From: Phaeosaccion multiseriatum
Taxonomy: Eukaryota > Protista > Ochrophyta, other classes
Assembly (NCBI GenBank): GCA_965112735.1
Contig: OZ218958.1
Span: 310,001 to 374,000 of the forward strand
Reading direction: 5' to 3'
DNA: 64,000 nt
The position numbers were made by a program, and so were the translations under genes. The notes below the pieces were generated by a model. That model was given only the letters and a program-made list of their open reading frames with translations. It had not been told where the DNA came from and ran no database searches. Shown here piece by piece: positions 1 to 64,000 of this stretch (positions are counted from its first letter, which is position 1; each line of letters opens with the position of its first letter).

Positions 1-77
1 TGTATGGTGTACGTGTGTGTGGGGGGGGGATGGGAGCCTATATGACTGAATGGAAGGCGTCCCACTGTTCCACTCAC

Positions 78-2541
78 GTTCCGGCCCCCAAGAAGTGAGA
101 TACGTCATGGACATTGACCGTACGTCAAAGTCGAAGAATTGCAAGCCACCTGCACACACGCACGCACGCACACACACACGAGGGAGTATAGACGAGATAG
201 GGATGAGGCAGGAGTGGGAGGGAGGGAGGGAGGAATGAGAGAAGATAGGAGAGGGAGGAAAGGAAGGAAGGAGTCAGGATGGCCAGGGTGGGTTAGCCCT
301 AGCACATGCACTTGGGGATGGCAGCGACTCATTCGAGAGAAACTCTCCCGGCCCCTTCCCTACTCTGAACATGCCCTTCCCTCGCTCTTCTGCTTGACAA
401 GGCTGAGACTCGCTCCCCTTCATCCTCCTCCTCCTCCTCCTCCTCCTCCTCCTCCTCCTCCTCCTCCTCCTCCTCCTGCTCCTCCTGCTCCTCCTGCTCC
501 TCCTCCTCCTCATCATCACCCCTCCCTTCCTCGTCCTCGACGAGGAAGCGCCCCCCGCCCTTACCAAAGAGGGGTCCGTACAAGTAGGACCACTGGGCCA
601 GTACAGCCACTCTTAGCCCGTCGTCGGAATTTCCTGTACCGGTCGGCTGAGGTGGATCGTTGAGAGAGAGGAAAGCGTGTGTAGTGAGAACACGGGGAAA
701 GGGTAAGAGTAAGAGAGAAAGATACAACACATACGAACACACATATAGGCACGCATACATAGATTGACAGATGGACAGAGAGGGAGAGAGGGGGGGGGGG
801 TGCCGACATGGGGGTGTGACAGAAACAGTCCAGTTGTCTAAGGTTTATAGTTTCATGCGGACATCGAAGGCCTACAGTTTCATGCTGACATTGTGGTGCC
901 CAGTGCCCCCCCCCCCCCGCACTGGTACGCCCGCACCTGTTTAAAGAATGACGCCTGCTCAATCTCCAGGTCAACGGCCCCCCAGCCCCGCTGCACCTTG
1001 TTCACTGCGTCAATCTGGAGAGGGGAGAGCGGCGAGAGGGAGGGGTCAAGGGTGCATATCGGCATATGGGTACATGAGAGGGCGGCACAGAAGCAGAGGT
1101 GGGTGAGGCAGGGTGGGGCACACGACAATGATAACTTAGACGAGTCAAAGGGAGGCAGCGACAGATGTCAAGCGATGGATGTCAAGCGACAGATGTCAAG
1201 CGACAGATGTCAAGCGATAGATGTCCAGCTCCGCAGCAACAAAGGCCAAGCTCGGCAGCAACAAAGGCAAGGGTCAGCAGCAGCAGCAGCAGCAGCAGCA
1301 GCGTCTGCTCCCGTCCCGACCTCAGCAACAGAATTGCTCCTCCTAGTCTCTTCTCATCAGACGGCAAACACGACAAAGCAAACCAAGGCCTTCCCGCGTC
1401 GGAAGAGCCACACACAGGGACAAGCGACGTTCCGAGGGACAGAGAACAAGCAGGAGACGAGAGGAGCCCTCTCTCTCTCTGTGTGTGTGTGTGTGTGTGC
1501 GTTCCTCCCCCCCCCTCTGCCTCCCTCTCTCTCTCTCTCTCTTTCTTTCTCTCTCTCTCTCTCCTCATCCTTCCCTCCCCCCCTCTCTCTCTTCCCGACC
1601 GACGGACCTGCTCGTGCATTCGACTCGCCACCTCCGTAATTGACTGTCCATCGCCATACGCGTCAGTCACGTCATACACATCCAGCCCCAGCGCGGGGTA
1701 CGGAGTGACGTCAGCCTCTGGGCAGGTACTACTTCTGAATCCGCACTCAGGGTTGCATTGCTTCCAGCTGGCCACGAGCAACCTCCGCGTGGTGTGCGAG
1801 ATGACGTGGATGGAGTTTGCGGCTACGTAGTCGTTGGGGCTGTCGATGTGTCCGAACTGGTCCACTCGCTTGTGACGGTCCTCTTCGAAGGGGTCTGGTG
1901 GGGTATGGAGCAGGGATTGGGTGTGTGGAAGAGAGAAAGAGAGAGCGAGTGTACGTGCGTGAGTAAGAGGGACAGAGAGAGAGGGGAGTGGGCGGGTCGG
2001 GGGGGGGGGAAGCAACCGTGGAGAGGGAGGAAAGGAGAGCGAGAGACGGGAAAGAGGAAAGAGATGGGGCAGGATGGGTCAGGGGGTCAGCGAGGGGCCA
2101 AAAAGTCAGAATGAGTGTGTTTATAAAATGTTGTGGGAAGTGATAACCCCCCCTAACCCCCCCTCCCCCTGTCACTTTTCATCATCAGCATCGCCTCTAA
2201 GCCAAGCAGAGTGCCAGCCACGCACCTACTGCGTACATGTTGATGCCTTTCCCGCATCCCGCTGCCTGATAGAGGTCCCAGGCGAGGACGGCCTGCGCCG
2301 TCTCGGTGTCGACCAAGCTTTCCTGTGAGGCGGCCTTGCCGGCGTACGAGACGATATTCTCCTCCAGATTGAGTGGCCAGCTGCTGTGCTCGCTGATGAA
2401 CTGCCCGACAGGGTCTGTGGTCGGCCCCGTGGTCACAGTAGCCTCTACCTGTGGATTGGGAGGAACACCCGAAAGGAGCAGCAAGCCGGACAGCACCACG
2501 CTGCACCCGGGAAGCAGCTGCGCCTTCCTCATCCCCATCAT
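78..2541 (-). CDS. Uncharacterised secreted protein, multi-exon, 3' part runs off the window start
   Basis: Phase-compatible GT-AG exons 2541-2226, 1894-1608, 1014-937, 646-565, 149-78. N-terminal hydrophobic signal-like segment (VVLSGLLLLSG). No family recognised. Confidence 0.65.
1157..1226. repeat. Intronic minisatellite, 5 x 14 bp (AGCGAYRGATGTCA)
   Basis: Tandem copies read directly: agcgacagatgtca / agcgatggatgtca / agcgacagatgtca x2 / agcgatagatgtcc. Confidence 0.9.
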
Positions 2542-3056
2542 GCCTGCTTCTTACTTCCTGCAACGCGATGCTCTCCTTCTTAGCTTTCCCGCACTGTGGG
2601 GGGTCACGACCCGAGACACGGCAGTCGCCCGCCTGGGGCAACAAAATAAACCAGACCCAAGGCAGACGCCAAAACACCGCACCACAAGGAAGAACAGGAG
2701 GACGAGCTCCTTGGAAAATGTGGACGCAGGGCTGGCCTATGGCCCTTCTACAGCAGCTCTGCGTTCCGCCGAATCACGCGCGAGACGAGGTCAGGTGTCT
2801 ACACTTGGGGGAGGCCCAACTTCACCAAAGACGTATGCCTCCAAATGGTGATGCGTGTTTGGATTGCCCCATCACCTTTTCATTTCACCACCAGCACACG
2901 CCTAAAGCTCTGGCGGAATATAGACTCATTGCCGCTCCAACCCACAAGAAGCAGAGCTCACAACCACATTACAAGCAAGGCACAGCATTCGACTGAGCAA
3001 TAGCATTAGCAATAGCAAGAGCAAGAGCAAGAGCAAGAGCAGCAAGCAGCGCACAG

Positions 3057-4373
3057 ATGACGAAGACAGCGGCAACATTGGTGTCGGCGACGGTGCTCCT
3101 GGCGAGCATGGGTAGCGAGGGCGTCTCCGCCTTCGTGGCGCCTTCTCTACAGCACGCTGGCCACCTGCAGCGGAGCATGGCAGGGCCCGCAGCATCGGCA
3201 AGGGCAATCCGAAGCGGGTCGGCCCAAGCTGGGGCGAACAAGAGGAGGGTGGCAGCGGGCTTGAAGATGTCTAGTCCCGAGAGCGACGCAGCAGGCACGA
3301 CGGCAACGCTGACCGCGAGCGAGAAGGCATTGCAGCAGCTGGAGATGGCCAAAGCACTCCGCGAGGAAGCGGAGCGAATAGAGCAAGGACTGAAGGACGC
3401 AGAGCAGCAGGACATTGTACAGGGCTTCGAGAAGTTTGACCTTGACGGGGACGGTCGAGTGGACAGAGACGAGCTGCAGCTGGGCATGGAGAAGCTTTTG
3501 CGAGATGACTTCGTGAAGAAGCTCAAGACTGCGCTGAGGAGGAGCCCGACAAAGGAGGAGGTGGAGGAGCGCATCAGCAGGCTGCCGAGGGGAGAGCTGC
3601 TCCCCAAGGCGTCTCTCAAGAAGCTGCTGAAGGAGTACGACTCGAACAGCGATGGCACTCTGACGTTGGATGAGTTTAACAAGCTGCCGAGGATGAAGAG
3701 CTCCCTGGACAAGATTTTCGCGGAGGAGAGGCAAGCTCAAGTAGCCGCAATGATTGAGGAACGCAAGGCCGCACGGGCCGCCGAGGACGAGGCTAACGGC
3801 CGCGCCCCGAAGAAGATGTCCAAGATCGGCGGCATTTCCACCGACATGGAGGTCAACAACGGCGAGCCGACGCCCGGGGACAGGCTGTTCTCCATCCTGC
3901 CCTACCTCCTGCCCCTGTGCGACAGTGTGGTGTTCGGTGGGCATCTCATCAGCTCGAACCCGAGTCTGTGGGCCCCCGTCGCTGTGCCCCTGGCCATCAT
4001 CAGCGGCATCTACCGCGCCGTGCCCCTGGGCGGGCTGTTGGCCTTCTTTGCCATCTCAGCCGCCTCCAACAACCCTAGCGTCAACAAGCTGGTGCGGTAC
4101 AACCTTCGGCAATCCATCAACCTCGACATTGCCTTGTTCTTGCCCAACCTCCTCCTCTTCATCGGAGGCTTCGCGGCCAACCAACTCAAGATCGACCCGG
4201 CCTTCGCTTCGAGTGTCGGAGAGGGACTGGCGGACTTTGTGTTCATTGCTACTTTGATCAGCATTGCCTACAGCGTTGGTACCTCGGCACTCGGAAAGTT
4301 CCCCACGGGCCTGCCGCTCCTGGGGGAGATGAACAGAGAGAACCCCCGTTACGACGAGGGAGACGACGAGTAG
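3057..4373 (+). CDS. Plastid-targeted EF-hand + Tic20/Ycf60-family membrane protein (single exon)
   Basis: Signal peptide ending VSA|FVAP (ASAFAP motif) followed by a transit peptide. Two canonical EF loops, DLDGDGRVDRDE and DSNSDGTLTLDE. C-terminal DRLFSILPYLLPL...VRYNLRQSINLDI and 4 TM segments typical of Tic20. Confidence 0.85.
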   Translation: MTKTAATLVSATVLLASMGSEGVSAFVAPSLQHAGHLQRSMAGPAASARAIRSGSAQAGANKRRVAAGLKMSSPESDAAGTTATLTASEKALQQLEMAKALREEAERIEQGLKDAEQQDIVQGFEKFDLDGDGRVDRDELQLGMEKLLRDDFVKKLKTALRRSPTKEEVEERISRLPRGELLPKASLKKLLKEYDSNSDGTLTLDEFNKLPRMKSSLDKIFAEERQAQVAAMIEERKAARAAEDEANGRAPKKMSKIGGISTDMEVNNGEPTPGDRLFSILPYLLPLCDSVVFGGHLISSNPSLWAPVAVPLAIISGIYRAVPLGGLLAFFAISAASNNPSVNKLVRYNLRQSINLDIALFLPNLLLFIGGFAANQLKIDPAFASSVGEGLADFVFIATLISIAYSVGTSALGKFPTGLPLLGEMNRENPRYDEGDDE

Positions 4374-4642
4374 TGGCAGGGAGGAGTGACGGGCCATCAG
4401 CCCGTGTGGTGCGGTTTCGTCCTTGTTTGTCTTTTCTTTTGCTTGGGGGGGGGGGGGGAGGAAGGGGAGGAGAGGAGAACTGTTGAAAAACCATTGTACA
4501 TTTGTAGGTAACAATTTTAAACTTCAAATCAATAGAGGATACAGTACAATACGCTGAAAAACGCACTCCCTCTCATTTATAGACTGTGTACAGGCCGCAG
4601 TAGGCTGCAGGCGGCAGGTATACGGCAGCTCACGTTACAGGC

Positions 4643-5095
4643 TTACAGGCTCCTTCTCTGCGGGCGCTGCGTAGTGTAGCTCAGGATGCCCAGGTACAGC
4701 AGCACAGAGCCGAGACCACACACGCTTAGCAGCACACCCACCATCACGCCCACCACCCACCCCTCCAGCTCAGTCGGGGCCTCCAGAGAGAGAAGCTGGC
4801 ACATGTACAGTGTAGAGTGGACAGTTACGTAGGGGGGAGTGCGTCACTTACGGGTGTAGTTGTTACGATTCGGGGGATTCGTTTGGCTTGCGGTGGTGAA
4901 GGGATGGGAGGGGAAGTAACTCTTCAGGTGGGCTGGGGAGAGGGGAACTGAGAGAGGAGGGTTTGCCACACACACACACACACACACAACACACTCAACA
5001 CACACACGCACACACACACATGCACACACAACACAGACAACACACACGCACATGAACACACACACACACAACACAACGTGCACACATGCACACAT

Positions 5096-5140
<45 letters not shown>

Positions 5141-8100
5141 AGTGCATCAGCAGAGAGCCAGGCGTGGGTCAAGCAGTTAGGAAACAAACACAAGCAACAT
5201 ATACCTCAAGTGGCTGTTGTCAGGCAAAAGAAACACTCTGTGAGGGAGGGGGTGGAGGCCGTATCACCAACCTCTCTATGTGTGAGGGTGCAGCATCGCA
5301 CCGCCGCCTCCGCCTCCTCCACGGCGACCTGTGTGCCGATGAGCACCTCCTCTGCAGCCACCGCCAGGGCAGTCGCCATCTGCAGAGCCTTCTCAAACTT
5401 CTGGCCTGAAGGGGGGGGGGCGACAAAAGACAAGACAGCGGCCACGAAGCACCGCAGAGGTTGTGGCGCAATTCCCGTACAAGGAGGGCAAAGTGTGGAG
5501 GAGGAAGGGAGGGAAGGACGGGAGGGAAGGAGAGGGAGGACGGAGTTGAGGAGAGGAGGGAGGGAGGCGAGGGATGGAAGGGAGAGGAGGGAGGGAGGGA
5601 GGGAGGGGAGGGGAGGAGAGGGAAGGGGTCAACGGGTGAGTCTCCGCCCAACCCCCTGCCCTGGACCCTCTGAGCATGAGCGTGAGGCTGACCCCAAAGC
5701 TCGGCACTCGCCTTTGAGGTTGAGAGCATTCTCCTCCCAGAGAGAGAGCACTCTCAGCACCTCCTTGTGCTGCTGCACCACCACATCCACCGCGTCGCCA
5801 ATACTAAGAGCGTCGGCCACCTGTGAGAGTGAGGACAAGAAAAGAGAGAAGACAATAAAAGAGAGAAGAAGGGAGGGATAAAGAGAAGAGGGAAGTCAGG
5901 ATAGAGAGAGGAAGGGAAACGGAGAGAGGGTTGGGGTGGGATCGCCAGCCTGTGCCTGGGTTGTCTTTGGCTCCCCTCCCACCCTTGTGCCCGACCCAAA
6001 AGTTCTCCCTCCCTCCCTCCCTCCCTCCCTCCCTCCCTCCCTCCCTCCCTCCCTCCCTCCCTCCCTCCCTCCCTCCCTCCCTCCCTCCCTCCCTCCCGCC
6101 CGCCCGCCCGCCCTCCCCTTGCCCCTCTCTCTTTTCCGCACCTGCGAGAAGGCCTTACCCCAGTCGGCCTCGGCAGAACCCTTTCTACCCTTTTCCACAG
6201 AGAGCTCTCCGAAGGCGGCGAAAGCCGTTACACTCGATAACAGCACAGGGGCTGGGAGAGCGTCCCTGTTGGAAGGAAAGGGACGGAGGGAGGGAGGGGG
6301 GATGGGGGGGAGGGGAGGAGGGAGGGAGGGGGGCGGGAAATGAAGACGGAGGGCGAGGGTAGCGTGTGTCTCGGTGGTGGACAGTTGACGAGGTTGCACC
6401 CCCGTATCTCCCTTGCTTCCTTCCACCCCTTGCCTCTTGTACGGGGCAGCACCAACAGCCCCAGTAGCAGCAGCAGCAGCACCACCACCACCACCACCAC
6501 GGCCACCACCCGCACCAGCACTACCACCAATATCAGCACCCGCAGTGCGCTGTCAGCACTTACGTGGCAAATGTGTCGAGCGAGCAAGTGGCGGCACGGA
6601 GAGAGCGAGCGGCCTCCTCCATGCGAGAGAGTACAACGTTCCTCCTACACACCTCCACCGTCAGACTCGATAGCGGCGACTGCCCCTCCCTCTGCCCCTG
6701 GCCCTGGCCCTGCCCCTGCCCCCCCTGGCCCTCGTCGAGGAACGCAGCAGACGGAGGTGCACCTACTCCCCAGCCGAAGGGCGAGAAGGGGTGGAAGCCG
6801 TGCGCCCACGTTAGATCCAGCGCCCACCTCCCTCCTCCTCCGTGAGCAGGGGACCACCACTGATGGGGAGGTGAGGCTCCGCATACAGCGGAGAGCAAGC
6901 CCGACACCACGCTGGATGTGGCATCCTCCACGGCCGTCGCCAGCTGTTGGCCGGATTCGAAGAAGGGAATTCTCACAGGGCCGGAGGAGGAGTCGGACTG
7001 GAGCACCAACACGGCATCCGATCCGGGGGGCGCGGCGACAGCGGTGTCGTCTTGGAAGAGCCGCGGTAAGTCGCCAAGGTCATCGTCATACACCGCCCTT
7101 CCTCCTCCTGTTCCTCCTGCTCCTCCTACATTGGCCTTGTAGAGAGGCCCGTGCGAGCTTCGATGCATGCCGGCCAACAGGCCGCTGTGCGCCCCCCCCA
7201 AGCTGAACACAAACACAGGCAGGACCTTCACGTCCTGCCCCCTCCCCCCGTCCACCCCCAGCAGCTCTTCGGGCGCCTTGCCCGCCTCTCCCGCCAGGTC
7301 CAGCCACAGCAGAGGGTCCGGCCCTCCTCCTCGCCCTCCCCATCCCTCTGAAGAGGAGGAGGAGGAGGAGGCACCTCTAGCGTCGTTGAGGAGCTGCGAG
7401 GCAAGAGTGTCTCCCGCGGTCTCCATGGCATAGAGGAGCTCTGCGCTGTCCACAAACGACTCTTGTCGCGAGCGGAAGGCAGCAGATGGTGACAGTGGAG
7501 GCAGGCTTCCTGTCGTCGTTGTCGTGGCTGATGGGGCGGAATGTCGCTTGGAGCGGCTCGATATGGAGCGAGCAAGGGCCACGGCAATCTGGGGGTGGTC
7601 TTGTAACTGCAGACAGGGAGAGAGAAAGGAGAGGGAGGGAGAGAGAGGGATGGAGGAAGAGCGAGAGAAGGAAGAGTGGGCATGGTGGTGAGGAACGAGT
7701 GCAGAGACAGCGAGAGAGCAGCAGACGGAATGTGTATGCCCTTTTCCTTCTTTGGTACTGAGAGAGAGAGAGCTCGCTTCTTTCTCCCATGTTCTTTCTC
7801 TCATTCTCTCACTGTCCCCCTATTCTCGCATGATCGCATTCTCTCTCCCCCCCTCTCTGTGTGTGCATGGGCTGGTGCATACGCATGTGTTTGCTGCGTG
7901 CCTGTGCGTGCGTGCATGCGTGTATATATATACATGCGTGCATAGTGTGTGTGTGTGTCTGCGAACAACGGCTTACCGAGTGCGAGGCAGACAGCACCAC
8001 AACCTGCTGGCCGGCCCCTGCCACCGCCTTCATGGCCCCCCTCACAGCATCTACCCGCACCACCTCCTGAGGTGTATCACCAACTGCTGCAGCGGAAGAG

Positions 8101-9933
8101 TCTCTGAGGACGACAATGGGGACGAGGAGGAGCCTGCGGGGAGGGGGTGAGAGGACCGCAGGGAGGTCTGGTACGAGAACGGTTCGGATGGCAGACACCA
8201 GCACGGAGGAGAGCTTGGCTTGGAACACGGCCAGAGACTGATGAGGGTTGGCCTGTTGTGGAGTGAGGGAGGGAGAAGTGGGGCAACGGGCACGACCGGG
8301 GGGGAGGAAGCGAGGGAGGGGGGCAGTGACGGGAGGGAGGAGGGGGAGAGAGGGGAGGGAGGGGAGCATTCCATGTCAATGCGTCTCAGCGTCGCGGGTG
8401 TGAGCCACCACATACAGCGCCACCACCCCACCAAGCTTCCCTGCCTCACTCCCTGCCGCTACTGCTGCGTACCTCTTCACTGTCGGTAGGCCGAGGGCTC
8501 GATTTAGCCCACAGCGGCCGCAACGGCTGCTCCTGCTCCTGCTGCTGCTGCTGTTGGTACACCGCCGCTGGCAAGGGCCTCTCCCCTCGTCCGCCTCCCA
8601 CCCTCTCCGGGTACCTCCCTTCCAGGACCGAGCCCCCGGGGTCCAGCAGGGCTCCAAACTCACACGCCTCGGCCCCCAAGTCGAGGAGCAGCACACGTCC
8701 TTGCCCTATCCAAGCCTGCGCACAGCGACTACTCGCCCCGCCTCCCCCCTCCTTCCCATGGACGGGCTTTGCTGACTCCGTCTCGCTTGCCTGGTCTGTC
8801 ACCGGTGGTGTCTCCAGCGGCGCGTGGGCAGCGGAGCGCGGCTCTGAGAATCGATACGCCAACTCAGGCAACGCAGCATTAGTCTCGTCCCCCTCTCCCT
8901 TTCCTCCTTCCCTCCCCTCCCGCGCTGCCCTCCTCCTGACTCTCGCATGGAGCTCGCGTCGATCAGGACTCGCCACCAGCACCACCACCTCGCCGGCTCC
9001 GAACAGTCCTTCTTTTGCCCCAGCAGCCCCGTGTCCAGCAGGTCCAGCGGCGGCTGTAGCCTCCAGAGCAATGTCCTCCAGGAGGCTGGACACCTTCACC
9101 ACAGAGCAGAGCAGCATACCGGCGTACTCTCCCTCCGTATCTGTTGGTGTCTCTGTCTGGGGGCCTTCGCGGGACAAGAGTCTTCTCCGCCGCCGAGACG
9201 CCTCCACCGCCACTGCGGCCTCCTTACCTTCCACCTCCTCACTGCCTGACTCGCCTCCTCCTGCGGCCGCGATCATTGCATCTAGTTCTGCCAGTCCCGT
9301 CAACCCTGCGGCAGGCTCCTCTGCTTCTTTTGGATCTATTGTCGCCCCCTCCCCCCCTCCTCCAGCTGCCACGACTGGATCTGCTGTTGCGTCTACTGGT
9401 GATACCACCCCCCCGCCTGTGCCTATGTCTCTCTTTTCCTGTACGGGTGTGTGCATCTCTCCTCCCTCCACAAGCGCATCCACATACCGGCTCACCAACT
9501 CTGGCGACGCCTTACTGACCTCGTACGTCAGCTTGTACAGCACAGACATGGCGTCACTACTACTGCTAAGGACCCCCTGGAGGACTTTTACTTGTCTGGT
9601 GGGCAGCACTTCCTTGAGATACGCGGCGAGGGCAAACTTGTCCACTTCGGCCTCCTCCTCCCCTCCCAGCAGGACGACTCGAACCTTCAGCCCCAGTGTG
9701 ACTCGGCCTTCCCACCCTCCTCCTCCCCCTCCTGTTGATCCTCCTGCTCCTCGTCCCCCTCGTTCTCCTCCTGCCGCTCCGACCCAGTAGCAGGTCAGGT
9801 GCAACAAGGCCATCAGCAGGAAGAAGAAAGTGCGCAAGTGTCTCAATCCAAAGCCCCTTGAGGGCAGGAGTACTCCCCCCCCCCCAGGGTGGGAGCCTGC
9901 AGTGGCCACCAATATCCTCGTTGGCGTCACCAT
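4643..9933 (-). CDS. Uncharacterised type-I membrane protein; from memory it resembles the plant At4g16180/At5g58100-like family
   Basis: Exons ~9933-8473, 8252-7977, 7607-6563, 6265-6141, 5820-5712, 5405-~5240, ~4795-4643. Motifs AWIGQGRVLLLDLG, VPIVVL, VLPVFVFSL, WAHGFHPFSPF. N-terminal hydrophobic segment and a C-terminal TM (WVVGVMVGVLLSVCGLGSVLLYL). The last junction is uncertain. Confidence 0.7.
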
Positions 9934-10304
9934 CACTGGGCAGGAGGGACAGAAAAAAGAGAGAGAGAGGAAGGGAGGGAAGACCCAACGTGCCAAGATT
10001 CAAATCTGTGACTTTCGCGGCCCGTTGGCGCGGGGCGGCCGGCGGACGGCGGTGTTTTGGCTATGTATTGCAGACACGCAAGAGATAGGAAGATACATCT
10101 ATCCCCACAACAGGCTGCTTCCTGTTGTCCCTCTGAGTCTTCCTTCTGCTTTGCTCTATTGTACACTTATCCTCTGGCTTTACCGTCATCGCCCCCCCCC
10201 TGCAGACGGGCAGGGCTCCTCCTGCGGTAGTGGCCCAGCAGCAGCAGCAGCGGGGAATCCTCTCAGATGCCACTCTCTGGCACAGGTAAAGAGGCACACT
10301 TTCC

Positions 10305-10335
<31 letters not shown>

Positions 10336-10627
10336 ATCATCCTAGTCTATCACCCCCCCCCCCCCTTTCTATCCACCCCACGCCTCCATTCAACCGCCGC
10401 CCTCACCTCTCGATCCCCTCCCTTCCCCTCCCCTCCAGCATCAGACCTCCCGCCCCAGATTTCCTTCTCCCGACCAAGTCTGCCTCCAAATCCACATCCA
10501 CCTTGCCTTCCACCCGTCCCCTTCTCCCTCTGACCTCTCCACCCGGCCTTTCTCACAGCCCACTCACTCCATCCACATTAGCCATCCTCCTTAGCGTGAG
10601 CAGCCACCCCCCCCCCCTCCCTCCCCA

Positions 10628-11908
10628 TCAGCGCGGACAGTCGCACGGACAGCCATTGGCGTGCACCCACGCCTTGATCTCCTCCATCTTGACAGGGTTG
10701 TCGAACAAGAGGCGCCCTCGCTGTTGGAGCACCTCTGGACAGGAGCTCTCGTCCCAATCGCACATGATGCCCTGTACAGTGGAGTATGCAATACCCCATG
10801 GATTTAATACGTACGTTTCAGATGTTTCAGAGGGGGTCAAGTTGATTAGTCAACTCAGTGCCAGGGGTCAGGACGAGTCACGGGTGTCAGGACGGGGGTG
10901 AGAAGGAACATCGATATCGAAATCGACAATCTATTATGTACGATATCGCAAGGTAGCGCTCGAGTGGAGCGACAAGACGAGAAGGGCAGGCAGGAGAGGC
11001 AGCCATTTAGAGCAGTTGGTGATACACAAGTCAAGATACAACCGTTACATGTCCAGTGCCGCCCTTACCTCCGATCGGAACCACTTCAAGACCTCGAAGC
11101 GCCCCTTACTCGCGGCCTCGCTCACTGTCGCCGGACCCCAACTGTGGAGTGAATACGTAAGTCAGTGAATACGTAAGTCAGTGGAGGTGTAGGTAGAGGG
11201 GGTGGGGGGTGAGTTATGTGGTTGCCACCCCGCAGGCCGCAGGGGGAAATTGGCCGGCCTTTTCTGTTTCTTGTCCGCCAAACCAGAGCCGAACCAAGGA
11301 AAACACAAAATACAAAATACACATACAGTACGGGACAGGACAGCACCAGTTGGTGACACGTCATAGCACAGCACTCGCCTGCACAGATGGCGGGCTTTGC
11401 TGTGCAGAAATTTGAGTGTGTCGAGCCGCCCCGCTGAGCACGGAGGGATGGAAAGACGGGATGGAAGGGAGGAAGGAGAGGAAGGATGGACGGATGGAAG
11501 GAAGGAGGGGGGGGAGAAAGGGAAGAGAAGAAGAAAGAAAAGAAAGGAAGAAAGGGTGAGGGGGCTGGGGCACACGAGAGCAAAGCGGAAAGCAAAACAC
11601 TTTTACCTCGCCTCTTCGTGCCCCCTGCCCGCGAGGAGTCGCACCACTTCAAAATGTCCCATGGCTCTAGCCGAGTGTGCTGCAAACACCAGCAGCCCCC
11701 TCCCAACCCTCCTTTCACCACTTCAATCCTCCTCTCTTCGCCCTCTTGCCCCCCTCCCCCTGCACCTCCTTCTCTCTCCCCACCCCTCCTCCTCCTCCTG
11801 TTCCCCCTCCTCACCTGATGCTGCTACTGCGGCCCCAAACAACCACACGCCGCCGACGAGATCCATGACAAGCAGCACCGGCAGATACTGTGCCAGCCAT
11901 TCCTGCCA

Positions 11909-11972
<64 letters not shown>

Positions 11973-12464
11973 AGGGCGGGGGGGATGGACATGAGAAGAG
12001 GCAGGCGAGGAGGTATAAAGTGCAAATGTGCTCTTTGGAATGAGGGGTTGACTTGGAGGAGGAGGAGGAGGAGGAGGAGGAGGAAGAAGAGTGAAAAACG
12101 ACAGGGCGGTAAGAGATATGAAATAGCAAGAGGACACAGCAATCACACACACAGAAGGGAGGGGCCAGCAACGAGCAAGAGGAGGCAACAAGAGGGCCTG
12201 CCTCTGCCGGGCTGGCTGGCTGACTGACCGGCTGACCGACTGACCGACTGTCCCCCCTCCCTTCCTCCCTCCCTCCCTCCCTCCCTCCCTCCCTCCCTCA
12301 ATCACTGCCTGCCCCCTTCCCTCCCCTCGTGAGCCACTCACCATGACTGGGATCTGCCCATAGATGGCGCTGCCCAGCCACACACCGGCGTCGAAGGGAG
12401 CCCCTGCCTGCATGGCCCACTTGAGACTCTCCACAGCGCCCCTCCTCGCTGTGTGCGCCAATCG

Positions 12465-12504
<40 letters not shown>

Positions 12505-14830
12505 CGCGTGTGTGATGCGTGTGTGAGATGCGTTTGTGTGTAGATGCACTTGCATGTGTGTATGTGTATATGTGTGCATCCATGTGCGTGTGTGCGTGCG
12601 TGCGTGCGAGTGCCAATAGAGAGGAGAGCCAGTCACTATATACTGTGCACAAAGGCCTTCGTACCTAATTCGCTGCAGACGTTGGTGTCCCACGGGCACG
12701 CCGAGGTCTTTCTCCTCCTCACAGTTGACGACGATTCGCCCCCGCCGCCCCCGTCTTTGCGCTCTTCTGCTCCCCACGACTGTCCCGCCTGTCCCCCGCC
12801 ACTCCCCCTGCCGCCCTCGCTGCTCGCATTGCCCCCCTCCTTGCTCTCCTTGCCCTCCTCCGTGTCCGACTTCACACCCTCTTTCTCTTCCACCTGCCTC
12901 CCGGCCTTCCCGGCATGCTCGCCATCTTCCTCCTTCTCTTCCTCCCTCCCCTCCTCGTCACCTCTCTTTTCTTGCTCCCTCCTCTCCTTCTCTTCCTCGC
13001 TTCCCTCCTCCTCCTCTCCCTCTCCTCCCTTCTCTTCCTCCCTTCCTCCTCTTCTTTCCCCACCTTTCTCTTCTTCGCTTCCGCAGTCCTCCTCCTCCCT
13101 CCCCTCAACCGCATATCCTCCTCCTCGTCCTCATCCTCCTCCTCGTCCTCAATTTCCCTTAGGTCTTCCTCCTCAACCTTCCTCAGGAACTTCAGAATGT
13201 TCAGCCCATGTTCGGCATTCTGAGCCGCCTGCAAGAGTGAGGGAGGCAGACGAGAGAGAGAGAGAGAGAGAGGAGAGGGGGCCAAGGGTCAGAGGGGACT
13301 GGAGGATGGAGCAGAATTTCGGTTTCAGAAGATGGAGGAGAGCGGGATGGCGGAGAGCATCTGTGTTGGACACAAGTACGGCATGAAACTGACGACACGG
13401 ACGCAGAGCATCAGTGGCGGGAGATGTCTATCCTCTCGTCTGTACGCAGAGTGCCACTTCAGTCGGAAAGGTAGGGCAAAGCGTCAAACCATCACCGTCG
13501 CGAACGCGCGCACACACACAAAGCTCTCTCTCTGCTTCCCAGCTTCGCCCCCTATCACCACCTCTGCACCCTACGAATACACACACGCACATGCACACGC
13601 ACACGCACACGCACATGCACACACACACACACGCACACGCACACGCACACACGAGCACGAGCAACTGGCGGGGTGGCTGGCATGCCTCTTGCAATTGCAC
13701 TCACCCCCTGGCAGGCTGCCTCATTCCAAGGGCAGTTCATCTGGAAGAGCCGCTGGCACATGGGCACGTCGCCGAAGGTGGCTGCCGCTCGGAAGGCCAA
13801 CGCAGTAAGGGTGAGGCCCTGCTCTAAGCTCCACTTCAAGAAATCCCATTGTCCTGCGCAAGGGTGGCGTGGCATGTCGTGACACATGACGCATGGCGAA
13901 AAGAGGCCCGGACAGGGGAAGGAGCGCGGACATGGGCAGAGGTAGAGGCAGGGGGGGGCGGCAGGGGCACAAGTCGGTCAGAATGAGATTTGTTTTTTTG
14001 TTTGCTTTCTTTCTCGCAAAGTAGGATGGTTTTCTTATTCGAAAGTGTTGCTGATATTGCGGCCCGGGCGCAGACAATCAAACCAATCCTTTCCGAGGTG
14101 GGGCGGGCAGGGATTACACTGAAAGCTCCTGGAGCACAATCGTAAGCAGTAGCAGCACCCCCCCCTCCTCCTCCTTCGCGTACAAAGGTCCAGAAGAGCT
14201 GAACTTACCCGTGACCACTGCCAGCGTACAGACGCGGTCGTCCCACGGACACCTCTGCTCCTCCGGCAGAGAGCGCATCCACTTGACGATGACCCAGCCC
14301 AAGCCCTGCTCATTCCCAACCGCTTGACCACACACGGACTCGTTCCACGGAGTCTTGAGCGTGTGCAGCTCCTGGCATGTTTCCAGGTTCCCGTACTTGG
14401 CAGCAGCTTTGAAGGTTCCGAGCGTCGGCAGCAGAGCGCAAGGGGACCTCATTGCCCACGCCAGCCTCGATAGAGAGGCCACAGCGCTCCTCTGTGTGGT
14501 GCCCGTGGGCCCCACATGCGATTCCTCGCTGCTACTGGGTGGGTCGAGCCTCAGATAATCCGGCAGTGCCGGAGCCGCTGCGGGAGCGGGAGGAGGAGGA
14601 GCTGGGGCGGCACTGTGAAGATACTCCGTCCGCCACGCTTTGCTCACTGAGGCGATGAAGATGAAATGGCCTGGGCCCACCAGGTTCATCACCCTTGCGA
14701 GCACCCCGCTGATAGAGAGCGCCTTCACAGACGGGAGTTCGTCGTCGACCCATTCTGCGCTGCCACCTCCTGCGCTTTCCTGCTCCTCCTGCTGCTGTTT
14801 TTGCTTCTTCTGATGCTGCTGGTCATTCAT
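10628..14830 (-). CDS. Ankyrin-like 'CPW/PWD' repeat protein, 8 exons
   Basis: Exons ~14830-14208, 13853-13705, 13228-12665, 12448-12342, 11902-11815, 11434-11379, 11141-11069, 10772-10628. Repeats such as AAKYGNLETCQELH..PWNE, GQWDFLKW, GRLDTLKFLH, GRFEVLKW..CDWD. The acidic low-complexity exon 3 contains frame inconsistencies (possible indel errors). Confidence 0.75.
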
Positions 14831-14937
14831 CTCTTTTTTTTTTTCTCTCTCTCTCTCTCTCTCGCAAGACAGTGTCCGGTTTCGGTTTGGAGCAGCCCTT
14901 TTTGAAGTCAACAACAGCAAATCTCTCACCATGTGCC

Positions 14938-16729
14938 ATGTGCCAAGAAGGCGAGACTCCTCTGTACCACGCGACGGACAAGGGTAACTTTGACTTGGTG
15001 AAAGCATTTGTGGAGGTGGGTGCGAACATCAATGTGAAGTGTGCGAAGGAGCAGACTGCGCTGGCTCGGGCTGCAGAGTCTGGTCGCACGGACATCTTGG
15101 CGTTTCTGCTCGACAAGGGCGCGACAGTGGAGGGCAGCGACGCGTTGCATCGGGCGGCGGCTGTGGGTAGCTCTGTGTGTGTGAGAGCCATGCTCAAGGC
15201 CGGAGCCAAGCCGAACGACCGAGACAAGAAGGGCAGGACGCCTGCGCAGGTGTGCTGCTCTGGAACAGGAGGAGAACGAATTGAGTGTCTGTCTGCACTG
15301 CTGGAGAGCGGAGGGGATGTGCACGTGAATCGTGCGGGGGATACCCTACTTCATCTCGCCGCGGCTGCTGGAAATGTGGAGTGCTTTCCTCTCTTGCTGG
15401 AGATTGGGCAGCAGCTTGATACCAGAAATGAGCGAGGGGCAACACCGCTGTTTCAGGCGTGTCGATACCAACGCCTGGCGTGCGCGAAGGAACTCATTCA
15501 TCTCGGCTCCAGCCTTGATAGGGCGTCCACACTAGCGACCAGTGGACGCCCTCTCACCCCCCTCCTGCTTTCCGTCATGAGCGGCAATGTGGAGATTGCA
15601 TCGGAGCTAGTACGTGCCGGCGCCTCTGTGCATGCCAAGGCCGGCTACTCAGTCACTGCGCTACACTTCGCCGCTGCCTTGGGGAGCATAGAGATGGCCT
15701 ACCTGCTTGTGGAGGCTGCTGCTGACGTCAGCGCTCTCGATGAGCAGCAAGAGACTCCTCTGATGACCTGCATGCACCCTGGTGATAGCTTGGTGTACTA
15801 TCTTCTCGCAGAATATTTACCTGCTTTCGCCCCTCGTGCAAGGGTGAAGAAGGGAAGGAAGAAGGTTGCCACCTTTCTGCTCAAGATGGGCGCGGCCGGT
15901 TCTGGACGACAAAACCATCGCTCTGATTGCACAGAAGGGCTTTGGTGAAGTACTGTCCACGTTTGTGCACAAGGGCAGAGAGGAGCGGGACGCCCTTGTG
16001 GACCGGCTCGACACGGTGGCAGAGCACTTCTCAGTGAGTACCGCGGGTGACGACGAGAAGACCGACGATGTGGTGCGGGTACAGTTGATTAACAAGGCTA
16101 CCGGAGAGAAGGGACGGAAGCAGTACACCTTGAGCATGCCCTTGGTGGAGCAGCTCATGGAGCAGGTCAGGGAGGGAGGCGGGGAGGGCGAACAGAGCGA
16201 CGGCAACGAGTCCTCTGCTGCAGGCATTCTGCCCACCATACTCGACCCTTCCAAGCGCGGTTTCAAGGCTGGCAAGAAGGGCAATGGCAAGGGAAAGGTC
16301 AAGGAGATTGAGCTCGAGTACGACGGGGTGGGCTATACCGAGGAGGGCTTTGATGCTGTGGTCAAGTTCGTCACCACGGGCAGTGTGGAAGAGCTGTTGG
16401 CGACAAGGCCCAGATCAGCGGGGAAGAGAAAGAGAAGCCAGAGCAGCGGCAGCAGCGGAAGCGGCGAGGGGGCCAGCAGCAGTGGGGGGGCGAGTGAGAG
16501 GAAAGAGTGTGTGAAGCTATTTGACGAGGTCAGAGCGAAGCAAGCCCTGCAGGCAGCGGACTTCTTCTGCCTGGAGGGCATGTCGAGGGAGGTGAAGGCG
16601 TTGATGGGCGAGTTCGGCTTTGAGGTGCAGCGGGAGGAGGGAGGAGGGAACGAGCAGGAGAAGGAGGAGCAAGGGGAAGTAATCCATGTCGATGGCGACG
16701 GGCCCTCCGCCAAGAAGAGCAAGCCTTGA
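14938..16729 (+). CDS. Intronless ankyrin-repeat + BTB/POZ protein with one frameshift near 15893 (sequencing error or pseudogene)
   Basis: Canonical ankyrin repeats (GETPLYHA, GDTLLHLAA, GATPLFQA, TPLLLSV, TALHFAA) in ORF 14872-15948. Overlapping ORF 15866-16729 has BTB-like features (FDAVVKFVTTG...ALQAADFFCLEGM). The frames join as KMGA-PVLDDK. Confidence 0.7.
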
Positions 16730-18370
16730 GCAGAGCTCAGTGCTTCACACACCACAGGGTTAAGGGGCTGCGGAGGGGCACGCAGATAGAGGCAGAGGTT
16801 GAGGCAAAGAAGGCACGAAGCGGCGTGGGTTTTTGGACCACGACCTGATTATTATGGGAAGGGAGAGGGATCTACAAACGGTAGAGCTGTGGCAAGGAGA
16901 GGACGGAGAAGGGGGGGGGGGGGGGAGCAGTCGAGGCACGGGTGAGGAGCGGTGTCCACGAGAAGCAAGCTAAATCGCGCAAGGGAGGGCCGCGAACGGG
17001 GGCGGCCGCAGCAGTAGTAGCAGCTGCTGATGAAGGAGAGGAGGACGTGGAGCTAACATGTCTTGAAGCAAAAGAAGGAGAGTACAGACCTTGCCGAAGA
17101 AAGAGACAGGATGAGCAGCGAGTGGCGCAAATGGAGCGCCCGCAAGGGTGGCAAGATGTCAACGCACTCACTCGCTAGGGCCAAACATGGTGGCTTTGAC
17201 GGCGACTCCTCCTTTCAGGATTTCAAGAAGTGGAAGGAGCTGGGGATGAGCAAGAAGGAGGCAGAGACGGCACAGATCCTGTGCGGCTTCCTACCGAAGT
17301 ACGTGGTCAATATGGAAGGGAGGGAGGTGTAGATTGTGGATTTTTTTGGATTCGTGTGCCTCTCTCCGTCCATGCCGCTCTTCTCCTCTCTATACATGTA
17401 TCTCTCGCCCTCTCCCTCTCTCTCCTGATGTCATCGTGTTATATGTCCATTGTCCATGTCACACTGGGCGGCAACTGTACACACAGGCGGCTCACATGAT
17501 GACCACAGGAGGGGCGGAGTACGGCGTGACGGCGGAGAACATCACCATCGACTTCGCGAAGGTCATGGAGCGCATGCTCAAGATACGAGGTAAGAAGGCG
17601 GACAACCAACATGCATACATGTAACGGCATAGAGGCATAGAGGCAACAGGCGTAGAGGCAACAGGCATAGAAGCAAGGCAAGGCATGTAGGCCTCTCTCT
17701 CTCTCTCTCTCTCCACCCCCTTGAGCCCCTCACGCTCCTCCCTCACCACCCCCATCCACTGCCACCCCCCCCCCTCTCCTCTATCTGTCAGCTGGCATCT
17801 CGCACCACGACTCTGCCGAGCGTTTCAGGAACGACCTCGGCATCGATGTCTTCTTGGGTAGAGGGACCTTCACAGGACCCAACACCACTGAGGTCAATGG
17901 CAAGACCCTCAAGTTCAAGAAGGTATGCCAATAGTCAATAGGTGTATGTCACAATGGGCGGGTGGGTGGGTGCAGTATGTCAATGGTGTCGTATGTCATA
18001 GGTTGAGGGATGGAGGGTGGTGGGTGGACTAGCTGGGGAGGTGAGTGAGCCCGTCTTGTGGTGTAAGTGTGTCCTTCGCACCACACCCATGTCTGTTTGC
18101 CCTTTCCTTTTGTATTCTCTCTCTCTCCTCCCCACTTGCCCCCCCCCGTATCTTCTCTCTCCTCATACGCCTCCAACTACTCTCCCCCAAGGCGGTCGTC
18201 GGTACCGGTGGCACAGCGGCCCTCCCGCCCATCCCCGGTCTTGCCGAGGCCCCTTACCTCACCAATAACTCCATCTTCAAGCTCACCACTTTGCCCCCGA
18301 GGATGCTCGTCATTGGCGGAGGTAAGAGACAATGCATGTACATGCATGTGTACACCTCCTACTTCTTCTT

Positions 18371-18371
<1 letters not shown>

Positions 18372-18429
<58 letters not shown>

Positions 18430-18430
18430 G

Positions 18431-18463
<33 letters not shown>

Positions 18464-18526
18464 TTACTGCTGCTACTTCTTAGAGTACTAGTACTGCTAC
18501 TTCTACTTCTACTACTACTACTACTA

Positions 18527-18560
<34 letters not shown>

Positions 18561-18600
18561 CCCTGCTACCCCTGCTACTCCTACTACTCCTGCTACTCCT
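18372..18600. repeat. (TAC)n microsatellite, intronic
   Basis: Directly visible; gives spurious poly-Y/T/L ORFs. Confidence 0.95.
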
Positions 18601-18845
18601 GCTCTGCTTGACCCAAAGCGCGCAACGCTTCTCTCCTGCCTCGCCCTGCTCCCCTTCTCTCCTGCCTCTGGTTGTGCCTGGGACATCTATCATTGTCCCC
18701 ACCCTGACACCCCAACCCTCTATCCAATCCAACCCAACCCAACCCACCCAACACCCCCCCAGGGCCCATCGGTCTGGAGCTTGCCCAAGCAATGCGCCGC
18801 TTCGGATCGGAAGTAACCGTGTTGGTGCGCTCTGACCAGGTAAAA

Positions 18846-18923
<78 letters not shown>

Positions 18924-20204
18924 GTCTCTTTCTTCCTCTCGCCCCCCCCTCTCTCTCACCTCCACACCCCTCCATCTACCTCCCCCTCCCTCCCCTCCCT
19001 CCCCTCCCTCCCTCTCGGGCTCCTCCAAAAAATGATCGTGCCCAAGGAGGACAGAGACGCCGCTCGCATCGTGGAGGAGCAGCTCCTCGAAGACGGCATC
19101 AAGTTCAACTTCGACTTGAAGTTTGACAAGATGGAGACAGTCGTAGGGCAACAAGGAGCAGCCGGTGGAGACCATATGGCAACCGTCGCTGACGTCATGA
19201 GAGTAACGTGCCGACAAGACGGACCCGATGGAGAGGAGGAGAAGGAGGTGGTGTTCGAAGCCGAGGCACTGCTCGTTGCTACAGGACGTAAACCCAATGT
19301 CCAGGGCATTGGCCTCGAGGCCGCAGGGGTCAAGTATGACACTCGCAACGGGGTGGAGGTGAACGATCAGCTGCAGACGTCCAACAAGGCGATTTTCGCG
19401 GTGGGGGACTGCCGCACACCGTTTCAGTTCACGCACGTGTCGGACTTTATGGCGCGAATCGTCATTCGCAACGCGCTCTTCTTCGGCAAGGGCAAGTTCA
19501 GGTATGTTCATGTTGTCTCATGTCATCTTACATCATCTTATCTGCTGTGGAGCGGAGGTGTGGCATCCCTTGTAGTGGGTGGGGAGCGGGTGGGAGGTGC
19601 GGGTGGAAAGAGTGGTGACAGGCGGGCCGGCCCTGCATCCATTGGGTCTGTCGCTTCTCTTTTTCTTCTTCTTCTTTGTAGGATGAGAGATGCTGACCTA
19701 TCGCTCTCCCCTCCACCTCCACTCCACTCCTCTCCACCTCCACCACTTCCCTCTTCCCTTCCCCTCCCCCCCACCCCAACACCCCCACTCCACCCCACTC
19801 TACTCCACTATCAGCTCCCTGCTCATTCCCTGGGCCACCTACACGGAGCCCGAAGTCGCACAGGTGGGCCTGTACCCGCGCGATCTCGACGCGCAGGGCA
19901 TCAAGTACGACACGTACACCAAGCAACTCGCGGACGTTGATCGAGCCATCTGTGAGGGGGACACGAGCGGATTCGTCAAGGTACACGTGAAGGCCGGCTC
20001 GGATACCCTCCTCGGCGCCACCATTGTCGGGGCTAGTGCAGGGGACTTGATTAGTGAGCTCAGTGTGGCGATGCAGAATGGCATTGGGATTGGAAAGCTC
20101 GCCGCCGTCATCCACCCCTACCCCACGAGTGAGTTCATGCGTTGGTGGTCTATCTGCGTGTTGCGTGTCAGAGACGAGTTTCGTTTAACCTCTCCATCTT
20201 GTCG

Positions 20205-20332
<128 letters not shown>

Positions 20333-21587
20333 GTATCTCTGCCTGTCTCCTCCCAATATTACCTGCCTTTGAGCATGTGTCCCCTCTGTCTCCCAGTCCG
20401 GGACCGTGGGACCCGCTCACATCGCTCCGCACTCTCCCCTTGCTCCACTGCCATCCACTGCCATCCATCCATCCACTTCTGTCTCTCTTCAGCTGCCGAG
20501 GCTCTCCGACAGGTGGGCGACTTGTACAACAAGACACGTCTCACTCCTACCGTCAAGGGACTCTTCAGAAACCTCATGAAGATCCAGCGGAGATGAGAGA
20601 CAAGAGACAGATGCGAGACAGCAAGGCTGCTTGCTTACTGCACTCCAACGAGCAAGGAGGAGACAACTAACAGGGAGAGGGAGAGGGAGAGGGAGAGAGA
20701 GGGAGCAAGGCTAGTTGCTCACGGCACGGACACTGGTGACACTGGGCAGCTGATCTGAGGTTCTGTCTGGAGTGGACGAGTTGGTGGTATGGTGGAGGGG
20801 ATGGAGGAGCCTGTGATTTGAAGAGGGATTGATGTTAAGTTTTCTTTGACGACCTTCCTTCTATGTGTGTAGAGGGGGAGGGAGGGGTGTGAGGAGGCAC
20901 TTCATGCCGCTTATTGCAGAAGTGGGGGTAAGGAAGGCCTCGCCACAGCTTGCTGGCGATGAGGCTGGAGGGGGGAGGGGATGAGGGAGAGGGGAGGGAA
21001 TAAGATTTATATATATATATAAAAGGAAGCTCACTTGCGAAGCGTGGAAAGGACATTCGCCGCACTCTTGTGCCCTGTGGCGCGACTGCCCTTCTGCTCA
21101 GAGTCATCACAAGGCCCCTTCATAGTATCGGGCGGTGCCATGTAGTTGCCGACACACACACTCTCTCTCTCTCTCTCGCGACATGAATGGAGCATGACCC
21201 CCTGGCTGCCTTCAAAGAGTGATTAGGTGCGATGAGCGGCGAGAATGTTCCTTCCATCGCGCAGCGAGAGAGCGAGAGTGCGACAGCCTGGAGGTGTAGG
21301 TACGCTCTCAGAGGCCCCGCAGCACCTCTCTCTCTCACTGCGATAGCGATGTCTGCAGTGGCCGTCCCACGGCAAGGCCCGTCGTCAAGTAGTGAATGGA
21401 GCGGGCAGAGCTTCCGATGACTCGCCTCCAGCTACGATGTCCACTATGTGCTGCATGCCTCCCCCCTTCCTCTCTTTCCTCGGAGGAGCGCTGCGCTGTC
21501 CTTGCTACAAAGGACACGTCTGTCTCCTACAGCTCAATAATCGCCGGGTTCATCATCTTCTTCCTCCTCCTCTCCCTCCCCCCCCTC

Positions 21588-23183
21588 CTAATAATCGTCC
21601 TCGTACTCGTATATGATAAGACCCTCAGGTCGATCAGCAGGCAGAGGATAGTCCTCACCAACGGTTAGCTCCATGAGGTCAGCAGGCAGCTTCTCAATGG
21701 GGCAGGTGTAGTTCCGTCCAAGCTTGAGAATCCGGAGCGAAGCAGGCAGGGCCAGGGGGAGGTTAAAGTCCCACCCCATGTTCACCTCCTCCACACCGCA
21801 AGGAAGGACCACGTGCTGATAGAACCAAAAGCCAAATGTGATCTTCTTCAGCGAAGCGGGCAGCTCCAGAGGGAGGTTAAAGTACCTACCCATGTCCACC
21901 TCCTCCACACCGCAAGGAAGGACCACGTGCTGATTGAACATTTCGCCAAATCTGATCTTCTTCAGCGAGGCAGGCAGCTCCACAGGGAGGTTAAACGCAC
22001 ACCCCATCTCCACCTCCTCCACACCGCCAGGAAGGACCACGTGCTGATTGAAGTGTGCGCCAAATCTGATCTTCTTCAGAGAAGCGGGGAGATCCAAAGG
22101 GAGGTTAAAGAACTTACCCATATCCACCTCCTCCACACCGCAAGGAAAAGCCACGTGCTGATTGAAGCTCGAGCCAAATGTGATCTTCTTCAGCGAAGCG
22201 GGCAGGTCGAGAGGGAGGTTAAAGGCCCACCCCATCTCCACCTCCTCCACACCGCAAGGAAGGACCACGTGCTGATTGAAGCTCGAGCCAAATGTGATCT
22301 TCTTCAGCGAAGCGGGGAGATCCAGAGGGAGGTCAAAGGCCCACCCCATCTGCACCTCCTCCACACCGCAAGGAAGGACCACGGGCTGATCGAACCTTGA
22401 GCCAAATGTGATCTTCTTCAGCGAAGCGGGCAGGTCGAGAGGGAGGTTAAAGTCACACCCCATCTCCACCTCCTCCACACCGCAAGGAAGGACCACGTGC
22501 TGATTGAAGCTTTCGCCAAATGTGATCTTCTTCAGCGAAGCCGGGAGATCCAGAGGGAGGTTGAAGTCCCGCCCCATCTGCACCTCCTCCACGGTTCTTG
22601 GCAATGCGATGTTAGCTTGGTTGAAATGGTCCGAGAAACACACACGCTTGACCGATGCCGGTAATAGCGCCAACGCCTTCGTGACCAGAGTTTCGTCAGC
22701 GGAGGCCAGATCAAGAACATGACAGTAGCTCCTGCTGGGACCCAGGCGCACAGCTGCAATGCCGAACGTGCGTCTCGGTTTGCCTCCCCTCAAGCCCCCC
22801 TCTACTACCTCTCCGCTGCCAATGGCCCCCACCTCTGCCGCTAGAGATGGTGAAATACGAGTGTGCTTCTCCTCTTCCCGCTGCTGCCACCGGAGGAGAC
22901 CGAGCATATGCTGTTGGACAGGGGCGGGTGCAGCGGAATTCAGCACGAGAGTGCGTGATGTCACCTCGTCGAGGGCCCGGCTGACACCCCAAAGTTCCTT
23001 GCTCCGCAGTACGGTATCGAGAACACCCCAGGCCGCCACAGTCTGGCTCCTGCTGTCCCCAGCTTGGACGGTGCACGCAGTAGAGATACCAGCGGCGCTC
23101 TGCTGCTGGGGACTGTGAAATATCATCCTCCCCGCCTCTCCCGCCTCTCCCTGTTGCCGGCACTCCTGAGCGCGGCGTTTCAT
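21588..23183 (-). CDS. FNIP-repeat (LRR-like) protein, intronless
   Basis: Alternating 19-aa units LPASLKKITFGxxFNQHVV and LPCGVEEVxMGxxFNLPLD match the FNIP consensus. First ATG is at 23183 (the ORF track starts at a GTG at 23342). Confidence 0.85.
   Translation of the reverse strand: MKRRAQECRQQGEAGEAGRMIFHSPQQQSAAGISTACTVQAGDSRSQTVAAWGVLDTVLRSKELWGVSRALDEVTSRTLVLNSAAPAPVQQHMLGLLRWQQREEEKHTRISPSLAAEVGAIGSGEVVEGGLRGGKPRRTFGIAAVRLGPSRSYCHVLDLASADETLVTKALALLPASVKRVCFSDHFNQANIALPRTVEEVQMGRDFNLPLDLPASLKKITFGESFNQHVVLPCGVEEVEMGCDFNLPLDLPASLKKITFGSRFDQPVVLPCGVEEVQMGWAFDLPLDLPASLKKITFGSSFNQHVVLPCGVEEVEMGWAFNLPLDLPASLKKITFGSSFNQHVAFPCGVEEVDMGKFFNLPLDLPASLKKIRFGAHFNQHVVLPGGVEEVEMGCAFNLPVELPASLKKIRFGEMFNQHVVLPCGVEEVDMGRYFNLPLELPASLKKITFGFWFYQHVVLPCGVEEVNMGWDFNLPLALPASLRILKLGRNYTCPIEKLPADLMELTVGEDYPLPADRPEGLIIYEYEDDY
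21740..22600 (-). repeat. 114-bp coding tandem repeat, ~7.5 copies
   Basis: Anchor gccaaatStgatcttcttcag recurs at 21831, 21945, 22059, 22173, 22287, 22401 and 22515 (period 114). Confidence 0.95.
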
Positions 23184-23641
23184 TGCTCTTCCCTTTCGGG
23201 GGAAAGAAAAAAAGGCTGGGGCCCGGTACAGAGAGCGATGATAGCTGACAGCAGTCAGTGGCTGTAGAGGAGAAGTTGAGGTGCGGGAAGATGGTTCAAG
23301 TCCTGCGTATTCGCGTTCAAAGCTCCTCACTGGATCCGTCACGCGAGCCTCCCCATTATAAACCTCTGTGAAGGCTGTTTTGAAGCACCAACACGCTAAG
23401 GCCGTGGGAGGAGGCTCGGGTCGCCTGAGGCCCCTTCCTCTGGAGCAGAGCGGTCTTGAGTCGGTCCGAAGGTAGTGGTGCTACACGGTGTGAGCACAAG
23501 AGGACACAAGAGCAAGTGGAGTAGAGTAGGCAAATGCGACCCCAGTGGAGCGCCGAGGTTAGAAGGCAAGAAGCAATACATATATAGAAATACGGCTGCT
23601 CTGCCCATGCTGCTCTGCCCAAGCTGCTCTGCCCCGCTTCG

Positions 23642-25824
23642 TCAGCGCTCTGATGGTGTGACTTGCGCCCCGCGACTTGCAGCGGCAGCAGCACTTGCGT
23701 CTCCACCTCGCAGTCTTTGGGCTTCCCCCGGTGCTCCTTCCTCGGCATCATCTGCACCAGCAACTGCTTCTGCTCCTCCTCCTCCTCCCGCTGCGGCCTC
23801 TGCCGCCGCGGCCTCCGCCTCCCATTGCCTCACCACAGCTCTACTGCGGAGGTCGGCCTGCCGCACAGGCTCCGGTACTCGGAAGCGGCTCGTGGTTCCG
23901 ACCAGTCGCAGTGCCAGCCGCAGCGACACTCGGTGGCCCACAGACACGAACACCGGTCTCCGAAGCGACTTATGCAGGAGCAAGGCTGCCCCCCACATCC
24001 GTCCAGACGCCCCCTGCAACAGTACGTGCAGAGGGTAGTTCTGTTCCTGTTCCTGCTCCTGCTCCTCGCCCTCCTCGTTCTCCTCCTCCTCATTGCGTCC
24101 TTTGTGGTCGTCCTCCTCATCATCGCCGTCGGCCTTTCCACTGCTGGTGCCCTCCCTGTCCCTCCTCCTGCCCGGGTTGGCGGAAGGGGCGCTACCACTG
24201 CTACTGCCATCGACTTCGCTCGGTGCCGGCGCGGGTGTTGTATCACCAACTGCTGCTGTTGCTGCTGTTGCTGTACCACCAATTGCTACCGCTTCTGGTG
24301 GAGTATCACCAACTGCTACTGCTTCTGGTGCTGTATCGCGAACTGCTGCCCGCTCCTGTGGACACTTCGCCGCCTCTATTTGGGCCATGACGGACTCCTT
24401 GGTCATGCCGTCCATCTACATGTATGTAGTATGTAAGGACACGTAAGGGGCTGCGTCAGGGGCAGAGGAGGGACATTTGCACTCACGCACACACGCACAC
24501 ACAACGGAATACCACAGCAAATTTGATCGCCACATGTTCACAAGTCCGGGCAGGGTCTTGCCGGTGACAGGGGGGTGGACGAAGGAATGAATGACTGAAC
24601 GTCCATCAAAGTCGGTAAGATGAGGAGACGTGAGCAGAGCGGAACACGAGCAGAGCCCGTCTGCGGTGTGTGGAAAGTGGGAAAGTTCTCCACACCCCTC
24701 CTTTTCTGACCTGGAGAAAGTTCTTGGCCAGCCCGACGCAGCGGTGCCCCGTGAGAACTCCCAAGTGGGAGGCCAGGCCCATGGCCCGGGGGTGGAGCAC
24801 TCCATTGCCATCACAGATGACAACGTCCGGCTGGAGATCGGGCCTCTCCACCTGGGTAGGGGGCAGAGCCATGCCATCCAAGATTGGTGTGCACTAGTGT
24901 AAGGAGGTTTCCGCGTAGGGTATGAGGGATGATGACGATCTTTCCCCATCCATGGGTCCATGCGAGGGCTCACTCCCTATTCAATCTCTCTCTGGCTCGA
25001 AGGGAATGGCCTGCCTTGCCAACTGCCTCCGCTCTTGAGGGCCACTGCTCGTCAGCTACGACACTGCTCCTCAGTCAAGTTGACTGCACGATCACGGCAC
25101 AGGACGAGCGGTTCTACTGCCCATCTGTGTGACTGGTGCTCACCTTGAGACGATCGAAGAGAGGCAGCAAGTGGCCCACTTCTCGGAAGGCCAAGAACCC
25201 CGGGATGTAGGGCTCCCGCATGGTCACTCTGTCGAAGGCCTCCCACACCACCTCCAGCGAGGGCCAAGAGAGCACAACGAGAGAGGCACACGCGTTTTCG
25301 TTGGAGCCCTTAACGAAGCTAATGTCCACCTAGAGTATCACATACAAAGAGAGGGAAGGGGTCGCAGCCAGGTTGCCAAGCAGGGGAGTGAAGGGGAGGG
25401 GTGACATATATACATGACTGAGTCCCCATCGGCCGAACACCTGAGGAAAACTAACTTCTACAGCCTATGCCTTAAGCTGAATGCCTGCGTATCTGCCTAC
25501 AGCCCACACGCCTCCGCCCCAGCCCATCTTACTCACCCCACCCAAGTAGCGGAGATGCTGTCGGGGGAGCGGCTCGCTCTGCCCATCACGCTCACCGCAG
25601 TTTCTACCCCCTGAAGAACCCTTCACATCCCTCTCGCCCTCGTCATCCTCCTCCCCTTCCTCGTCCTGCTGATCAAAGATCCAAGATACATCGTCTTCTT
25701 CGACAACTTGTTGCCGGAGGCGCCGCTGCTCTTCCGCCCAGGAAGCCTCCAGCTCAACATCAGCTTGAGGCGGCGGTCGCGGTGCTTCTGCCTCTCCTCC
25801 TACTTCTCCCCCCCCCTCGTCCAT
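23642..25824 (-). CDS. ENDOV: Endonuclease V (inosine 3' endonuclease)
   Basis: Exons 25824-25537, 25329-25144, 24851-24711, 24415-23642. Motifs GGVDISF, PYIPGFLAFRE, DGNGVLHPR..GLASHLG, GLAKN, PVFVSVGH, RVPEPVRQAD. Contains a long low-complexity insertion. Confidence 0.93.
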
Positions 25825-26130
25825 GACGGACAGCTGTTATTTTTGCGAGAACACCTTGTCTTTGTCCGGATGAAGGAGGAGGGTTTAGGTGGCCCAGCGG
25901 CTGAATCCTATTCCTGTCTGGACTTGGCACGTTAGAAACTTCTCTGGCACTTGCCTATTGGGAGAGAGCATTGTTCCCTTTCAGCAGGAAGCTTTTCTTT
26001 CTTATCTTCTCTACCGCCTCGCACCCTTAAGTGCAGGAGGTGGTATCTACGTCGTCGCCATTTGTAGGGTCCCGCATTCCGCGCCATATGTGAAATCCTC
26101 TGCCCTGCCTCCTTCCCGCCCGCCCCCCCC

Positions 26131-29100
26131 TCACGCGAGCGATAGACGCCCCAAGCTGCCGGTCACGTCTAGATGAAGCTGAGGCAGCACCGGCAGCGCT
26201 TGGCCTTGTTGCTCTCGCTGTCGCTCTGCTCGATCGCCTCTTGGGCTTCTGGACGAGCCCCCTCCTCCTCCGCCCCCTCCGCCTACACTTTGCCCTCTTC
26301 TCGGCAGTGCCGTACCGATCCTCTCGTCCTCCTCGTCCTCCCCCTCCCCCTCCCCCCCCTCCCTATCGCTGGCAGATCGCCCGGCTCCATCACCACCACC
26401 TCCGCCTCCTCCTCCTCCTCCTCCTCCTCCTCCTCCTCCTCCTCCTCCTCCTCCTCCTCCTCCTCCTCCTCCTCCTCCTCCTCCTCCTCCTCCTCCTCCT
26501 CCTCCTCCTCCTCCTCCTCCTCCTCCTCCTCCTCCTCCTCCTCCTCCTCCTCCTCCTCCTCCTCCTCCTCCTCCTCCTCCTCCTCCTCCTCCTCCTCCTC
26601 CTCCTCCTCCTCCTCCTCCTCCTCCTCCTCCTCCTCCTCCTCCTCCTCCTCCTCCTCCTCCTCCTCCTCCTCCTCCTCCTCCTCCTCCTCCTCCTCCTCC
26701 TCCTCCTCCTCCTCCTCCTCCTCCTCCTCCTCCTCCTCCTCCTCCTCCTCCTCCTCCTCCTCCTCCTCCTCCTCCTTGGATGGCCGCGGCTTGGCGCAGA
26801 TTGTGCTGGTGCACCTGCAGCAGAAGCGATACGAAGTCATGCGCGTTCCGGAGGGGAGCCTCCGGTAACACAACACCGGCCGCGGGCTCCGAGTTGTGAC
26901 GGTTGCCAGACTGATTGCGGCCAGTAGTACCAGGAGTACTTCTACTAGCATGTCCACCACCCTCGTCGCTCTGTCGGGTCTCAGGGCTGGCCTGAGCGAC
27001 AATGGCTGCGGCAGCAGCGGCCACCACACTCGCGGCGCAGAGCTTCATGGGTTTCACATCACACGTGAGGGGAGGACTCTCCGACGGCGCCTCGGCTGCC
27101 ATCCTCTCTCCTCCTGCTCTCCTTGGTGGGCGGCGGGAGGGAGACCGCAGCTTGCCCCGCAAGAGCTGATCGAAGAGGGCGCTCTCCGCACCATGTGCAT
27201 TGCCATCGCGTGCATCCCTTTCATCATCCATGTCCACTGCGCCGTCATCGGAGTAGTCCCTCTGCTGGTTGCCCAGGAGGAGTGGCTCCTCGCCACTAGC
27301 ACAGAAATCAACAACCCCCTCGCTTTCTCCTCGCCCTTCTTCCCCCTCCCCGTCGCTCGGGAAGTCTAGTGCCCTGATTCCCCCGCCCTCTTCCTCGTCC
27401 TCGTCTTCGTCCTCCCCTCCGCCACCCTCCCCCCCTGCCCGCAGATGAGCCTTCCTTGCCTCTCTGAGGTCGTCGTGCATGGGGTGCACGAGGCTGCGGA
27501 AACCCTCCTCACCCTCGCGTCTCCCAAACCTGATTGGTACATTCATTGGGAGCGAGAAAGAGAGAGACCATCGGGGTGAGAGAGGCGGCAAAATGCCTCG
27601 AAAGACTCATTCATGTGATGTGGGTGCGTACGTAGACACACATTCAAAGCGAGCAAGCCCTTTCGTTCCCGTCCTCACTGCTTTTTTCGCATCCATCTTG
27701 CCTCACCTCAACCTGGTCCTTGGCAGCCAATCCAGCTGTGCTCCCATCGGATTCGGCTTCCTCCACGAGGAGCTGCATACACTGCCTGCACCCGTAGGCC
27801 CACTGGAGGAGCCGCTGCGCCGCAGGAGGAGCCTCCCCACTGCGTCGGCATACTCCCTCATGGACGGATAGTGCTGGTGCTGATGGGCAATGATCCTGTT
27901 GCTGTTGCTGCTGCTGCTGGGGCCGAAGCCTGCTACTCGGGCTGCTTCGAGCGACAAGATGTGCGAGGGCGCTGCTCCCGTCGTTCTTGCTGCTGCCGCG
28001 GCCGATTTGCCCTGCCTCCCCGCCTCCTTCTTGCCCCTCTCCTTGTCCCTCTTGCTTGCTGCCCCTGCGCTCGAAGCGGAAGTGTGGTGCACCTTCATGG
28101 GAGGAAAGTGAGCGGGAGAGGGAGGGGGAGGAGGAGGAAGTCTCTGTGGTGTCGACGGTCTTCTCCTCTTGCAGCTGCTGCTCACGTCGGCGCTCTGATC
28201 CACAATTGGCGACGCCGCACTCAACCTGTACGGGTTGTACACTGTCCCTGCCAGGGAGGTTGAGGGGGAGGAGAGTCGAGGCATATGGGTGGTCGATCGC
28301 TTGAGTGGAAGCGCCGAAGACGTGCGGCCCCTGCGGTCATTCTCTTGGTCCTCCTCTTCTTCGATGTCATCGTCGTCGTCGTCGCGAGTGCCACGGCGAT
28401 CGTCCTCCTCCTCCCCGTATGCTTTTCCCATCCCCCGAGCATTGCTTGTCGGCCCGCTGTGGTCCAACTCCTTATCACCGCCCCTCCTCCCTTGCCCCCC
28501 TTGTTCTCTAGAGATGCTGCCGTTGTCGTACGCCGCCGATCCTTCCCCTCCTCCTCCTCCTCCTCCTCCCCCCGATGCTGCGATGCCCTCCAAGTCTTCT
28601 TGCACGCAATCGTCTTCAAGCCCCAGCGCGAGGCGAATCGATTCGCCTTCTGCACCATCACCGGAATCTGACCCCAAGTCAGAGAAGGTTGACGTTCCTT
28701 CTTCCTGTTCCTCGTCCGTCGAAGCAGCAGTCCCGCAGGAGGAGCAAGAGGAGGAGTCTTGTACCCCACCACCGCCCACCGCGGCCGCCTCCTGCACCAC
28801 CTTGAGTGAGAAGGGCTGCACGAAGCGCATAAGCTTATGGAGCACCCCCGCCTTCACTTGCAGGGGAACAAGCAGCGAGTCCGAGGAGGCGTGCGCCAAG
28901 ACCCTTCCACCTCTCCGCCTCTCCGCCTCTGCACACCCATGACTCTTCTCCTCGTCATCGTGGTCGCTCTGGGGGTTCGTCTCTGCTCCTCCTCCATCGG
29001 ACTCCGCACCGTGCAAGGCATGCCCCAGTCGAGAGCCCTGTTCCTGCCTGTTGGGGTCGTCACGCACGCGCCCACCCAGCTCCGTCATGCTCGCATCATC

Positions 29101-30199
29101 ACGAGCGTCCTCTGCTGCGCGGAGGGGAACCGTGTGGCGCCCACTATACTCGAACACCAATCTCCACATGTCCGGAGGAGCGGAGGAAGCGTAGTCGGAC
29201 TCCGCTGCTGCACCTGTGCCCCCCTCCGAGGCCTTTACCCCCCCACCCTTCTTCTTCTTGCTCTTGTTCTTGTTCTCCACATGTGTGGTGCTGCTGCTCT
29301 GTGCGGCCCCCCGTCCGGGCGCGCTCTCGATCATCTCTCGGCAGTGCTGCACGAGCACGTCTGACGCGAGAGCGATGGCCTCTTCTTCGCCCTCGCTCTC
29401 GGGCTCGCTGTCTTCCTCTCCCCCCTCTTCTTCCTCTTCTAAGTGCTGCTGCGCTTTGCTGCGCCCTGCTTCCTTCCCAGTACGTGCTGCTCGTTGGCTA
29501 GCCCGAAGCCCCGCTGCTGGGAAGATCTGAGCGATAATGTTGATGGTGGCAGTAGCACAAGTGTCCCTGCTGCCTCGGGAGAGAAGAGCCTCCATCAGAG
29601 CCGCTTTCGCTTCGACAGCAGCATCGTGAGGGCTGCCAGCGCCCTCCTTGTCCTGTCTGAGCCGCGAGGAGGAGCCCGTAGGACTCTTCTCTGAGGAAGC
29701 CGCCTCCGCCTCCTGCCCCGTCTCCTCCTCGCCCTCCTCCTCCTCGTCCTGCTGCTGCTGCTGCTGCTGCTGCTCAGTGGCGACCGACGAGTCAGGAGGA
29801 AGAGCGCCCAAGCCTTTGCTCGAAGAGTTGCTCTCCTTGGCCAAGAAAGCGACTTGTTTGCTCAGAACCTGGCAACACGCAAGAAAGGAGGTGATCAACA
29901 TTGCCAATCAACCAGCGCAAGGAAGCATGATTGAAGCAGGAGAGTAAGAATTGGAGAAGGCTCCTCGCTTCTACTTCCCCTCTGTGTGTCCCCATTGTTC
30001 CTGCGCTGCTGGCTGCCCGACTCGTTGTCGCCGTTGCCCACCGACGCACCTCCACCCTCTTCCGGATCTCTTCCGAGAGCCTTTCGAGCTCCTCACGATC
30101 CTCGGGGCCCTCCTCCCGCTGCTCCTCGACCACCGCATCCGCGTTGCTGCTCCTGCTGCTGGCCCCTTCCTCATCTTTGAAGTGAAAGGCCGAGGTCAC
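26131..30199 (-). CDS. Large low-complexity, probably disordered uncharacterised protein
   Basis: Phase-compatible exons ~30199-30049, 29868-27707 and 27529-26131, including a 734-codon open frame. 5' end undefined; no domain recognised. Confidence 0.55.
26405..26776. repeat. Uninterrupted (CCT/AGG)n, ~124 units
   Basis: Directly visible. Confidence 0.97.
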
Positions 30200-30921
30200 C
30201 TGTGGTTGTGCGAGCGAGTGAGAGAGAGAGATGTACAACAAAGGGCGCGCTTTCCGCAGCAGCAGCAGCAGCAGCAGCACTGAGTAAAATATCACACATA
30301 CCAAGGAGCACGACTGCTGGCAAAAGGGGTCGTTCTTCCGCTGGGCCATCTGTAAAGTCTGAGCCTTTTTTGTTGTCTCAAAGGCCGAAAACCCGGGGGG
30401 TCCCTACTTTTCATTCGATCTCTCGCGAGTCAACCCCTTTGTTTGACGAGCCTTAAGGCTTAATAGCTTCATTAGGAAGGGGGTGGGAGTGCAATGCAAG
30501 CAAAGACGCCTCAACTGGGCACAGTCACTCCCATTCAAAGAGCTACATAAAGTAAGTAAGTCCTGCGATGAGGTGCGAGAGTCTGCCTTCCTCTTTCATC
30601 CCGCCGCAAGAGTGCAAAAGGGGGACGCGCTCGTGGAGACGAGACAGATAGATAGCCCTCCCACTGCGGCGCGATGTCCACCGCGAAGGCCCTGTGTCTG
30701 TGCCCTGTGGCAATGCGCATCTCAAGCAAGAAAAGGAGTGAACAGAGCTGAGCAGAGCAGAGCTGAGCAGAGCTGCCTCCAAATCGTCTCCACGCGGCGC
30801 CCGCGTCCTTCCCCCTCCTCCGCCCTGAGCAAAGACAGCACACTTTCGTTCTAGTAAGCCGCCACAGCAAGGAAATACCACCACACTCTTTTTCTCTGGC
30901 CCCTCGACTCCGGCCCCTTCC

Positions 30922-31300
30922 TCAGTCCTGGCAGTGGCAGGGGTGTCCGTTTGCGAGCACCCACTGCTTAATCTCCTGAAAGGGCTTCTCACTAGCGCTC
31001 CATTCCCTACCGCATTTACACAGACTCTGGTGCCTGATGATCTGTGGGCACGACCCTTCGTCCCACTCAAACTGCACTTCCTCTGATCGGAGCCACTTGG
31101 GTATCGGGAAATTCCTGCCTCCCATGACTGCCGATTGACAGACCTCCGCATGCCAATAGAGAAGAGGTCACGGGCCTTCGCGTGCAGGAACTGCAGTGTC
31201 TCATGTTGTCCCACGCAATCAGCGCGCTCAACCCCACTGCGCCAATGATAAGCTTCGCTTCCTCGTCCGGGTCATTATCTTCCAGCAAAGCTAAGCAAAG
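30922..31300 (-). pseudogene. Intronless, frameshifted paralog of the 3' end of the ankyrin-like gene at 10628-14830
   Basis: GQHETLQFLHAKARDLF vs GRLDTLKFLHSKARHLC; KWLRSE..EWDEGSCP vs KWFRSE..DWDESSCP; EIKQWVLANGHPCHC vs EIKAWVHANGCPCDC. Frameshifts near 31215 and 31160. Confidence 0.7.
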
Positions 31301-31654
31301 CAAAGGTCTCGTGCGAGGTTGACTCATGGCGGGCCACGCAGTATCGCATACACGCACAAAGCCCGCCAAAGCGGGACATCGATTGGTTGCCCCCAGACGT
31401 GCAGCTTGCCTGGCAGGCTCCTGTGCTGCTGCTGTATCACCAACTGCTGATGATGAGGCGCTGAGAACGCCCTCCCAGACCCGCGCGCTTCTCGCGTAGA
31501 GCACAGGGTGGGTAGAGGATTAGGCCCCACTCGCCACTCAACCCAAAGCCATTTGGAGACGACCGACGTCAATTGCCATGTCACGTCAGCAGAGAATCAG
31601 ACGCTGCTCTACTTCCCTCTGCTGGCCTCGACCCATGCAATGCACGGCACTGCC

Positions 31655-32127
31655 TCACACAACCTGCGCTGCTCTGTCCCGTTGCCGCTGCGCCGCCGTG
31701 CCATTCCCCATGGCGGCTCCATTGCCATTGCCATTGCCATTGCCATTGCCATTGCCATTCTCAGTGTCAGCTTTGCTCAGCCCCGAGTTGACGCGCTGGA
31801 AGGCCGTCTGCGAGGAGGAGGATGCGGAAATCGAAGAAGGCGTCCCGGCCACACTGCTAACATTGGAACCACCCCCCCCACCACCTATCAGCGCTGTCCT
31901 ACTCGAACCGCCGCCGGAGCGAGCAGATGACGGGGAGCCGGTCGAGGCTCTCCGGTTCCACAAATCGCAGACCTTGCCTTGACCGAAGCACAAGAGGCGC
32001 TTGCCGCAGGTCAGGCCGAGAAGCAGGGCCACGAGCAGGCCCGCGATGGAAAGGTGCACGTACTGCTGCTGCAAGACGGACGACTCCATGGCGGCGAGCA
32101 GCGGGTGAGCAGCCACACGTAGTTCTG
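31655..32127 (-). other. Orphan exon-like segment encoding a TM helix; possibly a terminal exon of the epimerase gene
   Basis: Polypyrimidine tract plus ctgcag acceptor at ~32128, followed by HLSIAGLLVALLLGLTCG in an open frame. Confidence 0.35.
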
Positions 32128-32671
32128 CAGGAGGGGAGGGAGGGAAGGAGGGAGGGAGGGAGGGAGGGAGGGAGGGAGGGAGGGAGGAGGAAGGGAGGAA
32201 GCAAGGAGGGAGGGAGGGGGGGAGGGAAGGTAGGTATGAAGAAAGAAAGGAAGAAAGCACAGCGAGGGGCAAGATGAGGAGGAGGGGGTTGGACGAGGCG
32301 GGGGCAAAGTGGGGAGCGTGTCGGCCGTTGGTTACAGAAGGATGGGGAATGAGACTGACAAGTGGAATGTTACGAGGCCAACTTGTGGCCTAGGAAGAGT
32401 GAGCAGGGGGGAGACAACTGCGAGGAGAGGAGAGAGGCCTCCGGAGGCCCACAGATGCCTAGGAGGCTTACCCGGGGGGTACATGACGGGCGTTCCTCCC
32501 CAGCCCTTGGCGTAGCGCTCGTACGGCAGATAAGTACTGGAGATGCTTTCCACTGCCGCCGCCAGCTCTCCGCCACTGACGGGAGAGTTAAGAGCGGGAG
32601 AGAAGAGAGCAGCACAAATACACAGACAGAGAGAGGGTAGAGAGAGAGAGAGGTAGAGGGCGAGAGAGAGG

Positions 32672-32707
<36 letters not shown>

Positions 32708-32797
32708 GACACAATGAGAGAGAGGCCCTGAGCATATCCTCTTCACTTCCGTTTACTGCCATCCCTCCTCGCGTCGACTACGGTCTTCCCCAGTAAC

Positions 32798-34737
32798 TTA
32801 CCTCTTACCCTCCTCCGCCGCTCGCATCATGGGGGCGTACTCAGCGTTGTACCACTCCACAGTGCGCTGAATGCCCACCTCGAACGGGACCTGGCAGGAG
32901 CAGGAAGCGGAGGAGGTGGGTGGTGGAAGGGAGGAGGAGGAGGGGGAGGAGGAGGAGGAGGAGGAGGAGGAGGAGGAGCAGCAGCAGGAGGAGCAGCAGC
33001 AGGAGGAGGAGGAGAAGGAGAAGGAGGAGGAGAAGGAGGAGGAGGAGGAGGAGGAGGAGGAGGAGGAGGAGGAGGAGGAGGAGGAGGAGGAGGAGGAAGA
33101 GGGGGAGCAGCAGGAGGAGGAGGAGCCGGTTGAGGCGATGAACAGAATCTCCACGTTGGACCCACAGCACACACCCTCCAGCGCGACTTGACTCCTCGAC
33201 TCCCTTCCCCCCTCCAGAATTGCCTCTCCTACCCTCTAGTGATGTTACCTGCGGTTCGTATCCGAGCATGGTCCTGGCCTTGGTGATGTTGGCGCATGTT
33301 CGGGGCACGTCACCGGGCTGCATGGGAAGCTTGTCAATCGCTACATCCTTACCCACCGTCTGAGGAGCAAGGAGGGAGGGAGGGGGGGAAGGAGGAAAGG
33401 AGGGAGGGAGGCAGAGGCGTAGGGAGAGAGGGAGGGAGGGAGGGAGGGAGGGAGGGAGGGAGGGAGGGAGGGAGGGAGGGAGGGAGGGAGGGAGGGAGGG
33501 AGGGAGGAAGGGAGGAAGGGAGGAAGGGAGGAGGCAGGCAGGGAGGGAGGGAGGGAGGGAGGGAGGGAGGGAGGGAGGGAGGGAGGGAGGAAGGGAGGAG
33601 GCAGGGAAGAGAGGAGACGAGGAGGCAGGGGGGAGAGGAGGCAAGGAGGGAGGGAAGGGCATGCGAAAAATGTGAGTACACAGGAGGGGCAGTGCACTAT
33701 TGGAACGAGCAAGTCATCAAAGAAGGGGTCTAGAAATGAGTGTCCGAGACTGCCCCGGGTCACGGGGAAAGGCTCGCGAGCGAGTAGCTGCGGCGGAGAC
33801 TGTACGCAAACAGAGTAGAGCTCCTTCCTTCCTTCCTTCCTTCCTTCCATCCCGACATGCCATGTCGCTTTACTCGCTGCCTGCTATTGTGCGCAGACCC
33901 TTTCCCTTCTCCTCCTCCTCCTCCTCCTCCTCCTCCTCCTCCTTCGCCTGCTCCTGTTGCTGCTGCTGTATACCAGCGCAGCAGAAGAGTTAGACTGACC
34001 TTTTCCACGATGGAAATGAACGTACTCAGCTGCACGGGCTCACCACGGCCCAGGTTATAGATCTGCGCCCAATGAGGGAGGGGGGGCGAAGTGGCAGCAG
34101 CAGGGGTGGAGGGAGTCGGGGTCGGGGTCAGGGTCAGGGTCAGAGGGTCAGGGTCAGGGTCAGGGTCAGGGTCAGGGTCAGGGTCAGAGGGTCAGCGCCT
34201 ACAAGAGGTGCGTCGAGTCAGCAGCAGACGAAGCGAAGGAGAGGCGTGCACACACTAAAGAAGGGGAAAGGGAGAAAGGACACCGCTAGCTGCCGTAGTG
34301 GGGGCGAGCGACAGCTACAGCTGACGGTAGCACTAGGGCTAGCAATAGAGCGTTTACTCACAGCCCGAGAGGACGGAAAGGCCGAGTGACAAGTACGTGT
34401 GCATAGACTACAAACAGTTACGTATGTACGTACGTACGTACCTGATAGCCCTGCGGTTTGTTGAGGGCGGCGACGACCCCGGCAACGATGTCATCGATGA
34501 AGGTGTAGTCCCTCTGCGTCGAGCCGTCTCCATAGCGGCTGATGGGCACGTCACGACTTGCCAAGTCAATGAATTTGAAGGGGGCCTTGATGGAGGATCG
34601 ATCGGGGGGATGGGCGGGGAGGGGGAAGGGGAAGGGGAAGGGAGGGAGGCAGGTAAGTCAGTGGAGAGAGGGAGCGGCAGGCGTGGTCGCGTTACAAGTA
34701 CAGGAAACACGCATACGTACACTTACATTTTATATAT

Positions 34738-34787
<50 letters not shown>

Positions 34788-36447
34788 TATATATATATAT
34801 GTATATATGAGGGTCACACTGATACCCCCTCCTACACACACACTCCCTCTCTCTCTCGCTCTCTTATCTCTCTCACCATGTCAGGCCTCCCTCTGGGCCC
34901 GTAGACGGTGAAGAACCTCAAACCGCTGACGGGCAGGGAGTAGAGATGGTGATACGTATAGGCGATAAGCTCACAGCTCTGCGAGAGTGGGCCGATGAAG
35001 GGTTGCAGTTGGGTCAAAGATCATGGTGGTGTCGGAGTCAGGGGGGGGGGTGAGGAAAGGGGAAAGGGATATGGGCAAAAAGACGGGGGGGGCATGTAGG
35101 GGCTCCGCGCGAGGAGGACGGAAAGACATTGCGGAATGAAAGAGAGAGCACGAGTGTGTCAGTGAAAGAGAGAGCAAGAGGGTGTTAGTGGAAGAGACGG
35201 CACGAGTGTGTCAGCACCTCGTCTGAGAAGAAGCCCCACCTTACGCTCGTTCTCTCTAACAAGTGCTTCTATGCCCTGCCTGCCCCCCTACCTTCTTGGT
35301 GCCCGCGTATTGACTGATGGGTCGGTCCACGGGTTCGCTCTCGTCGAAAAAGACGCTGGGAGAGCCGCCGTAAACACTGCTCGAGCTCGCGAAGACGAAG
35401 GACGTGACCTTCTGCTCGCTCTCCCTACACGTCACGGGCAGGCATAAGGCATGCATCATGTGCGCAGGCATATGGGCAAACGCACGCACACGTAAGCAGG
35501 CAGTGCAGGGTAACAGGGATGAGGCAACTTGCGGGCACGGTGGGAAAAGGGTGTGGGAACAGAGCACTGAAGAAGAAGAGAGAGGGAGCAACAGACCGTC
35601 GCGAGGCACGCAAGCCCGGCCACCAATTCAATGGGGGGGAGTAGCGGAGAGGAGCAGCAGAGGCAGTAGTAGCACTCAAGGCCGCGGAACTTACGCGGCG
35701 AGTTGGAGCAACCTGGTGGTGCCCTCTACGTTAGAGTGCACGTAGAGAAATGGGTTCTCGATGGAGGGACGCACCCCCGCACGGGCAGCCAAGTGCACGA
35801 TCTGATGAGTGGAGCAGGAGAGGGGGAGGGTGGTAGGGGTGCGATGGAGGGGAAGTGCCAAGTTAGAGACGCGTGAGTGAAGCTACGCAGAAATGATGCA
35901 CAGTGTTCAGGTATCAACATCTCGGTCTCGCGTCATGCCTCTCTCTCTCAATCTATCACAGCAGCAACTGCCACCACGCCCCCACCCACTACCGCATCTT
36001 CTTCCCAGACGGGTTTATTTTTCTCTCTTCCCCTTCTCACCCCTCTTGCACTGCCTGATGCTCACCCTCGTCGGCTTCTCTGTGCTCCACACGGAGTTGA
36101 TGAAAGATTCGTCGCAGATGTCCCCCACGTAGATACGAAGGCGTTCAGGACCGTGCTGGGGGGTAAGGGCGAGCAGAAGAGAGGCCATGTAAACCGAGTA
36201 AGGGAGGGGAGGGAAAAGAAGCTTCCAAGGTCCCACTTCAAAGTCTTCTCTTCCCTCTCTCCCACCTACGCGGCCTCACCTTCTCCATGAGGTACAGCAG
36301 ATTGCGCCTCTTGAGGCGGACGTCGTAGTAGTCGTTCACCTCGTCCACCAGCGCCACTTCCTCCCCATCCTGCAGCAGTCGGTCGGCCACATGGCTCCCG
36401 ATAAAGCCCGCACCACCAGTGACCAGGACAGCACCCCTCCCGTTCAT
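32798..36447 (-). CDS. UDP-glucuronate 4-epimerase (GAE/CapI-type NAD-dependent epimerase), 9 exons
   Basis: Motifs [72 protein letters not shown]. Exons ~36447-36280, 36156-36066, 35800-35694, 35425-35292, 34979-34877, 34586-34442, 34062-34000, 33359-33249, 32890-32798. Confidence 0.92.
34730..34808. repeat. (TA)n microsatellite, intronic
   Basis: Directly visible AT island in GC-rich context. Confidence 0.9.
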
Positions 36448-36922
36448 GATGCGGCTCCTCCTGCTGAGCTGAGAGAGAAGTCCAGACTGCAGGGGGAGGC
36501 TGGCACAAGGTAATTAGTGAATTTTATCCGATTTGAGAGTCTGGGCGATCACTGTATCAGATGGGGACAGGTCTGGGGGATGGCACCAGACGGCAAAGGA
36601 ATCCTGTTGCGGGAGGGAGGAGGCATATCGAGGAGGAGTTGGATTTGGGAACGTTCAAAAACCTTGTGGTTAGTTCTGCTCAGATAGGGCTGAATAGGGG
36701 TGAGAGGATTGCTTCTACCTGATGTGCTCAGACTCCGCTAAGAGAAAACAGTCGCATCATCGGGCAGGAACATGGGGGCTTACTTCAGAGGAAAACTACA
36801 AACTACAAGGGCTTCAGTAGAGGCCTCTCCAGCTGCACGGCCATCCAAGAGAGCATCCGTAGAGCAGCAGCAGCAGCGGTACTAGCTATAGATCACGCAG
36901 CAGCAACGGCAACAGCACCACA

Positions 36923-39900
36923 ATGTCTTCGAGATACCGTCCGCACGTCAAGGTTGCCTGCGTGTCGAGCTGGTGAGTGTGCCAACACCCCGTCACCAAA
37001 CATGGGGACCAGTCGGTACTACTGCTGGCATTCCCTCCCGACTTTGTGATCCACTCGCCCCCCCGCCCACCTCTCCGTTTGCCTCCATATCCCACTCCCA
37101 CTTGTCTCTCTGTCCGATGACTACCTACTCCTACTCCCGATGGCAGTGTGCACCCCACCTCTGGAAGCGTCGTGTACGAGTGCCGTGTGGAGCTTGTGGA
37201 CACTCGCCAAGCGTGGGTTACCTTCAAGCGGGCGGCGGACTTCAGAGAGCTGCGGGAGGCTCTCAAGAGAGGCGCCACAGAGCACGCCAGGAGGAGCCGC
37301 CAGCTGCAGCAGCAGGAGCGGGCGGAGCGGAAGCAGCAGGTGTGCAGCAGGGAGGGGGGGGGGGGGGCTGGAAAGTATGATGTCAGTCCACTCGATTCCT
37401 CCCTCCGTCACTCGCTCACTTCCTCACTCACTCACCCACTCCCTCCTTCCCCCCGTCCCTCCCTCCCCCCCGCAGATGCACGAACTGGGCGTAAACGGAG
37501 GCTCTCTCACCACAGAGGCGGCCGAGAGGGTGATGGGAATCGACTTTTTGCTGGAGCAAGTCACCTTCCCCGCCGTGTCCGTGCTGTTGCTCGAGTCGGG
37601 CAAGGACGCCGCCATTCGCAGGAAGAGGGAGACCGCCTTCAACTTCTTCCTAGAGCTGGCGGTATGTATGCATAGGCACCTCGGGAGACGGCGGGAGCAA
37701 GCGACCAAACCCTACCTGTTAACCTGCCTACCTCCTACCGTGTATACTCACGTAACTACCTACCCACCTACCCACCCACCTACACGTACACCTACCTACG
37801 CACCTAGCCTGCTGCTTCCCTCCCGCCCTCCCTCCCTGACTACCTACCTACCTACCTACCCACCTACGTACCTCCCTCCCTCCCTCCCTCCCTCCGTCCC
37901 CAGCTCTTCTTTTTGCATGTCCCTTTGCCTACGCGTCCAACTTAAAGCCGCGCCTCACTCCTGCCACCCCACTCGCCATGCTCTGTGGTCTGTGGTCTTT
38001 TCTCCCCCCCACCACTGCACACCATGATCTGTGCCCTCTTCCCCTCCCTCCGCTCGCAGGTGCAGCTGGATCCGCTCCCCTCGGAGGTGGCATTGTTCTT
38101 GGGGCTGCTGGATGACCAACGGATGTCCATGATGATAGCGAGTGGCACTCGAGAGGCACCGCACCTCCCCACAGCTGAGCCACACCGCGGAGGACGACGA
38201 CGACGAGGAGGAGGAGGAGGAGGAGGAAGAGGAGGAGGGGGAGGGGGAGGATCGGGGGTGATAAGAAGAAGGGGACAGGCCAAGGCCCAAGGGGGCGAGG
38301 TGGAGGGGCAGCCGCAGGATGTGGGATACGTGGCTATGTCCACGGCCAAGGCCGTCACGCCTCTGCCTGTCGCACCCACATACACAGACCCTTCGTGGCT
38401 CAACACGAGCTCGCCCTTCCAGGCAAACCCCTTGGGGTCAGCAAGCTCAGGCTCAGGGGCAGAGGCCAGAGTAGAGGCAGGGGCAGGGGCTGGGACGAGT
38501 GGTGCATACCCTTCGCGAGCAGCAGTTGCGAGGGAGCAGAGGGAGGCAAAGGATGCCGAGCATGTATCAAGTGGTGGTGGTCAGGGCAGTGGCGGGGGCG
38601 CTGCTCCCTCTGACGACGACGATGAGGCTCTCACGGTCATCCTCAGCGAGTGCGGGGACAGCGAGGCCGACGAGAAGCAAGATGGACTAACAGTTGGTGA
38701 TACAGCGGCATTGAACGGCAGCAGCTGTGAAGATGAGGAGGAAAAGGACGTAGGACGACGTCATGATGCAGGCCCTCGTGATACGTCCCTGCGCCTGCTC
38801 ACACCCTCGCCTACTCGGAGGAGCTCCGTGGACCGCAAGCTGTTGGAGTGGGAGTTTCTTCGCTCTTTTCTGCAGGAAGTGGTGTTTGCGGTGGTGCGGC
38901 GGCGGCAGATGGAGGCCGATTTGCCCACCCGGGGGCGCTCTCGTGGGGCACCAGCTGGTGGTACGGCAGCAGCGGCAGCAGCAGCAACAACAACGAGAGG
39001 AGGAGGAGGAGGAGGAGGAGGGTTTCCAGCACCAGTATACTTGCCTGTGAGCGGCGACGAGAAGGACCTGCGCATCAGCGAAGTGCTGAGTTTGAATGTC
39101 AATTTGTCTCCGGAAGAGGTGGTGCAGCTGCTGGCGTTTTGCGACTGGGGCCCCTCTCAGACGGCCTCTCTCTACCAGGACCTCATCTCCGCAGCCAAGG
39201 TGGGTGGAGGCGTATGGAGAAGGCTGGATGGGTGGGTAGGGGTGGGCAGACAGATGCTACAGGGAAAGGGAGGTAGGCAGAGACGGAAAAGAGGGAGGGG
39301 AGAGAAAGACAGAGGGGAGTGAGGGCTACCACCCCGGCACTTGCGCGTCCTGACACTGTCCTGAAGCTTCGATATCGACTCCATTTTTCAAATTCATCAT
39401 TAGGTCACATTGACTGAAAACTGAAAACTGTGTCCTGACACTGTGTCCTGCACTGCGTCCTGACGCTCCACACTGTCTGTCCTCTGGGGCTTCTCAGGGG
39501 GCTCTGGAGCCCTTGGGCGCCAGCGGCGAGGCCTTGCGAGGGGGGGAGAACGGCGGAAACACGTGCTACCTCGACAGCCTGATCTTTGCCATGTTCAGCC
39601 GAGTGGACGCCTTCGACTGGCTACTCGTCAAGCCGCTCCTTGCGTCGGACCCACCCTACGCGCACTTGCTGCAGATGCACCTTCGCTTCTTCGTGTCCCA
39701 GCTCAGGAGGAATCAGGTCAGCAGTGGTTAGCAACGCGTGCCAAGAGTGCCGGAGAGGGAAGAGGGGGGGAGGGGAATGGAGGGAAGTGGAGGGGAGAGG
39801 GGAGGGCGGGAGGTCACGGGTGGGAGGATGATCGAGATGGAGAGGACTACTTGAGTGTGCCTGGATCCTCCCCAGTGTGGGCTTCCCTAAACCGCACCAT

Positions 39901-41908
39901 CCTCTGTCTCTGCCTCATCTGTCTGTCTGTTTCTGTCGATCTGCCTCTCTGCTCCTCTGACGAAAACAATGGACGCAAAAGGTGATTCCGAGGGAACAGG
40001 CGAATCTGCTGCGAGAGGCGCTGATTCAAAGCGGCTGGCAGGGGCGGAGCGGCTCTCAGGAGGACGTTTCCGAGCTGTTCTGCTTCATCATGAACGTCTT
40101 TAGGTGAGGGGTAAGGGGCAGGGGAGTGGAGAGTGGAAGGGTCTTAGTCTGGTCCATCATGCCATGAACTGTGGCTGGGGAGAGTGGAGCAGTGACGTGT
40201 TTGACCAGTCTTTTTTGTGGAGGTAGAATGGGCATGGATGCAATGCAGAGACGCATCAATCGGACACTGCTACTGCCCCTGCTGCAGTGATGGATGGGAG
40301 CCTGAGAAGATGGCAAGATGGCACCTGAAGGCTCGAGAGAAGGACCGTGAAGGCCGGACAGTGCTTGACCACCCTACTGCTCGACGACAGCGCTGATGAA
40401 ACATGACACCGGTCGCTGCCTCGGTCCTTCATCCTTCCTTTCCCCACACATGCTTGCTTCCATATGCCCCCGTCAGGTCTCCCTCCCTGCCGCTGTCCGA
40501 GGAGCTGTTTCACGGAGGCTACAAGGACTCCAACGACTCAAAGCTCACCACAGAGAGGGTGCTGCAGCTTGCCCTGCCCTCCTCAGGTAAGAGGGGGGAG
40601 GGTGCGGGAATAGGGGGGGGGGGGGGGCTTTGCTTGAAGGGAGGGACAGGCAGCGATGCTCTCTTCTCTGTGGAGGGTGGTGGTGGTGGTGGTGGTGGGA
40701 CGGGAGGGACTTAAAGCAAAGGCATGCTCAGGGATTCTCAGGGTTCCCAAGAGGAGAGTGAAGCAGGGGCTTACACTGGGGTATGTGTAGACGAAGGTCC
40801 GACCCACTTCAAGGTCTAAGGGTGCCGCACACGTGTTTGTCTTGTCTTGTGGTCGGCAAATGCATGATGAAATCAACATTTTTGCTATCAGGGAGCGAGG
40901 CCCTGACCCTGGGCCTCCTGCTACGGCAGCACTTCTTCGACAATCAGATACACGATCTCAACAGAAAGGTGTCGGGAGAGAAGGGAGAATTCAAGGTGAG
41001 AGAGAGAGAGAGAGAGAGAGTAGAGGGTGGGCCGAAGGGCGGAAAGGGGGGAGGGGGGAAGGGGCTGTGGGCCAGGCGTGCATCCCTCTCTGCTCTTTGC
41101 TTCGGAGTGCGGGGGTTGGCAGTAGCGCTCTTGCTTGCCCTCGCCACTGACCTTGGCTGAGGCTGACAATGGCTTTTTTGTTGGGTGGCAGGTGGACGCG
41201 TGGAGAATGGTTTCCGTGCTGCCGTTCTACACCACTCAGAGCGAGATCTTGGACCAGGTGGATGCGCACAACGAGAGGCACTTCGACCGCATTATGCTGC
41301 CTATGGTGCTCAAGCGATACTCGCACAGGCAGGCGGGGCAGGCAGACGCAAAGGCAGCAGTGCCACAGGGACAGGCGCAGACACGGGCAGGAGCACATGC
41401 TCAGGCACACTCACAGGGCCACACACAGCAGGGGCGAGGGGGGCGGGGGGCGCGGGGAGGGAGAGGCGATGCTCCGACGGCGTCTGCCAAGGAGAGCGTC
41501 AGCATTCCCTACAAGTGGGTGGCGAGTTGGCAAGAGGGTTGCGGGAGAGGGAGGAAAAGGGTGTAGCGAGGCGTGAGGCATGGGGATGGACCACGCTGCT
41601 GGCGTTCCGCGCGGCCTTCCTCTCGGTGTTGTGTTCTCTCGGTGTGGATGGAGTGGGGGGGCACCTCACTGTTGGTGAACGATGGCAGCACAAGGGATGT
41701 CGGAAGGGAGGGCGCACGCACGTGTGACGTGTGTCTGATGGCATTGCCTGCGCTCATCCCTGGCCAAGCTGACCTTCTCTTGCTCTGCTCGACCTCCACT
41801 CTTGCCCCGTGCCTTGCTCGTCACTGGGGGCTTTGTCCTCACCAGGCTGGACTTTTCCGAGTTCGTGCAGCTGCCTGAAGAGACCCCTTCCACCCCCTCC
41901 ACCACCAC

Positions 41909-41940
<32 letters not shown>

Positions 41941-42707
41941 GCAAGTACCGCTTCATCCTCGTGCTCCGCAGTTGGGTGAGCCATTTGGGGGACGACCTCC
42001 ACTCGGGCCACTATGTGGCACACACTGCAGACCGGAGGCAGCAGCAGCAGCAGCAGCAGCAGGAGGACAAGAAAGAGAAGGATGAGCACGACTTGGTCAA
42101 GAGGCCTCCCCCTAGCAGCGGCCTGGGGGACGACGTGCGATGGCTCGAGTACGATGACCTGTCCCGGATCGGTCCTGGGAAGGGCTTTGTGCGCGTCATT
42201 GACGGAGTGGTGGACATGGCGGAGTTATTCAGTGGAGACCTTGCACACAACAGCTACATGTTGTTTTACGAGGTGAGGCTGGGTGGATTGGTGAGGGGCT
42301 GGGTGGAGCATGGCAAGGCAGTGCAATGGTGGGTGTGTGGACTTTCATCGCTAATAGTATTCAGTAAAGTCAGACAGCAGGGAAATGTAGAGCTTGTATG
42401 ACGTCTGCGCTTGTATGACGTCTGTGTGAGAGGGAGAGAGAGAGCACCAAGGCTCAGCAAATTCCCTCCCCCCCCCTTCCTTCCTCCCACCCTCTTCGCT
42501 GTCGTGCCTCAGCTGATCGACGTGCAAGCCTGCCAAGAGTCAGCCCCCCTGGACCTGGACGGGCTGGCGGAGGTGCTGGGCGTCCACGGGGCGGAGGAGA
42601 TGGCTCGGCAGGATAGGCAGGACAGGCAGGACAGCAGCGACGCGAGGCTGGCGAGGGAGATGCAGCACGAAGAGCACAAGTCGGCGGGGTGGTGGCGGTG
42701 GAAATAG
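36923..42707 (+). CDS. PX-domain + CYLD-like ubiquitin-specific peptidase (C19), 11 exons
   Basis: Exons ~36923-36972, 37147-37339, 37476-37661, 38060-39199, 39498-39715, 39982-40103, 40478-40586, 40891-40995, 41192-41513, 41846-42272, 42513-42707. PX-like VVYECRV..WVTFKRAADFRELREAL..FP..KRETAFNFFL..EVALFL. Cys box NTCYLDSLIFAMF, QEDVSE, His box SHLG...SGHYVA, WLEYDDL. Confidence 0.8.
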
Positions 42708-43049
42708 CGGCAGTGGCAGGACTGCTGCTGGTACATGTATCTGAAGGAGTTGAGGGTCGGAGGGGCGTTGGCCCGCCTCGTGTATTTAGAAGGGTCGCAT
42801 CAGTCTCCTGGTGGGGGGGGGCTCTGAGGGGCCTCTGGGGGGAATCGTGCTGCTGTGCGAGTCGATTTTGGTGTATATGGTAGTGGTAGTGGATTTAAAA
42901 CAGATGTAGATAGGTCTCGGCTTCGCGTGAAAGTCGACCACGAGACACGAAAATCGAGGCGGAAGTCGCCCTCAATACCGTTACACACACCAACCACTCC
43001 GTTTCACCACTTTTTTTGTTGCGAGACACTACGCCTCCTCCCAAGCAAG

Positions 43050-46578
<3,529 letters not shown>

Positions 46579-47082
46579 GTCTGTAGCCAGCGGACGCAAA
46601 CGAGACACGCACGCACCCACAGGGCTTGAAGTTTGGTGGTGCCCGTCCTTGTTGCCTTTGCTCTCTCGGGGCAGCATAACGACAGCAGAGCCGCTTGAGG
46701 CTGAGCAGGAGGGGCGCAGACTGGCTGCTTGGTAGTAGCTGGTCACCGCCTATTGTATTGTAGATATATGTAGTCAGGAAAAAAAAATATACTACCATCG
46801 ACAGACGCGAGGGTCGAATACTCGTTGTCTTGTTGTAAGACGCCTGGTTCGACCCCTGACGTGCTACTACTTTGGTATTGACCTTATCCTCGGCCCCTGA
46901 CGGAAGGAGGCGGTATTACGCAAGGACATTGACGTCCATGGGCAGAGGAAGGAGGACTGGCAGAAAGTTGTTGTGGCGCTGAAGGCCATCAATCTGGTGC
47001 TTGTACTGGATGATGGTGGAGGCCAGGCACACGCGTCCGGACTGGCGTCTTCGCGGTAGCGGCAGGGGCCAAGGAGGGGGAA

Positions 47083-48083
47083 GTGCCGGGAGAGGGCATG
47101 CTGGCCGCTGACCGGGAGGAGCAAGAGAGCCAGGCGTGGCGCCGGCACACGGGGCAGACTGTGCAGGTGCAGCTCGTCGACCCCGAGGGGTTTCCCGGGG
47201 GGGCGGACCTTTCGAGCAATGCCTTGGCAGTCACCCTCGAAGGCTCCGAGGTCCAAGTGTGTATGTGGGGGGGGCAGGCTGTCGAAGGCTTCGATGCTGC
47301 GAAGGTGTGTGACGACCTCAAGCACAAGAAAACGACGTGGCTTTGTGCTGCCCGTCCAACAAAGAGAGAGTGGGAACGGAAGGAGAAGTGTGTGAGTGAC
47401 GGCTGGACGGTGCGGGTCCAACAACGACCTCAGCGGCCAGCGACGGCAATCCCGGAAGGGGACCACGGGGACGTGGCGGCCCGAATCGTGGACAGCGCCA
47501 TCTCTCACAACTCCAACACGGCGGTGGACGGGAAGGCAGAGCAAGTTCAGGCCGTCCTGACGGAGTGTGCAGCAAACGGCACACTGTCCATGCTTGAGAT
47601 TGCTCTGAACGGCGGAGCGTTCCTCCAAGAATTTCTGGGTCTGTCGAAAGAGGCCCAGGGGGGCGACTATGGTGGTGTGTATGTCTGTGCGCTGCACACC
47701 GACAAGATGAAGGCAGGAGCTGTGCAGGATGCGCTTCAAGGGTGGCTGCAGAGGCTCCGTGGCGCCGGACAGCTCATCCCCATGGGGCTGGTCCACAACA
47801 TCGACCTGCTCGATAAGCTCCCGCACGACCGACCTATCGTCGTTGTGTGTGTTGGGGAGGGGAAGGAGAAGGACTTGCGCAAAAGCCGCCTCGAGAAGCA
47901 CATTAGAGGCACGGGAGGAGCGCCTCTCCGCATGGATAGCGGCTCTCGTCCATGCTGGTCTGGCGACCGAGCAGGATGTGAAGAACGCCTTCTATGTGGT
48001 GTACCAGCCGTCCTCGGTCGATGGCCGCCTGATCGGTGAAGCCACCATCTCGGAGATGCTCCACAGCAACATTAACTGCGCAG
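47083..48083 (+). pseudogene. GIY-YIG-like nuclease-domain pseudogene (left arm)
   Basis: GGVYVC...VCVGEG...DLRKSRLEKH...GEATISEML..NIN. Frameshift near 47925; in-frame stops upstream. Confidence 0.55.
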
Positions 48084-49038
48084 GAAATGTTTGCTGTGGA
48101 GCATCTCGGAGATGGTTGCCTCACCCAACAGGCGGTTATGGGTCGAGGACTGTTGGTACACCACATAATAGGCGTCCTTCACATCCTGCTCTGTCGCCAG
48201 ACCAGCAAGGACGAGAAAGGACGAGAGCCGCTATCCATGTGGAGAACAATGGCGCTCCTCCCGTGCCTCTGATGTGCTTGCGGAGGCGGCTTCTGCGCAA
48301 GTCCTCTGCCTTCCCCTCTCCAACATACACAACGATGATAGGTCGGTCGTGCGGGAGCTTATCGAGCAGGTCGATATTGCGGACCAGCCCCATGGGGATG
48401 GGCTCTCCGGCGTCACGGAGCCTCTGGAGCCACCCTTAAAGCGGCCCCCGCACAGTTCCTGCCTTCATCTTCTCGGTGTGCAGTGCACAGACATACACAC
48501 CACCATAGTCGCCCCCCTGGGCCTCTTTCGGCAGACCCCGAAATTTTTCGAGGAACTCTCCGCCGCCCAGAGCACTCTCAAGCATGGGCAGCGTGCCGTT
48601 TGCTGCACACTCCGTCAGGACGGCCTGAACTTGCTCTGCCTTCCCGTCCACCGCCGTGTTGGAGTTGTGAGAGATGGCGCTGTCCACGATTCGGGCCGCC
48701 ACGTCCCCGTGGTCCCCTTCCGGGATTGCTGTCGCTGGCCGCTGAGGTCGTTGTTGGACCCGCACCGTCCAGCCGTCACTCACACACTTCTCCTTCCGTT
48801 CCCACTCTCTCTTTGTTGGACGGGCAGCACAAAGCCACGTCGTTTTCTTGTGCTTGAGGTCGTCACACACCTTCGCAGCATCGAAGCCTTTGACAGCCTG
48901 CCCCCCCCACATACACACTTTGACCTCGGAGCCTTCGAGGGTGACTGCCAAGGCATTGCTTGAAAGGTCCGGGCCCCCGGGAAACCCCTTGGGGTCGACG
49001 AACTGCACATGGACAGTCCGCTCCGCGTGCCGGAGCCA
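47137..49038. repeat. Long spacerless imperfect palindrome (arms ~950 bp) centred on CTGC|GCAG at 48079/48080
   Basis: ORFs 47083-48039(+) and 48436-49158(-) encode near-identical peptides. Complementarity continues to the centre: ccatctcggagatgctccacagcaacatt vs aatgtttgctgtggagcatctcggagatgg. Confidence 0.95.
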
Positions 49039-49125
49039 CTTGAGCGACGTGGGCTTTTCCCGGCGGGGCTGCTGTTGTTGGTGTGGGGAAAAAAAAAAGC
49101 AAGCGGTGGTGAGAATCTGGAAGAC

Positions 49126-49159
<34 letters not shown>

Positions 49160-49166
49160 CACCCAC
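48076..49166 (-). pseudogene. GIY-YIG-like nuclease-domain pseudogene (right arm)
   Basis: GGVYVC...VYVGEG...DLRRSRLRKH. Premature TAA at 48436 (CAA in the left arm) and an indel near 48215. An upstream intron donor (aag|gtgggt) lies at ~49166. Confidence 0.55.
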
Positions 49167-50056
49167 CTTGGTTGAAGAGTCGTCATGTGGTCGGAGAGCA
49201 GCAGCCGCGGCCGTTCCAACAACTGCTGTGGCAGCCGCAGCTGCCGCAAACCCGATGCCATCACCCCCCCCCCACACATCCCTCCTCTCCCTCCCCTCCC
49301 ACGGCCGCAAGCGTGTCCGGCGCTGCGCCATGTTGTTCACGAGAGAGAGAGAGAGAAGGAAGGAATGAGAGAGAGAGACAAAAGGGTGTGACGGTTGGAA
49401 CAACAACCAGTGACTCTGACGGTGGAAAAATAGGGGACAAGTCGCCCATACCGTTGCGCGCCAGCTCGGCCGACCCCCCCTCGAGGCTTCCTGTCGCACC
49501 CCTCTTGAGCCTCATCCCGCTGCTGCTACCGCTGCTGCTCCCACTGCTCCCACTGCTCCCACTGCTCCCGCTGCCGCAGCTCATGCCGCTTTTGAGCCCC
49601 CCCCCGCCGCTCTCGCTGCTGCCCGCCGCGCCCCCCTTGTTGAGCCCCACCCCGCTGCTACTGCCGCTTCTGCCGCCGCTGCTCCCGCTGCTTCCGCTGC
49701 CGTTGGCTATTTCCCTCCCTCCCTTATCTCCCCCCCCCCTTCATCCCGTCCGGGGGAATAATGGCACGCAAAGACGACCTTCCCTCCTATACTGGCCCAG
49801 CTCGTGCCCGCAAGCTCTACAAGGGGTTTAGAGAATACTCCACTGGCTCTGTGCCAATATGTGAAGCCTCCTATTATAATGTAGCGTGCTCAAGGTCCTG
49901 GTTGAAGAGAAAAAGAAAAAAGGTTCTAGAAAAGGGGTCCTGACACCAATACTAGACATCGCCCTCTAAATTGGGGGAAGTATCGATATCGACCTAGACC
50001 CAGACAGCACACTGCCCCCACAAGACTAAGCTTTACGTACAGCATCCCCAATGCCG

Positions 50057-51000
50057 TCAACGCGCAGCTCTCTTGCGTACCTTCTTTGTCGGCGGTCCTG
50101 AGCCTCCAGACAGAAACTCCCGAGCTCGACTGACAAGCTCCTGGCTGGTCTGGGAAGTTCTTAAAAGAAAGGTCTCCAACAGGACAGGCACATCAGCCGC
50201 AAGCGTACGGATGGGCTCCATGCTGTTCTCCTCCGGCTCAAAGCCAACCCACTGAACTTGGACGAGAAAGTCGCCACCCTCACCCTCGACGCGGTCGACA
50301 AGTCTCTCCACAGTCCATAGGGGAGCGGGTATGGATCTGGGCGAGTGCGTCAGTGCTGACACCAACACACGCATCACAATAGTAGCGTAGCCGTGAAGCA
50401 TGAGCAGTGAAGCGCCTCTTCTTGCCAATCAGCTCCTCCACTTCATATACCATGGGGCTCACCTCACAGATCACTCTGTAGGGCCCACTCCACACTCCAC
50501 GCAGCTTGCTATGGGCCAAAACGTTGGCCATATTGACAAAGACACCAGGAACGAAGACGCCAGTGTGACCAAGCTTGCGCGTCAAGTCCGTCTCGAGTCT
50601 CATCGCCAGCAGCAGGCAGTCCATCGGCGCATCGTTGTGGAAGACACGCTTCTTCTCACGCACTGCCTGCAGATGGTCGTAAATGCGCTGATGGACTGCC
50701 TGCTGCTGGCGATGAGACTCCTCTCCAATCGCCTTAAACATACCCTCCGGTAGCTTGCATACACGCATCTTCTTGACAAGATCAGCGTCGTTCACCAAAA
50801 TCACGTCCAGAGGGTGCACAGGCTTGCTGTTCGTGTGCAACTCAATAGGAGAGAGACCGTCGCGTGAAGGGCTCGGAGTAGAATTGTGCGCCGCCTCTAC
50901 CATGTGGAGTCTCAAAGGTGATTGGCATGTTCGAATCCGGATTGCCGCCAGTTGGAGACGTACTATGACGTCATTCATTGCCTTATTTCTGTGGCGCACC
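50057..51000 (-). mobile_element. Degenerate Ty3/Gypsy (chromovirus-type) LTR retrotransposon fragment: integrase end, GPY/F, chromodomain
   Basis: AHNSTPS...GLSPIEL (integrase core end), KLRGVWSGPYRV..VYEV..HASRLRYY (GPY/F), VERLVD..FLVQVQWVGFEPEENSMEP (chromodomain). Frameshifted; no gag or RT seen. Confidence 0.85.
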
Positions 51001-51263
51001 GCCCAGAATCCGGACTCCGCCCTGCAGAGGCCACCAGAATCCGGAATCCGCCCTGCAGAGGCCAAATTTAGAATCTCTGAGGTGCCGACTTCACGGGCGT
51101 GTGAATGTGATGTGGGCCCGCCAAAAAGCCTGGATCACCAACACGGCCACTTGCGGTTTCCCCGCCCGCCCCCCCAAATAACAAAATCGCCCTCCCCCCC
51201 TCCTCCCCCCTCGCCCTTTATCATCTTTGATATGGAGGTATGTCGCCGAGAGAGGGGACTATT

Positions 51264-53046
51264 ATGACACCGCTCCAGCGGCAGCTCCAGCGCCTGCAAT
51301 GGAGGTGGGAAAAGAATCCTGTGAAATGGATTGTGGCAGCTACTGCCGTGCAAGCGCTGCACAGGTAATACGTACGATGGGTGGAAGTTTTGCAGTGCAT
51401 AGAGCCCCGTCTTCTTACGATTGCTCGTTTATTCTCCCCAGGGGCCGCGTGGGCAGGAAGGTGGCCAAGAAGCTGGGCCGCATCCGACAGATGCGACGAA
51501 GGGCAGAGAAGGCAACGCAAGTCGCGGAGGACTTGATCGCCGAAGGAGACTGGGACAAAGCACTCAGCTCCGCCAACACGGTGGGTGGATCGCCTTGCAC
51601 GGAGGCCCCAAGGGACGAAAATGGGGAGTTTGGGGTGTCGGAAACTCCTCAGACAGCGTTTCTTACGGATGCCTTCCTCTGCCTCCTATCCACGGCCGCT
51701 TTCGCCGACAGAATTCGCCCCACTCTTATCTCCGCCTTGCAATTCTTCCTTCGTTCTGAACTCAGGCAATCATGACGTATGACCCCACCTATATCCGTGC
51801 CTTTGGCGTGCGAGCTCGAGTGTATTACGAGCTCGGAAATCTGCCAGCAGTGGTCGAGGATTGCGGGGTGGTGCTAAACCATGAGCCAGAAAATGCCAAG
51901 GTGAGCAAGACATGCGGGACAATGATGCAGTGCTACAATACACAACAAACAACAAGCAGTCTTTGCATCTGGTGAGCGCGAGCAGTGATCGTACCACCCG
52001 GGACACCCAAATTTATGCGCCCAACATACACATCAGGCGCTCTGGCTCCGAGGACGCTCCTGGGCTCAAGCCTGTAACTGGAGAGAGTGCATTGATGACA
52101 TTAGCAGGGCCCTGCGGATACACGCATCAAACCCGGACTACTACCTGGTGCGGGGCAACGCCTTCCTCAAGACCAGAGACTACTCGGGGGCAATCTACGA
52201 CTTTGGAAAGATGCTTGAATTCTCGCCGGAGGAGGCGGCCGAGGACTATGTGCGAAGGGGCCTGGGGTACTGCTGCGTGCAGGTAAGAGAGAAAGGGGGG
52301 ACGGGAGGGGGTAGGGGTATGCCCTACTGCCCTGTTGTTCTCAGCAGGACCAGGTCTTGGCAGATATGAGAAGACTAAGGAACGCTCGAGGGTTTCTGTA
52401 CTTCCTTGTCATGCCCACAAGTTGTTGATCTACGCCGTGAATTCGCCCTCGGCCACCGTCGGCATCATTGCACCTACACCGTCGATCGATCCCGTAGCAT
52501 TCTGACCACAAATGCGTGTCACACACGTCCCATTTAGGACTGGACCTCTGCGATTGCTGACTTCAAGAAGGCCCACGAGTTGGAACCCAAACTTCCCGAG
52601 CCGCTCGTGCTGTGGGGCAGAGTAGAAGCGTGCCAGAGAGACTGGCGAGTGGCCAAGGAGTACTACAAGCAGGTGTGTAGAGGTGGACACATGCACACGC
52701 TAATACGAAGGCGAAAGAGAGCCAGCTCTCTCTCTCTCTCTCTCTCTGAATCAAAAGAGCAAGCAAAGTACGTCGCTCAACCTCAGAGCCCGTCCCTCCT
52801 TCCTTCCTTCCTTCCTTCGTGTCCGTCCACCACCATCCATCATAGGCTCTGAAGCTTGACGACGAATACGTGCCTGCGATCGAGGCCATGCAGGAGGCAA
52901 GCATTCCCCGAGTAGCGCTGCCCATGCTCACTGCCGAGGAATGCGCCCTCCTGGAGGAGTTCGACGGCCGCCACCAGTCTTCCTCACAGAAAGGAGGGCG
53001 TCTTGACAGTGGTCTTGCCGGGGAGGAGGGGAGCGGTCTTATTTAG
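51264..53046 (+). CDS. TPR-repeat protein with IQ-like motif, 6 exons (5' end uncertain)
   Basis: Exons ~51264-51304, 51442-51580, 51766-51900, 52037-52282, 52538-52672, 52846-53046. IQ-like LQRLQWRGRVGRK. TPRs YYLVRGNAFLKTRDYSGAIYDF and YVRRGLGYCCVQDWTSAIADFKKA. Confidence 0.8.
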
Positions 53047-53855
53047 CCCCCTTGACGACGCTGGGGCAGGCTGGGGCTGGGACCAGGCTGTGGGTCAGTT
53101 TCAGTTTCAAGTTCAGTGCATGCTCTCATAAAGTAGGCTGGATGTCGCGCAAACAAATCATCCGAGTATGTCAAAGGCTGCGGCGGACGGCTGCGCTTTT
53201 CCCTGGCGTACAATCAGCTCCGTCGCCACAGCTGCGGCTTTGAAGCGTGGCCTGCCTCCCTTGCCCCAGAGGAGATGTGCCGTCTCCTCCCCCAGCCGGC
53301 TTCCCTGCGGCACCTGCACCTACCCTGTCAAGACACCAGTTGTAAGCTTCGTAGCTCCAGCCACAGCAGGAGTCCGTCGAAGGCCTTCGTTCACGCGTCT
53401 GCCCTGTGGGAGGCCTCCGTGGGTATCGTGGGGAGGGCCCGTCCCCAGGGGGGCTTTGATAACCTCAGCGACTCAAGAGAGAAGGAAGAGGATGGACTTG
53501 AATTGGACGCACGTCTCCGTGGGGACACTCCGAGAGACTTGAGAGCGAGCCAATTTCTTTTGTATGACTACGTAGTATTATTATCCTGACACCCTATACC
53601 CTTTGGAAGGAGGATGCATGCCGGGATGGAGACATGAAACACACAAGACCCCCCCCTCCCCAGACGTCAAGCGGCGGTGGAAGGGGTCTAATTAAAACCG
53701 GAAGGGGCCTAATAAAATAAATAATGTAACAAAACAAGTGTTCTACCTCACTCACTCGACACACATTGATGACACTCGACAGTAGAAGGGCCTATACTTT
53801 GGCGACTAAATTAATAATTAAAAATGTCAAGCCTGAAAGACACACGGTGGGGGGG

Positions 53856-54866
53856 GGAATGATCTCGGCGATGAGGTCCGCGCCGCTGAGCGTGTCACCA
53901 TCCGCTACTGCCAGACTCGTCACCTTCCCGTCGACGGGACTGGTGACAAGGGCGCGAAGCGGGGGGGACGGGGGGCAGCGAGAGGACGCTGGCGTGAGAA
54001 TAAGCAACGAGGGGTGTGACAGACACGCTTCGACACAAGGACAGGAAAGGGGACATGAGTTTAATACCAAAATTCAAACTCAAAGCGGGACCAGAGGAGG
54101 CTTCCTCAACATATCTGCGCGACCTGTATCTGTTGCCGTGTTTAGCAACCTCTTCTCTTGCTTCTCTGTCACAATGCCAACCCATCCCAGCACACACACA
54201 CACACACACACACCCACGCACGCACGCACGCACGCACCTGCTCACCGACGTCTCCATCTTCTCCCACCGCCACCTTCACGCCCACCACCACTCCGGGCAT
54301 TGGGGCTCCCACTGACCCAATCCTCTGCGAGTGTCGTGTGCAGACAGATGTGCAGACAGGCGTAGGTAGGTACACAGGTATGGGCAGATGAGAGATCCAT
54401 GCAGTTGAGACATGGGAAGGAGGGTCAGGGGTGGAAGGGTGATAAGCGCCACCGGAGTGCTGGGGCAGATTGGGGTACAACCGTCCCAACCCCAAACAAC
54501 GAAAGAAAGTGCAGCCCCTTGGCGTTATCCTCTCTATCGCTACCTACTTCACTCACGCTGACATCGGCCTTGGGTCTGACAACGGTATCACCCGCAACGC
54601 TGTCGTCCTTCACCATCAGGATGCGATTTTGCCCGTTCATCGTGAACGACACCTGCGGGACAAGAGAGCAAAGAGCAGAGGCAGGCGGACCCAACGAGAG
54701 AAGGATAGAACACACACGCACACGCGCACACACACACAGACACACACAATGGTGAGTGTTTGAGTTACTGCAGGAGGAGTGTCCTTGCAGGCACGTTTTT
54801 ACGTTATCTCAGCACCTGTGGTACAGCAGGCGCAACAACGACGACGACAACAACAACAACAAAACC

Positions 54867-54942
<76 letters not shown>

Positions 54943-55367
54943 GGGGAGGGGCGAAGTCAGAGATGGGCCATTAAACCCGATTCAAGGGACACGAGGTCCG
55001 CTCTGCTCCACCTTTCCCCTTCCTCTCCCGATTCCCATACATCTCTCACGACAGACTGCCCCCGTCCCCGTCTCTCCCCAAACATGCCAGCCCGCCCACC
55101 CACCTCGTCTCAGCAGCATCTGGCAGGGGATATTGGGGGCAGCCTCCCTCATCTTGGCGAGCCGGTCCCACGGACACTCCTTCAGGAAGCGCATGGACAC
55201 GTCGAAGATCGGGTGAGGTCGACAGAGGTCGGGCGCGGTTGAGGGAGGTCGAGCGAGGTCGAACGAGGTGGAGAGAGAGGGGGGGGATGTCGCGAATATC
55301 ATGCACAGATGCAGCATGCAGCTTTTCCTCCTGCTCACCTGTCCCCGAAGAGCATTTCCTTGCAGAG

Positions 55368-55398
<31 letters not shown>

Positions 55399-55541
55399 TG
55401 GGCCGCCCTCCATGTATGGGAAGCTCTCGCTCAGGCGTGGGGCTGAAGCAGCACCTTAGCGCCAGCTGTGCCATGCACTCCCATCTTGGGCTGAAGGGAA
55501 GGTGCGGGTGCACTTCAATGCCTGCTTCGCACAGCCGGCCA
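53856..55541 (-). pseudogene. Pyruvate carboxylase relic with large internal deletions
   Basis: [33 protein letters not shown] (carboxyltransferase, ~55108-55210), VSFTMNGQNR..PKAD (~54566-54650), VGAPMPGVVV and VTSPVDGKV..GDTLSGADL (biotinyl domain). Biotin carboxylase domain and AMKM motif absent. Confidence 0.8.
54834..54941. repeat. (AAC)n microsatellite
   Basis: Directly visible. Confidence 0.95.
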
Positions 55542-55716
55542 TGATCCGAGTAGCTCCCCTCCTGCCCCACTTCTTGCCATGACAAGTCCGGCGCATTGGA
55601 TCGGACGCCTCGCTCTTTCATTCTCTCTGTGTCCGCGAGAGCGAGAACGTGCAAACCTCGCACTGCAGGGGGCTGTTGGAGTGCGCAATCTAGAGAGAAA
55701 GCGAACAACTCTCTCT

Positions 55717-56366
55717 CTACTCGGGGCTTCCTTTTCTCTCACGGTCTCTCCCTCCGGTGTTCGCCTTCCCGGCTTCTCCTGATGCCCCGACTCCTTGTCG
55801 ACGTAGGAAACGCTTTTAAAAGGAGATGGACCAAGGGAGAGGAGCAGTCAGCAGGTAAAACAAGACGTAAGTGGCCGAACACATTGATCCAGAACCCGCC
55901 ACAACTTCCGGCACTACATAGAACGAAACCCACCTCCAGCTTATCGTTCCTCTCTGCGACTCCTGGGTTACTACTGGACTGCTTCAAGTCCTTGGTGTTC
56001 ATCTCTGCCTTTTTCATGGTCCAGTTCATGATTCCATAGCCCGCCAGCAGCGGGATGCAGAAGTACACAAACCCCATCACCCGCTGACCCCGTGCAGAGA
56101 GAGGTATGCGGTAATTGTGAATACGGTGCTTCAGACGCTCATGCCTAGCGGTGAGACGGGAGGGGAGTAGTAGAGGCAGTAGCGCAGCCACACAGCCAGC
56201 AGAAGCGCCGAGGGGATAAGGGAGAGCGAGAGGGAGAGAAAAGCAGCGAGAGGGAGAGGGAGACAGACACAGAGAGAGAGGAGGGGTATTAGCACAAATA
56301 AGGATGAGGCGGGGGACACAAATCTTCTTACCCCAACGCCAGTCGATCCAATAAGTTCATGGTCAT
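55717..56366 (-). CDS. Small single-TM uncharacterised protein, 3 exons
   Basis: Exons ~56366-56332, 56144-55934, 55778-55717 in compatible phase. HERLKHRIHNYRIPLSARGQRVMGFVYFCIPLLAGYGIM. Confidence 0.6.
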
Positions 56367-56594
56367 CTTGTCAGCAAGGTCGAGTTTGGTGAAGGGGGGT
56401 CGTCGCCAGAGTATGAACACCAACTGATGATCACCAACTGGTGTGGAAAACTGGAACTCATGCTGATCGGGTCGGGGGGGGCGCAGGTCACGTGAGACTC
56501 TCTTTGCGTGGCGGGCTGAGCTCTTCTGCTCTCCCCATGAACTCGTAGGGGAGAAAGATAGTGGGGAACAGGAGGGAGCGACAGGCGAACGTCC

Positions 56595-59500
56595 ATGGGG
56601 GCGCAACAATCGTTTCCCCGTGGCACGGGCGCCGCTAACGGCTCAAGAAGCAATCAAGACGGGGTTCTCCACAACATTGGCCCTTTGCTGAGGGAGACGC
56701 AGGTCTTCGCCAAATGTGAGTGGGAGACCAGCCACATGGGATTTCGCCGCTATGCATCCGTGCATTTTGCTGCATTTGTGGTATTAATCCTCCTCGCTTA
56801 TCCTGTTGACTTGTCCACGCCAGGGACGATACACGACGTTCGCCAGCTCTACAAACGCTTCAAAGGGCAGGTGTTTGGCTTTTCTCTGGTGGAGCCACAG
56901 TTTGAATGCGTCGTGAGCTTCAAGGAGGGCCTGGAGAAGGAAGTCGGTGTCTCGCTGCACGCGCTCTTCAACATCCTCGACAATGATAATGATGGCAGGA
57001 TCGACGGCCTGGAGTTGCTGGGCGGCCTTGCGCTGTGCTGCACGGGGTCCTTTGAGGAGAAGACGCGCCTGTGCTTTGAGCTTTACGACTTTAACCTGAA
57101 CGCCTCTCTGTCCCGGAGCGAGCTGGTCATGATGATGCAGAGCTCCGTGTGTGGTATGCTCGTGCTGACGGGGATGATGGAGGAGCACGAGCCCCCGTTA
57201 GAGTATTTTGAGATGCTGGCCGCAGAGGTAAGGAGAAGCGAAGCTGGTGCGGTCTTCAAGACGGTCAGGCGGGCGTGGCCGGATGACCCATTGGAATGAC
57301 GAAAATATGGCGCACCCCTCCTCAGGCTTCCAGGCCCGTTATGTGATTGACCTTCTCCTCATTTCCTTCGCCCCCCCCCCCCCCAACCTTTCTTCTCCCT
57401 CCCTTCCGTCCTCCCGTTGGCTTGTCACTGTAATGCAGGCTGTTAAGAAGGTGGGCAGCGCAGACCAGCAGTCCATCGGATACGAGGGCTTTGTGGACTG
57501 GGCTCGCTCCAACAGAGAGATGATGACTTGCCTGGAGAGGGTCAGTCAGGCCACTCGCATGCCTCACGAAGACACTGACAGGTATATGAGCCAAGGGGGG
57601 GGGGGGGGGGCAGGTGTTTTATTGCGCTGAAGTCGCTGCGCCTCACTCGTCGCTGAGCGCAAGTCTTGCGTGTACTGACGTGATCCACCCCTTCTCTTTT
57701 GAGCCTCGCAACCCTTCTGCTTCCTTGCTCACCCAACTGAACCCTCTCTCTTTAATCCTTTCGTGCCCGCCTTTGCCGATCCTTGGAACGGCTCCGTCAC
57801 CTGCTCCCGTGCTTCTCAGCGAGGACTGCGCAAGCGAGGCGAGCGAAGACGGTCCAGACAGCGACTTGGAGGCCGAGCTCAGGAGTGCGGGGAAGGAGCT
57901 GGAGCCAGACGCCAAGCTCGTGAATGCGCATTACGGTGGCGGTAGCAGCTACAAACAGCAGCAGGAACAGCAGCAGCAGCAGCGGCGGCGGCAGCGACTC
58001 GACGGCAGCGGCAGCGGGCAGCACCGGACCACGAAAGGTGCTCAACGCGAGAGCTTGGCCCCGTTCAGAGGCCCAGGAGGCGGCGGGGATGAGTTCATGG
58101 CGGTGAGGCCGTGGCTAGGAACCATTGTCGAGCCCACAGGATACGTGCCTGAAAAGAAGAATGCCGGGGAGGCTCCCGACAGTAACCTCCACTTGGCATG
58201 GGTGAACGGATATCGTGCCCAGGACTGCCGCAACAATGTGCTCTACCTCAACAGCTCGGAACCCCATATGGCGGGAGGAATCGTGTACCCAGCGGCGGCT
58301 TTGGGTATCGTGTATGACCCTGTGACCCACACGCAGCGCTACTACCAGGGCCACACAGATGACGTCATCTCCATCGCGATTCATCCGGATGGAGTCTTGG
58401 TGGCCACCGGACAAGTGGGAAAGACTCCAGCCATTCACGTGTGGGACAGCACATCCCTCGAATGCCAGGTGGGTGAGGGCCCTGCGAACAAAGCAATGAA
58501 TGTTTCCATTTGCTGATCGTCGAAGAGTGTACGGCTTTCTCCTCTCGTTTGCTGCTGCCGCCGCCGCCGCTCAAACCGAGCCTTGGGCCCTTCCCACCCC
58601 GCCGTCTCTCGCTTTGCTTCACCTCATTCAGGTCAGTATCAGCGGCTTCCATCGGCGAGGAGTGTCACTGCTGTGCTTCAGTCCGGACGGAGGGCGGTTG
58701 GCCAGCGTGGGTCTTGACAACGACCACTCTATCGCCATTCACGACTACTGGCGCTCGGGTAAGCTACTCGCCTCGGGAAAGGGTCACCCGAGGAAGCTTC
58801 TCGGTCTGGCCTTCAGTCCCGACGGAAAGACAATTGTTGCGGTCGGGGTCAAAGTTGTGCGCTTCTTTACTGTGGAAGGGCGGAGTCTCAAAGGCCGCAA
58901 TGCTACTGTCGGCCGCAAGGGCCAGATGCAGACCTTTCTGTGCGTGTGCTTCATCGGGAACGACGCTATTGTCGGCTGTGCCTCCGGTGAGCTGTACCGC
59001 TTCTCTGGGCAGAAGCTCGTGCAAGTGATACAGGCACACGGAGTCAAGGAAGCTGTACTTGCCATGGCACCCTCGCCGGCCACAGGCGGCATCATCACGG
59101 GAGGGAGGGACAACATGGTCCACACATTCGACAGCTCACTCAAAGCGGTGGGGCCATCCGTCGACCTGGCCGAGGACCTGGACGGGGACGGCAAGGCGGA
59201 CTATGAGAGCTGCTGTCCGTCGGTGGTGAGTGTGTGCGCAGGTCATCGAAAGCTGCTGGTGGGGACGCGAGGGAGTGAGATTTTCGAAGTCCAAATGCCC
59301 CAGGGGGTCACGGAGCAGCAGCCTCGAGTACGACGCTTGCTTGCAGGGCATTACGCGGGCGAGGTGTGGGGGCTCGATGCTCACCCCCACAAGGCCGAGT
59401 ACGCATCTGCGGGTGACGACAAGACCATCCGCCTGTGGAGCTTGCGCAGGAGGGACCAGATTCTCATGCGCGACTTGCCTGAAGCGGCTCGGACGGTGAC

Positions 59501-62029
59501 ATACTCCCCCGACGGTCGGTACCTGGCCCTGGGCATGAACAATGGGGCAGTTGCCGTGCTGAGGAGCAGCGATTTGGCGACGGTTTCGGCCTGGCGCCAC
59601 TGCAAACGAGCCGTGTCGGTGATACGCTATTCTCCGGATGGCTCCGTGTTGGCTGTGGGGGGGCACGACACCAACATTTATCTATACAGCATCGATCCGT
59701 CCATCGCCGGAGGAGGAGAGGAGCCGGGGGCGGGCGGAGGGGGCGAAGGAGGGAGGAGAGGCGGCGGACGCGGTGGTGCCGCCGAGACCCGGGGGGGTGG
59801 CGGAGCGGTGAGAGGCCGACACGTAGCTGCCCCCGGGGGGGGGTCGATGCTGGGCGGACGCGGCAGCAGGAGCGCAGGCGCAAGCCTTGGCGGTGGCGGG
59901 CACAAAGTGCCTGGTGTCAGGGGAAATTCAAAACGACGGGGGATGGGGGTGGGGGGCACTGCCAGAGTCGGAAGTGCGGGAGCAGGGCTGGGACGGGAGG
60001 CAGGCGGGGAGGGGACCAACACCAGGGGGGGCGCAAGGAAGGCGTTTGCTCGCCGCGCCGTCTGTCGCGGACACAGCAGCTACATTACGCACATGGACTT
60101 CTCCGCCGATGGCAAGGTGCTTCAGAGCAACTGTGGGGCCTACGAGCTCTTGTTTTGGGACACAGTGGGCAATCAGATTCGATCTGCCTCGTCGCTCAGA
60201 GATGTGCATTGGGCCTCGTGGACGTGCACCCTGGGTTGGCCCGTGCAAGGTGAGAAGAAGAGGAGAGGGGGGCGGCTCCGAGTCGAGGCCCCAAGGCAGG
60301 AGAGGACATGGGGAGGGGGTGCCGATCTCGAGAAAGCGCAGCACTGAACGAGCTTTCCGTCGTTTCGCATGTACTTCCACGAATGTGGGCGGCAACCTTT
60401 CCTTCCTTCCTTCCTTCCTTCCTTCCTTCCTTCCTTCCTTCCTTCCTTCCTTCCTTCCTTCCTTCCTTCCTACACCTCCTTCAATTACTTACCTGCTTAC
60501 ATGTGTTCTTTTATAGGTATTTGGCCCACTTGCTCGGATGGTACCGACATTAATGCCGTCGACAGAGACATCGCAGCGGTAAGTCAAGGAAAAGACGTCC
60601 GGAGCGCTCCAGCGTATATGTGAATGAGAGATCGAAGGGCAGTCCGTCTCGGAAACACTAACGGGGGGCATGGGGTTGATGGGAAGAAAGCATGCCTTCG
60701 CCCCATGAGATGACTTTACCTTGCCGAAGTACTGGGTCGGGCTTTTTTTGTTTTGACCCTCTTCCAGATAAGAGGGAGGAAGGGAAGCCTGACGAGACGA
60801 AACTGAAACTGGAACTCGCCCCACCTTGTTTTCCCGCCCCCTCTCGCCCACCCTCTCTCCACCGACGATGTGATTGGAATGCATCGCTACTGCATGGGAG
60901 CAGGGCGTACTCGCTACGGGAGACGACATGTCCGGAGTCAACCTCTTTCGATACCCATGCGCGAGCAAGGCGCCTCTGAAACTGTCATACAAGGGGCACA
61001 GCAGCCACGTCACCAACGTACGATTTAGCAGCGACCATCGCTTCCTCCTCTCCACGGGCGGGGGGGATCGGTGCGTCTTTCAGTGGAGGCATGAGTTGGA
61101 GGACTACGAGAGCACGGACGAGGAGGAGGGCGACGATGACGACGACGACGATGAGGAGGACGGAGAGGCTGGGCAACACAGCAACAAGGTAAGCGCGGGC
61201 GGGCCAGAAGAGTATGGCAGATGCAGATCGGTAGATAGTGTGATTTCCTCACCCACTCCAACGTGCTCACTGCTCACTGCTCACTGCGGGCAGCAGGTCA
61301 AAAGTGACGGGCTTTGACTGACCTTGCTGGCTGCAAGCCTGCCTCGACTCGACATCTTCTCTCTGCTTTATGCACACACATACCGCACTGGTCCTGCTTA
61401 CTTACTTTGCTTCGCTTGCCCACCCAAACAGCCAACAACTGCGTCGCCGCCGGACCTCCCTGCCTCCTCCCGCCCTTGGCTGGACCAGTCCGACTTGCTC
61501 CTTCTGGGGCACCAAGGAGGGGTGCGCGCGTCAAGCGGAGGCCCTGTTCAGTCGGCAAGGGGCGGCGGCGGGGATGAGTTCATGGCTTTCAAGCCGTGGG
61601 TCGGAGTCATCGTGGAGCCCACCGCCCACGCCCGTGGAGAGGGCTTACATAGTAAGTGGAGAGGGCTTGCTTCTCGCATTGGGCTGCTTTCTTCTCTTTT
61701 TCTTTCGAGCTTCACTAAACGCCTCGAAGAGCGTTGTGTGTTGTTGTGCGGAGGCGCCCTTGTGCTTTTGCTCCACCCCTTGCCCTCCCATTGATCTTCT
61801 TCGCCCCCTGTGCACTCTCCTCTTGTCTCCACCCCCTTCCACCCCGCCCCCCCCTCTACAGGCGGGAGCACTGACGTGGACCTGGAGCTGTCTTGGGTTT
61901 ACGGCTATCGCTCACAGGACTGCAGGAACAACCTCTTCTACTCCGCCGGACTGGACGTCGTGTACCACGCAGCGGCGTTAGGGGTGGTGTACAGGAAGGC
62001 AAGAGGCGAGCAGATCTTTCAGCAGGTAC

Positions 62030-62066
<37 letters not shown>

Positions 62067-64000
62067 GCGTGTGTGTACAATATGTGTGTGTCCTCTGTCG
62101 GTCGGTTGCGGAGGTTGGACTGTGCTTTTTCTCTATCGCCGTCGCAGCGCGGCCGGGGAAGGAGTGAGTCATGCTCCAATTTCGTTTCGCAGAAGATACC
62201 GCAACCCAGCCATAAGTACCCACATGTGCGGGGCTCTTTTTAATCTCCAATGGCTCTGCTGCTCTGCTGCTCTTTTGCTCTTTTGCTCTCGCTTCTCCCC
62301 AAACCGTATCCAAACACGTGTACTTATATGTGTACTTACGTATGACAGGGGGCGCACACGGATGACATCATCTCCATGGCCATGCACCCCTCGGGGCGGA
62401 TTGTCGCCACGGGAGAAGTCGGCAAAGCACCCAAGATTGTGCTGTGGGACACAGACACGTGCGAGAGTCTCGGCGTGCTGCAGGGCTTCCACAAGAGAGG
62501 GGTGTGTCTGCTGGCCTTCAACGAGGCGGGCGATTACCTGGTCAGTATTGGGCTGGACGACTCCCACTCGATGGCGATTTATCATTGGCAGCAGCGCAGA
62601 TTGGTCACTGTCTGTAGTACAGACAAAGGCAAGGTGCTCGGGCTTTGCTCTCTCCCCCCTCCTGGCCGTCTTGGAACGCCGCCAGCAAGGGGGAGGGGGC
62701 CCAGCAGCGGCGCAAGCGCTACTAGCACAGGCCGCTTCGTGACGTGTGGTAAAAACCACATGAAGTTTTGGGACTTGTCCGGACAGAATCTCAAGTGTCA
62801 AAAAGCGGTGTGGGGGAGGGGGAAGAGTAAGAGGGGGGCGACGAAACGAGCGTCCACCGGCGGAGGGAAAGGCTGCCATCGTCAGACGACTGTGGTGGTG
62901 GTGTGCTTCATGGGCGAAGCATGGTCTGGCGGACTGGACGGGTCCCTGGTGGAGTGGAAAGGGCACCGCGCTGTGGGGCACGTGGATACAGAGAACATTC
63001 ATCGAGGCGTCACCATCAATGCCCTCAGCGCCACAGCCGACGGGGGCGAAGGGCCGTTCTTGGTGTCAGGAGACAAAGCCGGGCTGGTGGTGGTATGGCA
63101 GTATGGGGAGGAGCACGGCAGCGTGGTGCCAAAGTTTGTGGCTCACTCTCGCCAATTCTCGCCCTCTCCACCTCCGAGACCTGGGGCCCGCAGTGGGCAG
63201 CTTCGAAACGCAATCAGAGCGGTTCACCTGCGCAACGGATCCGTGCTCGTTGGCACGCAAGGAAGTGAGATTTACGAGATTCTCGTGGACAACATGGAGG
63301 AGTACCATGAACGCGCGGACTACTACCACTACCACGACGACGACATCGCAGAGGACGCAGAGCTGCCCTCCTCGTCCTCGTCCTCCTCCTCCTCCTCCTC
63401 CTCCTACTCGGGCCGGCCCTTCAAAGGTGGAGCAAGGGGAAGCATCGAAGCCCAGCAGATTATGGGGGGGCATTTCAAGGGCGAGGTGTGGGGCTTGGCG
63501 GTTCATCCCTCCACCAACGAGTTCGCCACCGCCGGAGACGACGCTACTGTTCGGCGATGGAGCCTGGGGAGTGGTGGTGGTGGTGGTGGAGGAGGAGGAG
63601 GGGGCGCTGGCTCTGTATCGCCAACTCGTGCTGCTAGTGCGGAGGCTGCTGCTGCTGCTACTGGTGGTGCCAGGACGGGGGCCTCTTCCTTTGGCTGGCC
63701 CAGTAGCAGGGGCGTGGGCAATACCATGGGGCAGCTTGCTTGTGTCTCGCTCCATACCAAGGCTCGTGCGGTCGCATACTCGGCCAATGGAGCGCACCTC
63801 GCTGTGGCTCTGAGCAGTGGAAACGTGCTCATCCTCCTGAGCTCCCTCGAGGGCGGTACAGAGGAGGGCCCTGACGGCGCCGTTCGGGAGTACCTGGACG
63901 GGGTGGTGGCACAGCTGAAGGAGCCCTCACAGTGGGCCCAAGAGCTCAAGTACTCGAAGGACGGCAGCACGCTTGCTGTGGGTAGTCACGACGGCAAGAT
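56595..64000 (+). CDS. EF-hand + EML (echinoderm microtubule-associated protein-like, EML5/6-type) HELP/WD40 protein, runs off the window end
   Basis: MGAQQS myristoylation-like start. EF loops DNDNDGRIDGLE and DFNLNASLSRSE. Two HELP motifs (LAWVNGYRAQDCRNN, LSWVYGYRSQDCRNN), plus GHSSYITHMDFS, WASWTCTLGWPVQGIW, GHSSHVTNVRF. Exons ~56595-56715, 56824-57227, 57439-57581, 57820-58468, 58632-60249, 60518-60579, 60904-61188, (uncertain ~61400-61640), 61861-62026, 62350-end. Confidence 0.9.

What the first reader, a model, noticed from the sequence alone, without database searches (positions are those of the whole stretch)
21740..22600. FNIP repeat array with hypervariable di-residues in a near-invariant scaffold
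Seen: the 38-aa (114-bp) units are nearly identical except the two residues after each Gly. A-type FG[ES,SR,SS,SS,AH,EM,FW]F; B-type MG[RD,CD,WA,WA,KF,CA,RY,WD]F. One upstream position also varies (T/R; Q/E/D/N). The changes are multi-nucleotide and chemically radical. Known: FNIP repeats are LRR-like solenoids expanded in Dictyostelium and giant viruses, and LRR immune receptors diversify exposed concave-face residues. Inference: a modular recognition surface, analogous to TALE RVDs or VLRs, diversified by repeat shuffling or selection. It is a candidate variable pathogen receptor in an alga.
Basis: partly seen in the sequence, partly recalled or inferred. Interest (0 to 1): 0.75.

Follow-up and report, generated by a model that had tools for sequence, protein, structure and literature searches.

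The report
Fast-evolving FNIP repeat protein gene
This is one intact gene of a very large family of FNIP-type leucine-rich-repeat proteins in an alga. A few surface residues per repeat change much faster than the almost fixed scaffold; this pattern is real and looks selected, but it is already published for this protein class, and no immune role is shown.

Summary
Window 21588-23183 (minus strand) is an intact, single-exon, 531-aa gene with seven near-identical 114-bp units. All 12 nucleotides of the four hypervariable codons vary, against 19 of 102 elsewhere (p = 2.6e-8).

It is an FGxxFN (FNIP) leucine-rich-repeat protein: Pfam E = 8e-51, and CroV588 is the best PDB match by sequence and by fold. 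The variable sites are repeat positions 5, 8 and 9. The CroV588 crystal paper (PMC9525666) already calls these the most variable positions, places them on or beside the concave face, and draws the comparison with lamprey variable lymphocyte receptors (VLRs).

In 47 paralogue reading frames (504 units) the same sites carry 3.0-3.8 bits of entropy. dN/dS inside those codons is 2.1 (CI 1.5-3.5). Arrays are mosaics formed by unit duplication and block exchange.

Features that differ from published FNIP proteins:
- a 19-residue repeat that alternates FG and MG types;
- a conserved N-terminal module with no credible relative among 1.84 billion proteins, and not a detectable F-box.

There is no signal peptide and no signalling domain. 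An immune role, a TALE-like code and somatic diversification are all untested.

This scan had already reported the same family in other windows of this genome.

The parts
21588..23183 (-). Complete single-exon coding sequence: ATG at 23183, stop at 21590-21588, 531 aa. FNIP/FGxxFN leucine-rich-repeat protein.
   Evidence: Reading frame; sequence. Pfam FNIP PF05725 E = 8.3e-51 over 9 stretches. CroV588 6nyr E = 2.8e-76. No hydrophobic segment: maximum Kyte-Doolittle score 1.18.
22845..23129 (-). Conserved N-terminal module (protein residues 19-113; motif LWGV[CS]..(D)..TSRTLV.N...P..VQ..ML..L), shared by the paralogues, of unknown type.
   Evidence: Alignments A1 and A2 have invariant W, G, D and R. 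No Pfam hit, no PDB hit, and no word-search hit. The profile search of 1.84 billion proteins gave only one spurious repeat reading frame. hhalign against seven F-box-like domains of this genome gave probability 1.2%.
22551..22664 (-). First, degenerate repeat pair (reading-frame aa 227-264; variable-site signature C,DH / Q,RD). This is the only unit that is positionally conserved among the closest paralogues.
   Evidence: the same signature CDH.QRD appears in L035, L037 and L038.
21753..22550 (-). Seven regular 114-bp (38-aa) units, each an FG-type plus an MG-type 19-residue LRR. Hypervariable dipeptide codons lie at 22509-22514 and 22452-22457 in unit 1, then every 114 bp down to 21825-21830 and 21768-21773. 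Semi-variable codons are at unit positions 10 and 29.
   Evidence: The AlphaFold2 model has pLDDT above 95 here, with a short strand every 19 residues covering unit positions 8-10 and 27-29.
21591..21752 (-). Two degenerate C-terminal repeats and an acidic cap (ALPASLRILKLGRNYTCPIEKLPADLMELTVGEDYPLPADRPEGLIIYEYEDDY).
   Evidence: Conserved in the paralogue alignment A1.

Best explanation
**What it is.** The gene encodes a soluble, intracellular FGxxFN-type (FNIP) leucine-rich-repeat solenoid. It has about 18 repeats of 19 residues, alternating FG and MG types. In front of them sits a constant N-terminal module that the whole paralogue family shares.

**Where the variation lies.** In each repeat the buried residues (L, I/V, F/M, G, F, N, L, P) are fixed. 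Three positions vary: repeat position 5, at the end of the concave-face strand, and positions 8-9, in the loop at the edge of that face. Stacked over the repeats, these would form one ridge, which is the likely ligand-binding surface.

**How the diversity arises.** It arises in the germline across a family of probably more than 100 genes, in three ways:
1. Tandem duplication of 114-bp units.
2. Exchange of multi-unit blocks between paralogues, which also keeps the scaffold homogeneous.
3. Single-nucleotide replacement changes at the six exposed codons per unit, favoured by selection.

**Most likely function (inferred).** A repertoire of binding proteins with different ligand specificities, coupled through the constant N-terminal module to a common partner. 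The ligands, and whether the role is defence, are unknown.
For: **Shown**
- FNIP family membership and fold.
- The variable sites correspond to CroV588 positions 5, 8 and 9 (alignment; paper).
- Family-wide entropy is 3.0-3.8 bits at unit positions 13, 14, 32 and 33, and 2.7 bits at positions 10 and 29. Most scaffold positions are under 1.6 bits; positions 4, 18 and 23 reach 1.9-2.3.
- Scaffold dN/dS is 0.2-0.6.
- Hypervariable dN against scaffold dS: about 2.3-2.6-fold over all pairs, 6.7-fold for best-matched units, and 14.8-fold (CI 10.5-21.8) in 38 mutual nearest-neighbour pairs.
- dN/dS inside the hypervariable codons themselves is 2.1 (CI 1.5-3.5). This does not depend on orthology or on gene conversion.
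- Codons at patch B are one-step neighbours with a retained third base: CGT, TGT, GGT, CAT, TAT, GAT, GCT and CTT, each followed by GAC. This indicates point mutation.
- A [WA-SS][WA-SS] tandem unit duplication lies inside this gene.
- Paralogues share collinear blocks of units.
- The hypervariable composition is rich in D, R, S, E, H and W.
- The family is very large: 1932 first-look repeat candidates, clustered on C9, C12, C13 and C1.
- No signal peptide or membrane segment.

**Inferred**
- That the ridge binds ligands.
- That the N-terminal module is a common docking part.
Against: - No ligand, expression or phenotype data exist.
- The scaffold is homogenised, so scaffold dS is a poor clock. 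Units with identical hypervariable signatures show 11% third-position scaffold divergence, while the most similar scaffolds carry unrelated hypervariable residues. The large ratios (6.7 and 14.8) are therefore inflated by non-orthology.
- The robust estimate (2.1) rests on few synonymous sites.
- The unique N-terminal region has dN/dS of about 0.5-0.9, so constraint on the family is generally loose.
Confidence: 0.65

Rival explanations
1. The family is a germline-encoded intracellular immune (non-self recognition) repertoire. The variable ridge binds pathogen or virus proteins, and the constant N-terminal module triggers a response.
For: - Positive selection on exposed LRR residues.
- A large, clustered, recombining family.
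- These are hallmarks of plant NLR LRR domains and of the brown-algal LRR-ROCO and NB-ARC-TPR candidates (PMC3341825).
Against: - No NB-ARC, ROC-COR, TIR, kinase or death-fold domain.
- The N-terminal module matches nothing known.
- No infection or expression data.
- Some units keep their variable residues across paralogues.
- FNIP families of similar size occur in giant viruses and Dictyostelium, where no immune role is known.
Confidence: 0.25
2. The family is a virus-derived, largely dispensable gene family. The xx positions are simply unconstrained, and gene conversion homogenises the rest, so the pattern needs no adaptive recognition function.
For: - FNIP genes of brown algae are regarded as virus-related (PMC4421812; bioRxiv 10.64898/2026.04.27.720984).
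- The genes are intronless.
- N-terminal dN/dS is 0.5-0.9.
- Broken copies exist, with stop codons inside matches.
- The protein atlas places the N-terminus nearest to giant-virus F-box/FNIP clusters, though at scores below 0.9.
Against: - dN/dS inside the hypervariable codons is above 1 (2.1, CI 1.5-3.5), which is more than neutrality gives.
- First and second codon positions change more than third positions (0.42 and 0.33 against 0.27).
- The scaffold is under purifying selection.
- The gene lies among ordinary cellular genes (TIC20, EML, Pyr_redox, ankyrin) with no shift in base composition.
Confidence: 0.2
3. Diversity is produced by programmed or somatic diversification: VLR-like cassette copying, DGR-like targeted mutagenesis, or hypermutation aimed at the xx codons.
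For: - Near-identical DNA scaffold with multi-nucleotide changes confined to 6-7-nt patches.
- Unit pairs with 0 of 96 scaffold differences but four or five residue changes at the variable sites.
Against: - The germline gene is complete and in frame.
- The differences are between fixed genomic copies.
- The codon-neighbour pattern fits ordinary single-base substitution filtered by selection.
- Identical variable signatures persist across paralogues at dS of about 0.1.
- No reverse transcriptase or template repeat was noticed near the gene, but I ran no dedicated search of the window for one.
Confidence: 0.03

Closest known systems
FGxxFN / FNIP LRR proteins of Cafeteria roenbergensis virus (CroV588, PDB 6nyr; CroV539, PDB 7zal), Huyton et al. 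2022, PMC9525666
   Same: - Same Pfam family.
- Best PDB match by sequence (E = 2.8e-76) and by fold (Foldseek E = 7e-22).
- Same LxxLxFGxxFN core with near-identical repeats.
- The same most-variable positions (8-9, then 5), on and beside the concave face.
   Different: - The repeat is 19 residues, not 22; three residues are missing from the convex loop.
- Strict alternation of FG-type and MG-type repeats gives a 38-aa super-repeat, and Met replaces the first Phe of the spine in every second repeat.
- A conserved N-terminal module is present that CroV proteins lack.
- The gene is cellular and chromosomal.
- Here dN/dS was measured; the paper only notes variability.
FNIP gene families of brown algae (104 in Ectocarpus, 121 in Saccharina japonica; among the largest orthogroups across brown algae)
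   Same: - A large expansion of FNIP genes in an alga that looks like a stramenopile.
- The best named outside hit is a Pylaiella littoralis FNIP protein.
   Different: - Only about 33% identity over about half the query.
- The Pylaiella protein has 22-23-residue spacing and no LWGVC module.
- The N-terminal module has no credible relative in the public library.
F-box + FNIP proteins of Megavirus baoshan and Dictyostelium (putative SCF substrate receptors)
   Same: - The same architecture logic: a constant N-terminal module plus a variable FNIP array.
- Protein-atlas features of the N-terminus are nearest to such viral clusters (0.83-0.89, a lead only).
   Different: - No F-box is detectable: Pfam finds nothing, and hhalign against this genome's own F-box-like domains gives probability 1.2%.
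LRR domains of plant NLRs and brown-algal LRR-ROCO / NB-ARC-TPR candidate receptors (Zambounis et al. 2012, PMC3341825)
   Same: - Clustered, recombining repeat genes.
- Positive selection on exposed repeat residues.
- Shuffling of repeat units.
   Different: - No nucleotide-binding or GTPase signalling domain.
- Repeats are not separate exons; shuffling occurs within one exon.
- A different LRR subclass.
Lamprey VLRs and Xanthomonas TALEs
   Same: A near-invariant repeat scaffold with specificity residues at fixed positions.
   Different: - VLRs are secreted or GPI-anchored and are assembled somatically from cassettes around an incomplete germline gene. This gene is complete and has no signal peptide.
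- TALEs are alpha-helical 33-35-aa repeats that read DNA one base per repeat. This is a beta-strand LRR with no evidence of a code.

Membership tests
FNIP / FGxxFN LRR (Pfam PF05725) | Match to the family HMM above the curated cut-off | tested here: met
   170.3 bits against a cut-off of 21, E = 8.3e-51, 9 stretches.
FNIP / FGxxFN LRR (Pfam PF05725) | FGxxFN motif in each repeat (double phenylalanine spine) | tested here: inconclusive
   Every second repeat has FGxxFN. The alternate repeats have MGxxFN, with Met in place of the first Phe. The spine geometry could not be inspected without coordinates.
FNIP / FGxxFN LRR (Pfam PF05725) | Repeat length of about 22 residues (21 in Megavirus baoshan) | tested here: not met
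   The repeat is 19 residues, and the tandem period is 114 bp, i.e. 2 x 19 aa. HMMER aligns it to CroV588 with a 3-residue gap per repeat. A 19-residue form also occurs in a metagenomic FNIP protein, P0005.
FNIP / FGxxFN LRR (Pfam PF05725) | LRR solenoid fold like CroV588 or CroV539 | tested here: met
   The AlphaFold2 repeat domain has pLDDT above 95 with one short strand per 19 residues. The top Foldseek hits are 6nyr (E = 7e-22) and 7zal (E = 4.5e-9).
FNIP / FGxxFN LRR (Pfam PF05725) | Most variable positions are 8-9 (the xx of FGxxFN), then 5 | tested here: met
   Entropy is 3.0-3.8 bits at the xx positions and 2.7 bits at position 5, over 504 units.
F-box/FNIP SCF substrate receptors | N-terminal F-box domain | tested here: not met
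   No Pfam F-box in the protein or in 23 paralogue N-termini. hhalign of A2 against A3 (seven F-box-like domains of this genome) gives probability 1.2%.
NLR / ROCO-type LRR immune receptors | NB-ARC, NACHT or ROC-COR signalling domain joined to the repeats | tested here: not met
   FNIP is the only family above the Pfam cut-off. The N-terminal module has no match.
NLR / ROCO-type LRR immune receptors | Diversifying selection on solvent-exposed repeat residues | tested here: met
   dN/dS inside the hypervariable codons is 2.1 (CI 1.5-3.5). Hypervariable dN is far above scaffold dS.
Variable lymphocyte receptors (VLR) | Incomplete germline gene completed somatically from flanking LRR cassettes; secreted or GPI-anchored product | tested here: not met
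   The germline reading frame is complete. There is no hydrophobic leader or anchor. Somatic variation itself cannot be tested without reads.
TAL effectors | 33-35-aa alpha-helical repeats with a variable di-residue at positions 12-13 that reads one DNA base per repeat | tested here: not met
   The repeats are 19-aa beta-strand LRRs. Nucleic-acid binding was not tested.

The most novel reading that the evidence does not exclude
The constant N-terminal module has no credible relative among 1.84 billion proteins. It may be a lineage-specific signalling or docking domain that turns over 100 hypervariable FGxxFN LRR proteins into an intracellular, germline-encoded recognition (immune-like) repertoire of a stramenopile alga. 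That would be a third solution, beside NLRs and ROCO/TPR receptors.
Probability: 0.2. Interest if true: 0.65.

Novelty: new member of a known kind. Interest (0 to 1): 0.33.

Why it matters
FNIP (FGxxFN) proteins are among the largest gene families in brown algae, slime moulds and giant viruses, yet no function is known for any of them. This gene and its paralogues give a quantified case that the xx ridge is under diversifying selection (dN/dS above 1 inside the codons themselves) and that arrays are rebuilt by unit duplication and block exchange. I found no such measurement in the papers I read. They also define a subfamily with a 19-residue repeat and a constant N-terminal module of unknown type. 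That module is a concrete handle, as bait for partners, for finding out what such repertoires do. As a discovery it is modest: the central pattern and the VLR comparison are already in print, and this scan has reported the same family several times in this genome.

Tried and rejected
- **Plus-strand reading frame 21813-22400.** This is a stop-free artefact of the repeat. The minus strand carries the FNIP match.
- **F-box at the N-terminus.** Rejected at the level of detection. hhalign paired only 'MP..VQ.RML..L' with the 'LP.E....I...L' start of the F-box, at probability 1.2%.
- **Relatives of the N-terminal module.** The word search found none. The full profile search gave one hit, P0137, which is a tandem-repeat junk reading frame.
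- **Organism identification.**
  - The EML-like neighbour gave only weak hits, including Phaeothamnion at 31% identity.
  - The FNIP query gave Pylaiella at 33%.
  - TIC20 in the window shows a plastid-bearing host.
  - I can therefore say 'probably a stramenopile alga', which agrees with earlier notes, but I have not proved it.
- **Tree-based site counting (SLAC-like).** I did not run it. A 96-nt homogenised scaffold gives no reliable tree, and conversion violates the model. I used pair-based estimates instead and state their biases.
- **Viral island.** Rejected for this locus. Base composition is uniform and the neighbours are cellular genes.

Full report
**1. Observation**

The array lies in one long minus-strand reading frame, 21588..23342 stop-to-stop. 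The first ATG is at 23183, which gives a 531-aa protein.

Tandem Repeats Finder reports a 114-bp period, 7.5 copies, 87% matches and no indels at 21736-22592.

Cut into 19-residue halves, the protein reads as alternating 'LPASLKKITFGxxFNQHV' and 'VLPCGVEEVxMGxxFNLPL' repeats.

Among the seven regular units:
- All 12 nucleotides of codons 13, 14, 32 and 33 vary, against 19 of the other 102 (Fisher p = 2.6e-8).
- Those four codons hold about 43% of all pairwise differences (my sum of the per-codon values).
- Many scaffold codons are identical even at synonymous sites.

**2. What the protein is**

- Pfam finds only FNIP (PF05725, E = 8.3e-51, nine stretches).
- The best solved relative by sequence is CroV588 (6nyr, E = 2.8e-76), then CroV539 (7zal).
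- An AlphaFold2 model built on 26 paralogues has pLDDT above 95 throughout the repeat domain, with one short strand every 19 residues.
- Its best Foldseek hits are again 6nyr (E = 7e-22) and 7zal.
- HMMER aligns each 19-residue repeat to the 22-residue CroV588 repeat with a three-residue gap in the convex loop.
  - Unit positions 10 and 29 therefore correspond to CroV position 5.
  - Unit positions 13-14 and 32-33 correspond to CroV positions 8-9.
- In the model, the strands cover unit positions 8-10 and 27-29.
- There is no hydrophobic leader or membrane segment; the maximum Kyte-Doolittle score is 1.18. The protein is therefore predicted to be soluble and intracellular.

**3. What is already published**

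I read Huyton et al. 2022 (PMC9525666). It states that:
[quoted passage not shown] - 104 such proteins occur in the brown alga Ectocarpus.

Other papers add context:
- Ye et al. 2015 report 121 FNIP proteins in Saccharina (PMC4421812).
- A 2026 preprint lists FNIP among the largest, putatively virus-derived, orthogroups of brown algae.

**4. The family in this genome**

The window is C9:310001-374000 of a 67-Mb, 22-contig assembly.

- The FNIP model gives 1932 first-look candidates; 147 of the 150 that were scored passed. They cluster on C9, C12, C13 and C1.
- The protein itself finds paralogues along its whole length. The closest are 84-90% identical; most lie on C9 at 0.6-1.05 Mb, and one lies on C13.
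- At roughly 10 units per gene, this implies well over 100 genes. That figure is my inference.
- From 60 loci I extracted 47 distinct reading frames and 504 units.
  - Entropy is 3.0-3.8 bits at positions 13, 14, 32 and 33, with 17-20 of the 20 amino acids used at each.
  - It is 2.7 bits at positions 10 and 29.
  - Most scaffold positions are under 1.6 bits; positions 4, 18 and 23 reach 1.9-2.3.
- The variable sites are rich in D, R, S, E, H and W. They use 155 and 128 of the 400 possible dipeptides at the two patches.

**5. Selection**

The scaffold is under purifying selection, with dN/dS of 0.2-0.6.

Hypervariable dN exceeds scaffold dS in every comparison:

| Comparison | Hypervariable dN / scaffold dS |
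|---|---|
| All pairs, no pair selection | 2.3-2.6 |
| Best scaffold match of each unit of this gene in its eight closest paralogues | 6.7 |
| 38 mutual nearest-neighbour pairs | 14.8 (bootstrap CI 10.5-21.8) |

As an independent clock, dS of the unique N-terminal region between this gene and those paralogues is 0.07-0.15.

There is a caveat. The scaffold is homogenised, so similarity of scaffold does not identify orthologous units.
- Units with identical variable signatures differ at 11% of scaffold third positions.
- The most similar scaffolds carry unrelated variable residues.
- The large ratios are therefore inflated.

The estimate that is free of this problem is dN/dS inside the hypervariable codons themselves. 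It is 2.1 (CI 1.5-3.5), and the differences fall as position 1 > 2 > 3 (0.42, 0.33, 0.27). It is above 1, but it rests on few synonymous sites.

**6. How the diversity is made**

Three processes are visible.

- *Unit duplication.* In this gene the run WA-SS-WA-SS is a tandem 114-bp duplication in the B-to-A register. The two copies differ at five scaffold nucleotides and have identical variable codons (my reading of the sequences).
- *Block exchange between paralogues.*
  - L033 and L034 share their last five units.
  - L035, L036 and L037 share 'TAR.VRD'.
  - L035 and L036 also share 'TNC.EWD', while the rest of their arrays is unrelated.
  - Of this gene's units, only the first, degenerate one (CDH.QRD) has a twin in the eight closest paralogues. 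Its seven regular units are unique.
- *Point substitution.* Codons at patch B are one-step neighbours that keep the third base: CGT, TGT, GGT, CAT, TAT, GAT, GCT and CTT, each followed by GAC, and CGG, TGG and AGG followed by GAC. This fits single-base replacement changes filtered by selection. It does not fit copying of old cassettes or untargeted hypermutation.

**7. The N-terminal module**

All paralogues share a roughly 95-residue module (LWGV[CS]..D..TSRTLV.N...P..VQ..ML..L) with invariant W, G, D and R.

- It has no Pfam match, no PDB match, and no word-search hit.
- A profile search of 1.84 billion representative proteins gave one hit, which is a junk repeat reading frame.
- Viral and Dictyostelium FNIP proteins often carry an F-box, so I compared the module with seven F-box-like domains of this same genome. 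hhalign gave probability 1.2%.
- The protein atlas puts the N-terminus nearest to giant-virus F-box/FNIP clusters, but at 0.83-0.89, below the level at which such hits mean anything.

The module is of unknown type. It is the most original feature here.

**8. Context and organism**

Base composition is even across the window. The neighbours are cellular genes: an EF-hand/TIC20-like protein, a pyridine-nucleotide oxidoreductase, an ankyrin protein and an EML-like WD40 protein. This is not a viral island.

TIC20 indicates a plastid-bearing host. The best named outside hits are from the stramenopile algae Pylaiella and Phaeothamnion. This weakly agrees with earlier notes that call the organism a stramenopile alga.

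**9. Verdict**

The pattern is real, strongly non-random and family-wide, and it is best explained by germline diversification of a ligand-binding ridge under selection.

It is a new member of a known kind (FGxxFN LRR). Its variant features are the 19-residue repeat, the FG/MG alternation and an unknown constant N-terminal module.

An immune role, a TALE-like code and somatic diversification are not supported by any test available here.

The scan had already reported this family on other DNA of the same genome. My results agree with those notes, and I checked the cited paper myself.

Noticed in passing
window 22845-23129 (-), and alignment A2 of 23 paralogues: A conserved roughly 95-aa N-terminal module of the FNIP family (LWGVCKEVD..TSRTLVIN..MP..VQ.R.LS.L). 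It has no Pfam or PDB match and no credible hit in a profile search of 1.84 billion proteins.
   Followed up: yes
window 3057-4373 (+): A 438-aa reading frame combining EF-hand calcium-binding motifs (residues about 120-210) with a C-terminal TIC20-like chloroplast import domain (26.. bits just under the cut-off: 27.1 against 28.6). This may be a calcium-regulated plastid import component.
   Followed up: no
window 20200-20332: A (TGTC)n microsatellite of about 34 copies, just downstream of or inside the 3' part of the pyridine-nucleotide oxidoreductase gene. It creates long artefactual reading frames in several frames.
   Followed up: no
window 14872-15948 (+): An ankyrin-repeat reading frame (Ank_2 E = 4e-45) about 5.6 kb from the FNIP gene. 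Here the two are separated by another gene, so no pairing is evident.
   Followed up: partly
window 58500-60347 (+): An EML-like double beta-propeller (WD40) reading frame of 615 aa. The best outside hit is only 50% identical over 40% of the query.
   Followed up: partly
window 24240-24362: A 30/60-bp tandem repeat inside a low-complexity reading frame immediately upstream of the FNIP gene. Coding status is unknown.
   Followed up: no
L033/L034 (C9:921-929 kb) and L035/L036/L037 (C9:0.61-1.04 Mb): Paralogue arrays share collinear blocks of units with identical variable signatures, next to unrelated units. These blocks would be the best material for recombination-aware selection tests.
   Followed up: partly
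protein P0005 (JGI metagenome, 665 aa): An outside FNIP protein that also has strict 19-residue FGxxFN spacing. It shows that the short repeat form is not unique to this genome. It lacks the N-terminal module.
   Followed up: partly

Follow-up and report, generated by a model that had tools for sequence, protein, structure and literature searches.

Architecture of the locus

The locus consists of two inverted arms of 944 and 960 nt, which together form a palindrome of about 1.9 kb as read from the assembly (Table 1). The arms meet at CTGC/GCAG without any spacer, and the central 8-mer is flanked by two mismatches at +/-5-6 nt and by a 1-nt indel at +/-13 nt. Their alignment spans 961 columns at 91.3% identity and shows 66 mismatches (38 transitions and 28 transversions, a ratio of 1.36) and 18 indel columns that correspond to six events. 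A blastn E value of 0 between the arms rules out chance similarity. A DNA-level search of the 67-Mb genome with the arm sequence recovered these two arms only and, with the search settings used, the window (the whole 64-kb stretch of DNA analysed here) contains a single further inverted repeat, of 126 bp, at 50595-50720. Metagenomes scanned for the palindrome junction and the conserved core yielded 0 matches, and neither these scans nor a protein profile search turned up an outgroup or sister-strain locus in the pre-duplication state. In the assembled sequence the palindrome is real: the arm alignment and the genome search bear out the original prediction of a spacerless structure of about 1.9 kb built on a self-complementary 8-mer. 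A foldback transposon or MITE was considered and rejected, since dispersed copies with terminal inverted repeats would be expected and the 67 Mb hold the two arms only.

Table 1. Coordinates of the features of the palindrome locus (positions in the window)
Feature	Position	Strand	Basis or remark
Extension of the left pseudogene upstream of the repeat; relic of a nucleotidyltransferase head	46925-47135	+	Six-frame reading, tblastn against paralogs
Left arm: 3' part of the pseudogene, from nucleotidyltransferase-like 'ADLSSNAL' to GIY-YIG-like tail, cut at the centre	47136-48079	+	Arm alignment
Near-identical block of 298 bp	47285-47582		One mismatch against its partner at 48593-48890
Left-arm lesion: TGT (Cys) for TAT (Tyr) in the YVGE motif	47848-47850	+	Tyr in the right arm and in both paralogs
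Left-arm lesion: 5-nt deletion, frameshift	47924-47925	+	Counterpart bases in the right arm at 48246-48250
Centre of symmetry, CTGCGCAG	48076-48083		Sole perfectly symmetric core
Right arm: inverted partial duplicate of the left arm	48080-49039	-	Arm alignment; homology ends abruptly at 49039
Right-arm lesion: one extra base	48092	-	
Right-arm lesion: 10-nt tandem duplication, frameshift	48217-48226	-	
Right-arm lesion: premature TAA	48436-48438	-	CAA in the left arm

The two arms differ in what lies beyond them. On the left, a gene relic continues outside the repeat, with a DIDVH motif at 46925-46939, equated by eye with the DIDIH motif of intact paralogs, and a RxxxRVR...G.VP.G.EG stretch starting at 47020; it is broken by a frameshift near 47015-47020 and by a stop farther upstream. 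This relic is collinear with the paralogs in tblastn comparisons, but the similarity is weak (E about 0.02-0.03 in a small search space), and further 5' parts of the gene were sought beyond about 46,925 and not found. The left arm itself shares 27-30% amino-acid identity with the intact paralogs on C4 and C13. The reading frame of these paralogs runs more than 200 codons past the point matching the centre, so the centre cuts the protein short of its natural end. On the right, no family homology was found on the minus strand past 49039, a search downstream of the right arm for the lost 3' remainder of the gene returned low-complexity matches only, and inspection of the outer junction (49039/49040) revealed no clear microhomology.

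The left arm thus runs into its original flank, whereas the right arm is truncated and joined to other DNA, an asymmetry of parent and daughter. The original prediction had seen two tail-to-tail genes that both stop at the same codon. Instead, the structure is one partial pseudogene, longer and already broken upstream, together with a partial, inverted duplicate of its final 944 nt. Along the frame of the E...N motif, the left copy is free of stops and runs on through the centre, whereas the right copy stops at a TAA across the centre, within the TTAA of the left arm (48071-48074).

The parent gene family

The family from which the arms derive comprises two intact giant genes, on C4 and C13, and two dead loci, the palindrome locus and a second one at C4:5,055k. 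A profile search of 1.84 billion (1.84e9) proteins found 0 relatives of the family. Sequence search of the PDB likewise gave 0 matches, the ESM Atlas yielded no usable match, and neither pieces of the arms nor the intact paralog domains gave a significant match in Pfam, NCBIfam, PADLOC or PHROGs. Class II nucleotidyltransferases (CCA-adding/poly(A) polymerase) were sought by GGxxRD ... DxD and RDxTxNA-type motifs combined with a profile match. The paralogs carry GGCVRD ... DIDIH ... ADCTINAL motifs; the arms retain ADLSSNAL and the left flank DIDVH. The profile hint comes from phrog_1614 ('nucleotidyltransferase') only and is weak (E 0.094), with none in Pfam. We describe the family as giant orphan proteins with a CCA/poly(A)-polymerase-like head.

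The tail of the arms had been read as a GIY-YIG-like nuclease, and the motif order behind this reading can be followed by eye, both in the arms, where it runs across frames, and in the two paralogs: G-V-Y ... Y-V-G-E ... R ... H ... E ... N. The predicted order of strands and helices is beta-beta-alpha-alpha-beta-alpha once an insert is set aside; the GIY-to-YIG spacing of about 55-60 residues spans two predicted helices. Profile evidence does not follow suit. The best match, to PF20815, involves one right-arm piece (E 0.28, 11.6 bits against a cut-off of 22.4), and the intact paralogs match neither PF01541 nor PF20815 nor their relatives in Pfam, NCBIfam, PADLOC and PHROGs. AlphaFold2 gave a model of the paralog domain alone with a pLDDT of 64.8 and a pTM of 0.62, while that of a 516-residue paralog region (pLDDT 36) was unusable. 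Foldseek found no match for the domain model; VIA-align placed the catalytic domain of I-TevI (1ln0_A) at rank 16, a weak structural match over 80 of its 92 residues (Z 4.4, rmsd 4.0) that lies within the noise range stated for the tool. Membership among the GIY-YIG nucleases is thus not established, and the label used here denotes a motif series and one weak fold match between predicted and known structures.

Compared with I-TevI, UvrC, Slx1, the Penelope-like endonuclease and ANKLE1/LEM-3, the family is alike in motif order and in predicted fold order. It differs from the classic GIY-YIG domain in the distance between its two defining motifs, which is about 10 residues in the latter, and in its fusion: the domain follows a CCA/poly(A)-polymerase-like head within giant orphan proteins. 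It also differs from Penelope-like elements, LEM-3 and ANKLE1 in having no reverse transcriptase, LEM or ankyrin parts. The suggested link to these elements is not supported: no reverse transcriptase domain turned up in the Pfam-scanned ORFs or in the proteins of the paralogs, the locus is single-copy, and the family carries a head of another kind. Nearby, the sole trace of a mobile element is the C-terminus of a Ty3/gypsy integrase, with a chromodomain, at 50060-51065.

Divergence between the arms and other palindromes

When polarised against the intact paralogs, the lesions of the two arms are distinct (Table 1), and each of those listed in the original prediction (the left frameshift and YVG>CVG change, the right TAA and indel) reappears in the alignment. 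At the site of the 5-nt deletion, the right arm retains the paralog-like frame (GAPLFSTWIAAL against GAKCFNAIISAL). The dN/dS ratio between the arms is 1.06, with 16, 13 and 12 differences at the three codon positions, and substitution divergence reaches about 10% outside the near-identical block; outside this block the arms have drifted neutrally. Within it lie perfect duplexes of 160 and 137 bp. Given the overall rate of difference, at most one difference in 298 bp would be observed with a probability of about 4e-11, which becomes about 3e-8 when all possible positions of the block are allowed for. The simplest reading is that the block is probably a tract of arm-to-arm gene conversion. The same block could, in principle, alternatively mark selection for a paired stem.

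Palindromes are also found elsewhere in this genome. The second dead locus of the family, which has exact words of 24-28 nt in common with each of the two intact paralogs, harbours five near-spacerless palindromes in 3 kb, and their centres are unrelated sequences with no shared motif. The small palindrome at 50595-50720 sits in a retrotransposon relic. No such palindromes were found in the 30 kb around the intact paralogs. Together with the present locus, the palindromes at C4:5,055k and in the retrotransposon relic suggest that the alga makes or tolerates fold-back events unusually often. Loss of the genes that open hairpins was rejected as a cause, as MRE11 and an SAE2/CtIP-like match are present in the genome.

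Origin of the palindrome

We consider it likely that the locus is a fold-back inverted duplication: a scar that repair or replication left at the truncated end of a dead gene from an orphan family. A break or a stalled fork would have occurred inside the gene copy on the plus strand, and its 3' end would have switched to the complementary strand at the self-complementary centre, a likely microhomology for such a strand switch. About 950 nt would then have been copied back, and the copied end joined to unrelated downstream DNA at 49039/49040, with loss of the remaining coding sequence, which exceeds 200 codons in the paralogs. Both arms would subsequently have drifted as non-coding DNA, one stretch of 298 bp being re-homogenised by gene conversion between them. 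The original prediction had likewise proposed a fold-back or template switch at the 8-mer followed by long persistence, and both elements gain support from the continuity of the left arm with its flank, the abrupt end of the right arm and the dN/dS ratio. The break, the template switch and the order of events are inferred from this structure.

Several other explanations were weighed against this one. Long-read assemblies can contain fold-back chimeras, and the junction at 48079/48080 is known from the assembly alone, such that a chimeric read or a misjoin of loci or haplotypes might be suspected. A fold-back read should, however, produce near-identical or indel-rich arms, whereas 66 substitutions stand here against six indel events together with a near-identical block; the genome offers no second copy for a misjoin, and an inverted haplotig join is contradicted by homology that stops sharply at both outer edges and by unique flanks. 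We thus regard an artefact as very unlikely. We consider it even less likely that the two arms are functional convergent genes from which the apparent lesions are spliced out. Introns do exist in this genome and both arms hold long open frames, but the dN/dS ratio, the in-frame TAA, indels of 5, 10 and 1 nt and the loss of a catalytic-motif Tyr from one arm all speak against functional genes, as does the fact that the right copy begins mid-domain and that neither copy has the full length of the paralogs. In another scenario, a family-encoded nuclease would have cut the locus encoding it, or a sister locus, and hairpin or fold-back repair would then have produced palindromes in both dead copies. 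The presence of palindromes at both dead loci (one here, five in 3 kb at C4:5,055k), the GIY-YIG-like motifs and the weak I-TevI fold match are in line with this scenario, which nevertheless appears highly improbable to us: the nuclease identity of the family is unproven, the palindrome centres have no motif in common, and one palindrome lies outside the family, in a retrotransposon relic, which would fit a genome-wide process.

The original prediction further envisaged an endogenous hairpin-siRNA locus directed against a selfish nuclease family. A working locus of this type (endo-siRNA or proto-miRNA) would supply a dsRNA of about 900 bp to be diced, silencing the parent family or itself. Such a hairpin is physically possible: in silico, a single long hairpin is predicted for each strand, with folding energies of -1959.5 and -1925.3 kcal/mol (about -795 for shuffled sequences) and 896 arm-to-arm pairs, including the two perfect duplexes, and the near-perfect block could be a conserved stem. 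The genome encodes a Piwi domain (C13:419.6-420.9k, E 1.5e-24) and an RdRP (C1:3.767-3.770M, E 7.5e-97), and RNase III is found at three loci. Moreover, both dead loci of the family are palindromic, and the one at C4:5,055k shares its 24-28-nt words with both intact paralogs. Precedents exist in the hpRNAs of Drosophila simulans, born from the genes they silence (PMC10292708, PMC10317233), and in the inverted-duplication model of plant MIRNA origin (PMC3237417). What is missing is a visible target. No trans target with near-perfect complementarity over about 20 nt or more was found in the paralog loci or in the DNA search of the genome, because the longest exact word shared by the arms with the intact paralog loci measures 14 nt and there is no other genomic copy. 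In addition, 28 of the 66 mismatches are transversions, which break pairing, and the similar palindrome in a transposon relic fits a mutational process. Selection on RNA pairing in one orientation was rejected for want of strand bias in the wobble-compatible differences (22 against 16, p = 0.42). Rfam returned only sub-threshold matches to generic miRNA-hairpin models on both strands at the two palindrome centres (for example mir-3150, 42 bits against a gathering threshold of 100), which we take as an effect of any palindrome. A working hairpin-RNA locus is therefore unlikely here.

As in the Nmy/Tmy-type hpRNAs of D. simulans and in the plant MIRNA model, the arms come from the coding sequence of a gene family that has intact members at other loci, transcription is predicted to yield a long, imperfect hairpin, and the genome has RNAi genes; the element that differs is the trans-target relationship defining those loci, since no exact match longer than 14 bases connects the arms with the intact members. 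One could extend the hairpin idea to an alga that turns dead or surplus copies into hairpin loci unusually often, some of which may feed RNAi against an orphan family with nucleotidyltransferase- and nuclease-like motifs. We find this extension improbable; within it, the C4:5,055k cluster, with its perfect 24-28-nt matches to both intact paralogs, may be a more plausible source than the palindrome locus, whose contribution may possibly lie in the past only. If true, it would represent an algal counterpart of the arms race between hpRNAs and selfish genes in Drosophila.

Returning to the fold-back duplication that we favour, the locus is on its own an ordinary, old mutational scar in a dead gene. 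Its value lies in being a clean and dated case of an interstitial, spacerless fold-back duplication which has survived about 10% divergence and carries a probable gene-conversion tract. Counted genome-wide, such scars could become a measurable mutational signature. Inverted gene duplications are also the raw material of hairpin-RNA and microRNA genes in plants and flies, and an RNAi-competent alga with many such scars would be a good place to catch the birth of hairpin-RNA genes early.

Large palindromes, including those of sex chromosomes, remain similar through gene conversion between their arms. The present locus resembles them in its near-identical tract (298 bp, one mismatch), here set within otherwise diverged arms. 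Unlike the present locus, those palindromes measure tens of kilobases to megabases, possess spacers, contain working genes and are homogenised over most of their length.

A closer likeness is offered by fold-back inversions and inverted duplications that arise through single-strand hairpins or by strand switching at short inverted microhomology, a mechanism established in yeast (PMC7467729) and human (PMC3907307), and by templated inverted insertions at breaks (PMC11724301). These rearrangements have adjacent inverted arms and a short self-complementary junction, and one arm is continuous with the parent sequence while the far end is joined secondarily, as we observe here. The published cases are chromosome-scale and usually leave a short loop or spacer, whereas ours is interstitial, spans about 950 nt and has no spacer. 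They also arose recently, in a mutant, a patient or a tumour, whereas the duplication reported here is old, having diverged by about 10%, and has become fixed in the nuclear genome of an alga.

Structure of the palindrome and decay of its arms

The genome under study is eukaryotic (67 Mb in 22 contigs, ~60% GC), and the window corresponds to C9:310,001-374,000. The spacerless palindrome of ~1.9 kb described in the original prediction is present in its assembly: a repeat finder, pairwise alignment and self-BLAST agree that two inverted arms abut at 48079/48080 with zero spacer (see table). Across 961 aligned columns there are 66 mismatches (38 transitions, 28 transversions) plus six indel events that occupy 18 columns, giving 91.3% identity. 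Perfect central symmetry is confined to CTGCGCAG (48076-48083); each side of the centre then has two mismatches at 5-6 nt and a 1-nt indel at 13 nt. A DNA-level search of the whole genome matched the arms alone, and at the settings used a single further inverted repeat (126 bp) lies in the 64-kb window. The palindrome is real, old and spacerless.

Its neighbourhood is gene-poor and repeat-rich, with dense CT/GA, AGCC and CA microsatellites on both sides (window 45000-45320, 46012-46055, 49127-49160 and 49340-49380). To its right, at a distance of 7-13 kb, are tandem EMAP-like genes on the + strand (56595-60344 and 61810-62739), whose products combine an EF-hand, a HELP motif and two WD40 propellers; these are ordinary flagellate cytoskeleton genes.

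With the intact paralogs as a guide, lesions could be assigned to individual arms. As anticipated, each arm was inactivated differently, the left by a substitution in YVG and a deletion, the right by a premature TAA and indels. Differences between the arms fall at codon positions 1/2/3 in the numbers 16/13/12, with a dN/dS of 1.06 over 243 ungapped codons; protein-level selection has been absent from both arms since the duplication. CpG sites show a ~2.3-fold excess of differences (15/41, against 16% of positions, for 47137-47865 versus 48310-49038), a small sample that hints at cytosine methylation at the locus and is compatible with methylation-driven decay. Between 47285 and 47582 there is one mismatch in 298 bp, whereas ~10% of aligned bases differ in the rest of the arms. 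The position-corrected probability of such a block under a uniform divergence rate is ~3e-8, and gene conversion from arm to arm is its simplest cause.

Features of the palindrome, its gene family and other palindromic structures (window, contig or L025 positions; L025 is C4:5,051,000-5,060,999 of the same genome)
Feature	Position	Strand	Details
Left arm	window 47136-48079	+	family locus, with right arm
Right arm	window 48080-49039	-	inverted
Left-arm lesion	window 47848-47850		Tyr to Cys in YVG
Left-arm lesion	window 47924/47925		5-nt deletion
Right-arm lesion	window 48436-48438		CAA to TAA
Right-arm lesion	window 48217-48226		10-nt tandem duplication
Right-arm lesion	window 48092		one additional base
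Intact family copy	C4:4,093,812-4,095,359		within 1,615-codon open frame
Intact family copy	C13:1,308,506-1,310,056		within 3,156-codon open frame
Decayed family locus	C4:5,055,241-5,056,784
Palindrome	L025:3685-4139
Palindrome	L025:4590-5247		spacerless, centre TGGCCA, arms ~329 nt, 94% identity
Palindrome	L025:5717-5864
Palindrome	L025:5959-6355
Palindrome	L025:6336-6551
Small inverted duplication	window 50595-50720		38-nt arms, 97%; 50-nt spacer; entire 126 bp an imperfect palindrome
Isolated chromovirus-type LTR retrotransposon relic	window 50060-51065	-	integrase C-terminal PF22938, E 6.9e-6; chromodomain PF00385, E 4.1e-6

A pseudogene of an orphan family and its inverted copy

Six-frame genome searches with the arm translations located four related places, one of them formed by the two arms. 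Protein identity between the arms and the intact copies does not exceed 27-30%. The intact proteins carry the motifs GGCVRD ... DIDIH ... ADCTINAL, a part that, by its motifs, resembles a CCA-adding/poly(A)-polymerase head; this is followed by GCVY ... (~55 residues) ... YVGET ... R ... H ... E ... N. Directly upstream of the coding exon of the intact C4 paralog, and in frame with it, a multi-kilobase satellite (5842-9369 of L012, a stretch of C4) reads in one frame as an endless 'ETERQRDR'.

The arms enter the family protein midway through the head domain, at the position corresponding to QTIEVQLV/ADCTINAL, and leave it at the one corresponding to ELIGSN, beyond which the intact proteins have >200 codons more. 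The centre thus cuts the protein short and is not a natural stop. It had been proposed that two genes meet here and stop at the same codon. The left copy, however, has no stop near the centre in its motif-bearing frame, and the TAA of the right copy sits across the centre, within the TTAA of the left arm. Upstream of the left arm, on the same strand, sequence collinear with the family continues (DIDVH at 46925-46939; RPGTRVRTGVF ... GEVPGEG from 47020, a weak match), broken by one frameshift and a stop, whereas no family homology was found past the outer end of the right arm. This makes the left copy the parent and the right arm its partial inverted daughter: one pseudogene with an inverted copy of its end.

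The assignment to GIY-YIG nucleases is unproven. The motif order on which it was based can be read in the sequences, but profile libraries do not recognize the family (best match PF20815, E 0.28, for a piece of one arm; zero matches for the intact paralogs). A family profile found zero matches among 1.84 billion representative proteins, as did a search of PDB sequences, and an Atlas search came back blank. A domain-only AlphaFold2 model (pLDDT 64.8, pTM 0.62) has the strand/helix order expected for GIY-YIG, two inserted helices set aside. Foldseek found no match for it. The I-TevI catalytic domain ranked 16 among 48,161 chains (Z 4.4, rmsd 4.0 Å, 80/92 residues), a score within the noise range of the tool, although among the listed matches it has the most aligned residues, covering nearly the whole target, and is one of the few to span most of the model. 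The suggested link to Penelope-like elements or LEM-3 found no support: the ORFs scanned here contain no reverse transcriptase, and the partner domain of the family is nucleotidyltransferase-like.

A possible hairpin RNA and other palindromes

The palindrome had also been read as a putative hairpin-RNA locus silencing a nuclease family, which we regard as a minority possibility. If transcribed across the centre, either strand could physically form a single long hairpin (predicted at -1959.5 and -1925.3 kcal/mol versus ~-795 for shuffles), with ~890 pairs linking the arms and perfect duplexes of 160 and 137 bp, and genes for a Piwi-domain protein, an RdRP and RNase III are present in the genome. 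Nevertheless, no target for action in trans was seen, the longest exact word common to the arms and the intact paralog loci being <=14 nt and the genome holding zero further DNA copies; the silencing hypothesis appears currently target-less. Moreover, 28/66 mismatches are transversions that would break pairing, neither strand is favoured among the wobble-compatible differences (22 versus 16, p = 0.42), and Rfam returned at the centre, on both strands, sub-threshold generic miRNA-hairpin models. The palindrome cluster around C4:5,055k shares exact words of 24-28 nt with both intact paralogs, unlike the arms studied here, and is thus the better candidate source of hairpin RNA against the family.

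This cluster, in the dead C4 family locus, comprises five palindromes within 3 kb (C4:5,054,600-5,057,600, L025:3600-6600), whose centres are unrelated to one another and to that of the 1.9-kb palindrome. The 126-bp inverted duplication in the window resembles a further fold-back scar in dead DNA; it lies within the Ty3/gypsy integrase-chromodomain relic, which no reverse transcriptase ORF adjoins, and the peptide ESHRQQQAVH.RI is readable on both its strands. No palindromes occur in 30 kb around the two intact paralogs. The scars appear to point to a genome-wide mutational habit, seen mostly in dead sequence, rather than to a process tied to this gene family. The palindromes are not accounted for by a simple loss of hairpin-opening enzymes, since the genome contains MRE11 and a SAE2/CtIP-like sequence.

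Probable origin by fold-back inverted duplication

An assembly artefact at the palindrome is unlikely on sequence grounds: the arms differ chiefly by substitutions, whose transition/transversion ratio looks biological, and contain a conversion tract, their homology stops sharply at unique flanks, and the genome offers no other copy for misjoining. The best explanation for the locus is a fold-back inverted duplication at the truncated end of an orphan-family pseudogene, whose arms drift neutrally except for one conversion tract. Its anatomy matches such an event in four features: the parent arm runs on into its flank, the daughter measures ~950 nt, the arms meet at a short self-complementary word, and the outer end passes abruptly into unrelated DNA, the remainder of the gene being lost. 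The fold-back or template switch originally proposed agrees with this asymmetry of parent and daughter and with the site at which the arms meet. A 3' end left broken or stalled would have annealed to the complementary strand through an inverted microhomology and copied back, yielding the daughter arm; a second joining event would then have stabilised the copied-back end. This mechanism has been dissected in yeast (PMC7467729), and reports of it exist for human inverted duplications (PMC3907307) and templated inverted insertions at breaks (PMC11724301). The type of rearrangement is already known, and the palindrome described here is a further example of it.
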